DNA of 64,000 nt, taken from the NCBI GenBank assembly GCA_963727445.1, contig CAVSGI010000006.1:256001-320000 (forward strand). Reading direction: 5' to 3'. The position numbers were made by a program, and so were the translations under genes. The DNA is from an uncultured delta proteobacterium (lineage in GTDB: Bacteria > Myxococcota_A > Polyangia > Polyangiales > B10-G4). Positions 1 through 64,000 of the stretch are shown here, piece after piece (position 1 is the stretch's first letter; every line of letters starts with the position of its first letter). The notes beneath the pieces were generated by a model. It was not told the origin of the DNA. It made no database searches and saw nothing but the letters and a program-made list of their open reading frames with translations.

Positions 1-1407
1 GCTGGCGATGCCGCCGAAGAGATGGGTCACGCGCGACAGACGCCGGTACTCCGGCGGCAGCACCAGCGCGACCTCAGCCGCGCGGTCGAGCTCGTGGAAG
101 CTGAGCTCGGTCAGGCGGGTGAAGACCTCGCGCCATGCCGCGGCCTCGGCGCGCGGCTCGCCGCGGGCGTCGATGGGAGAGCCGTACCAGCGATCGCGAT
201 CGACGGCCATGTAGAGGTTCAGCCCACGCAGGCCGTAGGCGAAGCTGGCCATCGTGCAGTAGAGCGAGTCGCCATGGGTGAGCGGTGTGAACCAGGGGGG
301 CGCGCCGACGCCCATCTCCGGCGCGTAGGGGAGCTCTACCGTGCCGGTGAGCAGGAGCGTGCGCCGCTTGATCGTCCGATGCTCCCGGGCCGGGTGGTAG
401 TAGTCGAGGCCGACCAGGTCGACCACGTCGTCGATGCCCGGGATGCTGATGGGCAGGCCCGCTTCGCCCAGCGCGATGTTGTGCGTGATGGGGACGCCCT
501 CGAGCCCGGCTTTCGCCATCCGCTTGCGCATGCGCGCGAGGGAGTCGGAGATGAGCCGTTCCCGGAACTCGGCCCAGTCGAGGTAGCGGGTGAGATCTTC
601 CGGGCGCTCGGCTTCGAAGCGCGTCGGGGGATCCACCTCGTCCCAGCGCGCGTAGCGCTGCCGGTGCGCCTCGGCCGCGCGCTTGACGCTGCCGTAGCGC
701 GACTCGAGGAAGCGCTGGTAGAGCGCGATGGCGTCCGGGTGGTAGTCCTGATCGAAAGGACCGGTACGGAAGTAATACGACGCTTCGTTGTCGACCTGGA
801 GCAGCACGACCGGGCCGTCCGGATAGATGCGCGGCACCACGACCTCGGCGACCGCGTCGTACCATCGCCCCGTCTCTTCGTGGAAACGCTCGCTCGCGTA
901 GCTCGGCACCGGGAACATCTGCGGCGGGAAGGGGAGGATCACCGGGTTCTGGCGAGGCGAGCGCGCCTGGCAGGCCTTGTCGTAGACGATGCGCTCGGGC
1001 AGCCCGAAGTTCGTCATCTCCGCGTTGATGTGCGGGCCGGGACGGATGAACACCCACAGGCCCTCTTCGGCAGCCATGTCGATGAAGCGTCCGAGGTCAC
1101 GTTTGGGATCGGTCTCGCCGAAATCGAAGGCGCCGGGTCCCGTCTCGTGCACGCCCCACGGCGTGTAGGTCTCGACCATGGGCAGCCCCATGCGCTTCAG
1201 CGCCTCGAGGCCCGGCTTCCAGGCCGAAGGGTCCAGCCGGTAGTAGTGCATCGCGCCCGAGAGCAGGGGGATGCGCACGTCGCCGATCTTCAGCGTGCGG
1301 CCGGCGAGGCGCACGCGCTTCGGCCCCTTGGACCTCTGCGCACCGCTCTTGCGCCTGGCAGCGGTCTTCGCCTTCGACGCAGCCTTCTTTTTCTTCTCCT
1401 TCCCCAT
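1..1407 (-). CDS. Beta-galactosidase, glycoside hydrolase family 35-like (3' end runs off the window)
   Basis: Manual translation from ATG 1407 gives MGKEKKKKAASK...LLSGAMHYYRL...VETYTPWGVHE...FDFG...FIRPGPHINAE, the typical GH35 N-terminal motifs. It is missing from the ORF track because there is no stop in the window. Confidence 0.85.
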   Translation of the reverse strand, partial: MGKEKKKKAASKAKTAARRKSGAQRSKGPKRVRLAGRTLKIGDVRIPLLSGAMHYYRLDPSAWKPGLEALKRMGLPMVETYTPWGVHETGPGAFDFGETDPKRDLGRFIDMAAEEGLWVFIRPGPHINAEMTNFGLPERIVYDKACQARSPRQNPVILPFPPQMFPVPSYASERFHEETGRWYDAVAEVVVPRIYPDGPVVLLQVDNEASYYFRTGPFDQDYHPDAIALYQRFLESRYGSVKRAAEAHRQRYARWDEVDPPTRFEAERPEDLTRYLDWAEFRERLISDSLARMRKRMAKAGLEGVPITHNIALGEAGLPISIPGIDDVVDLVGLDYYHPAREHRTIKRRTLLLTGTVELPYAPEMGVGAPPWFTPLTHGDSLYCTMASFAYGLRGLNLYMAVDRDRWYGSPIDARGEPRAEAAAWREVFTRLTELSFHELDRAAEVALVLPPEYRRLSRVTHLFGGIAS

Positions 1408-1488
1408 CTCGTGGCGTTTCCGAGGCGGGAGATTAGCAGGGTTTGACGGCGGCCGAGTGCGGACCGCCATTCGTGGTAGAAGGCCACC

Positions 1489-1872
1489 GTGACCTATCTC
1501 CTGGTCGGTCTCGGCGGCGCGCTCGGCGCGACCCTCCGCTATGCGCTCAACGTGTGGTCGGGTCAGCTCTTCGGTCCGGGCTGGCCGTGGGGGACGATGC
1601 TCGCCAACGTGGTGGGCTCCTTCGCGCTCGGCGTGGTGATGGAGCTCGGCGTCGGTCGAACAATCTACGGCGTGGACGCGCGCATCCCGTTGGGGGTCGG
1701 GGTGATGGGCGGCTTCACGACCTATTCGAGCTTCAACCTCGAGGTGCTCAAGTTCTGGGAGCAGGGGCAGCTCGGTCGCGCCGCCGCCTACGCCAGCGTC
1801 ACCTTCGTGGTCTGCCTCCTCGCCGGCGTGGCGGGGCTCACCCTGGCGCGGGCGGTCAAGAGCGGCGGATGA
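1489..1872 (+). CDS. crcB: Fluoride efflux channel FluC/CrcB
   Basis: 127 aa with 4 hydrophobic segments and the motifs GGALGATLRY, PWGTMLANVVGSF and GGFTTYSSF. Confidence 0.95.
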   Translation: MTYLLVGLGGALGATLRYALNVWSGQLFGPGWPWGTMLANVVGSFALGVVMELGVGRTIYGVDARIPLGVGVMGGFTTYSSFNLEVLKFWEQGQLGRAAAYASVTFVVCLLAGVAGLTLARAVKSGG

Positions 1873-3941
1873 GGCCCCTCGTCCTCGTCGCGATGGTCTG
1901 TCAGCTGACGGCGGGTTGCGGCAGCGTCGAGCGTCGCCGTCCCTCGCCGCGCCCTCGACAAGTCGCCGAGGGGGTGCAGGAGGTACAGGAGCGCTCGCTC
2001 CGGGTCGCGGCGGGGAGCGGCATCAGCTGCGCGCTCGATGCCGAGGGCGTCGGGTGCTGGGGCGCCGGGAGCGCCTCCTTCGTGCGGATCGACGAGACCG
2101 CGCACGCCCTCGACGTGGCGGCCGCTGGGCGAAACGTCGCGGTGCTCCGCGAGAGCGGTGAGGTGCTCTCGGGCACCTTTCCCGGCGCCTTCACGCCGGT
2201 CGCGAGCATCGGCGCGACGCGGAGCCTCGCCGTGGGGCCGGCGCACGGCTGTGCCGCAGACGAAGAGGGGCACGTGCGCTGTTGGGGGGAGGCGAGCTTC
2301 GGGCGTCTCGGCAGGGCCGCAGAGGGCCCGGCCGCAGCGCCGCTCCCGGGCCTCGAGGACGTCGTCGAGCTCGCCCTGGGCGCGGCGCACTCCTGTGCGC
2401 TGACGCGCCAGGGCGAGGTGTACTGCTGGGGCCTGGGGGGCGACCCGGCCAGCCGCTGCCGCATGGATGACGACGGGATCGTCACCTGCGAGGGCGGCTC
2501 CGAAGGGGCCGCCCGGATCCCGCGGAGGGTGGAGCGCCTCGGCGGCGCGACGCACATCGCCGCCGCGGGACACCGCACCTGCGCTCTCACGTACGAGGGG
2601 CTCGTTCAGTGCTTCGACGTGCTTCGCCGCGACACCGAAGGACATTTCGTCCCACGACGGATCGCCGCGGTGGGCGGGGGCGAGGCGATCACCCTCGGCG
2701 AGGACTTCGGATGCGTGGTCGCGGACGGGGAGGCCCTGTGCTGGGGCTCCGACGAGCGGGGCCAGCGGGGAGACGGCGATCCCGTGATGGGGCGGCACGA
2801 GATCTCGGCGGCGGTCGGGCTGTCGGAGATCGTCGACGTGGACGCGGGGGGCAGTCATGCGTGCGCGGTACGGCGGGGTGGCGAGGTGCGCTGCTGGGGC
2901 GCGGACGACGCGTATCAGCTCGGCGACGGGTACGCGGGCTTCGACGGATCACCCACCGCGCTCGCCATCCCCGGGCTCCGGGATCTCCAGGGTGATTCAT
3001 CGCTCCTCTGCGCTCTCGGCAACGACGCCGCCGTGCAGTGTCTCGGCCACAACGACCACGGTCAGCTCGGTGATACCACGCTGGTGAGCCGCTGGGATTT
3101 CGCGCCGGTGGTGGATCTCAGCCACACCGTCCAGCTGGACGTGGCGCACGATCACGCCTGCGCTGTCGACCAGCGCGGCGACCTCAGGTGTTGGGGCAAC
3201 AACCGCCGCCTCTTCCTCGGCCCGTCGCATCGCCCGGACCCACCGACGCTGAGCGCGCCCGTTCGCGCCACCTGGCTGCGCGGCGTAGCCGAGGTTGCGA
3301 CCAGCGCGGACGGCACCTGCGTGCGACTGCGCAGCGGGCGGGTGTCGTGTTTTGGCCGCTCGTCGCGCGGAGGCGAAGCGCAAATGGGACCGATCGCGGG
3401 CATCGCGCATGCGACCGACATCGACGGAAGGGCGTCGCGCTTCGGTGCGACCGCCGCGGGGCGGGTTCATCGCTGGGGCAGCGACACCGAAGGCGCCACC
3501 TCGAGGATCGTCGAAGGGGCCACCGACGCCCAGCGCGTCGCCGTCGGCTGCACCTTCGGATGCGCCCGCTTGCGCGGCGGAGAAGTCTCCTGTTGGGGCA
3601 CGCTGCCTGGATGGCCGCCGAGCGACGCGGCCTTCGCGATCGAAGGCGTGAGCGAGGCGGAGACGCTCGAGGCAGGCTGCGATCACGCGTGCGCTTCGCG
3701 ACGCGGTGGCGAAATCCTGTGTTGGGGGGGAAACGGGCGGGGACAGCTCGGGATCGGACGCATTTCCAGCGCGGAACGCCCCAGCCCATTCCCGGTGCAG
3801 GGCACACTGCATGTTCTCGACCGCGCGACCTGCGTCGATCAGGGGGGTGGGGCGCTCACCTGTTTCGGCGAGCTTCCGGGCGTTGGTGAGCGAGCAGACC
3901 AACCGGCGCCGGTGATCGTATCGTTTTCGAGAGCCCCCTGA
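1869..3941 (+). CDS. RCC1-repeat (beta-propeller) lipoprotein
   Basis: ATG overlaps the crcB stop (ATGA). Lipobox LTAGC. Many HxCA...GxVxCWGxNxxGQLG repeats. Confidence 0.85.
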   Translation: MRPLVLVAMVCQLTAGCGSVERRRPSPRPRQVAEGVQEVQERSLRVAAGSGISCALDAEGVGCWGAGSASFVRIDETAHALDVAAAGRNVAVLRESGEVLSGTFPGAFTPVASIGATRSLAVGPAHGCAADEEGHVRCWGEASFGRLGRAAEGPAAAPLPGLEDVVELALGAAHSCALTRQGEVYCWGLGGDPASRCRMDDDGIVTCEGGSEGAARIPRRVERLGGATHIAAAGHRTCALTYEGLVQCFDVLRRDTEGHFVPRRIAAVGGGEAITLGEDFGCVVADGEALCWGSDERGQRGDGDPVMGRHEISAAVGLSEIVDVDAGGSHACAVRRGGEVRCWGADDAYQLGDGYAGFDGSPTALAIPGLRDLQGDSSLLCALGNDAAVQCLGHNDHGQLGDTTLVSRWDFAPVVDLSHTVQLDVAHDHACAVDQRGDLRCWGNNRRLFLGPSHRPDPPTLSAPVRATWLRGVAEVATSADGTCVRLRSGRVSCFGRSSRGGEAQMGPIAGIAHATDIDGRASRFGATAAGRVHRWGSDTEGATSRIVEGATDAQRVAVGCTFGCARLRGGEVSCWGTLPGWPPSDAAFAIEGVSEAETLEAGCDHACASRRGGEILCWGGNGRGQLGIGRISSAERPSPFPVQGTLHVLDRATCVDQGGGALTCFGELPGVGERADQPAPVIVSFSRAP

Positions 3942-4013
3942 TCGAATTCATCGGCGGGCTTCCCTTCTCATCGCGCGGCGACCGGCCTACCATCTCTCGC
4001 TCCGGAGGCTGAC

Positions 4014-5279
4014 ATGAAGGCGATCGTCGTCGTAGGCGCACAATGGGGAGACGAGGGAAAGGGGAAGCTCGCCGATGTTCTGGCGCCTCGGGCGAAGCTT
4101 CTCGTCCAATACGCCGGCGGCGGAAACCCGGGGCAGACGATCGCGGTCGCGGGCAACCGCCTGGTCTTCGACATCCTTCCTCCCGGACCGATGCGCAAGG
4201 GCATGGGGTGCCTCCTCGCGCAGGGGATGGCCCTCGATCCCAAGCTGCTCGTCGAGGAGCTCGACCTGCTCGCGGAGCACGACATCTCGGAGGGTGAGGT
4301 CTTCGTGTCGCGGCGCGCCCACGCCATCCTCCCGCATCACATCCTGGTCGATGAGCTGCGCCAGGAAGAGGAGGGGGCCTCCGGCGTACGGCGCCGCGGG
4401 ATCGGCCCCGCCTACGCCGACAAGCTCGCGCGTCGCGGCGTGCAGATCGGCGATCTGACGAGCGACAAGCTCGAGGACAAGCTCGCGCAGAGCATCGAAG
4501 GCTGGCGCTCCGTGATCGAGGGGCTGGGCGGCACGGTTCCGGAGGCGCGCGAGGTGGCCGACGGCTACCGTTCGCTCGGCGAGCGACTCGCCAAGCACTT
4601 CGTCGACGGCTCGAAGCTGGTGGGCGACGCCATCGCCAGGGGCGACAAGGTCGTGCTCGAGGCGCCCCTCGGGACGATGGTCGACCTCGACATGGGCGCG
4701 TATCCCTTCGTCGTCGCGGCCTCGACCATCGCCGCGGGCGCCGCGCCTGGGGTGGGCCTCGCGCCGGACGCCATCGGCACGGTGATCGGCGTCGCCAAGG
4801 CATACTCCACACGACCCGGCCGCGGCCCGATCGGCGCCGAGGTGACCGGCGACCTCGCCAAGCACCTCATCGACCAGGGCCAGGAGTACGGACAGGACGG
4901 GCGGCCGCGTCGCGTAGGCATGCTCGACATCGCGGCGTTGCGTTTCGCCAAGCGCGTCAACGGCATGGCGCAGCTCTTCCTCACCAAGCTCGACGTGCTC
5001 GCGGGTCTCGACGAGATCCCTGTCTGCGTGGGTTACGAGCTCGACGGTGAGGAGCTGTCGGAGCCTCCCTTCGAAGGGCTGTCGCGGGCGACGCCCAAGG
5101 TCGAGATGCGACCGGGATGGAAGGAGAGCCTCGAGGGGTGTCGCAGCTTCGAGGAGCTCCCCGAGGCGGCCCAGGGCTACGTGCGCTTCATCGAGGAGCA
5201 GGTGGGCGTGCCCGTCACGATGATCGGCGTGGGGCCGGACCGCGCCGCCACCATCGTCCAGAAGTCGCCCTTCGACTGA
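4014..5279 (+). CDS. purA: Adenylosuccinate synthetase (PurA) family protein with a divergent active site
   Basis: QWGDEGKGK, GIGPAYADK, KAYSTR, LTKLDVL and GPDR are colinear with PurA over the full length. GGAGG RBS. Several substrate-binding residues are substituted (see findings). Confidence 0.85.
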   Translation: MKAIVVVGAQWGDEGKGKLADVLAPRAKLLVQYAGGGNPGQTIAVAGNRLVFDILPPGPMRKGMGCLLAQGMALDPKLLVEELDLLAEHDISEGEVFVSRRAHAILPHHILVDELRQEEEGASGVRRRGIGPAYADKLARRGVQIGDLTSDKLEDKLAQSIEGWRSVIEGLGGTVPEAREVADGYRSLGERLAKHFVDGSKLVGDAIARGDKVVLEAPLGTMVDLDMGAYPFVVAASTIAAGAAPGVGLAPDAIGTVIGVAKAYSTRPGRGPIGAEVTGDLAKHLIDQGQEYGQDGRPRRVGMLDIAALRFAKRVNGMAQLFLTKLDVLAGLDEIPVCVGYELDGEELSEPPFEGLSRATPKVEMRPGWKESLEGCRSFEELPEAAQGYVRFIEEQVGVPVTMIGVGPDRAATIVQKSPFD

Positions 5280-5282
5280 TCG

Positions 5283-6327
5283 TCAGCCGCTCGCGGCTTC
5301 GACGAGCGCGTCGACCACGGGCGTCACGTCCTTGAATCCCTCGACGACGCGGTTCTGGCCGTCCCAGGCGGCGTCCACCGCGGCGGCGAAGAGCTCGCGG
5401 CTCGGGGCCTCGTCCACCACCTTCTTCGTGAGCACGTCCGCCGCGTCTTCGTCCTGGTAGAAGTCGCCGGCGACGGCCGCGCCCCGAACGAGCCCTTCGT
5501 CGTCCAGGGCGACGCCCGCGGAGATGAAACCGATGGGCACCTCGCGGATGGAAGACCAGTCGAGGCTGTCCCATGCGTCGTCGAAGCCCACCGTGGCGCG
5601 CGTCTGGTTCGCGTCCGCCGCCTCGCGCTCGGCGTCGCTCAGAGACGAGTGGTCGAGCTCGAGCTCCTTGTCCGGGTAGCGATCGACGTGTCCCTCGGCG
5701 AGGGTGCGCACCAGGTCTTCGGCCGAGCGGGGAGCCTCCCAGAATCTCGCTCATCAGGATCGGATCCTTCGCCTCGAGCGTCATCTCCTCGCGCATCGGA
5801 TAGCCGCTGAGCTCGTCGGGGAGCCAGTAGGGGCGGTCGACCGAGAGGAACGCCTCGACGAGCACACCACCATCCGGAAGACGCGACCAACCGATGAGCG
5901 CCGCCGGACGCTTGTCCACCGAGATCCATTCGCGGCCGAAGTACTGCGCGCGTGCCCCGGTGAGCGCGAGGCCGCCCATGAGGCCGCGGACGTTGCGGTT
6001 GAGCACGCGATCGCGGGGGCACTCCATCAGGACCGAGGAATGGCGCAGGCCCAGGGCCACGTAGAAGATGCCGCGACCCCCGACGCAGGTCGGCCCGCCG
6101 GTGGCTCGGCGGACCACCTCGATGCCGCGCGCACCGACCTCCTTGATGGCGAGCGCGTCGAGAGCCCGCTGATTTCTTCCGAGCACCACAGCGTCGCCGG
6201 AGAGGCTCGCGCCGTAGATGAAGGCGGGCGGCGCGTCGGCTCCCTCGAGCCCGCGGTAGAGCGCGTTCCCGATGGACAGGGCCCTGAGGGGAGTCACGTC
6301 CGTCTCGGCGATCCAACGTAGCCGCAT
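5283..6327 (-). CDS. Lipoate-protein ligase A-like protein (frameshifted near 5743)
   Basis: N-terminal part has VVLGRNQ...GIEVVRRATGG. C-terminal part (5283-5711) has the LplA C-domain-like AVAGDFY. Removing one base at 5742-5746 joins them (EIWEAPRSAEDLVRTL). Confidence 0.7.
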
Positions 6328-6401
6328 CGCCCCAATCGTCCCTCCTCCGGCACGAACACTTCAAGGTTGATTATTTCGAAACTGCTCTTCGCGCGGCGCG
6401 G

Positions 6402-8069
6402 TCAGCGCCCCTTTTGCTTCTTCTTGCGACGGCGGTTGATCCAGGCGACGACAGCGCTGTGGCTCATGGTCCAGGTCACGGCGCCCGCGAGGAAGAGCAG
6501 GCCGAAGAGGTAGCTGTCGCCCATGAAGAGCACCGCGGCCGAGAGGATCAGCGCCCCCACCACCATCCCGCTGAACATGCGACGGCCGAGTTGGTCCGCC
6601 GCTCCGCCGAGGCTCGGCTCGTTCACTTCGACGCTGAGCGCACCCTTGCGGAGATCGTCGAGGATCTCCTGGAGCTGGACCGGCATCTCGGAAGCGGCGC
6701 CCGACAGGCGCATCGCGGTGCTGAGCAGGTCCTGGCTCACGCGCTCGGGCGAGTAGCGCTGCTTGAGCAGGTCGAGGAAGTACGGCTTGACCTCTTCGAA
6801 GACGTCGAGGTCCGGATTGATCTCCTTGCCGACGCCCTCGATCGTCATCAGCGCCTTGCCGACCATCAGGAAGTCCGGCGGGATCTCGAGACCGTACTTG
6901 TTGGCTCCGTAGACGAGGTCTCGAATCATCGCTGACAGCTGGATGTCTCCGAGCTTCTTGCCCAGGTACTTGTCGCTGAGGACGGCGACCTCGGCCTCGA
7001 ACGCCTCGCGGTCGATCTTCTTGGTGGGCCGCCCGATGGCGTAGAGCGCATCGGCGATCCCGCGATAGTCGCGGCGCACGGCGGCCACCATCAGATCGAT
7101 GGTGCGGTCCCGAATGCGCGGGGTGAGGCGACCGACGAGCCCCAGGTCGATGAGCGCCAGGATCGGCGCGCTCGGCTCGCCCAGGATCAGCACGTTGCCC
7201 GGGTGAGGGTCGGCGTGAAAGAAGCCGTCTTCGAAGATCTGTTTGATGACGACGTGCACCGCGGTCTTGGAGATGTGATCGGCGCTCGCACCGGTCTCGA
7301 TCGCGTCGTAGACCTTGCGCCCCGGCAGGAACTCCATGGTGAGCACCCGCTTGCTGCTCGCCTCGCGGTAGACGTGGGGAAAGCGCACCCGGGCGTCGCC
7401 TTCGAAGTTGTCGGCGAAGCGAAGGGCGTTGTCGGCTTCGAGGCCGTAGTCGAGCTCGGCGCTGATCGCTCGGTCGAACTCCTCGACCATCTTCACCGGC
7501 GAGTAGATGCGCGACTCGGGGACCGAACGCTCGAGGGCGCGCGCGATGAAGTAGAGCAGGTCCAGGTCGCGGTCGATGGTCTTCTTGATGCCCGGCCGCT
7601 GGATCTTCACGACCACGTCTTCGAGACCGCCGGGCGTCTTGAGGCGCGCGCGATGCACCTGTCCGATGGAGGCCGACGCTAGAGGCGTTTCGTCGAGGTG
7701 GTCGAAGACCGTCTCGATCGGCGCGCCGAGCTCGGACTCGACCTGATCCTTGAGGTCGGCGAAGGGGACTGGCGGGACGTCGTCCTGGAGCTTCTTGAGC
7801 TCGGCGATGATGTCGGCGGGGATGACGTCGGGGCGGGTCGAGATGATCTGGCCGAGCTTGATGAAGCTCGGCCCGAGGTCGGTCACGACGAGGCGCAGCC
7901 GCTGACCGATGGGGACCTTCTTCTGCTTTTCGTCGTCGACCGTCTTGCCGGCGACGAGCGACATGAACCCGAGCCGCTGGACCACCTCGCCGAAGCCGTG
8001 CCGGACGAGCACCAGGACGATCTGCCTGAGGCGCTCGAGGTCACGGACGGTGTTCAGGATGGACGCCAT
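6402..8069 (-). CDS. AarF/ABC1/UbiB family atypical kinase
   Basis: LGPSFIKLGQ, PLASASIGQVH, VVKIQRPG, FFHADPHPGN and IDLGLVG motifs, plus C-terminal transmembrane helices. Confidence 0.93.
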   Translation of the reverse strand: MASILNTVRDLERLRQIVLVLVRHGFGEVVQRLGFMSLVAGKTVDDEKQKKVPIGQRLRLVVTDLGPSFIKLGQIISTRPDVIPADIIAELKKLQDDVPPVPFADLKDQVESELGAPIETVFDHLDETPLASASIGQVHRARLKTPGGLEDVVVKIQRPGIKKTIDRDLDLLYFIARALERSVPESRIYSPVKMVEEFDRAISAELDYGLEADNALRFADNFEGDARVRFPHVYREASSKRVLTMEFLPGRKVYDAIETGASADHISKTAVHVVIKQIFEDGFFHADPHPGNVLILGEPSAPILALIDLGLVGRLTPRIRDRTIDLMVAAVRRDYRGIADALYAIGRPTKKIDREAFEAEVAVLSDKYLGKKLGDIQLSAMIRDLVYGANKYGLEIPPDFLMVGKALMTIEGVGKEINPDLDVFEEVKPYFLDLLKQRYSPERVSQDLLSTAMRLSGAASEMPVQLQEILDDLRKGALSVEVNEPSLGGAADQLGRRMFSGMVVGALILSAAVLFMGDSYLFGLLFLAGAVTWTMSHSAVVAWINRRRKKKQKGR

Positions 8070-8079
8070 CGACCGATGT

Positions 8080-8105
8080 GGGTGAGGGGGGCCGGCCCCT
8101 CACCC
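8080..8105. other. GC-rich 10-bp stem-loop in the short intergenic gap before the ubiB-like start
   Basis: GGGTGAGGGG-n6-CCCCTCACCC. There is no U-tract, so its role is unclear. Confidence 0.4.
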
Positions 8106-8115
8106 CGGGCCCACG

Positions 8116-9037
8116 TTAACCTCCATCGGCCTCTTCGCCACCTTCTTCGCTCTCCTCCTGCTCTTCGGGCGCGGCGGGCGCGGCGGGCTCGCAGCTCTCT
8201 GCCACGCTGAACGTACGGGTGGTGTCGTTGAACAGCCCGGGCACGGGCTCGCCGTCGGGGCCGATGAGGGTCAGACGGATCTGGTGCTCACCCACGGGAA
8301 GGTTCTCGATGTAGTGCGGGGTCCAGCTGGTGATCTCGCCGCTGACGTCATCGATGGTGTAGCGGACCTTGTGTCCGTCGGGGGCGAGGTCGACGTTGTC
8401 GAGGTAGAAGTCGAGCAGCACGCGGCTCCCCGCGACGTTGCAGCCCTTGGGTCGGCTGTAGACGAGGTGCGGCGCATCCGGAATCCCATGAGAAGTCCTC
8501 GGTGCGTTCCTCGAACGAGAACACCAGCGACGCGAAAGCGCCTTCGCTCTTCACCGACTCGTGATGGCTGCGGCTGGGGAAGGCGCGGAGCACGTGCGTG
8601 CCTGCGGCGAGCTCGTGCCCGAGGTTTTCCTGCACCAGCGCGTTCAGGTCGAGGTTCCCCGACACGTCGCGCAGCGCCATGTACGGCTCGTCGTCCAAAA
8701 TCAGGTGCACGTGCTTGCCGGGCGCCGCCCCGAGCTCCCAGTGCGAAAGGGCGATGCGCACGTTGACCGGCGCCCGACGGATCAGCTGGCCGTTGCGGGG
8801 CCGACGAAAGCGAAGCGTGGGGGTGTCCCCTTCAATCGGCGTCCGCTCGCCGGCCACCACCTGCACCGGCGGCGGGGCAGGGGCCTCGGGCTCCGCGTCC
8901 GTCTCTTCGACGGTGGTGGTCGTCGTCGCTTCCGGCTCGTCCATGGGCGGGTATTCCGGGGGCGGCTCGGTCGAGCTCCCGCAGCCCGAGAAGACGAGCG
9001 CGACGAGCGCGAGCATGATGTTCGAGGTCGTGTTCAT
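8116..9037 (-). CDS. Hypothetical lipoprotein (frameshifted near 8482)
   Basis: Lipobox FSGC and a Pro/Thr linker, then GKHVHLILD...FPSRSHHESVK. It continues as YSRPKG...LLDFYL after one base is removed at 8481-8485. Confidence 0.75.
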
Positions 9038-9118
9038 GACCAGGCGTTGTAGAACATGGGCTGTGCCCGGCCAAGGGCCTCGCGAGCACGCCTTGGAGCG
9101 CTGCCGTATGCTTCGAGG

Positions 9119-10627
9119 GTGCATGCGCTCTCGCTCCTGACGATCGTTCTAGCGACAGCGGCCGGTTGTGGTGGTGCTGCGAAGCCGAGCGGCCACACCG
9201 ATACGGCCGAGGGGCCGGCGATCCATCGCGAGGGCCAGGAGGCGTCCTTCGATTGGAAGGAAGCGGCGGTGACGCCCGGCGCGCTGCGCGTCGTTCATCG
9301 CGTCGGGAATCTGCGCACTCTCGAGGTCCTCGCGGACGGCACGGCGCGGATGAGCCTCACCTTCTCCCACGTGACGGGGGAGGTGAACGGGCGGCCCGTC
9401 GTGCTCTCGGGCGAGCCCGCCGAGCTGCGCTTCATGAGCGGCCGGAGCGGTGGAGTCTCGGGCGCGATGTCGGTGATCGGGGAAGCGACGATGGACGAGC
9501 CCTTCGTCGCCTCGGTCCTGCCGCTCGCGTGGCCGCCAGCCCTCGCGTGGCCCGCGGCGACCGAGAGCGGCGCCACGGTCGCCGTCACCATCGCGGGCAA
9601 CGAGAGCTCCATGGCGTACAGGCGCTGGCCCGGGGCGCCGGAAGGCCTCGACTGGATCGGGCTCTCGGGAGAGATCACGGTACAGAGGAGCCCCACCGGG
9701 GCGGCGCGCGCGCGCGTCGGAGCGCTCCTCGCCACCACCGAATCCCTCGACACCCGCGCGCGTGTCGCCCTCGGCTCCGCGGAGGAAGAGGGCGCCGGCG
9801 TCGAGATCGAGATGCGCATCGGTCAGGACGTGCCCCTGCCCGAGCCCGAGCCTGGCGGGCTCCTCGCGTGCGCCGACGATGTGCGGGCGCTGCGAACGCG
9901 CTTCGACGAGGTGATGCTCCCGCCCTTCGTGCTCAACCGACCCATCGAAGACGCGATGCTCACGGGGGACTCGGCCGAGGGCGTCGGCCCGGGTCTGCTC
10001 CTCGACCTGCGCCCGACCGATGGGAGGGCCGGCGTGGAGGGGCTCTTCGAGGGGCTCGACCCCGCGATGCCGCCGGCCGCGCGCGCGAGCCTCGCCGCGC
10101 GCCTGCGCGACGCAATCGACGGCATCGTGCAGAGCATGGAGGTGGTCGCCGTGCTCACCGGCCTTCCCACGGAGACCCTCGCGGGCGCTCCAGTCTATGT
10201 GCTGGTTCCTGCCGACACGCCGGCGCGACGGGTTCACGCGGTGGCTGGCGCGCTCGCGGAGCAAGGCCGAGAGGCGCGTCTGGTCGTTCGCCGTCCGAGC
10301 TCCGGCCCACGCGAGGGCATGTTGCGCGGATCGCTCTGGCCAATCGCGGAGCGCCTCGTCGAGCGCGCGACCGAGTGCCCTTTCGTCGCCCGCGCCGTCG
10401 CCGAGCTCCCGACCCGCGACGTGATGCCCTCTCCGGGCTGGGTCCGGGCGGTGGTGGCGGGCGGCATCGGCACCTGTGGCTGCAACCACGTGATGGCGGA
10501 GGAGCTCGCGCGCGAGGTGCTGCGGTGGTCGGACGTGGCGTTGCAGTCGTGGGGCTACAAAGCGATCGGCGACGAGGCGGCGACCGACGCGCCGGTGGCG
10601 GAGGTCTACGGCGCCGGCGCGAGCTGA
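9119..10627 (+). CDS. Hypothetical lipoprotein
   Basis: GTG start, signal peptide ending AAGC, GC3-biased codons. No family recognised. Confidence 0.65.
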   Translation: MHALSLLTIVLATAAGCGGAAKPSGHTDTAEGPAIHREGQEASFDWKEAAVTPGALRVVHRVGNLRTLEVLADGTARMSLTFSHVTGEVNGRPVVLSGEPAELRFMSGRSGGVSGAMSVIGEATMDEPFVASVLPLAWPPALAWPAATESGATVAVTIAGNESSMAYRRWPGAPEGLDWIGLSGEITVQRSPTGAARARVGALLATTESLDTRARVALGSAEEEGAGVEIEMRIGQDVPLPEPEPGGLLACADDVRALRTRFDEVMLPPFVLNRPIEDAMLTGDSAEGVGPGLLLDLRPTDGRAGVEGLFEGLDPAMPPAARASLAARLRDAIDGIVQSMEVVAVLTGLPTETLAGAPVYVLVPADTPARRVHAVAGALAEQGREARLVVRRPSSGPREGMLRGSLWPIAERLVERATECPFVARAVAELPTRDVMPSPGWVRAVVAGGIGTCGCNHVMAEELAREVLRWSDVALQSWGYKAIGDEAATDAPVAEVYGAGAS

Positions 10628-10631
10628 GCGC

Positions 10632-11861
10632 TCAGGCCTTCACGTCCTCGTCGAGGCAATCGGCGTTGCGCAGGTCGGGGAAGAACGCCGCCCACAGCCC
10701 CGTCACCAGCAGCGTTCCGATGCCGCCGAGCACCACCGCACGCACGGTGCCGAGCCAGGCCGCGGTGATCCCCGACTCGAACTCGCCCAGCTCGTTGCTC
10801 GCGCCGATGAAGATGTAGTTCACCGACGTGACACGGCCGCGCATGTCGTCCGGTGTACGGAGCTGAATCAGGGATTGGCGAACGACGACGCTCATCATGT
10901 CGGCGCCGCCGAGGATCGCGAGGGCGACGATGCTGAGGGTGAAGCTCTCGCTCAGGCCGAAGACGACGGTCGCCAGCCCGAAGATGGCCACACCGCCGAA
11001 CATGTAGGCGCCCGCGCGCCGTCGCATCGGGTGGATGGCGAAGAGGATGGCGATGACCGCGGCGCCAATCGACGGAGCGCTTCGGAGGATCCCGAGACCC
11101 ACCTCGCCCACGTGCAGGATGTCCCGGGCGAAGATCGGCATCAGCGCGACGGCGCCGCCCAGCAGCACTGCGAACAGATCGAGCGAGATCGCCCCGAGAA
11201 GGACACGCTCCCGAAAGACGTAGCGAAGGCCCGCGGCGACGCGCGCGGTGGCGCGCTCGGTGGTCGGGGGCCTCGGCGGGAGTCGGGTGCCGAAGGCGCT
11301 GACGCAGACGGCGGAGCAGAGCGCGCAACACGCGGCCGTGAGATAGGCGGCTTGGGGACCGCCCACCGCGTAGATCAGGCCGCCGAGGGCCGGGCCGCCG
11401 ATGGTGGAGATCTGAAAGGCGCTCGAGCTCAGCGCGATGGCGCGGGGGAGTCGGTCGATGCCCACCAGCGCCGGCAGGAGCGCCGCCTGCGCCGGCGAGG
11501 CGAAGGCGCGGGTCGCGCCCAGAAACGCGAGGATGGCGAAGATCGGCAGGAGCGAGTCGCTCTGTCCGAGCGTCGAGCCGGCGAGCGCGAACGCGCCGGC
11601 GCTGAAGCTGAGCCAGCAGGCGATGAGGATGCGACGCCGGTCCACGCGGTCAGCGAAGGCGCCGGCGGGAAGCGACAGGAGCATCATCGGCAGGAACTGG
11701 GAGAGGCCGACCCAGCCGAGGTCGAGCGCTTCGCCGGTCGTCGCGTAGACTTGCCAGCCGATCGCCACCGACTGGATCTGAAAGCCGACGGTGCCGAAGA
11801 CGCGGGAGACGAGGTAGAGGGGCAGGTCGCGGCGGTGCCGCACCACCTGATCAGATCCCAC
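10632..11861 (-). CDS. MFS transporter (EntS/DHA3-like)
   Basis: About 12 hydrophobic segments. GAFADRVDRRR motif A and TPDDMRGRV. Confidence 0.9.
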   Translation of the reverse strand: MGSDQVVRHRRDLPLYLVSRVFGTVGFQIQSVAIGWQVYATTGEALDLGWVGLSQFLPMMLLSLPAGAFADRVDRRRILIACWLSFSAGAFALAGSTLGQSDSLLPIFAILAFLGATRAFASPAQAALLPALVGIDRLPRAIALSSSAFQISTIGGPALGGLIYAVGGPQAAYLTAACCALCSAVCVSAFGTRLPPRPPTTERATARVAAGLRYVFRERVLLGAISLDLFAVLLGGAVALMPIFARDILHVGEVGLGILRSAPSIGAAVIAILFAIHPMRRRAGAYMFGGVAIFGLATVVFGLSESFTLSIVALAILGGADMMSVVVRQSLIQLRTPDDMRGRVTSVNYIFIGASNELGEFESGITAAWLGTVRAVVLGGIGTLLVTGLWAAFFPDLRNADCLDEDVKA

Positions 11862-12738
11862 TGACGACGTCCTCGCCCTCGCGCGCGATCGCGTGACTCA
11901 TCGTTCGCGTGTTGGTCTTCACGAAGTAACGGCCGCTGGGGTCGACGGCGATGAGCCCGCCCGAGCCGCCCAGCTCGCCGAAGGTCCGCATCGCAGCGAG
12001 GACCGCTTCTTCGAGGCTCGCCCCGCTCTCGACCGCGAGGAAGACGCGGCTGGCGAGGGCGGCGCGGATGATCCCTTCGCCGACGCCGGTCGCGCTGATC
12101 GCGCACGAGTCGTTCGAGGCGTAGGTGCCAGCGCCGAAGATCGGCGTATCGCCGACGCGCCCGCGCGCCTTGCCGACCGTCCCGCCGGTGCTGGTCGCCG
12201 CCGCCACGTGGCCGGCGCCGTCCGAGACCACGGCGCCCACGGTCCCGCCGGCCCACGCTTCGCCCGCCTGGCCCGCGAGCCGCTCCTCGAGGCGCCGCCG
12301 CGCGCGCTCGGTGATCAGCGTGCTGGCGGAGAGCCGCGAGAAGCCCGAGCGTTCGGCGAAGGCCGCCGCTCCCTCGCCGACGTAGAGCACGTGCCGGCCG
12401 AACTCGAGGGCGGCCTGGGCGACGCGGATCGGATTCTCGAAGGGAGGCAAGCATCCCACGGCGCCCGCACGCCGGTCACCGTCCATCACCGCCGCGTCGA
12501 GCTCCACCTCGCCCTTGTCGTTGAGGGAGCTGCCGAGGCCCGCGTTGTAGTTGGGATCGTTCTCCATCACCTCGACCGCGCGGACCGCGGCTTCGAGCGG
12601 CGACGCGCCGGCGGTCAGAGCCGCCAGGCCCACCCGCGCCGCACGCACGGTGCCTGCGACGTGCTCCTCGCGCCGGCTCTCGGGGACGAAGCCGGCGCCT
12701 CCGTGGACGACGACGATGGGCCTCTCGCCCTCGCTCAC
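11851..12738 (-). CDS. iaaA: Isoaspartyl peptidase / L-asparaginase (Ntn hydrolase)
   Basis: VHGGAG, NAGLGS, ELDAAVMDG, G-TVGAV autoproteolysis site, AAATSTGG and GRVGDTP. Confidence 0.92.
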   Translation of the reverse strand: MSEGERPIVVVHGGAGFVPESRREEHVAGTVRAARVGLAALTAGASPLEAAVRAVEVMENDPNYNAGLGSSLNDKGEVELDAAVMDGDRRAGAVGCLPPFENPIRVAQAALEFGRHVLYVGEGAAAFAERSGFSRLSASTLITERARRRLEERLAGQAGEAWAGGTVGAVVSDGAGHVAAATSTGGTVGKARGRVGDTPIFGAGTYASNDSCAISATGVGEGIIRAALASRVFLAVESGASLEEAVLAAMRTFGELGGSGGLIAVDPSGRYFVKTNTRTMSHAIAREGEDVVSGI

Positions 12739-13175
12739 GAGGGCTTGAAGCTCCGGAGGAGCTTCAACAGGTCCTCCCGAATGTCGAAGCGCAGGACGGC
12801 GCGCGCGTGCTCTTCGTCCTGGACGTAGATGGAGCCGGGCAGGGTGGTCGCGGCTTGCACGGGTCTGAGCAGGCTCAGGTCCTGCTCACCGTGAAAGCGA
12901 CACTCGCGACCGTCGTTGTCCGGAAAGGAGAAGTCGTAGATGATCTTCTGCCGGAGCAGCGGGTTGATCTCGAGGGTCCCCGTCAGGGCGCGGTGGTCGG
13001 CGAAGCCCTCGGCGTCGATCTCTCCCTCGATGCGCGCCGTCGGGTCGAGCGCGAAGCTCTTCATGTCGTGCACCTGCGCCTTGACCGTGATGCTGATCGG
13101 GTGCTCGTCGCCCGGGGCCTCGAGGGTGTGATAGGTGCCAGCCAGCGTCTGGGCGAACTCGAAGCCGACGCTCAT
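12735..13175 (-). CDS. Hypothetical protein (146 aa)
   Basis: Operonic position: its stop overlaps the iaaA start. Typical codon bias. Confidence 0.75.
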   Translation of the reverse strand: MSVGFEFAQTLAGTYHTLEAPGDEHPISITVKAQVHDMKSFALDPTARIEGEIDAEGFADHRALTGTLEINPLLRQKIIYDFSFPDNDGRECRFHGEQDLSLLRPVQAATTLPGSIYVQDEEHARAVLRFDIREDLLKLLRSFKPS

Positions 13176-13178
13176 CGC

Positions 13179-13517
13179 CTATTTCCCCTTCGGGTCGTCG
13201 AAGAGCTCGTCCGGCACGACCAGCCGCTCGACGATGGTTCCGTTCTCGAGGCTGTCGAGGATCTCGTCCACGTCCTCGACCTTCACGTTCCCGTAGAACA
13301 CGTTGTCGGGCATCACGGCGATCGTCGGTCCGACCCAGCAGAGGTCCATGCAGCTGCCCTCCATCACCCGGATCTGCTTCCGCAAACCACGCTTGACCGT
13401 CCCGACCTTGAGCCGGTCGCGGATGGCCTTGGAGTTCTTGCGGGCGCAAGACCCCTTGGGGTTGTCGGGGGCGCGCTCGTTCTGACACACCCACAGGTAT
13501 CGTTCCCGCTTCGGCAT
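13179..13517 (-). CDS. Thioredoxin-like [2Fe-2S] ferredoxin
   Basis: VCQNER...GSC...SCMDLCWVGP...PDNVFYG four-Cys pattern. Confidence 0.9.
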   Translation of the reverse strand: MPKRERYLWVCQNERAPDNPKGSCARKNSKAIRDRLKVGTVKRGLRKQIRVMEGSCMDLCWVGPTIAVMPDNVFYGNVKVEDVDEILDSLENGTIVERLVVPDELFDDPKGK

Positions 13518-13607
13518 CGCGCCGCAGCGTAGCACCGTTGCGAAAGGTGGAGCGAGCCAGGAATGTGGGCCCCAGGCGCCCTTTTAACGGCAACGAAACA
13601 CGCCTGA

Positions 13608-13973
<366 letters not shown>

Positions 13974-14123
13974 CGCCATGCCGCTCACTCACGCCATCCG
14001 CCGGCTTACCTCCTCGCCCCCTCCCTCGGAAATACCTCCGGTATTCCTCGGTCGGGGCCTCCGGGGGCGCTCGCCCGGCTGACGCGACTGGACGGCATCG
14101 AGAGCTATGAGGAGAAAAGGGCA

Positions 14124-15548
14124 ATGACCGAGATCCGAGATCCGAAAGACGTACTCGAGTTTGCGAAGTCGAAGGGCGCCGTCATGGTGGACCTCCGCTT
14201 CATCGACCTTCCGGGCGTCTGGCAGCACACCAGCGTGCCGATCCACCGCCTCGAGGTGGCTTCCTTCGAAGACGGTTTCGGCTTCGATGGCTCCTCGATC
14301 CGTGGCTACCAGCCGATCAACGCGTCGGACATGCTCATCGTCCCCGACGCGACGACGGCGAAGATGGATCCCTTCACCAAGCACCCGACGCTGGTGTTGA
14401 TCTGCAACATCGTCGACCCGATCACCAAAGAGCCCTACGCCCGCGACCCGCGCTACATCGCGACCAAGGCCGAGGCCTACCTCAAGCAGACCGGGCTCGC
14501 GGACACGACCTATTTCGGCCCCGAAGCCGAGTTCTTCATCTTCGACGACGTGAAGTACCACTCGAGCCCCGAGGGCTCGTTCTACGCGGTCGATTCCGTC
14601 GAAGGCATCTGGAACTCCGGCTCCGATGAAGGCCCGAACCTCGGCTACAAGGTGAAGCACAAAGGCGGCTACTTCCCCGTGATGCCCACCGACACGCTGA
14701 TGGACCTGCGCACCGACATCAGCGAGATCCTGATGGAGCTCGGCTACGAGGTCGAGGTCAGCCACCACGAGGTCGCGACCGCCGGGCAGTGCGAGATCGA
14801 CATGAAGTACAACACGCTGACCGCGTGTGCCGATCAGCTGATGTGGTTCAAGTACGTCGTGCGCAACGTCGCGTACAAGTACGGCAAGACGGCGACCTTC
14901 ATGCCGAAGCCCATCTACGGCGACAACGGCAGCGGCATGCACTGTCACCAGTCGCTGTGGAAGGAAGGCAAGCCTCTCTTCGCTGGTGACGGCTACGCCG
15001 GGATGAGCGACATGGCGCTCAACTACATCGGCGGCCTGTTGCAGCACGCGCCGGCGATCTGCGCGCTCACCAACCCGACGATCAACAGCTACCGTCGCCT
15101 GGTCCCGGGCTACGAGGCGCCGGTGAACCTCGCCTACAGCTCCCGCAACCGCTCGGCGGCCATCCGCATCCCGATGTATTCGCCCTCGCCGAAGGCGCGG
15201 CGCATCGAGGCGCGCTTCCCCGACTCCTCGGGCAACCCCTACCTGGCCTTCTCCTCCATGCTCCTGGCGGGCATCGAGGGCATCCAGAAGAAGACCTCCG
15301 CGGGCGACCCCCTCGACAAGGACATCTACTCCCTCAGCCCCGAAGAGCTGAAGGACGTCCCCACCGTCCCCCACACCCTCGAAGGCTCGGTCGACGCCCT
15401 CGAACGCGACCACGAGTTCCTCCTGGTGGGCGACGTCTTCACCAAGGACATCGTCAGCGAGTGGATCGGCTGGAAGCGCGACAACGAGATCGCGCCCATG
15501 CGCCTGCGCCCGACCCCCCTCGAGTACGAGCTCTACTACGATCTGTGA
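14124..15548 (+). CDS. glnA: Glutamine synthetase type I
   Basis: [24 protein letters not shown]...[15 protein letters not shown] and the adenylylation loop DKDIY. Confidence 0.98.
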
Positions 15549-15804
15549 GGGGGCCTCGCGGGCCTTCGGACCCGCGCTCCCCTCTCCTCAGCGGCCTCGC
15601 ATCTGCGGGGCCGCTCCGTTCGGCCCCTCTGGCGGGCGCCGAGTCGGGCCTTGCCCCCGTGGGTTTTCGCCATGGGGCGGGTCGGGCGTCCTCGCGCGCG
15701 CACAACCCTCCGAAAATACTTTGATTGACCAGGGTGGTGGGGGTCGGATAGCATTCCGCGACTCCCGCCAAGTGTGCGGGTTTATGGTCTAATCCGGCTA
15801 AACC

Positions 15805-16662
15805 GTGGTCGTGAACGCTTCCAGGCTCGCCGCCGAATCGCTCCGGGTGCTTCCTCGCAAGCGCTTGAGCCGGATGATGGGTCGTCTTTCGGACCTCGAT
15901 GGGCCACCTGCATTGGTGCAACGAGCAGTCGATACCTTCGTACGTGTCTATGACGTGGACATGTCGGAAGCGGTGATCCCCGACGGCGGCTTCCCGACCT
16001 TCGACGCATTTTTCACGCGCGCGCTGCGTGACGGCGCGCGACCCGTCGATCCCGATCCCGCGTCCTTCGTCTGTCCTGCCGACGGTCGGCTCCTGGACGC
16101 GGGGCCGATCGACGAGCGCGCCATCTTCTCGGTGAAGGGACGGCTCTACGAAGCGGGCGAGCTCCTCGGCGATCGGGAGGCGGCGAGCCGCTACGAGGGC
16201 GGCACCTTCGCCGTCATCTATCTCGCGCCCCCCGACTACCATCGGGTCCACGCACCCGCCGAGGGGCGCGTGACCGCCGTCCGTCACGTGACCGGGACAC
16301 TCTACCCGGTGAACGCCATCGGGATGGAGCACATCGAGGGGCTCTTCACGGAAAACGAGAGGGTGGTGGTCCACCAGGAAGGCGATGAGCACGACGTCGC
16401 CACCATCCTGGTCGGCGCCATCGGCGTGGGGCGCATCGGGATCAGCTTCGACGACGTGTTGACCAACGTCGGGCGCGACGAGGGGCTTCGCGAGTATCGC
16501 GACGAAGGCCCGCTCCTGCGTCGCGGCGACGAGGTCGGCATGTTCCACCTCGGCTCGACCGCCATCGTGCTCGTCGGTCCTCCAGGCCCCCTCCGCTGCG
16601 AAAAGCGCCGCGGAGAGCGGACGAAAATGGGAGAAGCTCTCTTCCGTCGAGGAGACGCGTGA
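15805..16662 (+). CDS. psd: Phosphatidylserine decarboxylase proenzyme
   Basis: FFTRAL, PADG, IYLAPPDYHRVHAP, NERVV and the FHLGST self-cleavage motif. Confidence 0.95.
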   Translation: MVVNASRLAAESLRVLPRKRLSRMMGRLSDLDGPPALVQRAVDTFVRVYDVDMSEAVIPDGGFPTFDAFFTRALRDGARPVDPDPASFVCPADGRLLDAGPIDERAIFSVKGRLYEAGELLGDREAASRYEGGTFAVIYLAPPDYHRVHAPAEGRVTAVRHVTGTLYPVNAIGMEHIEGLFTENERVVVHQEGDEHDVATILVGAIGVGRIGISFDDVLTNVGRDEGLREYRDEGPLLRRGDEVGMFHLGSTAIVLVGPPGPLRCEKRRGERTKMGEALFRRGDA

Positions 16663-18885
16663 GCGAGGACGGGACCAAGGACGAGGAAGGCGGCGTCCGC
16701 TCGTTCCGAGCGAGGCGACGGACGCGGCGCGCGAAGCGAAGGCCGCTGCGCGTTCCCGTCGACGAGGTGCCGCGTCGCAGCGTGGTGGAGATGGCCGTCT
16801 CCGAGGAGGCGCCGCCCCGCAAGTCGTCCTTCCCGCCCCCCCGCAATGCGAACGTGGAGCTCGACGTCGATCTGGATGACGACGAGGAAGACGAGCAGCC
16901 AGCAGCGGCTGGAGCCGCCGCCGAAGAGTCGAAGCGCGATAGCGTCGTCGTGCGTGGCGCGGTTCGCATCACCGACATGCCGGCCGCGTCGTCGGCGAGC
17001 GCGGTGGAGATCCCCAAGGCGCCGCGCGTCCCTTCGACGGCTCCCGAGGCCTCCGAGGACGAGCCCGCCTCCGATCGTCCCCTCGCCGCGACCATCGAAG
17101 AGACGGCGCCCGTCGAATCCCTCGATGCCTGCAGATGCGGACGATGGATGGCTCGAGGAGTCGTCCACGGAGATCACCATCGAGGCGGCTGACCCGGAGG
17201 AAGCCGCGGAGCTCGCGGAGGTCGAGGTAGAGCTCGACGAGGCGGAAGAAGAAGAAGAGCTCGACGACGCGGAAGACGAGCTGCTGGGCGAAGCCGAAGA
17301 AGAGGCCGAAGAAGAGGCCGAAGAAGAAGAGGCCGAAGCGGAAGGTGACGAAGAGGAGGAGGCGCCGGAGGCGGCGGTCTCGTCCGAGCGTGCCCCGGCG
17401 CGCGGGATCTCCGAGGTCACCGAGGAGCTCGACATCTCGGCGATCTCCGAGGTGGCTGAAGAGGCGGAAGATCTCGACATCGAGGAGGAGATCGCCGCCG
17501 ACGAGATCGAGGAGGCGAGCCCGCCGCCGAAGGACAAGGGCAACTCCGCTCCTCCGCCCCCACCCGCCAAGGCCGAAAAGGGTCCGCCCCCCGCGCCCCC
17601 GACGAAGAAGAAGGACAAGGCCGCAGCCGAGGGCAAGGCCCCCCCGCCGCCGCCCGACGAAAAGGCCGCCGCTGCAGCCGTCGCCGCCTCGCAGAAGCGA
17701 CGCCGTCCGTGGTTCGAGACCTTCTTCAACGACGACTACCTGCGCACCGTTCCTTCCAACACCTATCGTCACGTCTCGCGTCAGTGCGACTTCATGCAGG
17801 AGATGCTGAAGCTGCCTCCGGGGTCGACGATCCTCGACGTGGGCTGCGGTCTCGGTCTGCACGCCCTCGAGCTGCGCTCGCGTGGATACCTGGTGGTCGG
17901 TCTCGACCTGTCGCTGCCGATGCTGTCCCGCGCGGCGGACGAGGCACAGGACCGCGGGGTGAAGATCAACTTCCTCCACTCCGACATGCGGGAGATGACT
18001 TTCGAAGGAGCCTTCGACGCCATCCTCTGTTGGGGAACGACATTCGGCTACTTCGACGACGAGTCGAACAAGAAGGTCCTCGAGCGCCTGTATCAGGCGC
18101 TCAAGCCGCGGGGCCTGTTGCTCCTCGACGTCGTCAACCGCGACTTCGTCGTGCGCCAGCAGCCCAACCTCGTCTGGTTCGAGGGCGACGGATGCGTTTG
18201 CATGGAGGAGACGCAGTTCAACTTCATCAAGGACCGCCTCGAGGTGAAGCGGACGGTGATCCTGGACGACGGCCGGCAGCGCGAGACCTACTACTCGGTG
18301 CGCCTCTACACGCTGCACGAGATCGGTCAGCTGATGCACCACCAGGGCTTCCGGGTGGCGTCGGTGTCGGGCCAGGAGGCGACGCCCAACGTCTTCTTCG
18401 GGGCGGACTCCCCGCGGCTGATCATCCTGGCGGAGCGCCGGGCCAAGAAGGGTGAAGCGAAGGCCAAGGGCGACAAGGCGAAGCCGCCGCCCGCGCCCCC
18501 CTCTCAGCCGCCCGCCGCAGCCGAGGAGCCGGAGGAGCTGGGCCTCGAGGACGTGGAGGTCGAGGAGGAGGAGGAGGCCGTCGCGGCCGCTCCCAAGGCC
18601 GAGGAGACCACCAAGCCCGAGGCCAAGGCGCTGCGCGAGGCCGAAGCCTCGGCGCCGTCGGAATCCACCCGGCCCGACGCCCAGGCGCTGCGCGACGAGG
18701 ACGAAGGCATAGCCGCGGCCCCGCAGATGCCGCCCGTGAGCGAGGACGACTACGTCGACGAGAGCGACACGGTGGTCGGCGGCGAGTTCCCCATCGACGA
18801 GGAGGCGGACATCGTCGTCGAGGAAGACGAGGACGAGGACGAGGACGGCGGCGTCACCAATCCCGAAGGTGAAGAGGTCGACTGA
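16659..18885 (+). CDS. Class I SAM-dependent methyltransferase with long acidic/Pro-rich disordered tails (frameshifted near 17116)
   Basis: GTG start overlaps the psd stop. Core has ILDVGCGLG, GLDLS, DMREM and LKPRGLLLLD. ORFs 16659 and 16846 join after one base is removed at 17115-17119. Confidence 0.8.
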
Positions 18886-20040
18886 CCGCGGCCTCCGCCA
18901 ACGAGGAGCGCCAGGGCTGCCGAGCCCGCGAATCCGGCGCCCGTGAGAAACGTCGCGTCGGGGCCCAGCCGCTGCCAGAGCACGCCGGCCAGCAGGCTCG
19001 CCAGCAGCAATGCGCCACCGGTGAGGAGGTTGAAGAGGCCGAACGCGGTTCCTCGACGGTCCGCGGGCGCGGCATCGGAGACCAGGGCTGAGAGCAGCCC
19101 CTGACTCGACGCCAGGTGCACACCCCACAGACCCACTCCGACGACGACGCCCCACAGGCCGGGGAGCAGCACGAGGCAGAGGTCTGCGCCGACGAGCACC
19201 AGGAGCCCGAGGAAGAGCAGACGGTGGCGACCGAGTCGAATCCGAGAGCGCACCCAGTGGTGCCGCGAGCGCGGCGTAGATGACGTTCATCCACACCATG
19301 ACGAGAGGCAGGTGGGTCTCGGACACGCCGGTATCACTGGCCTTCAGGACCAGGAATGCCTCGGAGAAACGCGCGAGGGTGAACACGACGCCGATGACGA
19401 CGACGCGCCAGAACTCGCGAGACAAGCCGAGGAGATCCGCCGACGCGAAAACGGGAGGGGGCGGGGCCCGGTGATCGCTGGTGGGTGGCTCGCGAACGGC
19501 GAAGACGATGAGCAGCACGGCGAGCGCGGCGGGGAGCGACGCCCACCAGAACACGGAGCGAAGATCGTCTCCGTGGAGGATCATGAGGGCCATCGCCAAC
19601 AGCGGTCCGAGAAAGGCTCCGACGGAGTCGAGCGCTTGCCGGATCCCATAGGCCGCTCCCCGCTGCCGTGTCTCGGTCAGGTCGGCGATGAGCGCGTCGC
19701 GCGGGGCGCCCCGGATGCCCTTGCCGACGCGATCGACGAAACGGGCGAGGAACACCCACCCGGCCGTGCTCGCGAGTGGGAAGAGCGGCTTGCTCAGCGC
19801 GGCGAGCCCATATCCGGCGGCCGTGATCCACTTTCGTTTGCGGAACCGGTCCGACAGAGCGCCGGAGAGCACCTTGCTCACCGAGGCGGTGGCCTGGCCG
19901 ACCCCTTCGATGAGCCCGACGGTGACGGTGGAAGCGCCGAGCGTGCTCACCAGGAACACGGGCAGGAGGCTGTTGATCAGCTCCGACGAGGTGTCCATGG
20001 AGAGCGACACCAGCCCGAGGACGATGACGTCGCGCGGCAT
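18750..20040 (-). CDS. MFS transporter (frameshifted near 19239)
   Basis: GALSDRFRKRK, RFVDRVGKGIRGAPRDALIAD and RGTAFGLFN. The halves join as GALSDRLGRHRLL after a one-base removal. The repaired frame overlaps the 3' end of the convergent methyltransferase. Confidence 0.85.
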
Positions 20041-20128
20041 CGTCCGCCGCGGGCCTTCACCTTCCCCGGTAGTGGTAGACGTTCTTTGCCGGCCTGAGCC
20101 GTCCAGCGGCCCCTGCGGGTTCATTCGG

Positions 20129-20398
20129 TCAGTTCTTGGTGGCTGCTTCCAGCTCGTTTCGGATGTGCGTCAGGGAGCGCTTGAGCTGCTCCCAGGTCGT
20201 GATGAGCTCATCGTCCACCACTTCCGTGACCCGCTCCGCTCGATGCTCGAACTTCTTGATTTGAGGGTCGAGCTCCTCGAGGCGCTCCGTGAGGTCCATG
20301 TTCCCGAGGTGGGCTTTGACGCGGATGGTGTCGCGGAGCCGCTGCAGGTCTTCGTTCATCTGCCGCAACTGCTTCTTAGCCAGTTCACGTGTTGTCAT
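20129..20398 (-). CDS. Small coiled-coil hypothetical protein
   Basis: 89 aa, helical composition, AAAGGA RBS upstream. Confidence 0.7.
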   Translation of the reverse strand: MTTRELAKKQLRQMNEDLQRLRDTIRVKAHLGNMDLTERLEELDPQIKKFEHRAERVTEVVDDELITTWEQLKRSLTHIRNELEAATKN

Positions 20399-20479
20399 CG
20401 GCTCGTCCTTTCGCGCTTTCAGCTATGAACGAAACCGCGTTTGTCCAGTCCTGGCCCCCACGGCGGGCCCTGGCCCGGC

Positions 20480-21100
20480 TCAAGGCTCGGTGGTCGTCGT
20501 GTCCGCGGAGGGTCCGGTACCGGTGCCGAAGAGGCTGTAGCTGATGGTGCAGGGCAGGGCGGCCCAGGGGCCGCCGTTCTGCACCGGGAGGGGCGAGCAG
20601 TCGCTGTCGATCGTCGGCGTGAACTGGATCTCGTTCACCCCTCGGATCTCGAGCGCCGCCGCGCTGCCCGCATCGCCCGCGTCGGCGATCGACGCGTCGG
20701 CGACTCCGGCGTCGGCGTCAGCCGAGGTGACCTGCACCTCCACCAGCTCCACTTGCTGCAGGCTGCAACCCCGATAGTCCGGTCCGGGGGCGAGCACCGG
20801 CACCGTGGTGCCGCTCCGAAAGCGCATGGTGCCGTCGGGCATCCGGATCCCCTCCTGCACCGGCTGATCGTCCATGAGCCAGAGCGCGCGGCCCGACTGA
20901 TCACGGATCTCCACCCCGAAGGCGATCGGATCGAGCGCGGGGACGGCGGCGCCGCAGCCGTTGGCGTCGAGGGAGCCGCTGATCTGGAAGGTGCCCACGC
21001 TTGCGCCGGGCTGGGTCGGCGGCTCACAGCCGAGCGTCACGAGGGCCAAGAGGAGACTCGACAGAGCGAGGGGCAGGACGGAAGTGAGACTTCGGCGCAT
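20480..21100 (-). CDS. Hypothetical Cys-containing lipoprotein
   Basis: Lipobox TLGC, four further Cys residues and a DADAG..DAGDAG linker. Confidence 0.7.
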   Translation of the reverse strand: MRRSLTSVLPLALSSLLLALVTLGCEPPTQPGASVGTFQISGSLDANGCGAAVPALDPIAFGVEIRDQSGRALWLMDDQPVQEGIRMPDGTMRFRSGTTVPVLAPGPDYRGCSLQQVELVEVQVTSADADAGVADASIADAGDAGSAAALEIRGVNEIQFTPTIDSDCSPLPVQNGGPWAALPCTISYSLFGTGTGPSADTTTTEP

Positions 21101-21182
21101 GTGACGGGGATAGCCCCGCCGCCCAGCGGCGCGAAATTAACGGCAAGAAGGGGAGGCGGGCGCACGGCCCCACGAGCCGAGC

Positions 21183-23186
21183 TCACTCGGCCGATTCGGG
21201 AGCCGGCTCGGCCTCGGCGCCTTCCGGCACTTCGCCCGAAGCATCGGCGTCCACCTGGTGGGTGCTCCCCGGGGCAACGGGCTCGATGTGGAACTCGACG
21301 CGACGGTTCTCCGCGCGTCCCTCGCTGGTCTCGTTGTCGCCGATGGGGCGGTCGGGGCCGAAGCCCTGGGCGTAGAGCCGCTCGGGCGCGATGCCCTTTT
21401 CCACGAGGTAGGTGACGCAGGCCTGGGCGCGGTCCATGGAGAGGGTGCGGTTGCGGTCCGCGTTGCCGCGGTCGTCGGTGTGACCCTCGACGCGCACTCG
21501 GCGGTAGTTCGGGTTGCGCTCGAGGATGGTGGCCACCGCGTCGAGGATCTGCCGCGAGCGGCGCCCGCGGATCGTCGCGCGGTTGGTGGCGAACTGCACC
21601 TGCTGAAGGAGCCGGATGGTCTGTCCCTCGACCACGACCAGGGCGTCGCCGTCGGGGCAGCCGTCGTCGTCGGCGCGGCCGTTCATCGTCTCGGGTTCCT
21701 GCGGACAGCGGTCGGCCGAGTCGGGGATCCCGTCGCCGTCGCTGTCCTCTTCGGGACAACCGTCGTCGTCCTCGACGCCGTTCATGATCTCCGGCTGGTC
21801 GGGACAGACGTCGTTGTCGTCCGGGATGCCGTCGCCGTCGAAGTCTTCCTCCGGGCAGCCGTCCTCGTCCCCGTAGCCGTCGGTGTCTTCCGGATCGTTC
21901 GGACACTGATCGTCCGCGTCGGGGATGCCGTCGCGGTCGGTGTCGTCGTCGGGGCAGCCGTCCTCGTCCCGGTCGCCGTCCATGTCCTCCGGCTCTTCGG
22001 GGCAGGAGTCGTAGCCGTCGTTGATCCCGTCGCCGTCGTTGTCGAGATCGGGGCAGCCGTCCTCGTCTTCGTGCTCGTCGCGATCCTCGGCTTCGTTGGG
22101 GCAGCTATCATCCGCGTCGAGGAAGCCGTCGTTGTCGTTGTCGGGCTCTGGACAGCCATCGTCGTCGATGTAGCCGTCCATGTCCTCCATCTCGGCGGGA
22201 CACGCGTCGTCGCCGTCGAGGATGCCGTCGCCGTCGGTGTCGTAGCGGAGGGGCGCCCACGCCGCGCCGGCATAGACGCGGGCGACGGGCACGCCCACGC
22301 CGCTGATGAAGCCGGTCCCCGCGCCGAGGGTGAAGGTGAAGTCGCCCTGCTTGAGCTGGCCGGTGATGCGTCCTTCGAGGGGGTTCTCGTCGACCTGCGA
22401 ATCGAAGGTGCTCGCGCCGTCGAGCTCGGCGAAGACGGTGATCAGGGGTGTGATGTCGTAGCCCGCAGCGATGCGGTAGGTGAACTGGCTGCCGGCGACG
22501 GTCGAGAAGACCTGTTGCTTGTCGCGCCAATAACCGCCGACGTTCACCGCTGCGTGGAAGCCCTCGATCGAGTATTCGCCGATGACCTCACCGCCGGTCG
22601 TGACGGTGGGATCGCCCATGAAGGAGCCGGCGGCGACGTTCTGGGCGATGGGAAAGGTGACCCAGTAGCGCGCGGCGAGGCCGAAGCCGTTCCGGCCGTC
22701 GCCGTAGATGCGGCCCTTCACCGAGAGCTGGGGATCGCCGAGGGTGTACTGGTCGACGCCGCCGACCGTGCGCCGCATCCCCATGATGTCGACGTCGATC
22801 CCTTGTCCGGCCGTGTAGCCCAGGGGAAGCACCAGGCCGACCTGCAAGCAATCGAAGAGCGCGATGCTCCCGTAGATGTGCTGCTGGAACATGTGCTCGA
22901 CGAGACGGCGATTGACGCCGGTGGTCTCGCAGTTGGTTCCGTCTGGCGCGCAGGTCGCGTTGTAGAGCGTCAGCGGGGCATACGCGTAGTCGAGGAGCAG
23001 ACCAACCGTCGGGGTCAGGTGACCGCCGATGGTCGTCCCATCGGTCCCCAGATAGTTGAGGGGACCGGGGGCCGGTCTGAACCGCGTAGCCGAAAAGTTC
23101 CCCAGGACCCCGTCTTGGGCCTGGGCGATGGGTGACGCTGTGATGAGCGATGCAAGACAGACAGCGAGCCAGAGACTGGGGCGCAT
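21183..23186 (-). CDS. OmpA-family outer-membrane protein: beta-barrel, thrombospondin type-3 repeats, OmpA C-terminal domain
   Basis: Signal peptide. Repeated DxDGDGIxDxxDxCPxxxEDxDGxxDxDGCP. VEGHTDDRG...LSMDRA...NRRVEF. Confidence 0.92.
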   Translation of the reverse strand: MRPSLWLAVCLASLITASPIAQAQDGVLGNFSATRFRPAPGPLNYLGTDGTTIGGHLTPTVGLLLDYAYAPLTLYNATCAPDGTNCETTGVNRRLVEHMFQQHIYGSIALFDCLQVGLVLPLGYTAGQGIDVDIMGMRRTVGGVDQYTLGDPQLSVKGRIYGDGRNGFGLAARYWVTFPIAQNVAAGSFMGDPTVTTGGEVIGEYSIEGFHAAVNVGGYWRDKQQVFSTVAGSQFTYRIAAGYDITPLITVFAELDGASTFDSQVDENPLEGRITGQLKQGDFTFTLGAGTGFISGVGVPVARVYAGAAWAPLRYDTDGDGILDGDDACPAEMEDMDGYIDDDGCPEPDNDNDGFLDADDSCPNEAEDRDEHEDEDGCPDLDNDGDGINDGYDSCPEEPEDMDGDRDEDGCPDDDTDRDGIPDADDQCPNDPEDTDGYGDEDGCPEEDFDGDGIPDDNDVCPDQPEIMNGVEDDDGCPEEDSDGDGIPDSADRCPQEPETMNGRADDDGCPDGDALVVVEGQTIRLLQQVQFATNRATIRGRRSRQILDAVATILERNPNYRRVRVEGHTDDRGNADRNRTLSMDRAQACVTYLVEKGIAPERLYAQGFGPDRPIGDNETSEGRAENRRVEFHIEPVAPGSTHQVDADASGEVPEGAEAEPAPESAE

Positions 23187-23312
23187 TCAACCCTCCCGCG
23201 GCCCGTACTATCACAGAGATTCTCTGCGAATTTCAACGAAACTCGGTGCTGGGGTCGGAAAATTCCAGATCGGCCCAGAAACCGGGACAACCAGCGCTCA
23301 GCGGGGCGATCG

Positions 23313-24119
23313 TCAGTAGTTGACGGTGAAGTCGCAGCTGAAGTTGGTGACGGTGGCCGCAGGCTCACCGTCCCGACCAATTCCCGGACGCCAGCGCGTC
23401 TGACGCAGCATCCGCGCGCAAGCCTGGGCGAATTCCTGGTCGGTGGAGGCGAGGGTGCGGACCACGTGGATGCTGCCGTCCGTGTTGATGCGGATCCGGA
23501 TCTGCGATCGCCCCTCGACGCCCTGGCTCCGTGCTTCGCGGGGATAATAGCGCTGGAGCAGGGTGTCGAGGTTCCCGGGGGCCTCGGGACGCTGCGCCAA
23601 GGAGGACATGGGGACGATCGCCGGCCCGGATCCCTCGCCCGTTCCCCCGGGTGTGCCGTCCCCACTTCCCTCGCGGCTGCGCCCCGTGACCTGAGCACCC
23701 GGTCGGCCGACCGGCCCTTCGCGATCGACGCCGCTTCCCTGCTGCATCGCCCAACCGCTCTCGCCGCTCTCGTTGGTGAGGACGAGGTTGTCGAAGGAAA
23801 CGGGCGTCTCCTCCGCGGGCGGGGGCGGCTCGGGGTCGGCCTCGGGCTCGGGCTCCGGCTCGCGCCTCCGGGGCGGTGGCTCGGGCTCGGGCTCTGGTTC
23901 CGGCTCCGGCTCTTCGGCTTCGGGCTCTTCCGGAAGCTCCTCGAGCTCGGGGAGTGGCTCGGGCTGTTCGTCGACCATCGTGATCTCGACCTCCGAGATC
24001 AGCCGCGTGAAGTGCTCCACGTCGACCATGCTCAGGCCGGCGAAGGTGGACACGTGGACGAGGAGGCTGAGGAGCAGCGCTCCGATCAGCAGGGTGTTGC
24101 CTTCAAACAGCTTTCCCAC
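23313..24119 (-). CDS. tonB: TonB family energy transducer
   Basis: N-terminal TM helix with SLLVH, EP-rich linker, and YPREARSQGVEG TonB_C motif. Confidence 0.85.
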   Translation of the reverse strand: MGKLFEGNTLLIGALLLSLLVHVSTFAGLSMVDVEHFTRLISEVEITMVDEQPEPLPELEELPEEPEAEEPEPEPEPEPEPPPRRREPEPEPEADPEPPPPAEETPVSFDNLVLTNESGESGWAMQQGSGVDREGPVGRPGAQVTGRSREGSGDGTPGGTGEGSGPAIVPMSSLAQRPEAPGNLDTLLQRYYPREARSQGVEGRSQIRIRINTDGSIHVVRTLASTDQEFAQACARMLRQTRWRPGIGRDGEPAATVTNFSCDFTVNY

Positions 24120-24128
24120 GTCCAGACT

Positions 24129-24548
24129 TCAATGTTGCAGATCCGAGGGCCTCACGTTGATGGCGAACTTGGTGACGCGTTCCTGCCGAAGCAAGTCTAT
24201 GATTTGAACGACGCGGGCGTGGTTGATGCGCCCGTCCGCGGCGATGACGGCCCGAAGATCCTCGTCATTCTCGCGCGCTGCGCGAATTCTGCGCCGAAGT
24301 CCTTCCTCATCGATGGGCTGCGCATCGAGGAAAAGCGCGCCCTCGGCGTCGATCGAGACGGCGAGGGTGGTGGGAACGGCGTCGGTGGGCCCAGCCGCTT
24401 CCGGCAGCTCCACCGGGATGGTCTTCGACACGATCGCCGTCGCCGTGACCATGAGGATGATCAGCAGCACGAGCACCACGTCGACCAGAGGGGTGACGTT
24501 GATCGCGAAGATGATCTCGTCGTCGTCGCCGCCGCTGCCGCCGCCCAT
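24129..24548 (-). CDS. exbD: ExbD/TolR family protein
   Basis: INVTPLVDVVLVLLIILMVTA and AVIAAD motifs. Confidence 0.93.
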   Translation of the reverse strand: MGGGSGGDDDEIIFAINVTPLVDVVLVLLIILMVTATAIVSKTIPVELPEAAGPTDAVPTTLAVSIDAEGALFLDAQPIDEEGLRRRIRAARENDEDLRAVIAADGRINHARVVQIIDLLRQERVTKFAINVRPSDLQH

Positions 24549-24550
24549 CG

Positions 24551-25207
24551 CTACTCCGCCGCCTCTGCTTCGGGCTCGCCCGCGCCCTTGGCCTTGAGGT
24601 GGGCGAGGAGGTCCTTGCCCATGGCGTCGGCCCGTCCGAGGCGCGCCTTGATGACGCGCGTGAAGAGGTTGAAGAAGGCGACCGCGGGGATCGCGACCAG
24701 CAGGCCGATGCAGGTGGCGACGAGGGCTTCACCGATCTCGCGCATCACGCCGCTCGACGCCTGACCTCCGCTCTCGTCGAGCGCCGCGAACGCGCGGATG
24801 ACGCCGATGACGGTGCCGAGCAGCCCGACGAAGGGGGCGTTGTTGCCGACGGTGCCGAGGAAGGCGAGGTTCTTCTCCATGGCGAGGCGCGCGAGCGACG
24901 CTTCGCCGGCCATCCGATCCTCGGCGGCCGCCGCTCCGTCCTCCGCAGCCTCGAGCCCAGCCGCCACGATGCGCGCTTCGAAGCTGCGCGAGGAGCCCAA
25001 GCGCTTCTTGGCGCCGGCGAAGTCCTTCTTGCCGAGGAGCTTCAGCAGGTCGCCTTTGAGGGTGGCGAAGTCGTCGCGAGACGAGACGAGGTAGTAGATG
25101 CGCTCGAGGATGATGGCGAGGCCGATCACCGAGAGCACGACCAAGAGCCACATCACCCAGCCGGCGCCCAACATGGCGAACGCCGTCAGTCTTTCCTGGA
25201 TATTCAT
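24551..25207 (-). CDS. exbB: MotA/TolQ/ExbB proton channel protein
   Basis: LGTVGNNAPFVGLLGTVIGVIRAF and EALVATCIGLLVAIPA. Confidence 0.93.
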   Translation of the reverse strand: MNIQERLTAFAMLGAGWVMWLLVVLSVIGLAIILERIYYLVSSRDDFATLKGDLLKLLGKKDFAGAKKRLGSSRSFEARIVAAGLEAAEDGAAAAEDRMAGEASLARLAMEKNLAFLGTVGNNAPFVGLLGTVIGVIRAFAALDESGGQASSGVMREIGEALVATCIGLLVAIPAVAFFNLFTRVIKARLGRADAMGKDLLAHLKAKGAGEPEAEAAE

Positions 25208-25311
25208 CTGATCCTTTGCCGTTCCCTCGGAGCGGGAGGGAAACCTAGGAGACCCGAGCCCTTCCGACAAGCGGCACTTGGAGGCTCTTCCCGGCGCGGG
25301 GACGAAGGGGT

Positions 25312-26340
25312 TCAGGCCTTGGTGATTTCACGGGTGATTACCGTCGCGTAGGCGCCCTTTTTCAGGGTGAGCGCGAGGACGAGCGCGCCGTCTTCCTCGA
25401 GCGAGGCCGTCGCCTCCTCCGGACGCACGCGCAGGACCCGCCGCGTGCCTTCACCCGCCTTTCGAAAGCGTGCGAGATGCGCGCGGGTCAGGCCGGCGCC
25501 CTCGAGCACCGCCTCCTCTCGCGCGAGGGTCTCGCCCTCGGGCCAGCGCATCTTGGCGCCGAACATCGGCCCCGTGGGGCTGACCTCGAAGCGATCGAGG
25601 CGCCCCTGCTCCTCCTCGCGATCACTCGCGACGAAGAGCCCACCCGTGTCCTCCTTCTTCAGCAGGTCGCCTGCGGTCCAGGTGGCGAGGCGCCCCTCTT
25701 CCACCCGCTTGCCGAGGACGGTGTTGAAGAGCGCCGCCTGGAGCGCGGAGACCAGGAGCTTCTTTTCGAAGCGCTTGCGAGGCGGCCGACCCGCGTCGGC
25801 GATCCACGAAAGCGCACGCGCCACGTTCTTTCCCTCGTGTCCGAAGCGCTGCGCGCCGAAGTAGTTGGGGCAGCCGACGGACGCGAGGCGTGCGAGGACC
25901 GCGCGGACGGCTTCGAGGTCGGGGCGCGCGTCCCGGATGCGAAGCACGAAACGGTTGCCGCGGAGGTGCCCGGTGCGGAGCTTGTGCGGGTGACGTGCGG
26001 CCTCGAGGATCTGGATGCCATCGAGGGACAGTGCGAGGGCGCTTTCGGGATTGCCCCCCTCGATGCTCGCCCATTGGGTGGTGATGGCGCGGCGGTCCTT
26101 CATCCCCGCGTAGCCGGCGCCCCGAGGATCGCAGCCGAGGGCCTGGGCGATGGCCCGCACCGCGCGTTCGGTGTCGAGGTCCCGCTTCCGAAAGCGGACG
26201 AAGAGGTGGGTGCCTTCGCCGGCTGGTGGGTAGGCGGGGATCTCATCGACCCTGAAGTCTTCGGGCTCGCTCTTGAGGCGACCACCGACGCCGGGAAGGT
26301 CTGCCGTGAGAAAAGGAGGGTTGGAGTAGGGGTAGTCCAT
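25312..26340 (-). CDS. truD: tRNA pseudouridine(13) synthase
   Basis: PEDFRVDE, YAGMKDRRAITTQW, GNRF, PNYFGAQRFG and GAYAT. Confidence 0.95.
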   Translation of the reverse strand: MDYPYSNPPFLTADLPGVGGRLKSEPEDFRVDEIPAYPPAGEGTHLFVRFRKRDLDTERAVRAIAQALGCDPRGAGYAGMKDRRAITTQWASIEGGNPESALALSLDGIQILEAARHPHKLRTGHLRGNRFVLRIRDARPDLEAVRAVLARLASVGCPNYFGAQRFGHEGKNVARALSWIADAGRPPRKRFEKKLLVSALQAALFNTVLGKRVEEGRLATWTAGDLLKKEDTGGLFVASDREEEQGRLDRFEVSPTGPMFGAKMRWPEGETLAREEAVLEGAGLTRAHLARFRKAGEGTRRVLRVRPEEATASLEEDGALVLALTLKKGAYATVITREITKA

Positions 26341-26420
26341 ATCTGGGGAGGGGTTGACGAATGCGTCCTTGCCGTTCTTTCTGATAGACCGCGATGCGCG
26401 GCTCCGGTACCTGTTAATGG

Positions 26421-27536
26421 GTGGGGCGCAGCCGGAAGGACCGCATCCGGGCCGAGGCGAGACGCCTGCTGGAGGCGGGCGTTGCGGGGCAGGTTTTCCC
26501 CGGCGGAGCTTCTTGCGTCGCTTACCGCGAAGCGGGTGAGGTCGTCTACGCCCTCGCCGCGGGCGGTCGCCTGAAACACGGCGGTGCGGCGGTCCGCGAG
26601 GACACGCCCTACGATCTCGCCTCGCTCACCAAGCCCTTCGTGGCGGTGACCGCGCTCCGCTTGATGGAGCATGGGGTGGTGGATCTCACGGCGCGCGCGG
26701 ACGGCATGCTGGCCGACGTGCGGGGAGGACAGGGTGGCTCGGCGAGTCTCGAGCAGCTGCTCTCGCATCGCTCCGGGCTCGCGGCCTGGGGCGGGCTGTA
26801 TCTCGACGTTCCACACGAGCCGGGATCGCTCGCCGCGCGGCGTTGGATCCTGAGTGAGGCGTCGCGACGCGGCGAGCGCGAGCCCGATACCAAGACGGAG
26901 TACAGCGACCTCGGCTACATCATCGCCGGCGACACCATCGCGCGCGCGGCGGGGATGACCCTCGACAAGCTCGTCGAGCGCGAGGTGACGGTGCCCCTCG
27001 GGATCGATCGCGAGGTGTATTACGCGGGAGCCTTGCCTGCGGAGCGAAAGGCCGCGCTGATCCGCACGGCTGCGCCGACGGAGCGTTGCGATTGGCGCGG
27101 GCGGATCGTCACGGGCGAGGTCCACGACGAGAACTGCTCGGCGCTGGGTGGGGTCGCCGGTCACGCGGGCCTCTTCGGCACGGCCCACGGCGTCGCCGTC
27201 TTCGGGCGCGAGATGCTGGCGGTCCTCGCCGGCACGTCGGAGATCCTGAAGAAGGAGACGCTCGAGTACGCGCTGAAGCAGCGCGACGAGGAAGGGCGCT
27301 ACCGGCTCGGCTGGGACACCAAGAGCGGCAGCCCGTCCTCCGCGGGCCGTCACCTCGGCCCGAAGTCATTCGGTCATCTGGGCTTCACGGGCACGAGCAT
27401 CTGGATCGATCCCGACCAGGACATCGTCGTCGTCCTGCTCACCAACCGGGTCCACCCGAGCCGCGCCAACGAAAAGATCCGCGGCTTCCGCCCCGCCTTC
27501 CACGACGGGGTGATGAGCGCGTTCAAGTCCTCTTGA
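26421..27536 (+). CDS. Serine hydrolase, beta-lactamase class C-like
   Basis: YDLASLTK (SxxK), LLSHRSGL, YSDLGY, GHAGLFG and GHLGFTG. Confidence 0.92.
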   Translation: MGRSRKDRIRAEARRLLEAGVAGQVFPGGASCVAYREAGEVVYALAAGGRLKHGGAAVREDTPYDLASLTKPFVAVTALRLMEHGVVDLTARADGMLADVRGGQGGSASLEQLLSHRSGLAAWGGLYLDVPHEPGSLAARRWILSEASRRGEREPDTKTEYSDLGYIIAGDTIARAAGMTLDKLVEREVTVPLGIDREVYYAGALPAERKAALIRTAAPTERCDWRGRIVTGEVHDENCSALGGVAGHAGLFGTAHGVAVFGREMLAVLAGTSEILKKETLEYALKQRDEEGRYRLGWDTKSGSPSSAGRHLGPKSFGHLGFTGTSIWIDPDQDIVVVLLTNRVHPSRANEKIRGFRPAFHDGVMSAFKSS

Positions 27537-27570
27537 GGGCGGCTGCGAGCGTTGAGGGCGGCTGCGAGCG
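27533..27570. repeat. Perfect 19-bp tandem duplication
   Basis: TTGAGGGCGGCTGCGAGCG at 27533-27551 and 27552-27570. Confidence 0.8.
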
Positions 27571-27602
27571 GCGGCTCGCCAGGACCCGCGCGAGCACCGA
27601 GC

Positions 27603-29720
27603 CTATCGCCTCAGCCTCTCCGCGAGCTTCGACCGCGACGCGTACGCTTCGGCGTTGCCCACGGCGCGGCGCAGGGCGCGGTCGTCGCCGATGATCATCA
27701 CCAGCTTCTTGGCGCGGGTGATGGCCGTGTAGACCAGGGCGCGGGACAAAAGGACGTGGTGACCGGCGTGGAGCACCACGACGATGGCGGGGAACTCGCT
27801 TCCCTGGACCTTGTGGACCGTCGAGGCGTAGGCGAGGGTGAGATCGTCGAGCTGGTCGACCTTGTACTGCACTTCGCGGCTGTCGACGTCGACGTAGGTG
27901 ATCCCGCCCTCGAAACGTCGGACCTCGCCCAGGTCTCCGTTGAAGACGTCGCGGTCGTAATCGTTGCGGAGCTGCATCACCTTGTCGCCCACGCGAAAGA
28001 CCGCGGGCGTCGCTCCGCGCGCCGGGTTGAGCTCGTTCTGAAGGAGCGCGTTGAGCCGCTCGGTGCCGGTCGAGCCGCGTCGCATGGGCGACAGCACCAT
28101 CACGTCGCGCTTGGGATCGAGGCCGTACACCCGCTTCATGCGCTCGAGCGCTGCGAGGAGGCGTTCGGCGATCCGGTCGGGATCGCGCGTGCGCACGATG
28201 AAGAGGTCGCCGTCGCCGCGCTCGCCCCGCGGCGTGGGCTCGGGCACCTGCCCGTGGAGGATGGCGTGGGCGCCCCGGACGATCGCGCTGCGTTGGGCCT
28301 GACGGAAGACCACCTCGAGGCGGATGGTGGGGGCGATCTCGGAGCGGATCAGCTCGCGCAGCACCTGGCCAGGCCCCACCGGCGGCAGCTGATCGACGTC
28401 GCCGACCAACACGAGCGTCGCCCCGTTCGGCACGGCCGAGACCAGGCTCTCCGCCAGACGCACGTCGAGCATCGACGCCTCGTCCACCAGGATCAGCTCC
28501 GCGTCGAGGGGGCTCGCCTCTCCGCGCCGAAAACGTGCGGTCGCGGGATTCCACTCGAGGAGGCGGTGGATGGTCCGCGCTTCGCGGCCGGTCGCTTCAC
28601 TGAGGCGCTTCGCTGCGCGGCCGGTGGGCGCGCACAGGAGCGCGCGCCGACCGAGGATCTCCTGCGCGCGCACGATGGCGCGCACCGTGGTGGTCTTCCC
28701 CGTCCCGGGTCCGCCGGTCAGCACCACCAGCCCCCTTTCGAGCGCGAAGCGCGCGGCGCTCCGCTGCGACTCGGTGAGCTCGGCCGCTGCCGCTTCCCCC
28801 ACCGCGCGCAGGTGCTCGTCTCTCTTCGGTCGTTCGATCGCCGCGAGGCGCTTCAGGTGATGCGCCACCGCGCGCTCGGCGCGATGCAGCGGCGGCGCGT
28901 AGACCGCATCGTCGTCGAGGATCAGCATCCCGCGCCCGGCGAGGAGATCGACCGCCTCGTCGGCGCGATCTCCCGGCACCGAGAGCGCCGTCGCCGCGTC
29001 GACGAGCTCGGCGCGTGACGTGAAGACGTGTCCGTCGTCGGCGGCCTTGCCCACCAGGTGCAGAACGGCGCCGGCGGCGCGGCGTGGGTCGTCGTCGGCG
29101 ATGCCCGCCTCCCGCCCCACGCGGTCCGCGGTGCGAAAGCCGATCCCCCGCACCTGCTCAGCGACCAGGTAGGGATCCTCGCGGACCACCCGCACGGCGT
29201 CGTCGCCGTACTTCCGGATGATCTTGCGCGCGAGGGCCGGGCCCAGTCCCACGGAGTGAAGAAAGGACACCGTCTCGGCTTCGGCGCGCCGGCTGCGCAC
29301 GGCCTCGGCGATGGACGCCGCCCGCTTCTTGCCGATGCCCTCGACCTCGGTGAGGCGGCCCGACTGACCCGCGATGACGTCGAGGGTGCGCTCGCCGAAC
29401 TTGTCGACCAGGCGCTCCGCCAGGGCGGGCCCGATCCCCTCGATCAAACCCGAGCCGAGGTACTTCACGACGCCGGCGCGGCTCTTGGGCATCACCGGTG
29501 TGTAGCCCACGGCCTTGAAACGATCGCCGTAGGTCGGGTGCGTGGTGTGCTTGCCGCGCACCCTCAGCGCCTCACCCACGGCGACGCCCCCGAGGTCGCC
29601 GACGATGGTGATCTCCCCGTCGCGATCGTCACGCGTGGCCTTGACCACGGCGTAGCGTCCATCCTCCGAGCGGAACACCACGTCGGTCACGGTGACGCGC
29701 AGCACGTCCTCCGCGTTCAC
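27603..29720 (-). CDS. recD2: ATP-dependent RecD2-like SF1B helicase
   Basis: HhH motifs GIGPALA and GIGKKRA, Walker A TGGPGTGKTT, VDEASM, GDVDQLPPVG and HKVQGSEF. The GTG start overlaps the upstream stop. Confidence 0.93.
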   Translation of the reverse strand: MNAEDVLRVTVTDVVFRSEDGRYAVVKATRDDRDGEITIVGDLGGVAVGEALRVRGKHTTHPTYGDRFKAVGYTPVMPKSRAGVVKYLGSGLIEGIGPALAERLVDKFGERTLDVIAGQSGRLTEVEGIGKKRAASIAEAVRSRRAEAETVSFLHSVGLGPALARKIIRKYGDDAVRVVREDPYLVAEQVRGIGFRTADRVGREAGIADDDPRRAAGAVLHLVGKAADDGHVFTSRAELVDAATALSVPGDRADEAVDLLAGRGMLILDDDAVYAPPLHRAERAVAHHLKRLAAIERPKRDEHLRAVGEAAAAELTESQRSAARFALERGLVVLTGGPGTGKTTTVRAIVRAQEILGRRALLCAPTGRAAKRLSEATGREARTIHRLLEWNPATARFRRGEASPLDAELILVDEASMLDVRLAESLVSAVPNGATLVLVGDVDQLPPVGPGQVLRELIRSEIAPTIRLEVVFRQAQRSAIVRGAHAILHGQVPEPTPRGERGDGDLFIVRTRDPDRIAERLLAALERMKRVYGLDPKRDVMVLSPMRRGSTGTERLNALLQNELNPARGATPAVFRVGDKVMQLRNDYDRDVFNGDLGEVRRFEGGITYVDVDSREVQYKVDQLDDLTLAYASTVHKVQGSEFPAIVVVLHAGHHVLLSRALVYTAITRAKKLVMIIGDDRALRRAVGNAEAYASRSKLAERLRR

Positions 29721-31286
29721 GGTGGCCTCCCCGGAGTGCATTCGCCGACGAGGAAATCGATCGCCTCCCCGCTCCGCGACGTCCCCCGCTTTCGCGCGAG
29801 GCATCGCCCGGCGCCGGTCGCCACGGCAGGCGCGGCGCTCACACGCTGGCCCTCCGGATCGCGGAGGAAGAGCGGCTCGCCCGCGTTCGAAAGCCCGCCC
29901 GAGCCGAGGGAGGTGCCGAGGCGCACGAGCGGCACGCCCCCGGGCACGGGGCCGTCCAGCGGGTCCAGCGGATCGAAGGCGTCGCTCACCAGGAGCACGC
30001 GACCCCCAGCCGGCACCACGACCGCGCGGGTGATCACGTCGCCCTCGCGGTCTTCGCGATCCGCCAGCGCGTAGCCGGCGAGGTCGATCGGCATGGCGCC
30101 GGAGTTTAGCAGCTCCACGTACTCCTGCGCGGGCTCGGCGCCCAAGGGGTCGCTCCGCACCTCGGTGATGTCGATCGCCGGTAGCGTTGGTGCGGTTCGG
30201 ATCCGGACGATCCGCGCCTCCAGATGGTCCTCGAGGTCGCGGAGCGAGACCCCCGCCGCCACCTCGGTGTCGGCCGGAAGTCCGTCGAAGGCGAAGCTCG
30301 CCTCGCCCCGAGAGGCGACGCGCCGGAGCTCCTCGTCTCCGACGCGGGCGAAGAGGCGCGCCGGCCCATTCGCCGTCACCCGCAACGTGGCGTGGCTGTC
30401 GTCGACGAAGACGCAGAAGGGTCCCACCGCCTCCTCGTCGGGGGTGCAGGGCGTTTCGACGAAGGTCACGGGCGCGACCTCCGCGGCGGCCGTGAAGATC
30501 TCGGCGGTGAGGGGACCGACCGGCGCGCCCGTGAGGTCGGCCAGGCCCGCGGCGAGGTCGAAGCGGTAGCGCGCGCCGCGGGCGAGCGGGTAGGCCGGCT
30601 CGAAGCGCACGCACGTGCTGCCGTCGGGCCAGCCGATGCGCCCGCAGTCCGCGACCCGGCTCGTTCCCGCGACGCGCCCCTCGAAGCCTTCGAGGTAGAC
30701 GTCGTCCGCGCTCACTTCGAGCAGCCCGTCGAAGCGCACGGCGACGAAGGGCAGATCGATGGGGACGGCGTGGGTCGAGTCGGCAGGCCAGGTCGCGGCT
30801 GCCCAGGCGCCTGCGCGCGGGTGCGTGTCCACCACCACCTCGTGCAGCTGTGGGGCGAGCGCCTCGTCGCTCGACACGGCCCACGGCGCGATCGCGACCC
30901 ACAGGCGCTCGCCGCGTGCGAGATGGCCCGAGGGCTCGACGACCACCGTGGCTTCGTCCTCCGCGCGGCCCGTGGCGACGATGGCGTCCCGCGTCGCGGC
31001 CCGGAGCGGCGCCGCCGACAGATCGTCCGATGAGCACCGCGGGGTCGAGGCCGCGGCTCACGAAGATCGCGTCCGGCTCCGAGATGGGGACGGTGCTCCG
31101 CACGCGAATCATGGGCCAGGTCGGCGCCGCTTCTTCGTAGAGGTGGCCGAAGCGATCGACGACTTCGACCGTGAATCGTGGGGCGATGGCGGCGCCTGCG
31201 TCCGCTGGCAACGAAGACGGTTTCGGCGGAGGCGCGTCCAGACAAGCGGACAGGGCGAGGGTGAGCACGGCGGCGAGGAAGCGCAT
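29717..31286 (-). CDS. Lipoprotein with Ig-like domains and a C-terminal lamin-tail domain (frameshifted near 31030)
   Basis: Lipobox LSAC. LTD motifs ITEVRSDP...EYVELLN...IDLAGYAL...GLSNAGE...TPG. The N-terminus joins ORF 29717-30946 after one base is removed near 31028 (LIDDLSAAPL). Confidence 0.75.
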
Positions 31287-31315
31287 TCTCCCTCTTCGGC
31301 ACGAGCGCGCGCCGG

Positions 31316-32164
31316 TTGCGTCGTATCATCGAGACAGTGGAAGAGGTCGGAGGTTTCTCCATCGAGGACGTCCTCGGTCGCGGCGGCACCGCCGTCGTCT
31401 ATCGCGCCCGCGACGCGGACGGATTGCCGGTGGCGCTCAAGCTCCTCCACCCCGAGCTCGCGATGGACGAGGACATGCGCCGACGCGCGCGGCGCGAAGC
31501 GAACGCCCTCGCCCGCGTGGTGAGCCCGCACGTGGTGCGCATCATCGCCACCGGCGAGGACGACGTGCGGGGACCGTGGATCGCCACCGAGCTGAGCGCG
31601 GCGCCGCGCCTGAGCGACCTGCTCGCGCTCAGTCCGGCCGGGCTGAGGCCGAGGCGCGCCGCCGTCATCGTCGCCCAGGTGCTCGACGGGCTCGCCGAGC
31701 TCCACTGTGTCGGGGTGCTGCACCGCGATCTGAAGCCGGACAACGTCTTCGTCTCGAAGCGGGGCGGCGTCGATCACGCGTTCCTCTTCGATCTTTCCGT
31801 CGCCTCCCTCGACGGCGCCTCTCACCTCACGCCGCCGGGTACGGTGATGGGCCATCCGTCGTACGCGAGCCCCGAGCGGATCGAAGGCCGCGAGGGCGAT
31901 CCACGATCGGACGTGTGGGCGGCTGGCGTCTTGCTCTACGAATGCCTCTCGGGTCGCCAACCTTTCGAGGCGCGGGATCTGAGAGGCCTGATCGCCGAGA
32001 TCCTCCGCGGCGAGCCCACTCCTCTCGACTCGCACGCCCCGATCCCTCGTGCGGTGTCGACGATCGCCCTCAGAGCACTCGAAAAGGATCCCGGCGATCG
32101 CTTCGATGATGCGCGCGCGATGGCCGATGCACTCCGTGACTTCAGCGGATCGCGCCCGGTCTGA
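31316..32164 (+). CDS. Ser/Thr protein kinase (kinase domain only)
   Basis: LGRGGTAVVY, VALK, HRDLKPDN, YASPE and SDVW. DFG is replaced by DLS. Confidence 0.9.
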   Translation: MRRIIETVEEVGGFSIEDVLGRGGTAVVYRARDADGLPVALKLLHPELAMDEDMRRRARREANALARVVSPHVVRIIATGEDDVRGPWIATELSAAPRLSDLLALSPAGLRPRRAAVIVAQVLDGLAELHCVGVLHRDLKPDNVFVSKRGGVDHAFLFDLSVASLDGASHLTPPGTVMGHPSYASPERIEGREGDPRSDVWAAGVLLYECLSGRQPFEARDLRGLIAEILRGEPTPLDSHAPIPRAVSTIALRALEKDPGDRFDDARAMADALRDFSGSRPV

Positions 32165-32203
32165 GCGTCGACACTCTCGTCGCCCGGTGCTATCACTCTG
32201 TGC

Positions 32204-32773
32204 GTGAGCTTCGGCCTCACCGCGCCAGTCCTCTGCCTGAATCGCAGCTTCGAGCCGGTTCGGGTCACCTCGGCGCGCAACGCATTCGAGATGCTCTACG
32301 TCGGGCGGGGCTTCGCGCTCGACAGGGGATACGAGGCGCACGACTTCGAGAGCTGGCAGGGCATCTCGCCCGAGACCGACGACGAGACCATCGGGACCCT
32401 CTGTGGACCGGTGGTCGTGCCGCGTCTGTTGCTCTTGCGCACGACGACGCGGGTGCCGACCGCGGAGGTGCGCCTTTCGCGGCGCAACGTCTTCCTTCGC
32501 GACCAGCACACCTGCCAGTACTGCGGCCGCGAGGGAACGCCGCGTGACCTCAATCTCGATCACGTGGTGCCGCGGTCCCGCGGCGGGCCCAGCACCTGGG
32601 AGAACCTCGTGACGTCGTGCCGCAAGTGCAACCTCGAAAAGGGCGGCGACCTCCCCGCCGAATGCGGCATGCATCCGCAGAAACCGCCCATCCGGCCGCG
32701 CTTCGTGGCTTCGGTCCACCTGGTCACCGCTGGTCGGCGCTTTCCCGTCTGGGAGCCGTTTCTGAGCACGTGA
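32204..32773 (+). CDS. HNH endonuclease family protein
   Basis: VLCLNRSFEP, SRRNVFLRDQHTCQYCG, LDHVVPRSRGG and WENLVTSCRKCNLEKG. Confidence 0.93.
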   Translation: MSFGLTAPVLCLNRSFEPVRVTSARNAFEMLYVGRGFALDRGYEAHDFESWQGISPETDDETIGTLCGPVVVPRLLLLRTTTRVPTAEVRLSRRNVFLRDQHTCQYCGREGTPRDLNLDHVVPRSRGGPSTWENLVTSCRKCNLEKGGDLPAECGMHPQKPPIRPRFVASVHLVTAGRRFPVWEPFLST

Positions 32774-32843
32774 GGGAAGTGGGGGGCCTGTGCCCGGCGC
32801 TCCTCTCGACACGGGCCTTTTCACGGACTATGAGGCGCGCCTG

Positions 32844-34400
32844 ATGTCCGACTCGGCCCACGAGCCCGAGGTGCTCGAGACGCGTCCTGCCAAGCGGCGG
32901 GTGCTCGTGGTGGCGGGCGCCAAGGGTGGCGTGGGCAAGACGGTGGTCGCGACCAACCTCGCGATCTATCTCGCCACCATCGGCCGCCGCGTGGTCCTGG
33001 TGGATGCCGACCGCGCAGGGTCGAGCGTTCACACCCTCCTCGGCGTCCAGCGGCCGTCGCCTTCTTCGGGTCGCGTGCCCGAGTGGCTCAGCGGCAACGA
33101 GAGTGACGCAAAGGACGACCGCTTGCTCGAGTCCGCGGTCCCCGGCCTTTCGCTGCTGCACGGCGGCATCGACGAGCCGGTGGCGGGGAGCTTCCGGCGC
33201 GGCGGGCACAAGCGACTGATCGCGTCGCTCGAGGAGCACGAGGCGGACTACTTCGTCGTCGACCTGGGCTCGGGCACGCAGCCTGCGCTGGTCGACGCTT
33301 TCTTGGGCGCCGATCTCTCGCTCTTCGTGACGACGCCGGAGCCCACCGCGATCGACAACACCTATCGCTTCGTGCGTTCGGCCTTCGCGCGCGCGCTCAA
33401 GCTCAGCGCGCCGGATCGCGAGACCCAGAACCGGCTCGTGCAGCGCCTCCGCTCGATGGGCAATGCGCCTTCGCCCATGGACCTCGCGCGCCGACTCGAA
33501 GCGGCGGGCGATCCCCTCGCCGACCTCGTGCGGCGCGCCATCGACGAGCTCGACTTCCGCTTCATCTTGAACCAGACGCGTCTGCGCGCCGATCTGGAGC
33601 TCGGTGAGTCGATGGCCATCGCCTGCCGCCGGCGGCTCGGCATGAGCCTCGACTACCTCGGCTACATCGAGCAGGACGACGCGGTCTGGGCGTGTGTGCG
33701 ACAGCGGCGCCCGGTGCTGGTCGAGAGCCCGGGTACCAAGGCGAGCAAGAACATCGAGAAGATCGCGCGGCGCCTGCTCTCCATCGAGGCGGGCAAGGGG
33801 CCGCGCAAGCACGTCGCCGACGTCCCACCGGAGAGCCATCACGATCTGCTCGGCGTCGAGCGCGGCGCCACCGACGAGGAGATCCGCCGCGCGTACAAGC
33901 GCGCCGAGAAGATCTACGACCCGGAGGCGCTCGCCTGCTACGGGCTCTTCGACGGGCGCACCATGGACGCGCTCAAGGCGCGTCTCGAAGAGGCCTACGA
34001 CGTGCTCCTCGATCCGGCGCGACGGCGACCCTACGAGCTCTCGGTCTTCCCGCTCGATGCCCCGCCCGAGCCCCTGCCGCGCCGCCCCGAGAGCGACGAG
34101 CCCAAGCCACCGCCGCCGGTGATCACCCCGGACACGGAGTTCACCGGGGCGCTCCTCAAGGCGGTGCGCGAATCACAAGGAGTCACGCTGCCGGAGATCA
34201 GCCAGAAGACGAAGATCGGCGCCGCGCATCTCGAGGCGATCGAGGAGGACGACTTCGGGCAGCTCCCGGCGGCGGTCTACGTGCGCGGCTTCGTCACGGA
34301 GGTCGCGAAGTTCCTGCATCTCGACGCCGAGCAGGTGAGTCGCTCCTACGTGCGCCGCTACAAGCGCTACGTGGACGAGCGCGAAAAGTCCTTTGGCTGA
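32844..34400 (+). CDS. MinD/FlhG-like ATPase fused to a J-like domain and a RodZ-type HTH
   Basis: Deviant Walker A KGGVGKT, LVDAD and TPEPTAI. J-like HHDLLGVERGATDEEIRRAY. HTH LKAVRESQGVTL...LEAIEE...VYVRGF. Confidence 0.88.
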   Translation: MSDSAHEPEVLETRPAKRRVLVVAGAKGGVGKTVVATNLAIYLATIGRRVVLVDADRAGSSVHTLLGVQRPSPSSGRVPEWLSGNESDAKDDRLLESAVPGLSLLHGGIDEPVAGSFRRGGHKRLIASLEEHEADYFVVDLGSGTQPALVDAFLGADLSLFVTTPEPTAIDNTYRFVRSAFARALKLSAPDRETQNRLVQRLRSMGNAPSPMDLARRLEAAGDPLADLVRRAIDELDFRFILNQTRLRADLELGESMAIACRRRLGMSLDYLGYIEQDDAVWACVRQRRPVLVESPGTKASKNIEKIARRLLSIEAGKGPRKHVADVPPESHHDLLGVERGATDEEIRRAYKRAEKIYDPEALACYGLFDGRTMDALKARLEEAYDVLLDPARRRPYELSVFPLDAPPEPLPRRPESDEPKPPPPVITPDTEFTGALLKAVRESQGVTLPEISQKTKIGAAHLEAIEEDDFGQLPAAVYVRGFVTEVAKFLHLDAEQVSRSYVRRYKRYVDEREKSFG

Positions 34401-34998
34401 GCTCGCGGCACCGCTGATCCTCGCGTCCGCTTCGCCGCGCCGGCGCGAGATCCTGACCCGCCTCGGTCTCTCCTTCGAGGTGATGCCGAGCGAGGTGCCG
34501 GAGGTGCGCGGCGAGGGGGAGAGCCCGCGTGACTACGTGACCCGCCTGTCGGCCGACAAGGCCGGCTCCGTGGCTGGCGCGACCGGCGACCGAAGCCCCG
34601 CTCCCTTCGTCCTCGGCGCCGACACCACTGTGGCCATCGGGGACGAGGTGCTCGAAAAGCCCGTGGACGACCCGGACGCGACGCGGATCATCCGCCGGCT
34701 CTCCGGCCGCGCCCATCGCGTGATCACCGGCGTGAGCGTCGCGCGCGCTGGCGAGGGGGTACTGCGGACGATCGCCAGCGAGACCGAGGTGCGCTTTCGC
34801 GGGTTGAGCGACGCCGAGGTCGCGGCCTACGTGGCGACCGGGGAAGGGCGGGACAAGGCCGGCGCCTACGGCATCCAGGGCCTCGGCTCGGGGTTGGTCA
34901 CGTCGCTGTCCGGCGATTACTTCAACGTCGTGGGCCTTCCCGCGTCCGCCGTGATCCAGCTCCTCTTCGAGGTGGGGGCGCTCGCGCGCTGGCCCTGA
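34393..34998 (+). CDS. maf: Maf nucleoside-triphosphate pyrophosphatase
   Basis: LILASASPRRREIL, GADTTV, LEKP, DKAGAYGIQG and NVVGLP. Confidence 0.95.
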   Translation: MAELAAPLILASASPRRREILTRLGLSFEVMPSEVPEVRGEGESPRDYVTRLSADKAGSVAGATGDRSPAPFVLGADTTVAIGDEVLEKPVDDPDATRIIRRLSGRAHRVITGVSVARAGEGVLRTIASETEVRFRGLSDAEVAAYVATGEGRDKAGAYGIQGLGSGLVTSLSGDYFNVVGLPASAVIQLLFEVGALARWP

Positions 34999-35008
34999 TG
35001 AGGATTTT

Positions 35009-35692
35009 ATGAGCTCAGTCGACGTCGCGAAGAACCTCGAAGCGATCCGCGCCCGCATCGCGGCGGCGGCCGAGCGCGCCGGACGCGCGCCCGAGAGCGT
35101 CACCCTGGTCGCGGTCAGCAAGGTTCATCCGCCCGAGGCCATCCGCGCTGCCTACGCCGCCGGCCAGCGCGTCTTCGGTGAGAACTACGTGCAGGAGCTG
35201 GTGCAGAAGGCGGCCGCGCTCGAAGACCTCGAAGACCTCACGTTTCACTTCATCGGACACCTGCAGCGGAACAAGGCCAAGGAGGTCGCGCGCCTCGGCG
35301 CGGTGGTGGAGACCGTGGATTCGGCGCGCCTCGCCGACGCGCTGGACAAGCGCGCGAGCGCCGAGGGCGTGCGCCTGTCGGTGATGCTCCAGGTCAACGT
35401 CGGCGGCGAGGCACAGAAGTCGGGGTGCCCGCCCGAAGCGGTGGAGAGCCTCGTCGCGGCGGTGCGCGGCCACGCCTCCCTCGAGCTCCTCGGGCTGATG
35501 ACAATCCCTCCGCTCACCGACGAGGCGGAGGACTCCCGCCCCTTCTTCGCTGCCCTCCGCGCGCTCCGGGACGCACACGCGCCGGGCAGCGCGCTGAGCA
35601 TGGGCATGAGTCACGACTTCGAGGTCGCCATCGCGGAGGGCGCGACCCACGTGCGGGTCGGGACGGCGATCTTCGGGCCGCGCGAGCGCTGA
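35009..35692 (+). CDS. yggS: PLP homeostasis protein YggS
   Basis: LVAVSK, FGENYVQE, HFIGHLQRNK, LSMGMSHD and VRVGTAIFG. Confidence 0.96.
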   Translation: MSSVDVAKNLEAIRARIAAAAERAGRAPESVTLVAVSKVHPPEAIRAAYAAGQRVFGENYVQELVQKAAALEDLEDLTFHFIGHLQRNKAKEVARLGAVVETVDSARLADALDKRASAEGVRLSVMLQVNVGGEAQKSGCPPEAVESLVAAVRGHASLELLGLMTIPPLTDEAEDSRPFFAALRALRDAHAPGSALSMGMSHDFEVAIAEGATHVRVGTAIFGPRER

Positions 35693-35697
35693 GCGCC

Positions 35698-36550
35698 TCA
35701 GTCCCCCGAGCCGTCGAGGAGCGTGTCAATCTCGGCGCCGAGCGCGCGCGAACGGGCGGTAGCGGCTTCGACCGCGCCGGAGACCGCGTCGGCGAAGCCG
35801 TGCGCGTCGAGGTGAGCGAGCCCGGCTTCGGTGGTGCCCTTCGGGCTGGTCACTTTGCGACGCAGCTCGCTCGGCGCCTCGCCGCTCTCGATCAGCAGCT
35901 TGGCGGCGCCCCGCACCGTCTGCGCAGCCAGGCGCAGAGCGTCCTCGGCGGCGAGACCTGCGGCCTGTCCCCCGGCGACGAGTCCTTCAATCAGACGAAA
36001 GACGTAGGCGGGCCCCGAGCCGCTCAGGCCCGTGACCGCATCGAGGAGGCTCTCCTCGAGCTCGAGGGCGTCGCCCACCTGCGTGAAGAGGGTGTGCGCG
36101 AGGCGCGCGTCGGCGTCGGTGGCGCCGCGGCCCCGTGCGTAGGCGGTCATCCCTGCGTGCACCAGTGCGGGGGTGTTCGGCATCGCCCGCACAATCCGCA
36201 CGCCCGCGCCGAGGCCCCGCGCGAGGGCGCCGATGGTCACGCCCGCGGCGATGCTGATCACCAGCGTGTGTTGGCCGAGGACGCCCGCGAGGTCCGCGAA
36301 GACCTCGTCCATCTTCTGCGGCTTGACGGCGAGCACGACCACGTCGGCCCAGCGCGCCGCCTCCGCGTTGTCCGTGCCCGTTCGGAATCCCATGCGCGGC
36401 GGCGAGCGCTTCGAGGCGCGCCTTCGTGGGGTCGGTCGCCCAGACGCGGTCGGGCGCGAGAGCGCCGCTGTCGACGATGCCGCTGATCAGAGCGCCGGCC
36501 ATGTTGCCGGCGCCGATGAAGGTGACCTTGGTCTCGCGGCTCTCGTTCAT
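35698..36550 (-). CDS. proC: Pyrroline-5-carboxylate reductase (frameshifted near 36386)
   Basis: FIGAGNMAG in one frame. LAVKPQ, RAMPNTP, GLSGSGPAY and VTSPKGTT in the next. They join after a one-base removal. Confidence 0.92.
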
Positions 36551-37473
36551 CTCGTGCTCTCCATCTCGGGCGCAGCCGGATCGGCGCCTGGCGCCTCTTG
36601 GGCTCTCGTGATGTGGGTGCGGAGCGTGAAGGCGCCGCCCAGGTCGGGTGCGTAGCTGTCGACGAGGAGCAGGTAGCTGCCGGGCTCGAGGTCGGCGGAC
36701 AGGCCGCTGTGCTGCGCGTCGGGATCGTCGTCGACGCAGGCGATCACCTCCGCGCCTTCGGCCGTCGCGCATCCGCGCCGCAGCTCGACGATCGCATCGA
36801 CGGAATCGGTGGTCACCTCTACCTCGAGGGTCGCCGCGGACGCGAGCTCCAAGCGGTAGAGGGCCTCGGGTCCGCGCCCGCCGCCGCCGCAGGCCGTGAC
36901 CGCGTCGGCGTCGGTGGGGATGAGGACGCCCTGGGTCTGCCCTTCGGCGAGGGGCGGCGCGCTCGCGCAGCGAGAGGCGAGGGCGGTCGCGTCCTCCACC
37001 GGTGGCTCGTCCCCCGGCACAGGCGGGGGCCCGTCGGGAGCCGGAGCCGGGGGCCGCGCGTCGACCGCGAGCACGAAGTCTCCCTCCCCGCCGCCCCAGC
37101 CGTCGACCACGACCAGGTAGCGCTTGCCCGCTTCGAGGTCGACCACCAGCCGAGCCTCGTCGCGCGCCTCGTGGTCGTCGTTGCAGGCGATCATCGACTC
37201 CCCCTCGTAGACGGCGATCACGATGTCGAAGGTGGCGCGCGCCCGGATGCCGTAGCGCCCGCTCGCGGGCACCTCGAGACCGTAGGCCACATCTGGGGCC
37301 AACAGGTCGCCCGAGCACTGCGGATCGAAGTCGTCGTGGGCGCCGTAGGTGGTGCCGTGGACAGGCTCGCCGAGCGCGATGGCCACGGTCTCGTCCGGGG
37401 CGCCGCCCATCGCCGCATAGATGAGCGGCGAGCAGCCGACACAAAGCGCGAGCAAGGGAACGAAGCGCGTCAC
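36547..37473 (-). CDS. Lipoprotein with two PPC-like beta-sandwich domains
   Basis: Lipobox CVGC. Two repeats of IACNDD/IACVDD...LExGxYLxxVD. Confidence 0.75.
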   Translation of the reverse strand: MTRFVPLLALCVGCSPLIYAAMGGAPDETVAIALGEPVHGTTYGAHDDFDPQCSGDLLAPDVAYGLEVPASGRYGIRARATFDIVIAVYEGESMIACNDDHEARDEARLVVDLEAGKRYLVVVDGWGGGEGDFVLAVDARPPAPAPDGPPPVPGDEPPVEDATALASRCASAPPLAEGQTQGVLIPTDADAVTACGGGGRGPEALYRLELASAATLEVEVTTDSVDAIVELRRGCATAEGAEVIACVDDDPDAQHSGLSADLEPGSYLLLVDSYAPDLGGAFTLRTHITRAQEAPGADPAAPEMESTR

Positions 37474-37522
37474 GGCGGGGGACAGTAGCCCAACGAGTCG
37501 CGACGCGGTATGGAGCGAGGCG

Positions 37523-38062
37523 ATGCGGCTCGCCCCGGCGCTCTCGACCCTCGTGCTCGCTCTCTTGCTGCCCGCGACGGCGCGGGCGGACGGGCCCCGC
37601 TATTCGAGTGACGGGATCTACGTGGGCGCGCGCGTGACGCCGGGGGTCGCGCTCTACGTCGCGTACGATCTCGACGTCTATCTCGACGCGGGGCGCCGCT
37701 TCTCCCTCGGTCCGGGCGTGGGGGGGACGTTCTTCGGCGCGGCGGCCGACGTCAGTCAGCAGCAGGACTACGCGATCGAGGTCGACCCGCTGAGGTTCAA
37801 GGCGCAGCCCACGGTGGGCGGCCACATTCGGCCCTTCGGGCTGGTGACCGCGGGCTTCATGTACACGCGCTATCCCATGCCCCCTGTCGCCACCGCTGAC
37901 GAATGGGCCGCGACGCTGGCGGTGGGCGCCGGGGCGGACTTCTGGATCGAGAAGCACTGGGCGCTCGACATCCTGCTCACCTCGCGCTTTCGCCTCACCC
38001 CGTCGGACAACCTCCCCATCGCGTGGGTGGAGCTCGCCTTCGGCGGACGCTTCGGGATGTGA
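37523..38062 (+). CDS. Small outer-membrane beta-barrel protein
   Basis: Signal peptide ending ARA, alternating amphipathic strands, aromatic C-terminal strand. Confidence 0.65.
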   Translation: MRLAPALSTLVLALLLPATARADGPRYSSDGIYVGARVTPGVALYVAYDLDVYLDAGRRFSLGPGVGGTFFGAAADVSQQQDYAIEVDPLRFKAQPTVGGHIRPFGLVTAGFMYTRYPMPPVATADEWAATLAVGAGADFWIEKHWALDILLTSRFRLTPSDNLPIAWVELAFGGRFGM

Positions 38063-39498
38063 TGGACGATCCCGCCGCGCAGCTCCGCGAAGCCCTCGAG
38101 GCGTTCCGTCACGAAGAGGCGATGGAGCGCGCCCGGAGGTGGCGCGGCATCGACGGCGCCGAGAGCGAGCGCGCGGTCGCGCGCCGCCATCGTCGCCTGG
38201 GCGACGTGACCCAGGTGCGCGCACTGCTCGAGGACGTGACGCGGGCCGGCGTGGACAGCGCCGGCGCCGCGGCGCTGAGAGCGCACCTCGCCCGGGCGGC
38301 CGCCGACCTCGTGCTCGCTCCGGCGCGCGACGCGCTCGAGGCGGCGGGCGGGGTCGAGCTTCGCTTCGGCCGCGACAAGGGCAACGTGGACGACGCGCTC
38401 GTGGCGCTGAGCGCTTCGGATCCCGAGCGGCAGACGTTCGCGGCCGCCGCGCTCGAGGCGCACGCCAGCCGCGTGGGCGAACATCTCGCCCAGGCCAAGG
38501 GCGAAGCGGATCGCGAAGGGCTGCGGGTCTTCGCCGGCGGCGCGCGGCCGCCGGACGCGGGCCCGGAAGCACAGGCGCTGGCGGAGCTCGCCGAGTCGCT
38601 CCTCGCCGCCACCGACGACGTCGCGCACGAGGTGCGGGGATGGCTCGCGCCAACAGGGAGCTCGGTGTTCGAGCTCATGCCGCGGCTCGCGCTTCCGGAG
38701 GCGTCGTCCTTCGTGCCGCGGCGCGATCGCTACCGTCGGCTCTCCGAAGGCGTCGCGGCCCTCGGCTTCGAAGGCGACCTGGCGTCGCGGGTGCGCGTGG
38801 CGGGGACCCATCCGTTTCCGGGGCCGAGAGCGCGCGTGGTTCTCGCGCGGACGCCCACGGACGCGCGCCTCTTCGAGTCGCGGCGCGAGTGGGGCGTCGC
38901 CTCGGAGCTTTCGGGCGCCGCGGTCCTCGGTCGCGCACTCGCCCACGTGCTCGCCGCGCCCGCCCTGCCGCTCGAGCATCGGAGGCCGCTCGGCGCAACG
39001 GTGGCGCGCGCCTTCGGCGTGATCGTCGCCCAGCTCATCGGCGATCGGGTGCATCTGATCCGAAGGCGCGGCATGACGGCGGCGGACGCCGATCGACTCG
39101 GCCGTGCGGCGGGTGCCCTGGGGGTCCTGACCGCGCGCTTGCGTGCGGCGGCGGTGACGGCGAGGGCCGCGTCGCGGAGCCCGGCCGAGCTCGAGGAGCA
39201 GGCCGCCGCGGCGGCGAGCCGCGCGCTCGGCGCGGACGTGCCCATCGCGCTCGCGCGCCTCGCGGTGGTGACCCCCGCCGCCGCAGGGCCTCGTTTCCGC
39301 GCGACGCTTCACGGGCTCGGCCTCGCCTGGCAGCTCCGCGAGCGATTCGACGAGGACTGGTTCGACAACCCCAAAGCGGCTGAGCCCCTTCGCGCGGCGG
39401 CGGCCCGGGGCGGGCTGCTGTCGGTCGAGGATTTCGCCGCGGAGCTGGGCGCGACGCCCGAGCTCGCGCCCCGCCGCCTCGCCGAGCTCTTCGGTTGA
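38062..39498 (+). CDS. Hypothetical protein, possibly a degenerate M3-type zincin
   Basis: Ala-rich ORF translationally coupled to the upstream gene. C-terminal LRERFDEDWFDNPKA. No HExxH. Confidence 0.55.
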   Translation: MDDPAAQLREALEAFRHEEAMERARRWRGIDGAESERAVARRHRRLGDVTQVRALLEDVTRAGVDSAGAAALRAHLARAAADLVLAPARDALEAAGGVELRFGRDKGNVDDALVALSASDPERQTFAAAALEAHASRVGEHLAQAKGEADREGLRVFAGGARPPDAGPEAQALAELAESLLAATDDVAHEVRGWLAPTGSSVFELMPRLALPEASSFVPRRDRYRRLSEGVAALGFEGDLASRVRVAGTHPFPGPRARVVLARTPTDARLFESRREWGVASELSGAAVLGRALAHVLAAPALPLEHRRPLGATVARAFGVIVAQLIGDRVHLIRRRGMTAADADRLGRAAGALGVLTARLRAAAVTARAASRSPAELEEQAAAAASRALGADVPIALARLAVVTPAAAGPRFRATLHGLGLAWQLRERFDEDWFDNPKAAEPLRAAAARGGLLSVEDFAAELGATPELAPRRLAELFG

Positions 39499-39554
39499 GG
39501 AACGCGCTCGGCGCACCCATTGCGCAGGGCCGCCCGGCGTTCCACTCTCCCGCC

Positions 39555-40850
39555 ATGTACGCCGAACGCCGCGCGCGCCTTCTGTCGATGATGGGACCCG
39601 GAGTCCTGGTGATCCCCTCGGCTCCCGTCGCCATTCGCAACAACGACGTCGAGCACGCATACCGACAGGATTCGAGCTTCTACTATCTGACCGGCTTCGA
39701 CGAGCCTGAGAGCGTGCTGGTCCTGACCAACCAGCACGCGCAGCACCGGATGGTGCTCTTCGTGCGCAAGCGCGACCCGGAGCGCGAGACCTGGGATGGG
39801 CCGCGCGCGGGGATCGAGGGCGCCAAGAAGCGCTTCGGCGCTGACGCCGCTTTCCACATCGATGAGCTCGCGGACAAGCTCCCCGACTACCTCGAGAACG
39901 TGAAGCGCCTCCACTACCGCGTCGGCCTCGACAGCGCCTTCGATGCGAAGCTCTTCGCCGCCCTCGACGTGGTGCGCCGGCGTGCGCGCGCGAAGAAGAG
40001 CGTGCCGAGCGAGATCGTGGACCCGGCGGTGACCCTCCACGAGCAACGCCTCACCAAGAGCGACGACGAGATCGCCATCATGAAGCGCGCCGCGGCGGTG
40101 ACGCGAGACGCGCATCTGGCGGCCATGCATGTCGCCAAGCCCGGCCGTCACGAATACGAGGTCGAGGCGGAGATGGTGCGCGTCTTCCGCAGGGCGGGAT
40201 GCGAGCGCCCGGCCTACGAGCCGATCGTCGGCTCGGGGCGCAACGCGACGATCCTCCACTACCGAAAGAACGATCGCTTGATGGAGGACGGCGATCTGCT
40301 CCTGATCGACGCTGGCTGCGAGCTCGACTACTACGCCTCCGACGTGACCCGCACCTTTCCGGTGAACGGCAAGTACAGCCCGGAGCAGCGCGCGATCTAC
40401 GACGTGGTCGTCGCTTCGCAGAAGGCGGCGATCGACGCCTGCGTGGTGGGGGCGACAGTGGACGGCGTGCACGACGTCGCGACGAACGTGCTCGTCGACG
40501 GGATGATCGCGCTCGGTCTGCTCTCGGGTGATCGCGAGGCCGTCCTCGCCGAGGGGCTCCACAAGAAGTACTACATGCATCGGACCTCGCACTGGCTCGG
40601 CATGGACGTGCACGACGTCGGCGCTTACTACGAGGACGGAGAGCCCCGGCCGATGAAGGCGGGCTACGTGCTCACGGTGGAGCCCGGGCTGTACGTCGCG
40701 GAGGACGCGGACTGCGACCCGAAGTGGCGCGGCATCGGGATCCGTATCGAAGACGACATCCTGGTCAGCGAGGCAGGCCCCGTGAACCTCACCGAGGACA
40801 TCCCCAAGGATCCCGTCGAGGTGGAGCGCATCCTCGCCGAGCGGCCCTGA
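39555..40850 (+). CDS. pepP: Xaa-Pro aminopeptidase
   Basis: YRQDSSFYYLTG, ILHY, LIDAGCE..YYASDVTRT, HWLGMDVHD, TVEPGLY and GIRIEDD. Confidence 0.95.
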   Translation: MYAERRARLLSMMGPGVLVIPSAPVAIRNNDVEHAYRQDSSFYYLTGFDEPESVLVLTNQHAQHRMVLFVRKRDPERETWDGPRAGIEGAKKRFGADAAFHIDELADKLPDYLENVKRLHYRVGLDSAFDAKLFAALDVVRRRARAKKSVPSEIVDPAVTLHEQRLTKSDDEIAIMKRAAAVTRDAHLAAMHVAKPGRHEYEVEAEMVRVFRRAGCERPAYEPIVGSGRNATILHYRKNDRLMEDGDLLLIDAGCELDYYASDVTRTFPVNGKYSPEQRAIYDVVVASQKAAIDACVVGATVDGVHDVATNVLVDGMIALGLLSGDREAVLAEGLHKKYYMHRTSHWLGMDVHDVGAYYEDGEPRPMKAGYVLTVEPGLYVAEDADCDPKWRGIGIRIEDDILVSEAGPVNLTEDIPKDPVEVERILAERP

Positions 40851-40903
40851 CTCTCATGGGACAGCGCTGGCACGCGGCTGGACTCGGAGTAGAATCCAGC
40901 TGG

Positions 40904-41095
40904 ATGGAGTTTTTGGCGACACAGCGCTGCCACATCTGCGATGCGCCCATCGAGGGCGAGCCTGCAGGCCGGGGATTGCTCGTTTTTCCACGGGGCGACG
41001 ACCTCGAGACGGAAGAGCCGCCGCTCTGCGAGTCCTGCAGCCAGATGCTCGACGTCAGCGCCTACCACCGCTTCTGGCTCTTCAACGCGGACTGA
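40904..41095 (+). CDS. Small putative Zn-binding protein (63 aa)
   Basis: CHIC and CESC pairs. GC3-biased codons. Confidence 0.6.
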   Translation: MEFLATQRCHICDAPIEGEPAGRGLLVFPRGDDLETEEPPLCESCSQMLDVSAYHRFWLFNAD

Positions 41096-41317
41096 GCTTT
41101 CGCTTCACGCCGGCTCGCATTGCGGCTCTGGCCTCCGCTGGCTCCCCGAGAGAGCGAACCTGGGACGACCTTGTCCCACCTTCGCCCACGACCACGCATG
41201 GGAGGGGACGTAGGTGTCCCGCGCTGAATGTAGGTTGCCGTGGTTTTCTCAGCGAATCCGTGCGGATTCCTCGTGGCACGCACCGTGAAAAGGGGTGTGA
41301 GCAGGAGGAACGACACG

Positions 41318-42118
41318 ATGCGACTGGCTCTCACTACCCTGATCATTTCCATTCTGGCCCTGGGCTGTACCTCGGACATTCAGACCCTCGAGTCTGCCCT
41401 GGTCAGCTGCGACTCGCGGGCGGACTCCGCCTGCTTCGACAGCGAGACCTGCACCGCGGTCGAAGGCCGCGACCTCGAGGTCTGCAGCGCCGGCGAGTGC
41501 GGCGGCGAGTTCGAATGCGAAGACGGCTACCTCTGCGTGGACGGGACCTGCGCCCGCGAGCGCACCGACGATGGCGCTGGCGACGGCAGCGGCGAAGGCA
41601 CCGGCGATGGGGCCGGCGACGGTAGCGGCGAAGGCACGGGCGACGGCAGCGGCGAAGGCACCGGCGACGGCAGCGGGGAAGGGGACGGCGGCGGCGCCGA
41701 CGGCTTCTGTCGCGAGACCGCGGCGGCCTGCGAGGCGGGCGACGACGGCGCCTGTGAGACCCACGCGCGCGAGTGCGGCGAAGGCAGCGGCGACGGCACG
41801 GGCGACGGCACGGGCGAAGAGCCCGCGCCCTCGGAGGAGCCCAGCGCCTTCTGCCGCGAGACCGGCTCGGCCTGCGAGGCGGGTGATGAGAGCGCCTGCG
41901 AGACCTATGCGCGCGAGTGCGGGGACGGCGCGGGTGAGCCATCGCCCGAAGAGCCCCCGGCGGAGGAGCCTGCGCCGTCGGAGGAGCCCGCGCCGTCGGA
42001 GGAGCCGACGACCTGCGACATGCTTCGCGCCTCCTGCGAGGCGGGTGACGCCGGGGCCTGCGAGACCGTTGCGCGCGAGTGTGGGGAGGCGCCGGCGCCC
42101 AGCGGCGACGGGGTCTGA
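41318..42118 (+). CDS. Acidic Cys/Gly-rich repeat lipoprotein
   Basis: AGGAGG RBS and lipobox [12 protein letters not shown] repeats, three Cx6Cx7Cx6C modules and EEPAPS repeats. Confidence 0.8.
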
Positions 42119-42320
42119 GCCGCCCGCTGCTTGACTCGAACCTGGGCAGCCGCATCGCGCCCCGGAGCCACGAGGCTCCGGGGCGCACGCGTTCGTGGGC
42201 TGTTCGGATCTTGGGGTGAAAGGCTCCAGATCAGGCCCGTGGTCCGGGGACTCGCGTCATCACCTGAACGCGATCATTGGGCTTTTTCGTCGGCCTGGGA
42301 TTCGCAGAAGGAAGCAGACG

Positions 42321-43004
42321 GTGTCTCGCCTCCTCTGTCTGCTCCTCTTCGTCACCAGCGCCTGCGCGCAGGGCTCGACGGTGCCGTTTCAGCAGGTCGA
42401 GGGCACGGGGCGAGCGGCGGACGCAGGCATCGAGGAGGACGGCGCCCTCGAGTACGAGCCCGATGGAGGCGGCAGCGGCTACATCGGGATCGGTGATGGC
42501 GGGGAGGACAGCGGTGCGAGCGGAGACGCGGCCCCAGCCTGTGTGGCGGCCACGGAGGTTTGCAATGGCATCGACGACGATTGCGACGGCGCGGTGGACG
42601 ACGGCGGCGTCTGTCCCTGCGATGTCGCCGAGCGTGACGGCCACGCGTATCTCTTCTGCTCGGACGAGCTCTCCTGGACGGCGGCGCGGATGCGCTGCCA
42701 GACCTACGGCTACGATCTGGCGGTCGTCGAGAACGCGGAGGACGACGCCTTCGTCTACGGCCAGATCTCGGCCCGCACGTTCGCCGACACCTGGATCGGC
42801 ATGAACGACACCGCCACCGAAGGCACCTGGGTGTGGATCGACGGAACGCCCTTCGTCTACACCGGCTGGGACGACGGCGAGCCCAACAACGGCGGCACCA
42901 GCGGCGAGGACTGCGGCGTGATCATGACCCGCGAAGGCCGCGAGACGAAGTGGGACGACCGCGACTGTCCCAGCACCCGACCCTTCGTCTGCGAGACGCT
43001 GTAG
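42321..43004 (+). CDS. C-type lectin domain lipoprotein with an EVCNGIDDDCDG motif
   Basis: Lipobox TSAC. WIGMND, WVWIDG, W..GEPNN..EDC and WDDRDC...FVCE. Confidence 0.88.
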   Translation: MSRLLCLLLFVTSACAQGSTVPFQQVEGTGRAADAGIEEDGALEYEPDGGGSGYIGIGDGGEDSGASGDAAPACVAATEVCNGIDDDCDGAVDDGGVCPCDVAERDGHAYLFCSDELSWTAARMRCQTYGYDLAVVENAEDDAFVYGQISARTFADTWIGMNDTATEGTWVWIDGTPFVYTGWDDGEPNNGGTSGEDCGVIMTREGRETKWDDRDCPSTRPFVCETL

Positions 43005-43321
43005 GGGGGGCGTGGGTCTTGCCGAGGGGGTGGCCGGGGGGCGGTATGCTCGTTTCGCTTCGCTCACTCAGTTTGATGATGGGTGGTGGCGTGCGCGCGT
43101 TTCGCTGCGCTCACGCGCTTGCGGGGACGCAGGAGCGGGGGGCCGGAGAGGTTTAATTGTAGTCGGGGCTCCGCCCCAACACCCCGGGGGGACAAGCCCC
43201 CCCTGTCGCCTCGCGCTTCGCGCTCGGCTCTCACGTCTGCCCGCCCGGTGTGGAACAGATGGGCTCGCCATACTCATTGGCAATGATCTGATGGTCTGCG
43301 GGCAGCGTTCGGCCCCCCCCT

Positions 43322-43560
43322 CGGCGCCTGCGGCGCCGGGTCGCGGCCTTTCGGCCGCTCCGCTCCTGCCCGGGTAGCCTGGACAGGGGACCAACGGGGA
43401 CGGTCTACACTTTTCAACTTTCGGCTGGGCCGCGCGCATGCGGATGGAACCCGGGCGCGCGTGGCGAAAGTTGAAAAGTGTAGACCGTCCCCATCAAGCG
43501 GTCGGCGCCTGGGGCGCCGGGTCGCGGCGCTCCGCTCCTGCCCGGGTGGCCTGGACAGAG
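43322..43560. repeat. Composite intergenic repeat: direct repeat, 28-bp perfect inverted repeat pair, direct repeat
   Basis: GGGGACGGTCTACACTTTTCAACTTTCG (43396-43423) and its exact reverse complement (43465-43492). Flanked by similar units of about 60 bp at 43322-43387 and 43503-43558. Confidence 0.85.
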
Positions 43561-43667
43561 TGGAGCGTTGCGAAGCAACGCCGCCCGCCGAGGTCCCCGG
43601 CCATTCAGAGATGGACCCTCTGGTCAGTCTCAAACACAGCTAACGGGCAGACGTGCGACCCGCGCGA

Positions 43668-44498
43668 TCACCCGCGCGCCCGCACCTCGATCATCTTGGC
43701 TACGCCAAATCCAACCATCTCCGGCGCCTCCACTCCGACTTCGTCCCGCCAGAAGGCCTCGTCACGAAACAGCTCCACCGTCGCGCGGAGGTGCCCGTCC
43801 TGGCTGAACAGCGCGCCGCCTTCGCGCATGCGCGGGAAGAGCGTGCGGACGCAGGTGCGAGTCGAGGCGATCAGATCGACGTCGAGGAGGGCGACGTCGA
43901 CGTGTCCTTCGAAGCGGGGGAGGGTGTCGTCGAAGAGGCCCTTTTCGAAGGTGCAGACGTCGGGCGCGCCGTAGGTCGCGACGCGGCGCTTCACGGCGCC
44001 GAGGCGGCCGCGGAAGGCGCCCTTTTCGAAGGTCAGCGCGCGGCCGTCCAGGAGCTCGTGCCGCTCGTCGTTCTCGGGGATGCCGCGGAAGGTGTCGAAG
44101 ACGAAGAGACGGCCGCCGGCGAGCTTCGTCACCAGGCTCAGCTTCGCGGTGCTGGCGCCCGAGCCAGCGCCTGCTTCGACGACGATCAGATCGTCGCGGT
44201 CCGCGAGTCGCAAGATGCGGTCGGCGACCGTGAGCAGCTCCGCCAGCGTGTGGTAGCCGCGGACGTGATTCGTGACGTGCACGAAGTCCCGGAGCAGCCG
44301 AAGACGCGTCCCCAGGCTCAGCGCGATGGGGTAGGGCTCCGTCAGAAACGAGAGCACGGCCGCGCGGTCCCGCGTCGCGACGAAGCGCAGCGACTGGAGC
44401 TTGCGGTACGGCGTGCCCGGTCCCTTGCGCACCCACCGCCGCTCGTTCTTCCAGCGAGCCGCGTCCGGCGCCTCGCCCATGCGGACCCCGTAGGTCAC
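43668..44498 (-). CDS. TylF/MycF/NovP-like O-methyltransferase
   Basis: VVEAGAGSGAS, FVFDTFRGIPE, KGLFDDTLP and LLDVDL. Confidence 0.78.
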   Translation of the reverse strand: MTYGVRMGEAPDAARWKNERRWVRKGPGTPYRKLQSLRFVATRDRAAVLSFLTEPYPIALSLGTRLRLLRDFVHVTNHVRGYHTLAELLTVADRILRLADRDDLIVVEAGAGSGASTAKLSLVTKLAGGRLFVFDTFRGIPENDERHELLDGRALTFEKGAFRGRLGAVKRRVATYGAPDVCTFEKGLFDDTLPRFEGHVDVALLDVDLIASTRTCVRTLFPRMREGGALFSQDGHLRATVELFRDEAFWRDEVGVEAPEMVGFGVAKMIEVRARG

Positions 44499-44501
44499 GG
44501 C

Positions 44502-44888
44502 TCAATCGAGGACGTGCTTTTCGAGCACGAACGCGACCATCGTGCCCGCGAGCACCTCGCGTTCGCCGACTTTGGCGCTCACGCTCAGGACGCGCTTCTT
44601 GCCCTTTTCTTCGGTGACCTCGGCGGAGGCGATCACCTCGTCGCCCACCTTCACCGGCGCGACGAAGCGCACGTCGGCGCTGCCCAGCACGACGTGCGGG
44701 TCGTTCACCGCGAGCATCGCCGCGTGATCGGCGAGGCCGAAGACGAAGCCGCCGTGCACGAGACCTCTGTCATCCGTGCTCATCACGTCGGTCGCGACGA
44801 AGCGCGCCGTCGCCTTGCCCGGCGAGAGCGCCAACGGCGCGCCAGAGAGCCCGCGGTCGATCTTGGGGTGCGTGTTGGGCTCGCTCAC
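44502..44888 (-). CDS. PaaI/hotdog-fold thioesterase
   Basis: GLVHGGFVFGLADHAAMLAVN and RFVAPVKVGD. The GTG start overlaps the upstream stop. Confidence 0.88.
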   Translation of the reverse strand: MSEPNTHPKIDRGLSGAPLALSPGKATARFVATDVMSTDDRGLVHGGFVFGLADHAAMLAVNDPHVVLGSADVRFVAPVKVGDEVIASAEVTEEKGKKRVLSVSAKVGEREVLAGTMVAFVLEKHVLD

Positions 44889-46684
44889 TTCTTCCTCCCT
44901 TCGGCGCTGCTCACCGCGGCTTCGGGCTCCATTGCGCCCGACTTGAAGCGACCCCAATAGTCGTTCAGCGCGTCGCCGACCTTGTTCGACAAGAAGTAGA
45001 GACCGAGGATGTTCGGGAAGGCCATGCCGAGCACCATCAGGTCGCTGAAGGTGATCACGTTGTCGATGTTCAGGATCGTGCCCAGCACCGCGAACACCAG
45101 GAAGATGACGCGGTAGATGGTGCTCATGCGCGAGCTGGTCCCGAACAGATACGTCCAGCAGCGCTCGCCGTAGTAGCTCCAGCTGAGCATCGTGGAGAAG
45201 GCGAAGAAGAAGGCCGCCGGCGTGAGGACCCAGCTGAAGCCCGGGATCACGGAGTCGAAGGCGTACTTCGTCATCTCCACGTCGCCGAGAGGCGTGCCGT
45301 CCGCGCCGACCTGCTCGTAGGCGTCGGTGATCACCAGCACCAGGCCGGTCATGGTGCAGATCACGATGGTGTCGATGAAGGGCTCGAGGAGGGCGACGAT
45401 GCCCTCGCGCACCGGCTCGTCCGTGGCGGCCGCGCTGTGGGCGATCGACGCCGAGCCGATGCCCGCCTCGTTCGAGAAGGCCGCGCGGCGGAAGCCCTGC
45501 ACCAGCACGCCCAACATGCCGCCGAAGCCCGCCTCCGGCGTGAAGGCTTCGCCGACGATCTTGCCGAAGGCGGAAGGTATCTCCCCCGCGTTCACCGCGA
45601 GGACGACGATGCCCGCGAGCACGTAGACCACGCACATGACGGGAACGATGTAGCCAGCGACCGCGCCGATGCGCTTGATGCCGCCGATGATCACCACCCC
45701 GACCAGGATCGCCAGGATGATCCCGTAGAGCAGCATCGCGAAGTCCTTCACCGCGACCGACTCGACGTTCATCGCTTCGAGCGTCTGGCCTACCACGAGC
45801 TTCGCCGACTGGTTCGCCTGGAACATGTTGCCGCCGCCAAAGCTGCCGCCGCAGCACATCAGCGCGAAGATCACCGCGAGACCCTTTCCGAGCGGGCCCT
45901 TCTTCAGCTCGGCGAGGCCGCGGCCGAGGTACTGCATCGGTCCGCCCGATACGCGCCCAGATGGATCGACCTGCCGGTAGATCTGCCCGAGGGTGCACTC
46001 GGTGAACTTCGAGCTCATGCCGAGGAAGCCCGCCATCACCATCCAGAAGACCGCGCCGGGTCCGCCGGCGAAGACCGCGACCGCGACGCCCGCGATGTTG
46101 CCGAGGCCGACCGTGGCCGACAGCGCGCTCGACAGCGCCTGGAAGTGGCTCACCTCGCCGGGGTCGTCCTCATCGTCGTACTTGCCGCGCGTGACGTGGA
46201 TCGCGTGGACGAATGCGCGCAGGTTGATGAAGCGGTAGCGCAGCGTGAAGAAGAGGGCGCCGACCACGAGCCAAAGGACGATCACCGGCACCGAGACCCC
46301 GGACAGAACGTCGTGGCACTTCTTCGAGCTCATCCCGCTCTCGGTGCAGAGGGTGGCGCGCGCGTCCGTGTCGGCGGCGACCAGGGCGTCGGCGTCCTCG
46401 GCGGACATGCCCGCGCTCCGGGCCCGACTCCGGATCGCGTCGTCCGAGGTGTCCCAGAAGACGACGTCGAAGAAGAAGATGGTGGCCAGGGGGCTCACGA
46501 CCCAGTCGGCGACGAACCCATCGACGGGGGCGAGGGTCTCGTTCACCGCGGCGACGAAGCCCTTCTGCTCGGGGGCGGCCTGGTCGGCTCGTTGGGCCTG
46601 ATCCTGGCCCTCTTGGCCCTCTTCCTGTGCCTGGGCGGGCAGGCTCACGGCCAGGACCGCGGCCATCGCCAACAGGTATCCCAT
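44885..46684 (-). CDS. Alanine/glycine:cation symporter (AGCS family)
   Basis: SHFQALSSALSATVGLGNIAGVA, GGPGAVFWM, FSNEAGIGSA and EPFIDT. Extended N-terminus. Confidence 0.93.
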   Translation of the reverse strand: MGYLLAMAAVLAVSLPAQAQEEGQEGQDQAQRADQAAPEQKGFVAAVNETLAPVDGFVADWVVSPLATIFFFDVVFWDTSDDAIRSRARSAGMSAEDADALVAADTDARATLCTESGMSSKKCHDVLSGVSVPVIVLWLVVGALFFTLRYRFINLRAFVHAIHVTRGKYDDEDDPGEVSHFQALSSALSATVGLGNIAGVAVAVFAGGPGAVFWMVMAGFLGMSSKFTECTLGQIYRQVDPSGRVSGGPMQYLGRGLAELKKGPLGKGLAVIFALMCCGGSFGGGNMFQANQSAKLVVGQTLEAMNVESVAVKDFAMLLYGIILAILVGVVIIGGIKRIGAVAGYIVPVMCVVYVLAGIVVLAVNAGEIPSAFGKIVGEAFTPEAGFGGMLGVLVQGFRRAAFSNEAGIGSASIAHSAAATDEPVREGIVALLEPFIDTIVICTMTGLVLVITDAYEQVGADGTPLGDVEMTKYAFDSVIPGFSWVLTPAAFFFAFSTMLSWSYYGERCWTYLFGTSSRMSTIYRVIFLVFAVLGTILNIDNVITFSDLMVLGMAFPNILGLYFLSNKVGDALNDYWGRFKSGAMEPEAAVSSAEGRKK

Positions 46685-46796
46685 GGGCTCCCCGATCCCG
46701 GCTGCACGACGTCTCCTCATGGGCTGCCCCTCCAAAGCGGCGGGACTATGGCAAAAATGGGCCGGCGGGGCCACCCCGCTCCCCAGCCGGCCACGA

Positions 46797-46825
46797 TTGA
46801 CAGAAAACGGAGGCGCGACTAGAAA
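46797..46825 (+). promoter_or_regulatory. Candidate sigma70-type promoter for the nuo cluster
   Basis: TTGACA-17 bp-TAGAAA, about 65 bp upstream of nuoA. Confidence 0.5.
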
Positions 46826-46890
46826 CCGCAAGCAATCCGCGGGAAATTGCCGTGCCGCGCGCGGTGACGCGGGTCTGGAGCCAATCCTCG

Positions 46891-47250
46891 ATGACCTCGG
46901 TCTATCTGCCCGTCTTCCTCATGCTCCTCGTCGCCGTGGTTTTGGCGATGGCGATCTTCACAGCCACCAGCGTCTTCGGTCCGAAGGCGCCCTCGGACGC
47001 CAAGAACGAGCCGTATGAAAGCGGCTCGGAGACACGCGGCGGCCGATACGTACGGCCCAGCGTGAAGTTCTATCTGACCGCCATTCTCTTCGTCGTCTTC
47101 GACATCGAGGCGGTCTTTCTCTATCCGTGGGCGGGGATGTTCCGCGACCTCGGATGGTTCGGTCTGGTCGAGATGTTCGCCTTCCTGGCGATCCTCGGCA
47201 TCACGCTGGTCTACGCCTGGCGGAAGGGAGCCCTCGAATGGGAGAAGTAG
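46891..47250 (+). CDS. nuoA: NADH-quinone oxidoreductase subunit A
   Basis: PYESG, KFYLTAILFVVFDIEAVFLYPWA and KGALEW. Confidence 0.96.
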   Translation: MTSVYLPVFLMLLVAVVLAMAIFTATSVFGPKAPSDAKNEPYESGSETRGGRYVRPSVKFYLTAILFVVFDIEAVFLYPWAGMFRDLGWFGLVEMFAFLAILGITLVYAWRKGALEWEK

Positions 47251-47810
47251 TGAAATTCGGCGAGGAGGGCTTCTTCACCACGAAGCTCGAGTCGCTCCTC
47301 GCGTGGGCGCGCAAGTACTCCCTCTTCCAGTATCCGTTCGCGACCGCGTGCTGCGGCATGGAGTTCTTCGCCGTCGCGGCGCCCCGCTACGACATCGCCC
47401 GCTTCGGCGCCGAGGCCCCGCGCTTCACGCCGCGCCAGGCCGACATCCTCTGGGTGGTGGGCACCATCAGCCAGCGGCAGGCCCCCGTGCTCAAGCGCAT
47501 CTACGACCAGATGACCGAGCCCAAGTGGGTCATCGCCTTCGGCACCTGCGCGAGCTGCGGCGGGTTCTACGACAACTACACGACGGTTCCCGGGGCGGAC
47601 AAGGTCATCCCCGTCGACGTCTACATCCCCGGCTGCCCACCTCGCCCCGAGGCGGTCCTCGATGGCCTGATGCTCCTTCAGGAGAAGATCACCAAGGGCG
47701 CCGCCGGCAACAAGGAGCCCATCGTCGTTCCACCCCGGGAGATCCCGCAGCTCCTGCAGATCCGGGCGAGCAAGGACGACCACTCGGGAGGCGCGCACGG
47801 CCATGAGTAA
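47238..47810 (+). CDS. nuoB: NADH-quinone oxidoreductase subunit B
   Basis: [20 protein letters not shown] and [12 protein letters not shown]. Confidence 0.96.
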
Positions 47811-48516
47811 GAAGGTCATCGACAAGCTCGCGTCGGAGCTCGGAGGCGCGGTGCTCGAGACGAGCCACTTCCGTGGTGACGACGTCGCCTGGGTCGCGCC
47901 GAAGGACTGGGTCGTCGCCGCGACCACGCTCCGTGATCACGCCGACATGCAGATGAAACAGTTCATCGATCTGACCGCGGTCGACTACCCCGAGCGCGAG
48001 CCCGAGGAGCCGCGCTTCGAGGTGGTGTTGATGGTTCGCTCCCAAGAGAAGAACCAGCGCGCGATCCTCAAGACGAAGGTCGCCGACGGCAAGAGCGTGC
48101 CGACGCTGACCGGCGTGTGGCGCGGCGCGGACTGGGCCGAGCGCGAGGTCTACGACATGTTCGGGATCTCCTTCGAGGGGCACCCCGACATGCGCCGCAT
48201 CCTGATGTACGAGGAGTTCGAGGGATACCCGCTGCGCAAGGACTATCCGATCGAGCGGACCCAGCCGCTGGTCCCCTACCGCGAGGTGGAGGGCATCGTG
48301 AAGCTTCCGCCCTTCGGTCTCGACGAGGGCCAGCCCTTCGGGCGCATCGACTGGCAGAGGCGCCTCGCGGACCGGGACGACCAGGTCTCGCCGGCCATCG
48401 CCCTTCAGACCGGCCAGCGCCGAACGCTCAGCGACTCGGAGATCGCCGAGAGCGAGCAGTTGGACATGCAGAAGACCCTCGTGGGAGGCACCTCCCCTGC
48501 AGGCGAGGGAGGCTGA
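47803..48516 (+). CDS. nuoC: NADH-quinone oxidoreductase subunit C
   Basis: [30 protein letters not shown] and PLRKDYP. Confidence 0.95.
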
Positions 48517-48520
48517 GCCA

Positions 48521-49738
48521 ATGGAGCCGACGAACGAAGTATTCGAAGAAGACGACGCCCTCGAGCTCCCGTCGGAGCCGATGCGTCTCAACATGGGGCC
48601 GTCGCATCCGGCGATGCATGGCACCATCCGCATGGTCCTCGACCTCGACGGCGAGACCGTGATGAACGTCGACGTCCAGCCGGGCTACCTGCATCGCGGC
48701 TTCGAGAAATCGTGCGAGCGCGGGACCTGGGCGCAGGTCTTCCCCTACGCCGACCGCCTCAACTACGTCTCGCCGATGCTCAACAACGTCGGCTTCGCGC
48801 TGGCCGTAGAGAAGCTCCTCGATGTCGAGGTGCCCGAGCGCTGCCAGTACTACCGGGTGATCCTCGGTGAGCTGGCGCGCATCGCCGACCACTTCACCTG
48901 CAACGGCGCCGGCGCGATGGAGCTCGGGGCATTCACTCCCTTCCTCTGGCTGCTCAAGGTGCGCGAGTGGGTGTGGGACGTGCTCGAGCAGGAGACGGGC
49001 GCGCGCATGACGCACTCCTTCGGGCGCATCGGCGGCATGGCCGCGCCGCCCACGGAGACCTTCGAGGGCGACTGCCTCGACCTCCTCGAGCAGGTCGAGA
49101 AGGTCACCGCCGAGGCCGAGAGCCTGCTCCTCCGCAACCGCATCTTCATCGACCGCATGACGGACGTCGGCATCCTGAAGAAGGAGGAGGCGCTGTCACT
49201 GGGTGTCACCGGGCCGATGTTGCGCTCCACCGGCGTCGAGTACGACGTGCGCAAGGCGCACCCCTACATGGTCTACGACCGCTTCGACTTCGAGATCCCC
49301 ATCGGTCACAAGGGCGACAACTACGACCGCTTCCTCGTCCGATTCGAGGAGGTGCGACAGTCGGTGTCGATCATTCGCCAGGCCCTCGAGCAGATGCCGA
49401 AGGACGGCCCGGTGACCGTCGACGACCTTCGCGTCGCGCTCCCCGACAAGCGCGAGGTGTACACCACCATCGAGGCGACCATCGCCCACTTCAAGTTGGT
49501 GATGGAGGGCCTCAAGACGCCCGAGGGCGAGGTCTACTCCTACACCGAGGGCGCCAACGGCGAGCTCGGCTTCTTCATCGTCTCCGACGGATCGGGCACG
49601 CCCTATCGCGTGCGCGTCCGGCCGCCCTGCTGGTTCAACCTGCAGGCGGCGCGGGAGATGATCATGGGCGACATGATCGCCGACATCATTCCCACCTTCG
49701 GCTCGGTCAACATGATCGGCGGGGAGTGCGATCGCTGA
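48521..49738 (+). CDS. nuoD: NADH-quinone oxidoreductase subunit D
   Basis: NMGPSHPAMHG, GYLHRGFEK, DRLNY and C-terminal GECDR. Confidence 0.97.
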   Translation: MEPTNEVFEEDDALELPSEPMRLNMGPSHPAMHGTIRMVLDLDGETVMNVDVQPGYLHRGFEKSCERGTWAQVFPYADRLNYVSPMLNNVGFALAVEKLLDVEVPERCQYYRVILGELARIADHFTCNGAGAMELGAFTPFLWLLKVREWVWDVLEQETGARMTHSFGRIGGMAAPPTETFEGDCLDLLEQVEKVTAEAESLLLRNRIFIDRMTDVGILKKEEALSLGVTGPMLRSTGVEYDVRKAHPYMVYDRFDFEIPIGHKGDNYDRFLVRFEEVRQSVSIIRQALEQMPKDGPVTVDDLRVALPDKREVYTTIEATIAHFKLVMEGLKTPEGEVYSYTEGANGELGFFIVSDGSGTPYRVRVRPPCWFNLQAAREMIMGDMIADIIPTFGSVNMIGGECDR

Positions 49739-51324
49739 TGGGCACACTCAAGATCGACGGCCAGGAAGTTCCCTTCGAACCCGGTGACACGATCATCCGC
49801 GCCGCCTGGCGCGCCGGGATCGAGATCCCGCACTACTGCTGGCATCCGGGCCTCTCGGTGGCGGCCAACTGCCGGATGTGTCTGGTGGAGATCACCAGCG
49901 GCCGGCGGATGGACATGCCCATCCTCGAGTGGGACGAAAAGAAGGGCGAGTACGTCCACGCGACCAAGCCGAAGCTCCAGCCCGCCTGCCAGATGTCGGC
50001 CGCCGACGGCATGGAGGTCTCGACCAACAACGACGAGGTCAAGAAGGCGCACGCTTCGGTGCAGGAGTTCCTGCTCCTGAACCATCCGGTGGACTGCCCG
50101 ATCTGCGACCAGGCCGGCGAGTGCAAGCTGCAGGACTACTGGCTCGACCATCAGACCACGCTCAAGCGCAAGCGCACCGAGCCGGTGCACAAGGTCAAGG
50201 GCGTGCGCTTCGGCCCGACCATCGTCTACGACGGGGAGCGCTGCATCATGTGCACGCGCTGCATCCGCGTCTGCGACGAGCTCGTCGGTGACTCGGTCCT
50301 CGACATGCGCCAGCGCGGCAACAAGAACGAGATCTTCGTCGCGCCGGGGCGCGAGTTGGACCATCGCTATACGCTGATGACCGAGCACGTGTGTCCGGTC
50401 GGCGCGCTGACCAGTCGCGACTTCCGCTTCAAGGCGCGGGTCTGGTTTCTCAAGACCGCGCCCGGCATCTGCACCGGTTGCGCCAAGGGCTGCAACAGCC
50501 ACGTCGACTTCGACCCGCGTTACGACCAGGTCTACCGCCTGCGCCCGCGGGACAACGAAGAGGTCAACAAGTTCTGGATGTGCGACGACGGCATGATGAC
50601 CTACAAGGAGGTCCACGAGGATCGGGTGATGGTGCCGAGCCTCGGCCGCGGCGATGGCGTCGAGGAGCTGACCTACGCCGAAGGCATCCAGACGGCGGCC
50701 GAGCGCCTCGCCCACGTGGACGGGTCGCGCGTCGCGGTGGTGCTCTCCGCGACCGAGAGCTCGGAGAACAACCTGGTGGCGGCGCGCTTCGCCAAGGACG
50801 TCCTCGGCTCGAGCCACCTCTACCTGGCGGCGCGGGCCGATTGGGAAGGGGACGACATCCTGAGGGTCGCCGACCACAACCCGAACCGGCGCGGCGCCGA
50901 GATGGCGGCGGGCGGTGACGTGGGCACGGTGGACGACCTTCTCTCCGACATCCTGAGCGGCGAGATCGCCGGGGCCATTCTGCTGGGGCGGGCCACCGAG
51001 AAGAGCGCGCACGACCTCGCGCCGCTGATTCGCCTCGACCTCTCGATCTCGCTCACGGCGAACACCGGCGCCTTCGACGAGGTCGCAGAGCTGGTCATCC
51101 CGGTCTCGTCCTGGGCCGAGCAGCACGGCACGTTCGTCAACGGCGACGGCAAGGCCCAGACCTTCAAGCGGGCCATCCCCTCGCCGGGTCGCATCGTCCC
51201 CGTGTGGCAGACGCTGGTGGCCATCGCCGACAAGATGGGCAAACCGCTGTCCTTCTCCGGCATCAACGAGGTACGCGCGGCATTGAGCAGTGGCCAAGGC
51301 GCGGAACAGGAGGCGCGCGCCTGA
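49738..51324 (+). CDS. nuoG: NADH-quinone oxidoreductase subunit G (short form)
   Basis: IPHYCWHP..NCRMCLVE, NHPVDCPICDQAGECKLQD, RCIMCTRC, CPVGAL and CTGC..GC. Confidence 0.92.
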   Translation: MGTLKIDGQEVPFEPGDTIIRAAWRAGIEIPHYCWHPGLSVAANCRMCLVEITSGRRMDMPILEWDEKKGEYVHATKPKLQPACQMSAADGMEVSTNNDEVKKAHASVQEFLLLNHPVDCPICDQAGECKLQDYWLDHQTTLKRKRTEPVHKVKGVRFGPTIVYDGERCIMCTRCIRVCDELVGDSVLDMRQRGNKNEIFVAPGRELDHRYTLMTEHVCPVGALTSRDFRFKARVWFLKTAPGICTGCAKGCNSHVDFDPRYDQVYRLRPRDNEEVNKFWMCDDGMMTYKEVHEDRVMVPSLGRGDGVEELTYAEGIQTAAERLAHVDGSRVAVVLSATESSENNLVAARFAKDVLGSSHLYLAARADWEGDDILRVADHNPNRRGAEMAAGGDVGTVDDLLSDILSGEIAGAILLGRATEKSAHDLAPLIRLDLSISLTANTGAFDEVAELVIPVSSWAEQHGTFVNGDGKAQTFKRAIPSPGRIVPVWQTLVAIADKMGKPLSFSGINEVRAALSSGQGAEQEARA

Positions 51325-52724
51325 TGGACTCCATGCTCATCCTGGTCGTATCCACGTTGCTCAAGATCGGCTTCGCGCTGATCATCATCCTGACCTTCGC
51401 GCCGGTCCTGATCTGGGCGGAGCGCCGGCAGAGCGCGATGATGCAGGACCGCATCGGTCCGACGCGCGCCGGGCTCCGGATCCCGGACCGCTTCGTGCCC
51501 TTCGGGCGCAACGCGCTGACCACGGGCTCTGCGGTGCACATGATGCTCGCCGGCGGTCTGGCGCTCTTGGCGGTCGTGCTCGCCGGGGAGGCCGGCTACA
51601 GCCTCTATCAGGGCGGCGACTTCGTGATCCCCGGCGGCCTCGGTGGGACGGAGACCGACCCCACCCTCAGCTGGAACGCGGTCCTGTGGCTCTCGGTGCT
51701 CCTGGCCCCGCTCAGCTACGGCCTCAGCCGGATCCTCGCCTACGCGGGGCGCACCTTCGACGGGAACATCACGCTCCTGGGGCTGCTCCACCCGCTGGCC
51801 GACGCGCTGAAGTTCGTCTGGAAGGAGGACTTCGTCCCTCCGAAGGCGGACAAGCTCCTCTTCTCCCTCGCGCCGATCCTGACGGTGGTGACCGCCATCG
51901 CGACCTTCGCGGTGATCCCCTTCGCAGACACGCTCTATCTCGACTGGGCGGGCGACGTCCTTCCGGCGAGCGGGGTGATCAGCGGGCCGCAGGTGCCGAT
52001 GCAGGTCGCCTCGGTGAACGTCGGGATCCTCTTCGTCTTCGCCATCGCCGGCACTGGCGTGGTGGGCGCCGCCATCGCCGGCTACGCGAGCGACAACAAG
52101 TACGCGTTGCTCGGCGGTCTCCGCGCGGCCGGCCAGATGGTGAGCTACGAGGTGACCCTCGGCCTGACCATCGTGCCGATGTTCATGGTCTACAACACGC
52201 TCCTTCTCGAGAACATGGTGCGCTGGCAGGCCGAGAACGTCTGGGGGATCTTCGTCAACCCGCTGGCGTTCATCCTCTTTCTGACCTGCTCCATCGCCGA
52301 GACGAAGCGCATCCCCTTCGACGTGCCCGAGGGTGAGTCGGAGCTCGCCGCCGGCTACTGCGTCGAGTACTCGGGCATGAAGTTCGGCATGTTCTTCATG
52401 GCGGAGTTCGTCGAGGTGATCGTGCTGTCGGCGATCGCGTCGGCGCTCTTCTTCGGCGGCTACGACGTGCCGTTCTTGACCCGGAGCGGCTTCGAGCTCT
52501 TCGGATACGTCGCGGAGATCCCGCACTGGGTGGTGATCGTCATCCAGATGCTCTCCTTCACCGTGAAGGTGGCGCTCTTCATCTGGTTCCAGCTGATGAT
52601 CCGCTGGACGCTGCCGCGTTTCCGCTACGACCAGATCATGAGCCTGTGCTGGAAGATCATCCTGCCCGCGTCGCTGGTCAGCATCATGGTGACGGGCATG
52701 GTTCTACTGATGGTGGGAGGCTGA
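51324..52724 (+). CDS. nuoH: NADH-quinone oxidoreductase subunit H (with an insertion)
   Basis: ERR...QDRIGP, PLADALK, NKYALLGGLR, PFDVPEGESEL and TLPRFRYDQ. Confidence 0.94.
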   Translation: MDSMLILVVSTLLKIGFALIIILTFAPVLIWAERRQSAMMQDRIGPTRAGLRIPDRFVPFGRNALTTGSAVHMMLAGGLALLAVVLAGEAGYSLYQGGDFVIPGGLGGTETDPTLSWNAVLWLSVLLAPLSYGLSRILAYAGRTFDGNITLLGLLHPLADALKFVWKEDFVPPKADKLLFSLAPILTVVTAIATFAVIPFADTLYLDWAGDVLPASGVISGPQVPMQVASVNVGILFVFAIAGTGVVGAAIAGYASDNKYALLGGLRAAGQMVSYEVTLGLTIVPMFMVYNTLLLENMVRWQAENVWGIFVNPLAFILFLTCSIAETKRIPFDVPEGESELAAGYCVEYSGMKFGMFFMAEFVEVIVLSAIASALFFGGYDVPFLTRSGFELFGYVAEIPHWVVIVIQMLSFTVKVALFIWFQLMIRWTLPRFRYDQIMSLCWKIILPASLVSIMVTGMVLLMVGG

Positions 52725-52725
52725 G

Positions 52726-53304
52726 ATGGCCAAGCTGGTTGCGCGTCCGAACAAGACGATTTCCGAGCAGGCCTACGTCCCCGAGGTGGCCAAGGGCCTC
52801 GGCGTGACGATTCGTCGCTTCTTCAAGAACACGTTCACCGAAGACAGCGAGATCGACACCATCAAGTACCCGGAGGAGCAGCGCGTCTACCCCGAGCGCT
52901 TCCGGGGGATCCATCGCCTCACCCATCGCATCGACGGATCGCCGCGCTGCGTCGCGTGTCTGTGCTGTTCGACGGCGTGCCCGGCGCAGTGCATCTACAT
53001 CGAGCCGGCGGAGTATCAGCCCGAGGACCCGCGCTACGGCTACGAGCGCTACCCGGAGGCCTTCGTCATCGACGAGCTCCGCTGCATCTTCTGCGGCTAC
53101 TGCGTCGAGGCGTGCCCCTGCGACGCCATTCGCATGGACACCGGCATGCACATGCCCCCGTCGACCAGGCGCGAGCACTTCATCTACGACAAGGACACGC
53201 TGATGAGCCTGCCTGGTCGCGATGGAAGCTACGAGACCGCGAACCCGCGCCACGAGCCGGGTGACCCGACCCATCCCGGCGTCGACCGGTTGAAGGGACA
53301 CTGA
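52726..53304 (+). CDS. nuoI: NADH-quinone oxidoreductase subunit I
   Basis: YPEE, RFRGIH, CVACLCCSTACP and CIFCGYCVEACP. Confidence 0.95.
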   Translation: MAKLVARPNKTISEQAYVPEVAKGLGVTIRRFFKNTFTEDSEIDTIKYPEEQRVYPERFRGIHRLTHRIDGSPRCVACLCCSTACPAQCIYIEPAEYQPEDPRYGYERYPEAFVIDELRCIFCGYCVEACPCDAIRMDTGMHMPPSTRREHFIYDKDTLMSLPGRDGSYETANPRHEPGDPTHPGVDRLKGH

Positions 53305-53411
53305 GCGCGCGCGGCAAGGGCCGCCGCCGTGCAGAACGATCTGCGCTCCCCCTGTCACCCGGGCGCGACAGTTTTACCGACGCTTGCCCGTAATCACACG
53401 GGTTTTGCTCG

Positions 53412-53426
53412 TGGAATGGAGGTTGC
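53412..53426 (+). promoter_or_regulatory. Candidate sigma54 -24/-12 promoter
   Basis: TGGAATGGAGGTTGC (GG-N10-GC), about 30 bp upstream of the kinase ATG, with a GGAGG RBS between them. Confidence 0.3.
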
Positions 53427-53454
53427 GAAGGGGGAAGGTGGAGGTTGTTTCGAG

Positions 53455-54858
53455 ATGTTCCCGTCACCCCGCGTCCCCACCACGATCGGCGCGTACCGGA
53501 TCATCGAGGAGCTGGGCGCAGGAGGGATGGCAGAGCTCTACGTGGCGGAGCCGCTGGGCGGCGGGCGGCGCGTGGCGCTCAAGACCATCCGCCGCCACCT
53601 CCGCGACACCCCACGCTATGTCGAGATGTTCCTGGATGAGGCGCGGGTCCTGGGCTGCATCGACCATCCGAACGTGGTCTCGGTCGACGCCCTCGAGCGG
53701 GACGGCGACGACTACTTCATGGTGATGGAGTACGTGGACGGCGTAAGCCTCGGAACGCTGATGGACCGCGCGTCTCGTTCGGGCATCCCGGTCGACGTGG
53801 AGATCGCGGTGCGCATCGCGGCGAAAGCCCTCGACGGTCTCGAGGCTGCGCACGCCGCGATCGGGCTCGAAGGCCGGCCCCTCGACATCGTCCATCGCGA
53901 CATCAGCCCGCAGAACATCCTCGTGGGCCGCGACGGTCGGGTGAAGGTGATCGACTTCGGGATCGCCAAGGCGCGGGGGCGGCTGCACGAGACCAAGAAC
54001 GGGAAGATCAAAGGCAAGCTCCGTTACATGTCGCCGGAGCACTGCGGCGGCGCGCCCGTCGATCACCGTTCGGACATCTACGCGCTCGCGGTCGTCCTCT
54101 GGGAGATGCTCACCCTCCGTCCCTACTTCGACGGCGACAACGAGCTCGCGATCATCCGGCAGGTGCGCCGCCCGACCTTTCGCTCCATCTCCGCGTGGAA
54201 TCCGCGCGTGCCGCGGGAGCTCGAAGCGGTGATCCGCAGGGCCATGCATCCCGAGCCCGAGAGCCGCTTCCAGTCCGCGCGCGAGCTCGCGAGCGCGCTC
54301 CTCGATGCCTGCCCCCCCGCCCGGTCCGTCGGGCCCGCCCACGTGGCCGCGTTCATCTCGCGCCTCCTGGGTGCACAGATGCAGCCCGACGTCTTCGCTG
54401 ATGCCACCGGCCACGATGCCCGCTTCCGCGCCGCGGTCGGCTACACCTTCCACGTGGTGGTCCCCGCTGGTGGTCACGAAGAGGCATCCCCCGAGACGAA
54501 GATCCTCGACGGCACCGAGCGCCGCGCCGCAGCACCGCGCGCGAGCTACGGCTTCATGCGCCAAAGGCCGCGGGCGATGAATGGTCTGGCGCGGCTCTTC
54601 GCGGCAGCGATGATCGTGTTCTTCCTGAGCGGCGTGATGGGGGTCGCGATGGGGCACGCGCTCGCGGCCCGCCCCCTCGCGGCACCGAGCGCCAAGCTCT
54701 CGCTCTCCACGTGGCACCGAGGCTCCTCGATCGTGGCCAGGGAAAAGGCCACTGATCTGGATGGCCAAGGTGGGGCCGCACCCGAGAACGTGAGCCGCTA
54801 CGTGGGCGACTCGGGAGCGGGTAGCACGCCGCGCGAGGCCTGCGTGCCCACCACGTGA
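53455..54858 (+). CDS. Membrane-anchored Ser/Thr protein kinase
   Basis: LGAGGMA, VALK, HRDISPQN, DFGIAK and KGKLRYMSPE. C-terminal TM helix. Confidence 0.93.
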   Translation: MFPSPRVPTTIGAYRIIEELGAGGMAELYVAEPLGGGRRVALKTIRRHLRDTPRYVEMFLDEARVLGCIDHPNVVSVDALERDGDDYFMVMEYVDGVSLGTLMDRASRSGIPVDVEIAVRIAAKALDGLEAAHAAIGLEGRPLDIVHRDISPQNILVGRDGRVKVIDFGIAKARGRLHETKNGKIKGKLRYMSPEHCGGAPVDHRSDIYALAVVLWEMLTLRPYFDGDNELAIIRQVRRPTFRSISAWNPRVPRELEAVIRRAMHPEPESRFQSARELASALLDACPPARSVGPAHVAAFISRLLGAQMQPDVFADATGHDARFRAAVGYTFHVVVPAGGHEEASPETKILDGTERRAAAPRASYGFMRQRPRAMNGLARLFAAAMIVFFLSGVMGVAMGHALAARPLAAPSAKLSLSTWHRGSSIVAREKATDLDGQGGAAPENVSRYVGDSGAGSTPREACVPTT

Positions 54859-54903
54859 AAAGGGCTTGCGCAGCACCGGAGAAGCGCGAATCTAGCGCTC
54901 CTC

Positions 54904-55896
54904 ATGACTGACGCGTCATCGACATCTCCGCTCCTCGCCATGCGGCGCAGGGCCGTGACCCGGACCATCGAAGCGGTCCTGCGCACCGTCAGCGGATCGA
55001 TGAAGCTCCATCCCGCGGCCAACCCCGAGCGGCACGGGATCGAGGTGATCGAGAACCTGAGCTACGGCCCTCATGGAGAGGCGAACGCCCTCGACATCTA
55101 CCGCCCTCACTTCGGTGAGCGTCCGCTCCCGGTGGTGCTCTATCTCCACGGCGGCGGCTTCAGCATCCTGAGCAAGGACACCCACTGGATGATGGGCCTC
55201 GGCTTTGCGCGGGGCGGCTACCTGGTGATCAATGCGAACTACCGCCTCGCTCCCGCGCACACCTATCCCGCGGCGGTCGAAGACGCGGCCCGCGCGCTCG
55301 AGTGGGTGTGGGACCACGCGTCCGAGTACGGCGGAGACCCGGAGCGGGTGATCGTCGCCGGTGAGAGCGCGGGCGGGAACCTCGCGACGGCGCTCACCAT
55401 CGCGTGCACCTTCGAGCGTCCCGAGCCGTTTGCCCAACGGCTCTTCGCGCGAGGGAGGGTCCCCGTGGCGGCGGTGCCCCTCTGCTCCATGCTCGAGGTC
55501 TCGCACGCCGAGAGATATCTGCGAGACGAGAGCCTTCCCGTCTACGTGCGCGATCGGCTCCATCAAATCTGCAACAACTACCTCGGCCCCTACACGAACC
55601 GGAGCCTCGACGAGCGCGGCCTCGCCGATCCCCTTCGGATCCTGGAGAGCGACGCGCAGCCCGTGCGCCCGCTGCCACCGTTCTACGCATCTTGTGGCGA
55701 CGAGGACCCGATCCTCGACGACACCAAGCGCCTCGACGCGGCGCTCGACGCGCGCAAGATCAAGCACCGCGTCGCGTACTACTGGGGCCAGGGGCACGCG
55801 TTTCAGGCTTTCGTGTTCAAGCCCAGCGCACGGCACGCGATGAGCTCCTGCCTCTCCTTCTTGGCCGACGTGGTGCCGCCCGCCGCGTCCGCGTAG
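54904..55896 (+). CDS. Alpha/beta hydrolase, HSL-like esterase/lipase
   Basis: HGGGF, NYRLAP, GESAGG and GHAF. Confidence 0.92.
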   Translation: MTDASSTSPLLAMRRRAVTRTIEAVLRTVSGSMKLHPAANPERHGIEVIENLSYGPHGEANALDIYRPHFGERPLPVVLYLHGGGFSILSKDTHWMMGLGFARGGYLVINANYRLAPAHTYPAAVEDAARALEWVWDHASEYGGDPERVIVAGESAGGNLATALTIACTFERPEPFAQRLFARGRVPVAAVPLCSMLEVSHAERYLRDESLPVYVRDRLHQICNNYLGPYTNRSLDERGLADPLRILESDAQPVRPLPPFYASCGDEDPILDDTKRLDAALDARKIKHRVAYYWGQGHAFQAFVFKPSARHAMSSCLSFLADVVPPAASA

Positions 55897-55962
55897 ACGG
55901 CGTTCCACGTCGCATCAGACCGCCAACCCGCGCCCTACAGTCCCTGCTACATTCTCGACGCC

Positions 55963-57444
55963 ATGCCCGAGCTCGTCGCCGCCGTGGATCTCGGATCCAA
56001 CTCGTTCCACATGTTGGTGGCGCGGGTCGTGGACGGCGAGGTCCAGGTCGTCGACCGCCTCAAAGAACGCGTGGCGCTCGCGGAGGGCCTGGGCGAGGAC
56101 AAGACGCTCAGCGAAGAAGCTCAACAGCGCGCCCTCGATTGCCTCGAGCGTTTCGGGCAGCGGCTCGAGCACATGACCTCCGACAGCGTCCGCGCGGTGG
56201 GCACCAACACCCTGCGCGCGGCGAAGAACGCACGACGCTTCGTGGAGCAGGCCGAGGCGGCGCTGGGGCATCGGATCGAGGTCATCAGCGGCCGCGAAGA
56301 GGCGCGGCTCGTCTACCTCGGCGTCGCCAACACCCTGAGCCGCCCCGAGGGCCGGCGCCTGGTCGTGGACATCGGCGGCGGCAGCACCGAGTGCATCATC
56401 GGCGAAACCTTCGAGCCCCGCCTCGCCGACAGCCTCTACATGGGCCACATCACGTGGACCAAGCGCTACTTCGAGGACGGCCGGATCACGGCCGCGGCGA
56501 TGGCCGACGCGCGCACCGCCGCTGCGCTCGAGGCGGAGTCGATCCAACAGGAGTACCGGAAGATGGGATGGGAGGAGGCGGTCGGCGCCTCGGGCACCAT
56601 CCTCGCCATCGACGCCGTCGTTCGCACCAACGGGTGGGGCGACACCATCACCCCCAAGGCGCTCAAGCGGATGCGCAAGGCGCTGATCGCCGCGGGGCAC
56701 GCCAACAAGCTCGACCTCGAGGGCTTGCAGGAAGCGCGCAAGCCGGTGATCGCCGGGGGCCTGGCGATCCTGAGCGCCGTCTTCGACATCCTGGGTATCG
56801 AGTCCATGACGCCGAGCGAAGGGGCCGTCCGCGAGGGTGTCGTCTACGACATGGTCGGCCGGATGAGCCACCGCGACGTCCGCGAGGGCACGGTGCGGCA
56901 GCTCGAGGAGCGCTACAACGTCGATCGCGATCAGGCGGCCCGCATCGAGCGGACGGCGATGAGCCTCCTCGATGACGCGGCCGACGATCTCGAGCTCGAT
57001 GTCGACTGGGCGCGCGACTATCTGCGCTGGGCGTCACGCCTGCACGAGATCGGCGTGTCCCTGAGCTACTCCGGCTATCACAAGCACGGCGGTTACATCT
57101 TAGAGCACACCGACATGCCCGGCTTCAGCCGCGACGCGCAACAGGTGCTGGCGCGCATGGTCACGAGTCACAGGCGCAAGCTGCGCGTCAGCCGCTTCGA
57201 AGACCTCCCCACCGAGGTCGCGGTGCCCGCCGTTCGGCTGACGATCCTGCTTCGGCTCGCGGTGCGCATGAACCGCGGGCGCAGCGACGCCGCCGTTCCC
57301 AAGGTCCACCTCGCGGTCGAGGGCGAGCATTTCTCACTCCGCTTCCCCGCCGGGTGGCTCGACGACAACCCCCTGACCCGTGCCGACCTCGAACGCGAGC
57401 AGGCGCGCCTCGAGGCGGCGGGGTACTCGCTCAGCTTCGCCTGA
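55963..57444 (+). CDS. ppx: Exopolyphosphatase (Ppx/GppA)
   Basis: DLGSNSFH, ISGREEARL, DIGGGSTE, VREG and the HD-like LHEIG...YHKH. Confidence 0.95.
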   Translation: MPELVAAVDLGSNSFHMLVARVVDGEVQVVDRLKERVALAEGLGEDKTLSEEAQQRALDCLERFGQRLEHMTSDSVRAVGTNTLRAAKNARRFVEQAEAALGHRIEVISGREEARLVYLGVANTLSRPEGRRLVVDIGGGSTECIIGETFEPRLADSLYMGHITWTKRYFEDGRITAAAMADARTAAALEAESIQQEYRKMGWEEAVGASGTILAIDAVVRTNGWGDTITPKALKRMRKALIAAGHANKLDLEGLQEARKPVIAGGLAILSAVFDILGIESMTPSEGAVREGVVYDMVGRMSHRDVREGTVRQLEERYNVDRDQAARIERTAMSLLDDAADDLELDVDWARDYLRWASRLHEIGVSLSYSGYHKHGGYILEHTDMPGFSRDAQQVLARMVTSHRRKLRVSRFEDLPTEVAVPAVRLTILLRLAVRMNRGRSDAAVPKVHLAVEGEHFSLRFPAGWLDDNPLTRADLEREQARLEAAGYSLSFA

Positions 57445-57452
57445 GCCCGGCT

Positions 57453-57884
57453 TCAGTCCTCTGTGCGCACGCGGCCGCGGGATTGCTTGAGCTTGGAGCG
57501 GCGCCGCTTCGCGTCCATGCGGCGCCGCTTCGACGCGCGCGTCGGCTTGGTCTTCTTGCGCCGCTTGGGCGGGTCGAGGGAGGCGAGGACCAGCGCCTTC
57601 AAACGCTCCCGCGCGTCTTCGAGATTCATCTTCTGATCGCGGGTGGCCTGGCTGACGATGATCACCCGACCCTCGGAGTCGAGGCGGACACCGGGTTGGG
57701 CGCGCACCCGGCTCTTCTGCGCGGCGGTCAGGGCCCTCGTTCCGTCGAGGTCGAAGCGCAGGTCGACCTTGGACGAGACCTTGTTCACGTTCTGGCCGCC
57801 CGGACCGGAGGCGCGCGCAGCGGACCAGCTCAAGGACTCCGCCTCGAGCCGCACCTTGCCACGGATATGCAGGTCGTCTGCCAC
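57453..57884 (-). CDS. arfB: Alternative ribosome rescue factor B (peptidyl-tRNA hydrolase)
   Basis: RASGPGGQNVNKVSSKV and a basic C-terminal tail KTKPTRASKRRR. Confidence 0.94.
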   Translation of the reverse strand: MADDLHIRGKVRLEAESLSWSAARASGPGGQNVNKVSSKVDLRFDLDGTRALTAAQKSRVRAQPGVRLDSEGRVIIVSQATRDQKMNLEDARERLKALVLASLDPPKRRKKTKPTRASKRRRMDAKRRRSKLKQSRGRVRTED

Positions 57885-57961
57885 GGCGCCACCATAACGC
57901 GACAATCGAGCTCCGCATCCTCCATCGCGGCGAAGCGGCGTCTCGTCTATGCTTCGCGCCG

Positions 57962-59146
57962 ATGGCCGACGAAAAGCGCTCTCAGCTCACCACGGCGGTT
58001 CATGGCGGCGAGCCCCGACACCACCCTTACGACGCGCTGGCGGCGCCCATCGTCCAGACGGCGACCTACACCTTCGAGAACACCGCGGCGCTCGTCGCCT
58101 ACATGGAAGGTCGCTCCGAGCGCGAGGAATACGGGCGTTACGGCAATCCCACCGTGCGCCTGGTCGAGGAGAAGGTCGCGGCCCTCGAGGGCGTGGAGGA
58201 CGCGGCCGCCTTCGGCTCGGGAATGGCCGCGCTCACCACCACCATCCTCGCCTTCACCAAGTCCGGCTCGCACGTGGTGCTCTTCTCGGACTGCTACCGC
58301 CGGACCCGTCAGTTCGTCACCGGCGTCCTCGATCGCTTCGGTGTCACCCACACCCTGGTTCCGCCGGGAGACCTCGGCGCGCTCGACGAGGCCATCACCG
58401 AACAGACGCGCCTGGTGGTGAGCGAAGCGCCCACCAACCCGTACCAGCACGTCGTCGACCTGGATCGCCTCGCCGAGATCTGCCGCGCACACAAGACCAA
58501 GTCCCTGGTCGACAGCACTTTCGCCACGCCGATGAACCTCCGGCCCGCGGAGCACGGTATCGACCTCGTCGTGCACAGCGCCACCAAGTATCTCGGAGGG
58601 CACAACGACGTGCTCGGTGGCGTGGTCGCCGGCAGCCGGGCCATGGTCTCGCTGGTTCGGGATCTGAGGCACGTGCTCGGCGGCATCCTCGACGCACACG
58701 CCGCCTATCTGCTGCACCGCGGCCTCAAGACGCTGGCACTGCGCGTGGCTCATCAGAACGAGTCCGCCGCCAAGATCGCCGAAGCGCTCGAGCTCCATCC
58801 GCGCGTGACGCGCGTCTACTATCCGGGCCTTCCCTCGCACCCCGACCACGAGATCGCGGGGCGACTCATGGACGGCTTCGGCGGTGTGGTGAGCTTCGAG
58901 CTCGAGGGCGATCTCGCATCGGTGGGTCGCTTCGTCGACAGCTGTACCATCCCGCGCATCGGTCCGAGCCTGGGCGGTGTGGAGTCACTGATCGAGCAGC
59001 CGGCGGTGATGAGCTACTACGAGCTGGGGAGTGAAGGGCGCAAGGCGGTCGGCATCTCCGACACGCTGGTGCGTCTGGCGGTGGGCCTCGAGGATCCCGA
59101 CGAGCTCGCGGCGGACCTGCTCGGCGCCCTCGATCGCAGCATCTGA
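57962..59146 (+). CDS. metB: Cystathionine gamma-synthase / trans-sulfuration PLP enzyme
   Basis: YGRYGNPT, SGMAA, PTNP, VDSTFATP, HSATKYLGGHND and SLGGVES. Confidence 0.85.
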   Translation: MADEKRSQLTTAVHGGEPRHHPYDALAAPIVQTATYTFENTAALVAYMEGRSEREEYGRYGNPTVRLVEEKVAALEGVEDAAAFGSGMAALTTTILAFTKSGSHVVLFSDCYRRTRQFVTGVLDRFGVTHTLVPPGDLGALDEAITEQTRLVVSEAPTNPYQHVVDLDRLAEICRAHKTKSLVDSTFATPMNLRPAEHGIDLVVHSATKYLGGHNDVLGGVVAGSRAMVSLVRDLRHVLGGILDAHAAYLLHRGLKTLALRVAHQNESAAKIAEALELHPRVTRVYYPGLPSHPDHEIAGRLMDGFGGVVSFELEGDLASVGRFVDSCTIPRIGPSLGGVESLIEQPAVMSYYELGSEGRKAVGISDTLVRLAVGLEDPDELAADLLGALDRSI

Positions 59147-59234
59147 CCGCTCGTCCCGCGTCCGCGACCGTTCGCCCCATCGGCCCGAGAAAACACGCCC
59201 CTTCACGCGTTTCTTAGCGTGAAGGAGGCGCGAG

Positions 59235-60020
59235 ATGACCGAATGGAAGGCATGGCGAGCACATTTTGAAGAGAGCGCGACGCGACCGCGGCCGGTGATC
59301 GACTCGGCGGAAGGGATCCCCGAAGAGGCGCGTGCGGCGGTGGCCGCTGCGATGGCGCGCTTTCAACTCGGCGAGACGGGGGAGGGCCGAATCGCCCACG
59401 AGATCGACCGCGTGCATCTGCGTACCATCGACGACGACTACCGGGCTGCGCTCAAGCTCTTCGTCGCCGAGGAAGGCCGGCACGCGCGTATTCTGGGTGA
59501 CGCCGTGCGCGCGCTGGGTGGGCGCCGCGTCGACAAGAGCGCGAGTCAGAGCGCGTTCACCCACGGGCGGCGCCTCTTGGGCGTGCGGACCAAGCTGCTC
59601 GCGCTGCTGACGGCGGAGGTGGTGGGGATCGGTTTCTACGAGACGGCCGCCTCCCGCCTCGGCGACGGTCCCCTTCGTGCGGCCCTCACCCAGATCGCAG
59701 GCGACGAGGAGGCGCATCTTCGGTTTCACGCGCGCTTCTTTCGGGACGAGGTGCGAGGCGGCGGCCTCGCGGCGAAGCTCGCCTTTCGCGCCTCGTGGTG
59801 GCCGCTGGTGATGGGCGCGACCACGGCGCTCTTGCGGATCGAGCGCGAGACCCTCGCGGCCCTCGGCGTCGCGCCGTCCGAGCTCGGGCGCCGCTATCTG
59901 CGCCTCGCCGCCCGCGTCAATCGCGCGGTCGTCGGCGACGAAGCGGCGGTGGTCGTCGCGCTCTCTGCCTCCGAGCCCTACCGCAGCCCGAGCCGCTTGC
60001 GCAGCTTGCGCGCCGCCTGA
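59235..60020 (+). CDS. Ferritin-like (di-iron) domain protein
   Basis: FQLGE, EEGRH, AE and DEEAH ExxH pattern. AGGAGG RBS. Confidence 0.8.
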   Translation: MTEWKAWRAHFEESATRPRPVIDSAEGIPEEARAAVAAAMARFQLGETGEGRIAHEIDRVHLRTIDDDYRAALKLFVAEEGRHARILGDAVRALGGRRVDKSASQSAFTHGRRLLGVRTKLLALLTAEVVGIGFYETAASRLGDGPLRAALTQIAGDEEAHLRFHARFFRDEVRGGGLAAKLAFRASWWPLVMGATTALLRIERETLAALGVAPSELGRRYLRLAARVNRAVVGDEAAVVVALSASEPYRSPSRLRSLRAA

Positions 60021-60718
60021 CGCGAGATCTCGACCTGGTCGCCGCCATCGGTCACGGCCACGTAGCCGCCCGTCGGCTGGTCGACCAGGCGATCGATGCG
60101 CGCGAGGTTGATCAACGCGCGCCGATGCACGCGCTCGAAGGCGCTCACCGGGAGCTTCGACTCGAGGTCGGTCAGGGTGAGCTCGGTGAGGAGCGCTTCG
60201 CCCGCGTAGTACACGGTGACAAGCGAGCCGTCGAAGACGGCGTGGGTGATCTGGGTCGGGTCGAGGAGGCGCGCTCCATCGCGGGTGGGGAGGGCCAGAC
60301 GCGGCAGGTCGTCGCTCACCCCGCGGGTCTGTGGGCCCCCATCGGCGCGCGGCCGGTCCGCCGCACGCGCGCGGTCGAGGGCCTTCTTGAGCCGCCCCGC
60401 CTCGATCGGCTTGAGCACGTAGTCCACCGCGCCGACGTCGAAGGCCTCGAGGGCGTGCTCCGGATGGGCGGTGGTGAAGATCACGTAGGGCCCGTCGTCG
60501 GCGATCAGCGCCTTGGTCTCGAGGCCGGTGAGGCCGGGCATGTGGATGTCGAGGAGCAGCACGTCGACCTCGTCGTGGGCGTCGAGCGCCGCGAGCACCT
60601 CTTTGCCGTCGGTGCACTCGACGACGATGTTCACGTCGGAGAAGGCCGAGAGCAGACGACGCAGGCGCTTTCGTGCGACGAGCTCGTCGTCGGCCAGGAT
60701 CACGTTCAGCGTGCTCAC
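59978..60718 (-). CDS. LytTR family response regulator
   Basis: ADDE, LLDIHMP, FTTAH, DYVLKP and the LytTR motif FERVHRRALIN. Confidence 0.95.
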   Translation of the reverse strand: MSTLNVILADDELVARKRLRRLLSAFSDVNIVVECTDGKEVLAALDAHDEVDVLLLDIHMPGLTGLETKALIADDGPYVIFTTAHPEHALEAFDVGAVDYVLKPIEAGRLKKALDRARAADRPRADGGPQTRGVSDDLPRLALPTRDGARLLDPTQITHAVFDGSLVTVYYAGEALLTELTLTDLESKLPVSAFERVHRRALINLARIDRLVDQPTGGYVAVTDGGDQVEISRQAARKLRKRLGLR

Positions 60719-61767
60719 GCGCTCTCCTCCGGCGGGCCGAGCATGACGATCTCCACGCGCGTCCGCTCCTCCTCCGTGCCCGCGCCTCCGATGCTCAGCG
60801 ACGCGCGCTCACCATAGGCGAGGGCGAGGCGCCGTTCCACCATGGCGATGCCCTCGCCGCCCTCGCGACGGCCGGTATAGGGACCCGGGTTTTCGACGAC
60901 GAGCCGCAGCGTCTCCCCCCGCACTTCGACCTCGAGCAGGAGCTCCCCGCGATGGCCTTTGGCCGGGCCGTGCTTCACGGCGTTTTCGACGATGGGCAGG
61001 AAGATCATCGGCGGCACGCCGATCTCCGGGAGCGGATCGGGGACTCGGCGGACGAGGGTGAAGAGCTCCGGATCGCGGATCAGATGCAGGTCGAGGAGCG
61101 CGGAGAGGAGCTCGAGCTCCTTCGAGAGGGGCCAATCCTTCTTCCGCACTCCATCGAGGACGGCGCGAAGCATCGAGGACAGCTCGAGGGTGGCGCGCTC
61201 CGCGACCTCCCCGTCCTCGCGACACCACTCGGCGATCGCGTTCAGGGTGTTGAAGAGGAAGTGCGGGTCGAGGTGGCTGCGGAGCGCGAGGAGCTGTGCG
61301 CGCTCGGCCTCCCGCGCGAGGGTCTCGGCCCGGGTCTGCGCGTGGGTGAGGCTCTTCTCCATCTCGATGTCGCGCCCAAGTCCCCAGCCGCCGACCACGA
61401 AGAGGGCGAAGGCGACCGCGAGGGAGAAGCGATCCGTCAGGAAGGTCACGCCCATCCGAAGCGCGTGGGGCAGCACGTAGCCGCCGATCATCACCAGGAT
61501 GAAAGCGATGCCGAGGAAGGCGGCGAGGCGCACGAGGGGCGGGGATTGGTGCTCGCGCTCGGCGAAGAGAACCCGAAAGGCATGGGGCGCGACGAACCAG
61601 AACCCGCCCACCATCGTGAGGCCGACCGCGGTCGCCAGGTATTGGCCGCTGATGCGCCACTGGGCGACCAGGAGCGGGACCGCGAGGAACGCGACCGGCA
61701 CCAGGCGCCGGGGCGTGATCAACGCCCGCATCGTGCTGGTCCAGGTGGGGATCGCCGCCGTGCTCAT
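60715..61767 (-). CDS. LytS/YehU-type membrane sensor histidine kinase
   Basis: About 4 TM segments. LRSHLDPHFLFNTLN, PIVENAVKHG and GEGIAMV. Coupled to the LytTR gene. Confidence 0.93.
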   Translation of the reverse strand: MSTAAIPTWTSTMRALITPRRLVPVAFLAVPLLVAQWRISGQYLATAVGLTMVGGFWFVAPHAFRVLFAEREHQSPPLVRLAAFLGIAFILVMIGGYVLPHALRMGVTFLTDRFSLAVAFALFVVGGWGLGRDIEMEKSLTHAQTRAETLAREAERAQLLALRSHLDPHFLFNTLNAIAEWCREDGEVAERATLELSSMLRAVLDGVRKKDWPLSKELELLSALLDLHLIRDPELFTLVRRVPDPLPEIGVPPMIFLPIVENAVKHGPAKGHRGELLLEVEVRGETLRLVVENPGPYTGRREGGEGIAMVERRLALAYGERASLSIGGAGTEEERTRVEIVMLGPPEESA

Positions 61768-61851
61768 CGGATGCGATCGGAGCATGGCACGGCGGAGCGG
61801 CGAGGGGAGGGCCTCGCCGCCTGAACGGTCGTGGGTAGGGGGTGAGTGGCT

Positions 61852-62578
61852 GCGCGGGCGTTGCCCGCGCTTGGGGAGCGCTTCGCTACGGCGTCACACC
61901 GCCTTGTGCGTGGGGGACCGCAGTCCCGGCGGTGTGGCGCCTGCGCTGCGCGCGCCCTGCGCGCGGGCGTTGCCCGCGCTTCGTGAGCGCTTCGCTACGG
62001 CGTCACACCGCCTTGTGTGTGGGGGACCGCAGTCCCGGCGGTGTGGCGCCTGCGCTGCGCGCGCCCTGCGCGCGGGCGTTGCCCGCGCTTCGTGAGCGCT
62101 TCGCTACGGCGTCACACCGCCTTGTGTGTGGGGGACCGCAGTCCCGGCGGTGTGGCGCCTGCGCTGCGCGCGCCCTGCGCGCGGGCGTTGCCCGCGCTTC
62201 GTGAGCGCTTCGCTACGGCGTCACACCGCCTTGTGTGTGGGGGACCGCAGTCCCGGCGGTGTGGCGCCTGCGCTGCGCGCGCCCTGCGCGCGGGCGTTGC
62301 CCGCGCTTCGTGAGCGCTTCGCTACGGCGTCACACCGCCTTGTGTGTGGGGGACCGCAGTCCCGGCGGTGTGGCGCCTGCGCTGCGCGCGCGCTGCGCGC
62401 GGGCGTTGCCCGCGCTTCGTGAGCGCTTCGCTACGGCGTCACACCGCCTTGTGTGTGGGGGGGGACCGCAGTCCCGGCGGTGTGGCGCCTGCGCTGCGCG
62501 CGCCCTGCGCGCGGGCGTTGCCCGCGCTTGGGGAGCGCTTCGCTACGGCGTCACACCGCCTTGTGTGTGGGGGACCGC
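61852..62578. repeat. Tandem array of a 109-bp palindrome-rich unit, about 6.6 copies
   Basis: Units start at 61852, 61961, 62070, 62179, 62288, 62397 and 62509 (partial). They are near-identical, with no unique spacers. Confidence 0.95.
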
Positions 62579-62594
62579 CTGGGGGGCCGCTGGC

Positions 62595-64000
62595 TCAGCC
62601 GCCCGGATTCGTGGCGGCGGAGAGGACGTTGCGCGCTTCCTCGGCGCCCGGGCCGCCGGAGTCACGCGCCTTGAGGAGCAGGCCGGTCTCGCCCATCGCG
62701 CCGAGGATCTCGGCGGCGGTCGCGCGACGCGCGGCGTCATCGCCCGTGAGCGCGGCGTACATCTGCATGCGGACGAACTGCGGGCTCGCGCCGCCGGGGC
62801 CTTCCCAGCCCGACTGAAGGACGTTGATTGTCTTGAGCCAGGCGTAGGCGTAGCGACCCTCGCGGTCGCCTTCGCGGAGGATCTTGGAGGCGTTGATGCG
62901 ACGCCAGATGGCGCCACTCTCGAACATGTCCTCGGTCAGCAAATCGAACCACTCCGACTGCTCGTCCATGATGGCGAACTGGAGGATCTCCTCGGCGTCC
63001 GAGTCCTCGCCGAGGGCGGTGACAAGCGCGTGGGCAGCCTCTTCGCTGCCTCCGAGCGCGATGGAGAAGGAGGCCACGCGGCGGCCCTCTTCGTCGCCGA
63101 GGAGCGTCATGAGCCCGGCGTCGGCCTCGGGGTTCGCCCCATAGCCCACGGCGATGGCGACCGCGCGACGAACCGCCACCGGCGCTTCGCTGCCCATCAC
63201 CCGGATCAGCTCGGCGTTGAGCGTCGGCTGTGCCTTCTGCCAGAGCGCCTGCACGTAGTAGCGGCGCGCCGCCTCGTCGAGGGACTCGTCCTGCACCTTG
63301 GTGAGGACCTCCTCGAGCTGCTCGGGCGTGGCGGACCGGCCGATGGCGTGGGCCGCGTAAGCGCGAAGCTCGTAGTCGTCCATCGGATCCTCGACGACCT
63401 TCATGAGCTCCTCCACGGCTTCGGGGCGCCCGTAAATCTTCATGGCGAGGATCGCGCCCTTGCGCGTGCGCAACAGGTCCTCGTTCGGGATCGAACGCTC
63501 CGCCGCGTTGGTGGCGGTCATGTCCACGTCGGCGGGCCGCTTCACCATGTCGAGGAGACGGCGGAAGGCCGGCTCGTAATTCATGCTGGCGAGGGCCTGG
63601 GCCGCCGCCGGCGCGTCGACGCCGGTGAGCGCCTTCTCGATGCGGCGTGCCGCCTCGTCGGTGCCGGTCGCGCCGAGCGCGCGGATGATCGCTGCCTGGC
63701 GGAAGCAGCCAGCTGGCATCGTCGGATCGGGCTCGTCCGGGCAGGTGGGAGGCAACAGCGCGAGGAGCTCGCCGGCCGCCTCGGGGGGGCCGAGCTTCTC
63801 GAGACCGTCGAGGGCCGCGTCCGCAGCCGCCTCGTTCTCGCTCTGCGCCATCGCGATCAGACGGGGCACGGCGCGCGGGTCGCCGAGGTTGGCGAGCGCG
63901 ATCGCCGAGTCGTTCCGGATCTCCTCGTCCTCGCTGTTGATGAGGCCAGCGAGCGCATCAGCCGTGTCCGGATCGTGCGTCGCAGCGACCAGCCGCACGA
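62595..64000 (-). CDS. HEAT-repeat protein (5' end outside the window)
   Basis: Repeated R..AA.ALG..G...AV..L helical motifs over more than 460 aa. Confidence 0.85.
   Translation of the reverse strand, partial: VRLVAATHDPDTADALAGLINSEDEEIRNDSAIALANLGDPRAVPRLIAMAQSENEAAADAALDGLEKLGPPEAAGELLALLPPTCPDEPDPTMPAGCFRQAAIIRALGATGTDEAARRIEKALTGVDAPAAAQALASMNYEPAFRRLLDMVKRPADVDMTATNAAERSIPNEDLLRTRKGAILAMKIYGRPEAVEELMKVVEDPMDDYELRAYAAHAIGRSATPEQLEEVLTKVQDESLDEAARRYYVQALWQKAQPTLNAELIRVMGSEAPVAVRRAVAIAVGYGANPEADAGLMTLLGDEEGRRVASFSIALGGSEEAAHALVTALGEDSDAEEILQFAIMDEQSEWFDLLTEDMFESGAIWRRINASKILREGDREGRYAYAWLKTINVLQSGWEGPGGASPQFVRMQMYAALTGDDAARRATAAEILGAMGETGLLLKARDSGGPGAEEARNVLSAATNPGG

Follow-up and report, generated by a model that had tools for sequence, protein, structure and literature searches.

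The gene at 4014..5279 (+) of the window, by which we mean the whole stretch of 64,000 nucleotides that was analysed, encodes a paralogue of adenylosuccinate synthetase (PurA) that keeps an intact guanine-specific site alongside a reaction centre that appears to have been released, a combination from which we infer a nucleotide-binding pseudoenzyme. At a probability of roughly 0.55, the paralogue is a GTP/GDP/ppGpp-binding dimer which closes the IMP pocket with a loop of its own and acts as a regulator, not as a synthetase. Two marks of a pseudoenzyme were found, namely the loss of catalytic residues and purifying selection on the gene. The first-pass annotation had proposed either a new ligase or a sensor or pseudoenzyme; the second option fits better, while the first is less favoured. 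The gene and its elements are located as follows.

4002..4010 (+), ribosome-binding site GGAGG, from the sequence
4014..5279 (+), PurA-like paralogue of 421 aa (P0001), from a Polyangiales clade of 51 proteins
4035..4067 (+), P-loop GAQWGDEGKGK, with D13 (4050-4052) and K16 (4059-4061) retained in 51/51 members
4116..4139 (+), apparently released 38-42 loop GGGNPGQT, with catalytic His41 changed to Gln (4134-4136) and His in 0/51
4365..4400 (+), clade-specific loop E-x-E-G-A-S-G-x-x-R-R-G in place of the IMP-phosphate loop
4431..4433 (+), Arg140 (R143 in E. coli), which reaches into the IMP site of the partner subunit, 51/51
4659..4721 (+), EAPLG...VVAA segment, with Q224 changed to Leu (4668-4670) and T239 to Val (4713-4715)
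4884..4922 (+), aspartate loop EYGQDGRPRRVGM, with R305 (4908-4910) and W309 changed to M (4920-4922), both 51/51
4983..4994 (+), TKLD motif for guanine recognition, with K331 and D333 in 51/51
5019..5105 (+), stretch under new constraint, residues 336-364 (P336, D344, E350, P351, G355, S357, R358, E364)

The reading frame is full-length and uninterrupted, as had been claimed (421 aa, no internal stops), and the good ribosome-binding site and normal codon bias ascribed to it are borne out by a GGAGG located 5 bases 5' of the ATG and by a GC3 of 0.89; no sigma-70-like promoter or terminator match was found within 3700-5500 of the window. The AdSS fold and PF00709 span the full length of the protein, whose ESM Atlas matches are PF00709 clusters only, and which passes the cut-off of NCBIfam PRK01117 (420.8 versus 402 bits) and misses that of TIGR00184 (373.4 versus 395.55 bits). 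All of the substitutions listed in the first-pass annotation were recovered upon comparison with E. coli PurA (PDB alignment) and with the purA product of the same genome, including that of His41 by Gln (codon CAG). Relative to these two proteins the changes comprise H41->Q, A39->P, T128/T129->V/R and W309->M, EGAQG to EAPLG (Q224->L), VTSS to VVAA (T239->V), and an aspartate loop which has gone from GATTGRPRR to G-QDGRPRR with one residue fewer. The GTP elements stated to be retained are in place, being GDEGKGK with D13 and K16, TKLD and GP, as are R131, R143 and R305. Low AlphaFold confidence at residues 225-245 might have suggested that the pocket is disordered, but this was rejected, the genome's own PurA showing the same drop with an equally deep alignment.

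A protein search retrieved 48 relatives of 51-89% identity, every one of them without H41, and a second search with the most divergent member as query added two more, giving 51 clusters at 90% identity; a library clustered at 50% identity contains a single full-length sequence standing for all of them (736 bits, followed by 489). Throughout the 51 members, H41 is missing (replaced by Q in 39, S in 4, T in 3, E in 3, and F and R in one each), as are T129 (Pro in 38), Q224 (F in 23, L in 19, Y in 6, H in 2, M in one) and T239 (V in 50, I in one), while N38 is retained in 28. That such residues are near-invariant in PurA had been asserted from the outset, and among 149 PurA-family representatives, which are mutually <50% identical and include one clade fragment and a few apparently broken sequences, this is accurate for H41 and N38 (147 each) and for T129, T239 and R143 (145 each), but overstated for Q224 (132). 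Mutants of H41 are inactive. Proline occupies positions 39, 129, 223 and 273 in 39, 38, 30 and 21 of the 51 members, respectively, versus 0 of 148 PurA-family representatives. In Table 3 of PMC11571797 the residues that bind the 5'-phosphate of IMP are Thr121, through its side chain and backbone N, Thr230, Asn37 and the neighbouring subunit's Arg135; given the state of T129, T239 and N38 in the clade, and R143 in 51/51, the contacts made by a subunit to its own IMP phosphate are lost or free and the trans contact is fixed, with Pro at 129 removing the backbone NH contact as well. Two of the three residues listed as catalytic in PMC1877815 (D13, H41 and Q224), namely H41 and Q224, are thus gone from every member, with varying replacements.

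Relative site rates, determined for 39 of 49 paralogues and 39 of 53 non-redundant PurAs using site sets chosen by the analyst, have medians of 0.76 (paralogue) and 0.62 (PurA). The cis IMP contacts evolve at a mean relative rate of 1.11 in the paralogue versus 0.04 in PurA, the H41 site at 0.76 versus 0.04, and the aspartate loop at 1.09 versus 0.10; N38, V273 and G298 are free to vary, and the reaction-centre positions 38, 39, 41, 128, 129, 223, 224 and 273 show average or higher rates. The initial description of this site as rebuilt does not fit a set of former IMP contacts that is mostly unconserved (rate 1.11; Q/S/T/E/F/R at 41 and F/L/Y/H/M at 224), and the suggested Q41/L224/QD-loop pattern does not define the clade, since QDGRPRR occurs in 5/51 members and EAPLG in 8/51. 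The QDG loop of the window protein is a feature of a five-member subclade, and across the clade position 301 is T/S in 45/51, position 303 is R/K in 47/51 and G298 is mostly lost. With average rates at most of the replaced positions, and the QDG loop confined to five members, the pocket gives the impression of having been released, not rebuilt. The same drift counts against a new GTP-dependent enzyme, a kinase or ligase with some acceptor other than IMP for the gamma-phosphate, a reading that we regard as possible and clearly less probable than the pseudoenzyme, as does the absence of any conserved substitute for the acid H41, which known re-purposed members of the family retain.

The Mg-GTP site has fared differently from the IMP pocket. 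D13, K16, R305, K331, D333 and R143 are invariant (51/51), K331 being stricter than in broad PurA (128/149), while G12, E14, G15 and G416 are present in 49/49 members, T42 is T/S in 47/49, and the second-shell residues E82, K267 and Y269 are invariant. In H. pylori AdSS, GDP and metal are described as bound via the P-loop, Gly39, Thr41, Lys322, Asp324 and residues 400-402 (PMC11276676), contacts which were carried onto clade numbering by motif spacing. The original view of a preserved scaffold and GTP site is upheld by the PurA fold and by the Mg-GTP residues kept in 51/51. The R143 site has a rate of 0.09 versus 0.05 in PurA; the Mg-GTP set as a whole is looser than that of PurA (0.32 versus 0.09), with G17, K18 and G40 variable in the paralogues, which speaks against the pseudoenzyme reading. 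So does the fact that the invariant D13, E14, K16, R305, E82, K267 and Y269 would also be needed by a kinase, and their conservation counts in favour of a new enzyme.

Constraint has also appeared at positions where PurA is free. E118, S123 and R127 of the old IMP loop, together with R358, are invariant (51/51), and the new loop (E118, E120, G121, S123, R127) evolves at 0.12 in the paralogue versus 1.40 in PurA; further new constraint is seen at M303, H108, 197-200 and the stretch 336-364. The changes fixed within or close to the pocket are T239->V (50/51) and W309->M, S123 and R127 (51/51 each). The new enzyme draws support from these newly fixed residues, and from the largely retained T301 and R303: its substrate might be held by the partner's R143, S123, R127 and a hydrophobic floor of V239, F/L/Y224 and M309, with a dicarboxylate possibly still in use. 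That V239, M309, S123 and R127 could shape a new substrate site, and that positions 301 and 303 are mostly kept, are points against the pseudoenzyme. The most slowed sites (R358, E118, V197, G63, G355, D344 and P336) are variable in PurA and count in favour of a scaffold or moonlighting protein whose function would lie in a new surface formed by the 118-127 loop and the 336-364 stretch, its GTP site being kept for folding only; this explanation is improbable, as the guanine-specific K331 and D333 and the charged P-loop side chains (51/51) exceed what folding should need.

In a tree of 149 rows the clade forms one side of a branch with an SH-aLRT support of 100, and in a quick tree with 21 outgroup rows and 20 clade members included, it nests among Polyangiales PurAs with a stem of 0.54 and support of 96 and 93 for the enclosing branches, showing that the duplication arose inside Polyangiales. 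The long stem (0.54) followed by an ordinary rate within the clade counts in favour of a new enzyme. For the window gene, dN/dS amounts to 0.11 versus its nearest relative, the metagenomic orthologue at L176, and to 0.23 versus that at L179, which, with the single clade, agrees with the earlier rejection of random decay. For the four closest genome pairs the values are 0.10-0.31, with purA in these genomes giving 0.13-0.25; over all 55 genome pairs they range over 0.10-0.61, of which those of distant pairs (0.4-0.6) were not relied on, being inflated because third positions are saturated and GC-biased. The paralogue is therefore under purifying selection. Its frame is open and full-length in 11/11 genomes, and these values together with the new invariant residues leave a decaying duplicate as the least credible of all explanations, even though its patchy occurrence, described below, would suit one.

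The proposed search for a second, canonical purA (tblastn, genome) located one on contig C27, 48% identical to the paralogue and with all motifs intact; this gene (G000:C27:244835-246109, within L001:7520-10110) lies directly 3' of an ORF read as hisZ-like, and a protein from the list of relatives, P0080, is a PF13393 and PF00709 fusion. An order-wide profile search, in which four candidates were scored per genome and four unpublished genomes were counted in the denominator only, placed the paralogue in 11/401 genomes (658-758 bits; ordinary PurA <=567), and a phylum-wide profile search placed it in 3/401, all three inside the order. Source names for the hosts are Sandaracinaceae or Myxococcota. 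A DNA pattern scan of metagenomes gave 14 matches, 11 real and 3 by chance, and a search of genome contigs for related loci returned ordinary PurAs only, which were reused as outgroups. A purA with canonical motifs also occurs in 11/11 paralogue-bearing genomes, nine times at full length, once in three frames (G162) and once shortened to 388 aa (G150), and the paralogue is never the sole purA. With H41, T129, Q224 and T239 absent in 51/51 and a sole purA in 0/11 genomes, it is very improbable that the paralogue serves as a weak or conditional isozyme of adenylosuccinate synthetase. Pairwise identities of paralogue and purA correlate at 0.94 (36 pairs from 9 genomes, the pairs not being independent), as expected from vertical descent. 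In part of family f22 (L165-L170, L027, L138) the canonical PurA carries K140->R on its own long branch (0.34), and this form extends to two genomes in which no paralogue was detected. The paralogue is dispensable: 8/32 genomes of family f22 carry it, and in two relatives (G022 and G093) the flanking gene block is present but the paralogue is not, an absence that also weighs against the pseudoenzyme reading.

The genes that flank the paralogue in the window, or lie further along, are as follows.

1-1470 (-), GH35-like, exo-beta-glucosaminidase-related gene, upstream of the window gene
1489-1872 (+), fluoride exporter gene crcB, upstream of the window gene
about 1869-3941 (+), RCC1-repeat lipoprotein-like gene, absent at the same place in L179
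5283-6327 (-), lipoate-ligase-like gene, with a frame change near 5742 versus a single 360-aa ORF in L179
13635-15548 (+), P-II (glnB-like) gene, then glutamine synthetase gene, read from translations

The paralogue is located 3' of the RCC1-repeat gene and is convergent with the lipoate-ligase-like gene, which in L176 is also in two pieces with a different break, reflecting sequencing error or decay. The sub-lineages, compared over 22 loci (11 genomes and 11 metagenome contigs), share no neighbour family apart from common kinases and, in 2-3 loci, a PP2C phosphatase or an asparaginase. Genes for a glpD-like protein and a tryptophan dioxygenase were each near 9/22 loci, all of one sub-lineage, and this block also occurs in G022 and G093, which lack the paralogue and where ORFs were called by a simple GC-frame script, so that a conserved operon was rejected. 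Five genomes, four of them paralogue-bearing, were checked for PurB, and each had exactly one. The absence of a conserved operon in the 22 loci and of a second PurB in 4/4 paralogue genomes argues against a new enzyme and favours the pseudoenzyme.

For the pseudoenzyme, the following mechanism may be envisaged. The paralogue would bind Mg-GTP, as well as GDP or ppGpp as competitors for PurA's site, and would be unable to make 6-phosphoryl-IMP or adenylosuccinate. The invariant E118-x-E120-G-A-S-G-x-x-R127 loop would fill the empty IMP pocket and pair with R143 of the partner subunit, and with this acidic loop standing in for IMP, a GTP-responsive dimer could form without substrate; the nucleotide state would then be relayed to a partner via the newly conserved residues. 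E. coli PurA is reported to be inactive as a monomer, with ligand-driven dimer assembly (PMC6136348), and GDP and ppGpp are reported to inhibit PurA at the GTP site, the mode of ppGpp being described as disputed (PMC10912719, PMC1808444).

The leading candidate partner is PurA, with which the paralogue would form a mixed dimer and lend R143 to the active subunit, a version to which we assign somewhat less than half of the probability of the pseudoenzyme reading; the remainder, somewhat more than half, goes to a self-dimer acting on some other partner. We know of no other job for R143, which favours the mixed dimer. Complementation between dead subunits is a known phenomenon. The mixed dimer might, tentatively, be the first natural case of a dead adenylosuccinate synthetase subunit, its R143 completing the active IMP site, the acidic loop replacing IMP and locking the dimer, and the GTP/ppGpp site providing an allosteric input on AMP flux. 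However, PurA of paralogue-bearing genomes has its own R143, so that no donor is needed. K140 and D231/R147 are presumably interface residues: D231 is lost in 5/19 K140-less paralogues versus 1/32 others, which points to self-pairing (rows not independent), and is kept in the other 14/19, a state seen in 0/10 K140-less ordinary PurAs. As evidence for a mixed dimer, the K140/D231 pair is ambiguous and appears to point both ways.

Among known systems, PurA itself (EC 6.3.4.4; PF00709, TIGR00184) shares the full-length fold, the P-loop, TKLD, R143 and R305 at 48% identity to the genome's purA, whereas the clade lacks H41, T129, Q224 and T239, has the new E-x-E-G-A-S-G loop and is never the only copy. 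PurZ/PurZ0 of the phage 2-aminoadenine pathway is similarly a PurA paralogue with changed specificity; in PurZ, D13 is reported to be replaced by Ser/Gly (PMC12884076), with H52, T132 and the trans Arg reported as retained (PMC8342488). PurZ thus loses D13 and keeps the His/Thr, while the clade keeps D13 and loses them, and the earlier statement that the protein is not PurZ agrees with D13 in 51/51, with 62.8 bits against the PurZ model NF038379 (cut-off 300) and with 0 matches of the clade's DNA pattern in viral contigs. A putatively vWA-adjacent PurA-like class (DLGFGDAGKG) is another extra PurA-family gene of Polyangiales, at about 30% identity and far from the clade, which retains GAQAGH and EGAQG where the clade does not; it was seen at L159:509-2841 (G001), behind two similar vWA-like ORFs, and at L163:1303-2781 (G150), and equally strong matches occur in several genomes. 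Considering that relatives with new ligations (PurZ and the DLGFGDAGKG class) keep the catalytic His, the pseudoenzyme is favoured. HisZ and other pseudoenzyme regulatory subunits offer a parallel, being catalytically dead copies of housekeeping enzymes that are retained as regulatory partners; the difference is that HisZ regulates a different enzyme, HisG, and the partnership of the clade with PurA is a candidate only. PMC11590305 mentions heterodimers between mutant ADSS1 and ADSS2, as a possibility only. P0264, P0130 and P0269 are unrelated PurA representatives with several active-site departures, maybe frameshifted gene calls or independent dead copies.

The clade is real and under selection, and it is apparently new to the literature: full-text searches of a collection with few subscription journals gave no account of a paralogue of this kind, and 'Sandaracin' with 'adenylosuccinate' returned 0 papers. 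Its members carry a standing mis-annotation, as 49/49 of those scanned match PurA models and the source databases name them adenylosuccinate synthase. The reach of the finding is narrow, covering a few myxobacterial lineages that are mostly metagenome-assembled. PurA stands at the AMP/GMP branch point and is controlled by ligand-driven dimerisation and ppGpp. If the paralogue is instead a new enzyme, it would represent new GTP-dependent chemistry on the PurA fold; if the pseudoenzyme reading is true, a selected, substrate-blind twin would constitute a new layer of control at the AMP/GMP branch and a tool for testing inter-subunit complementation.
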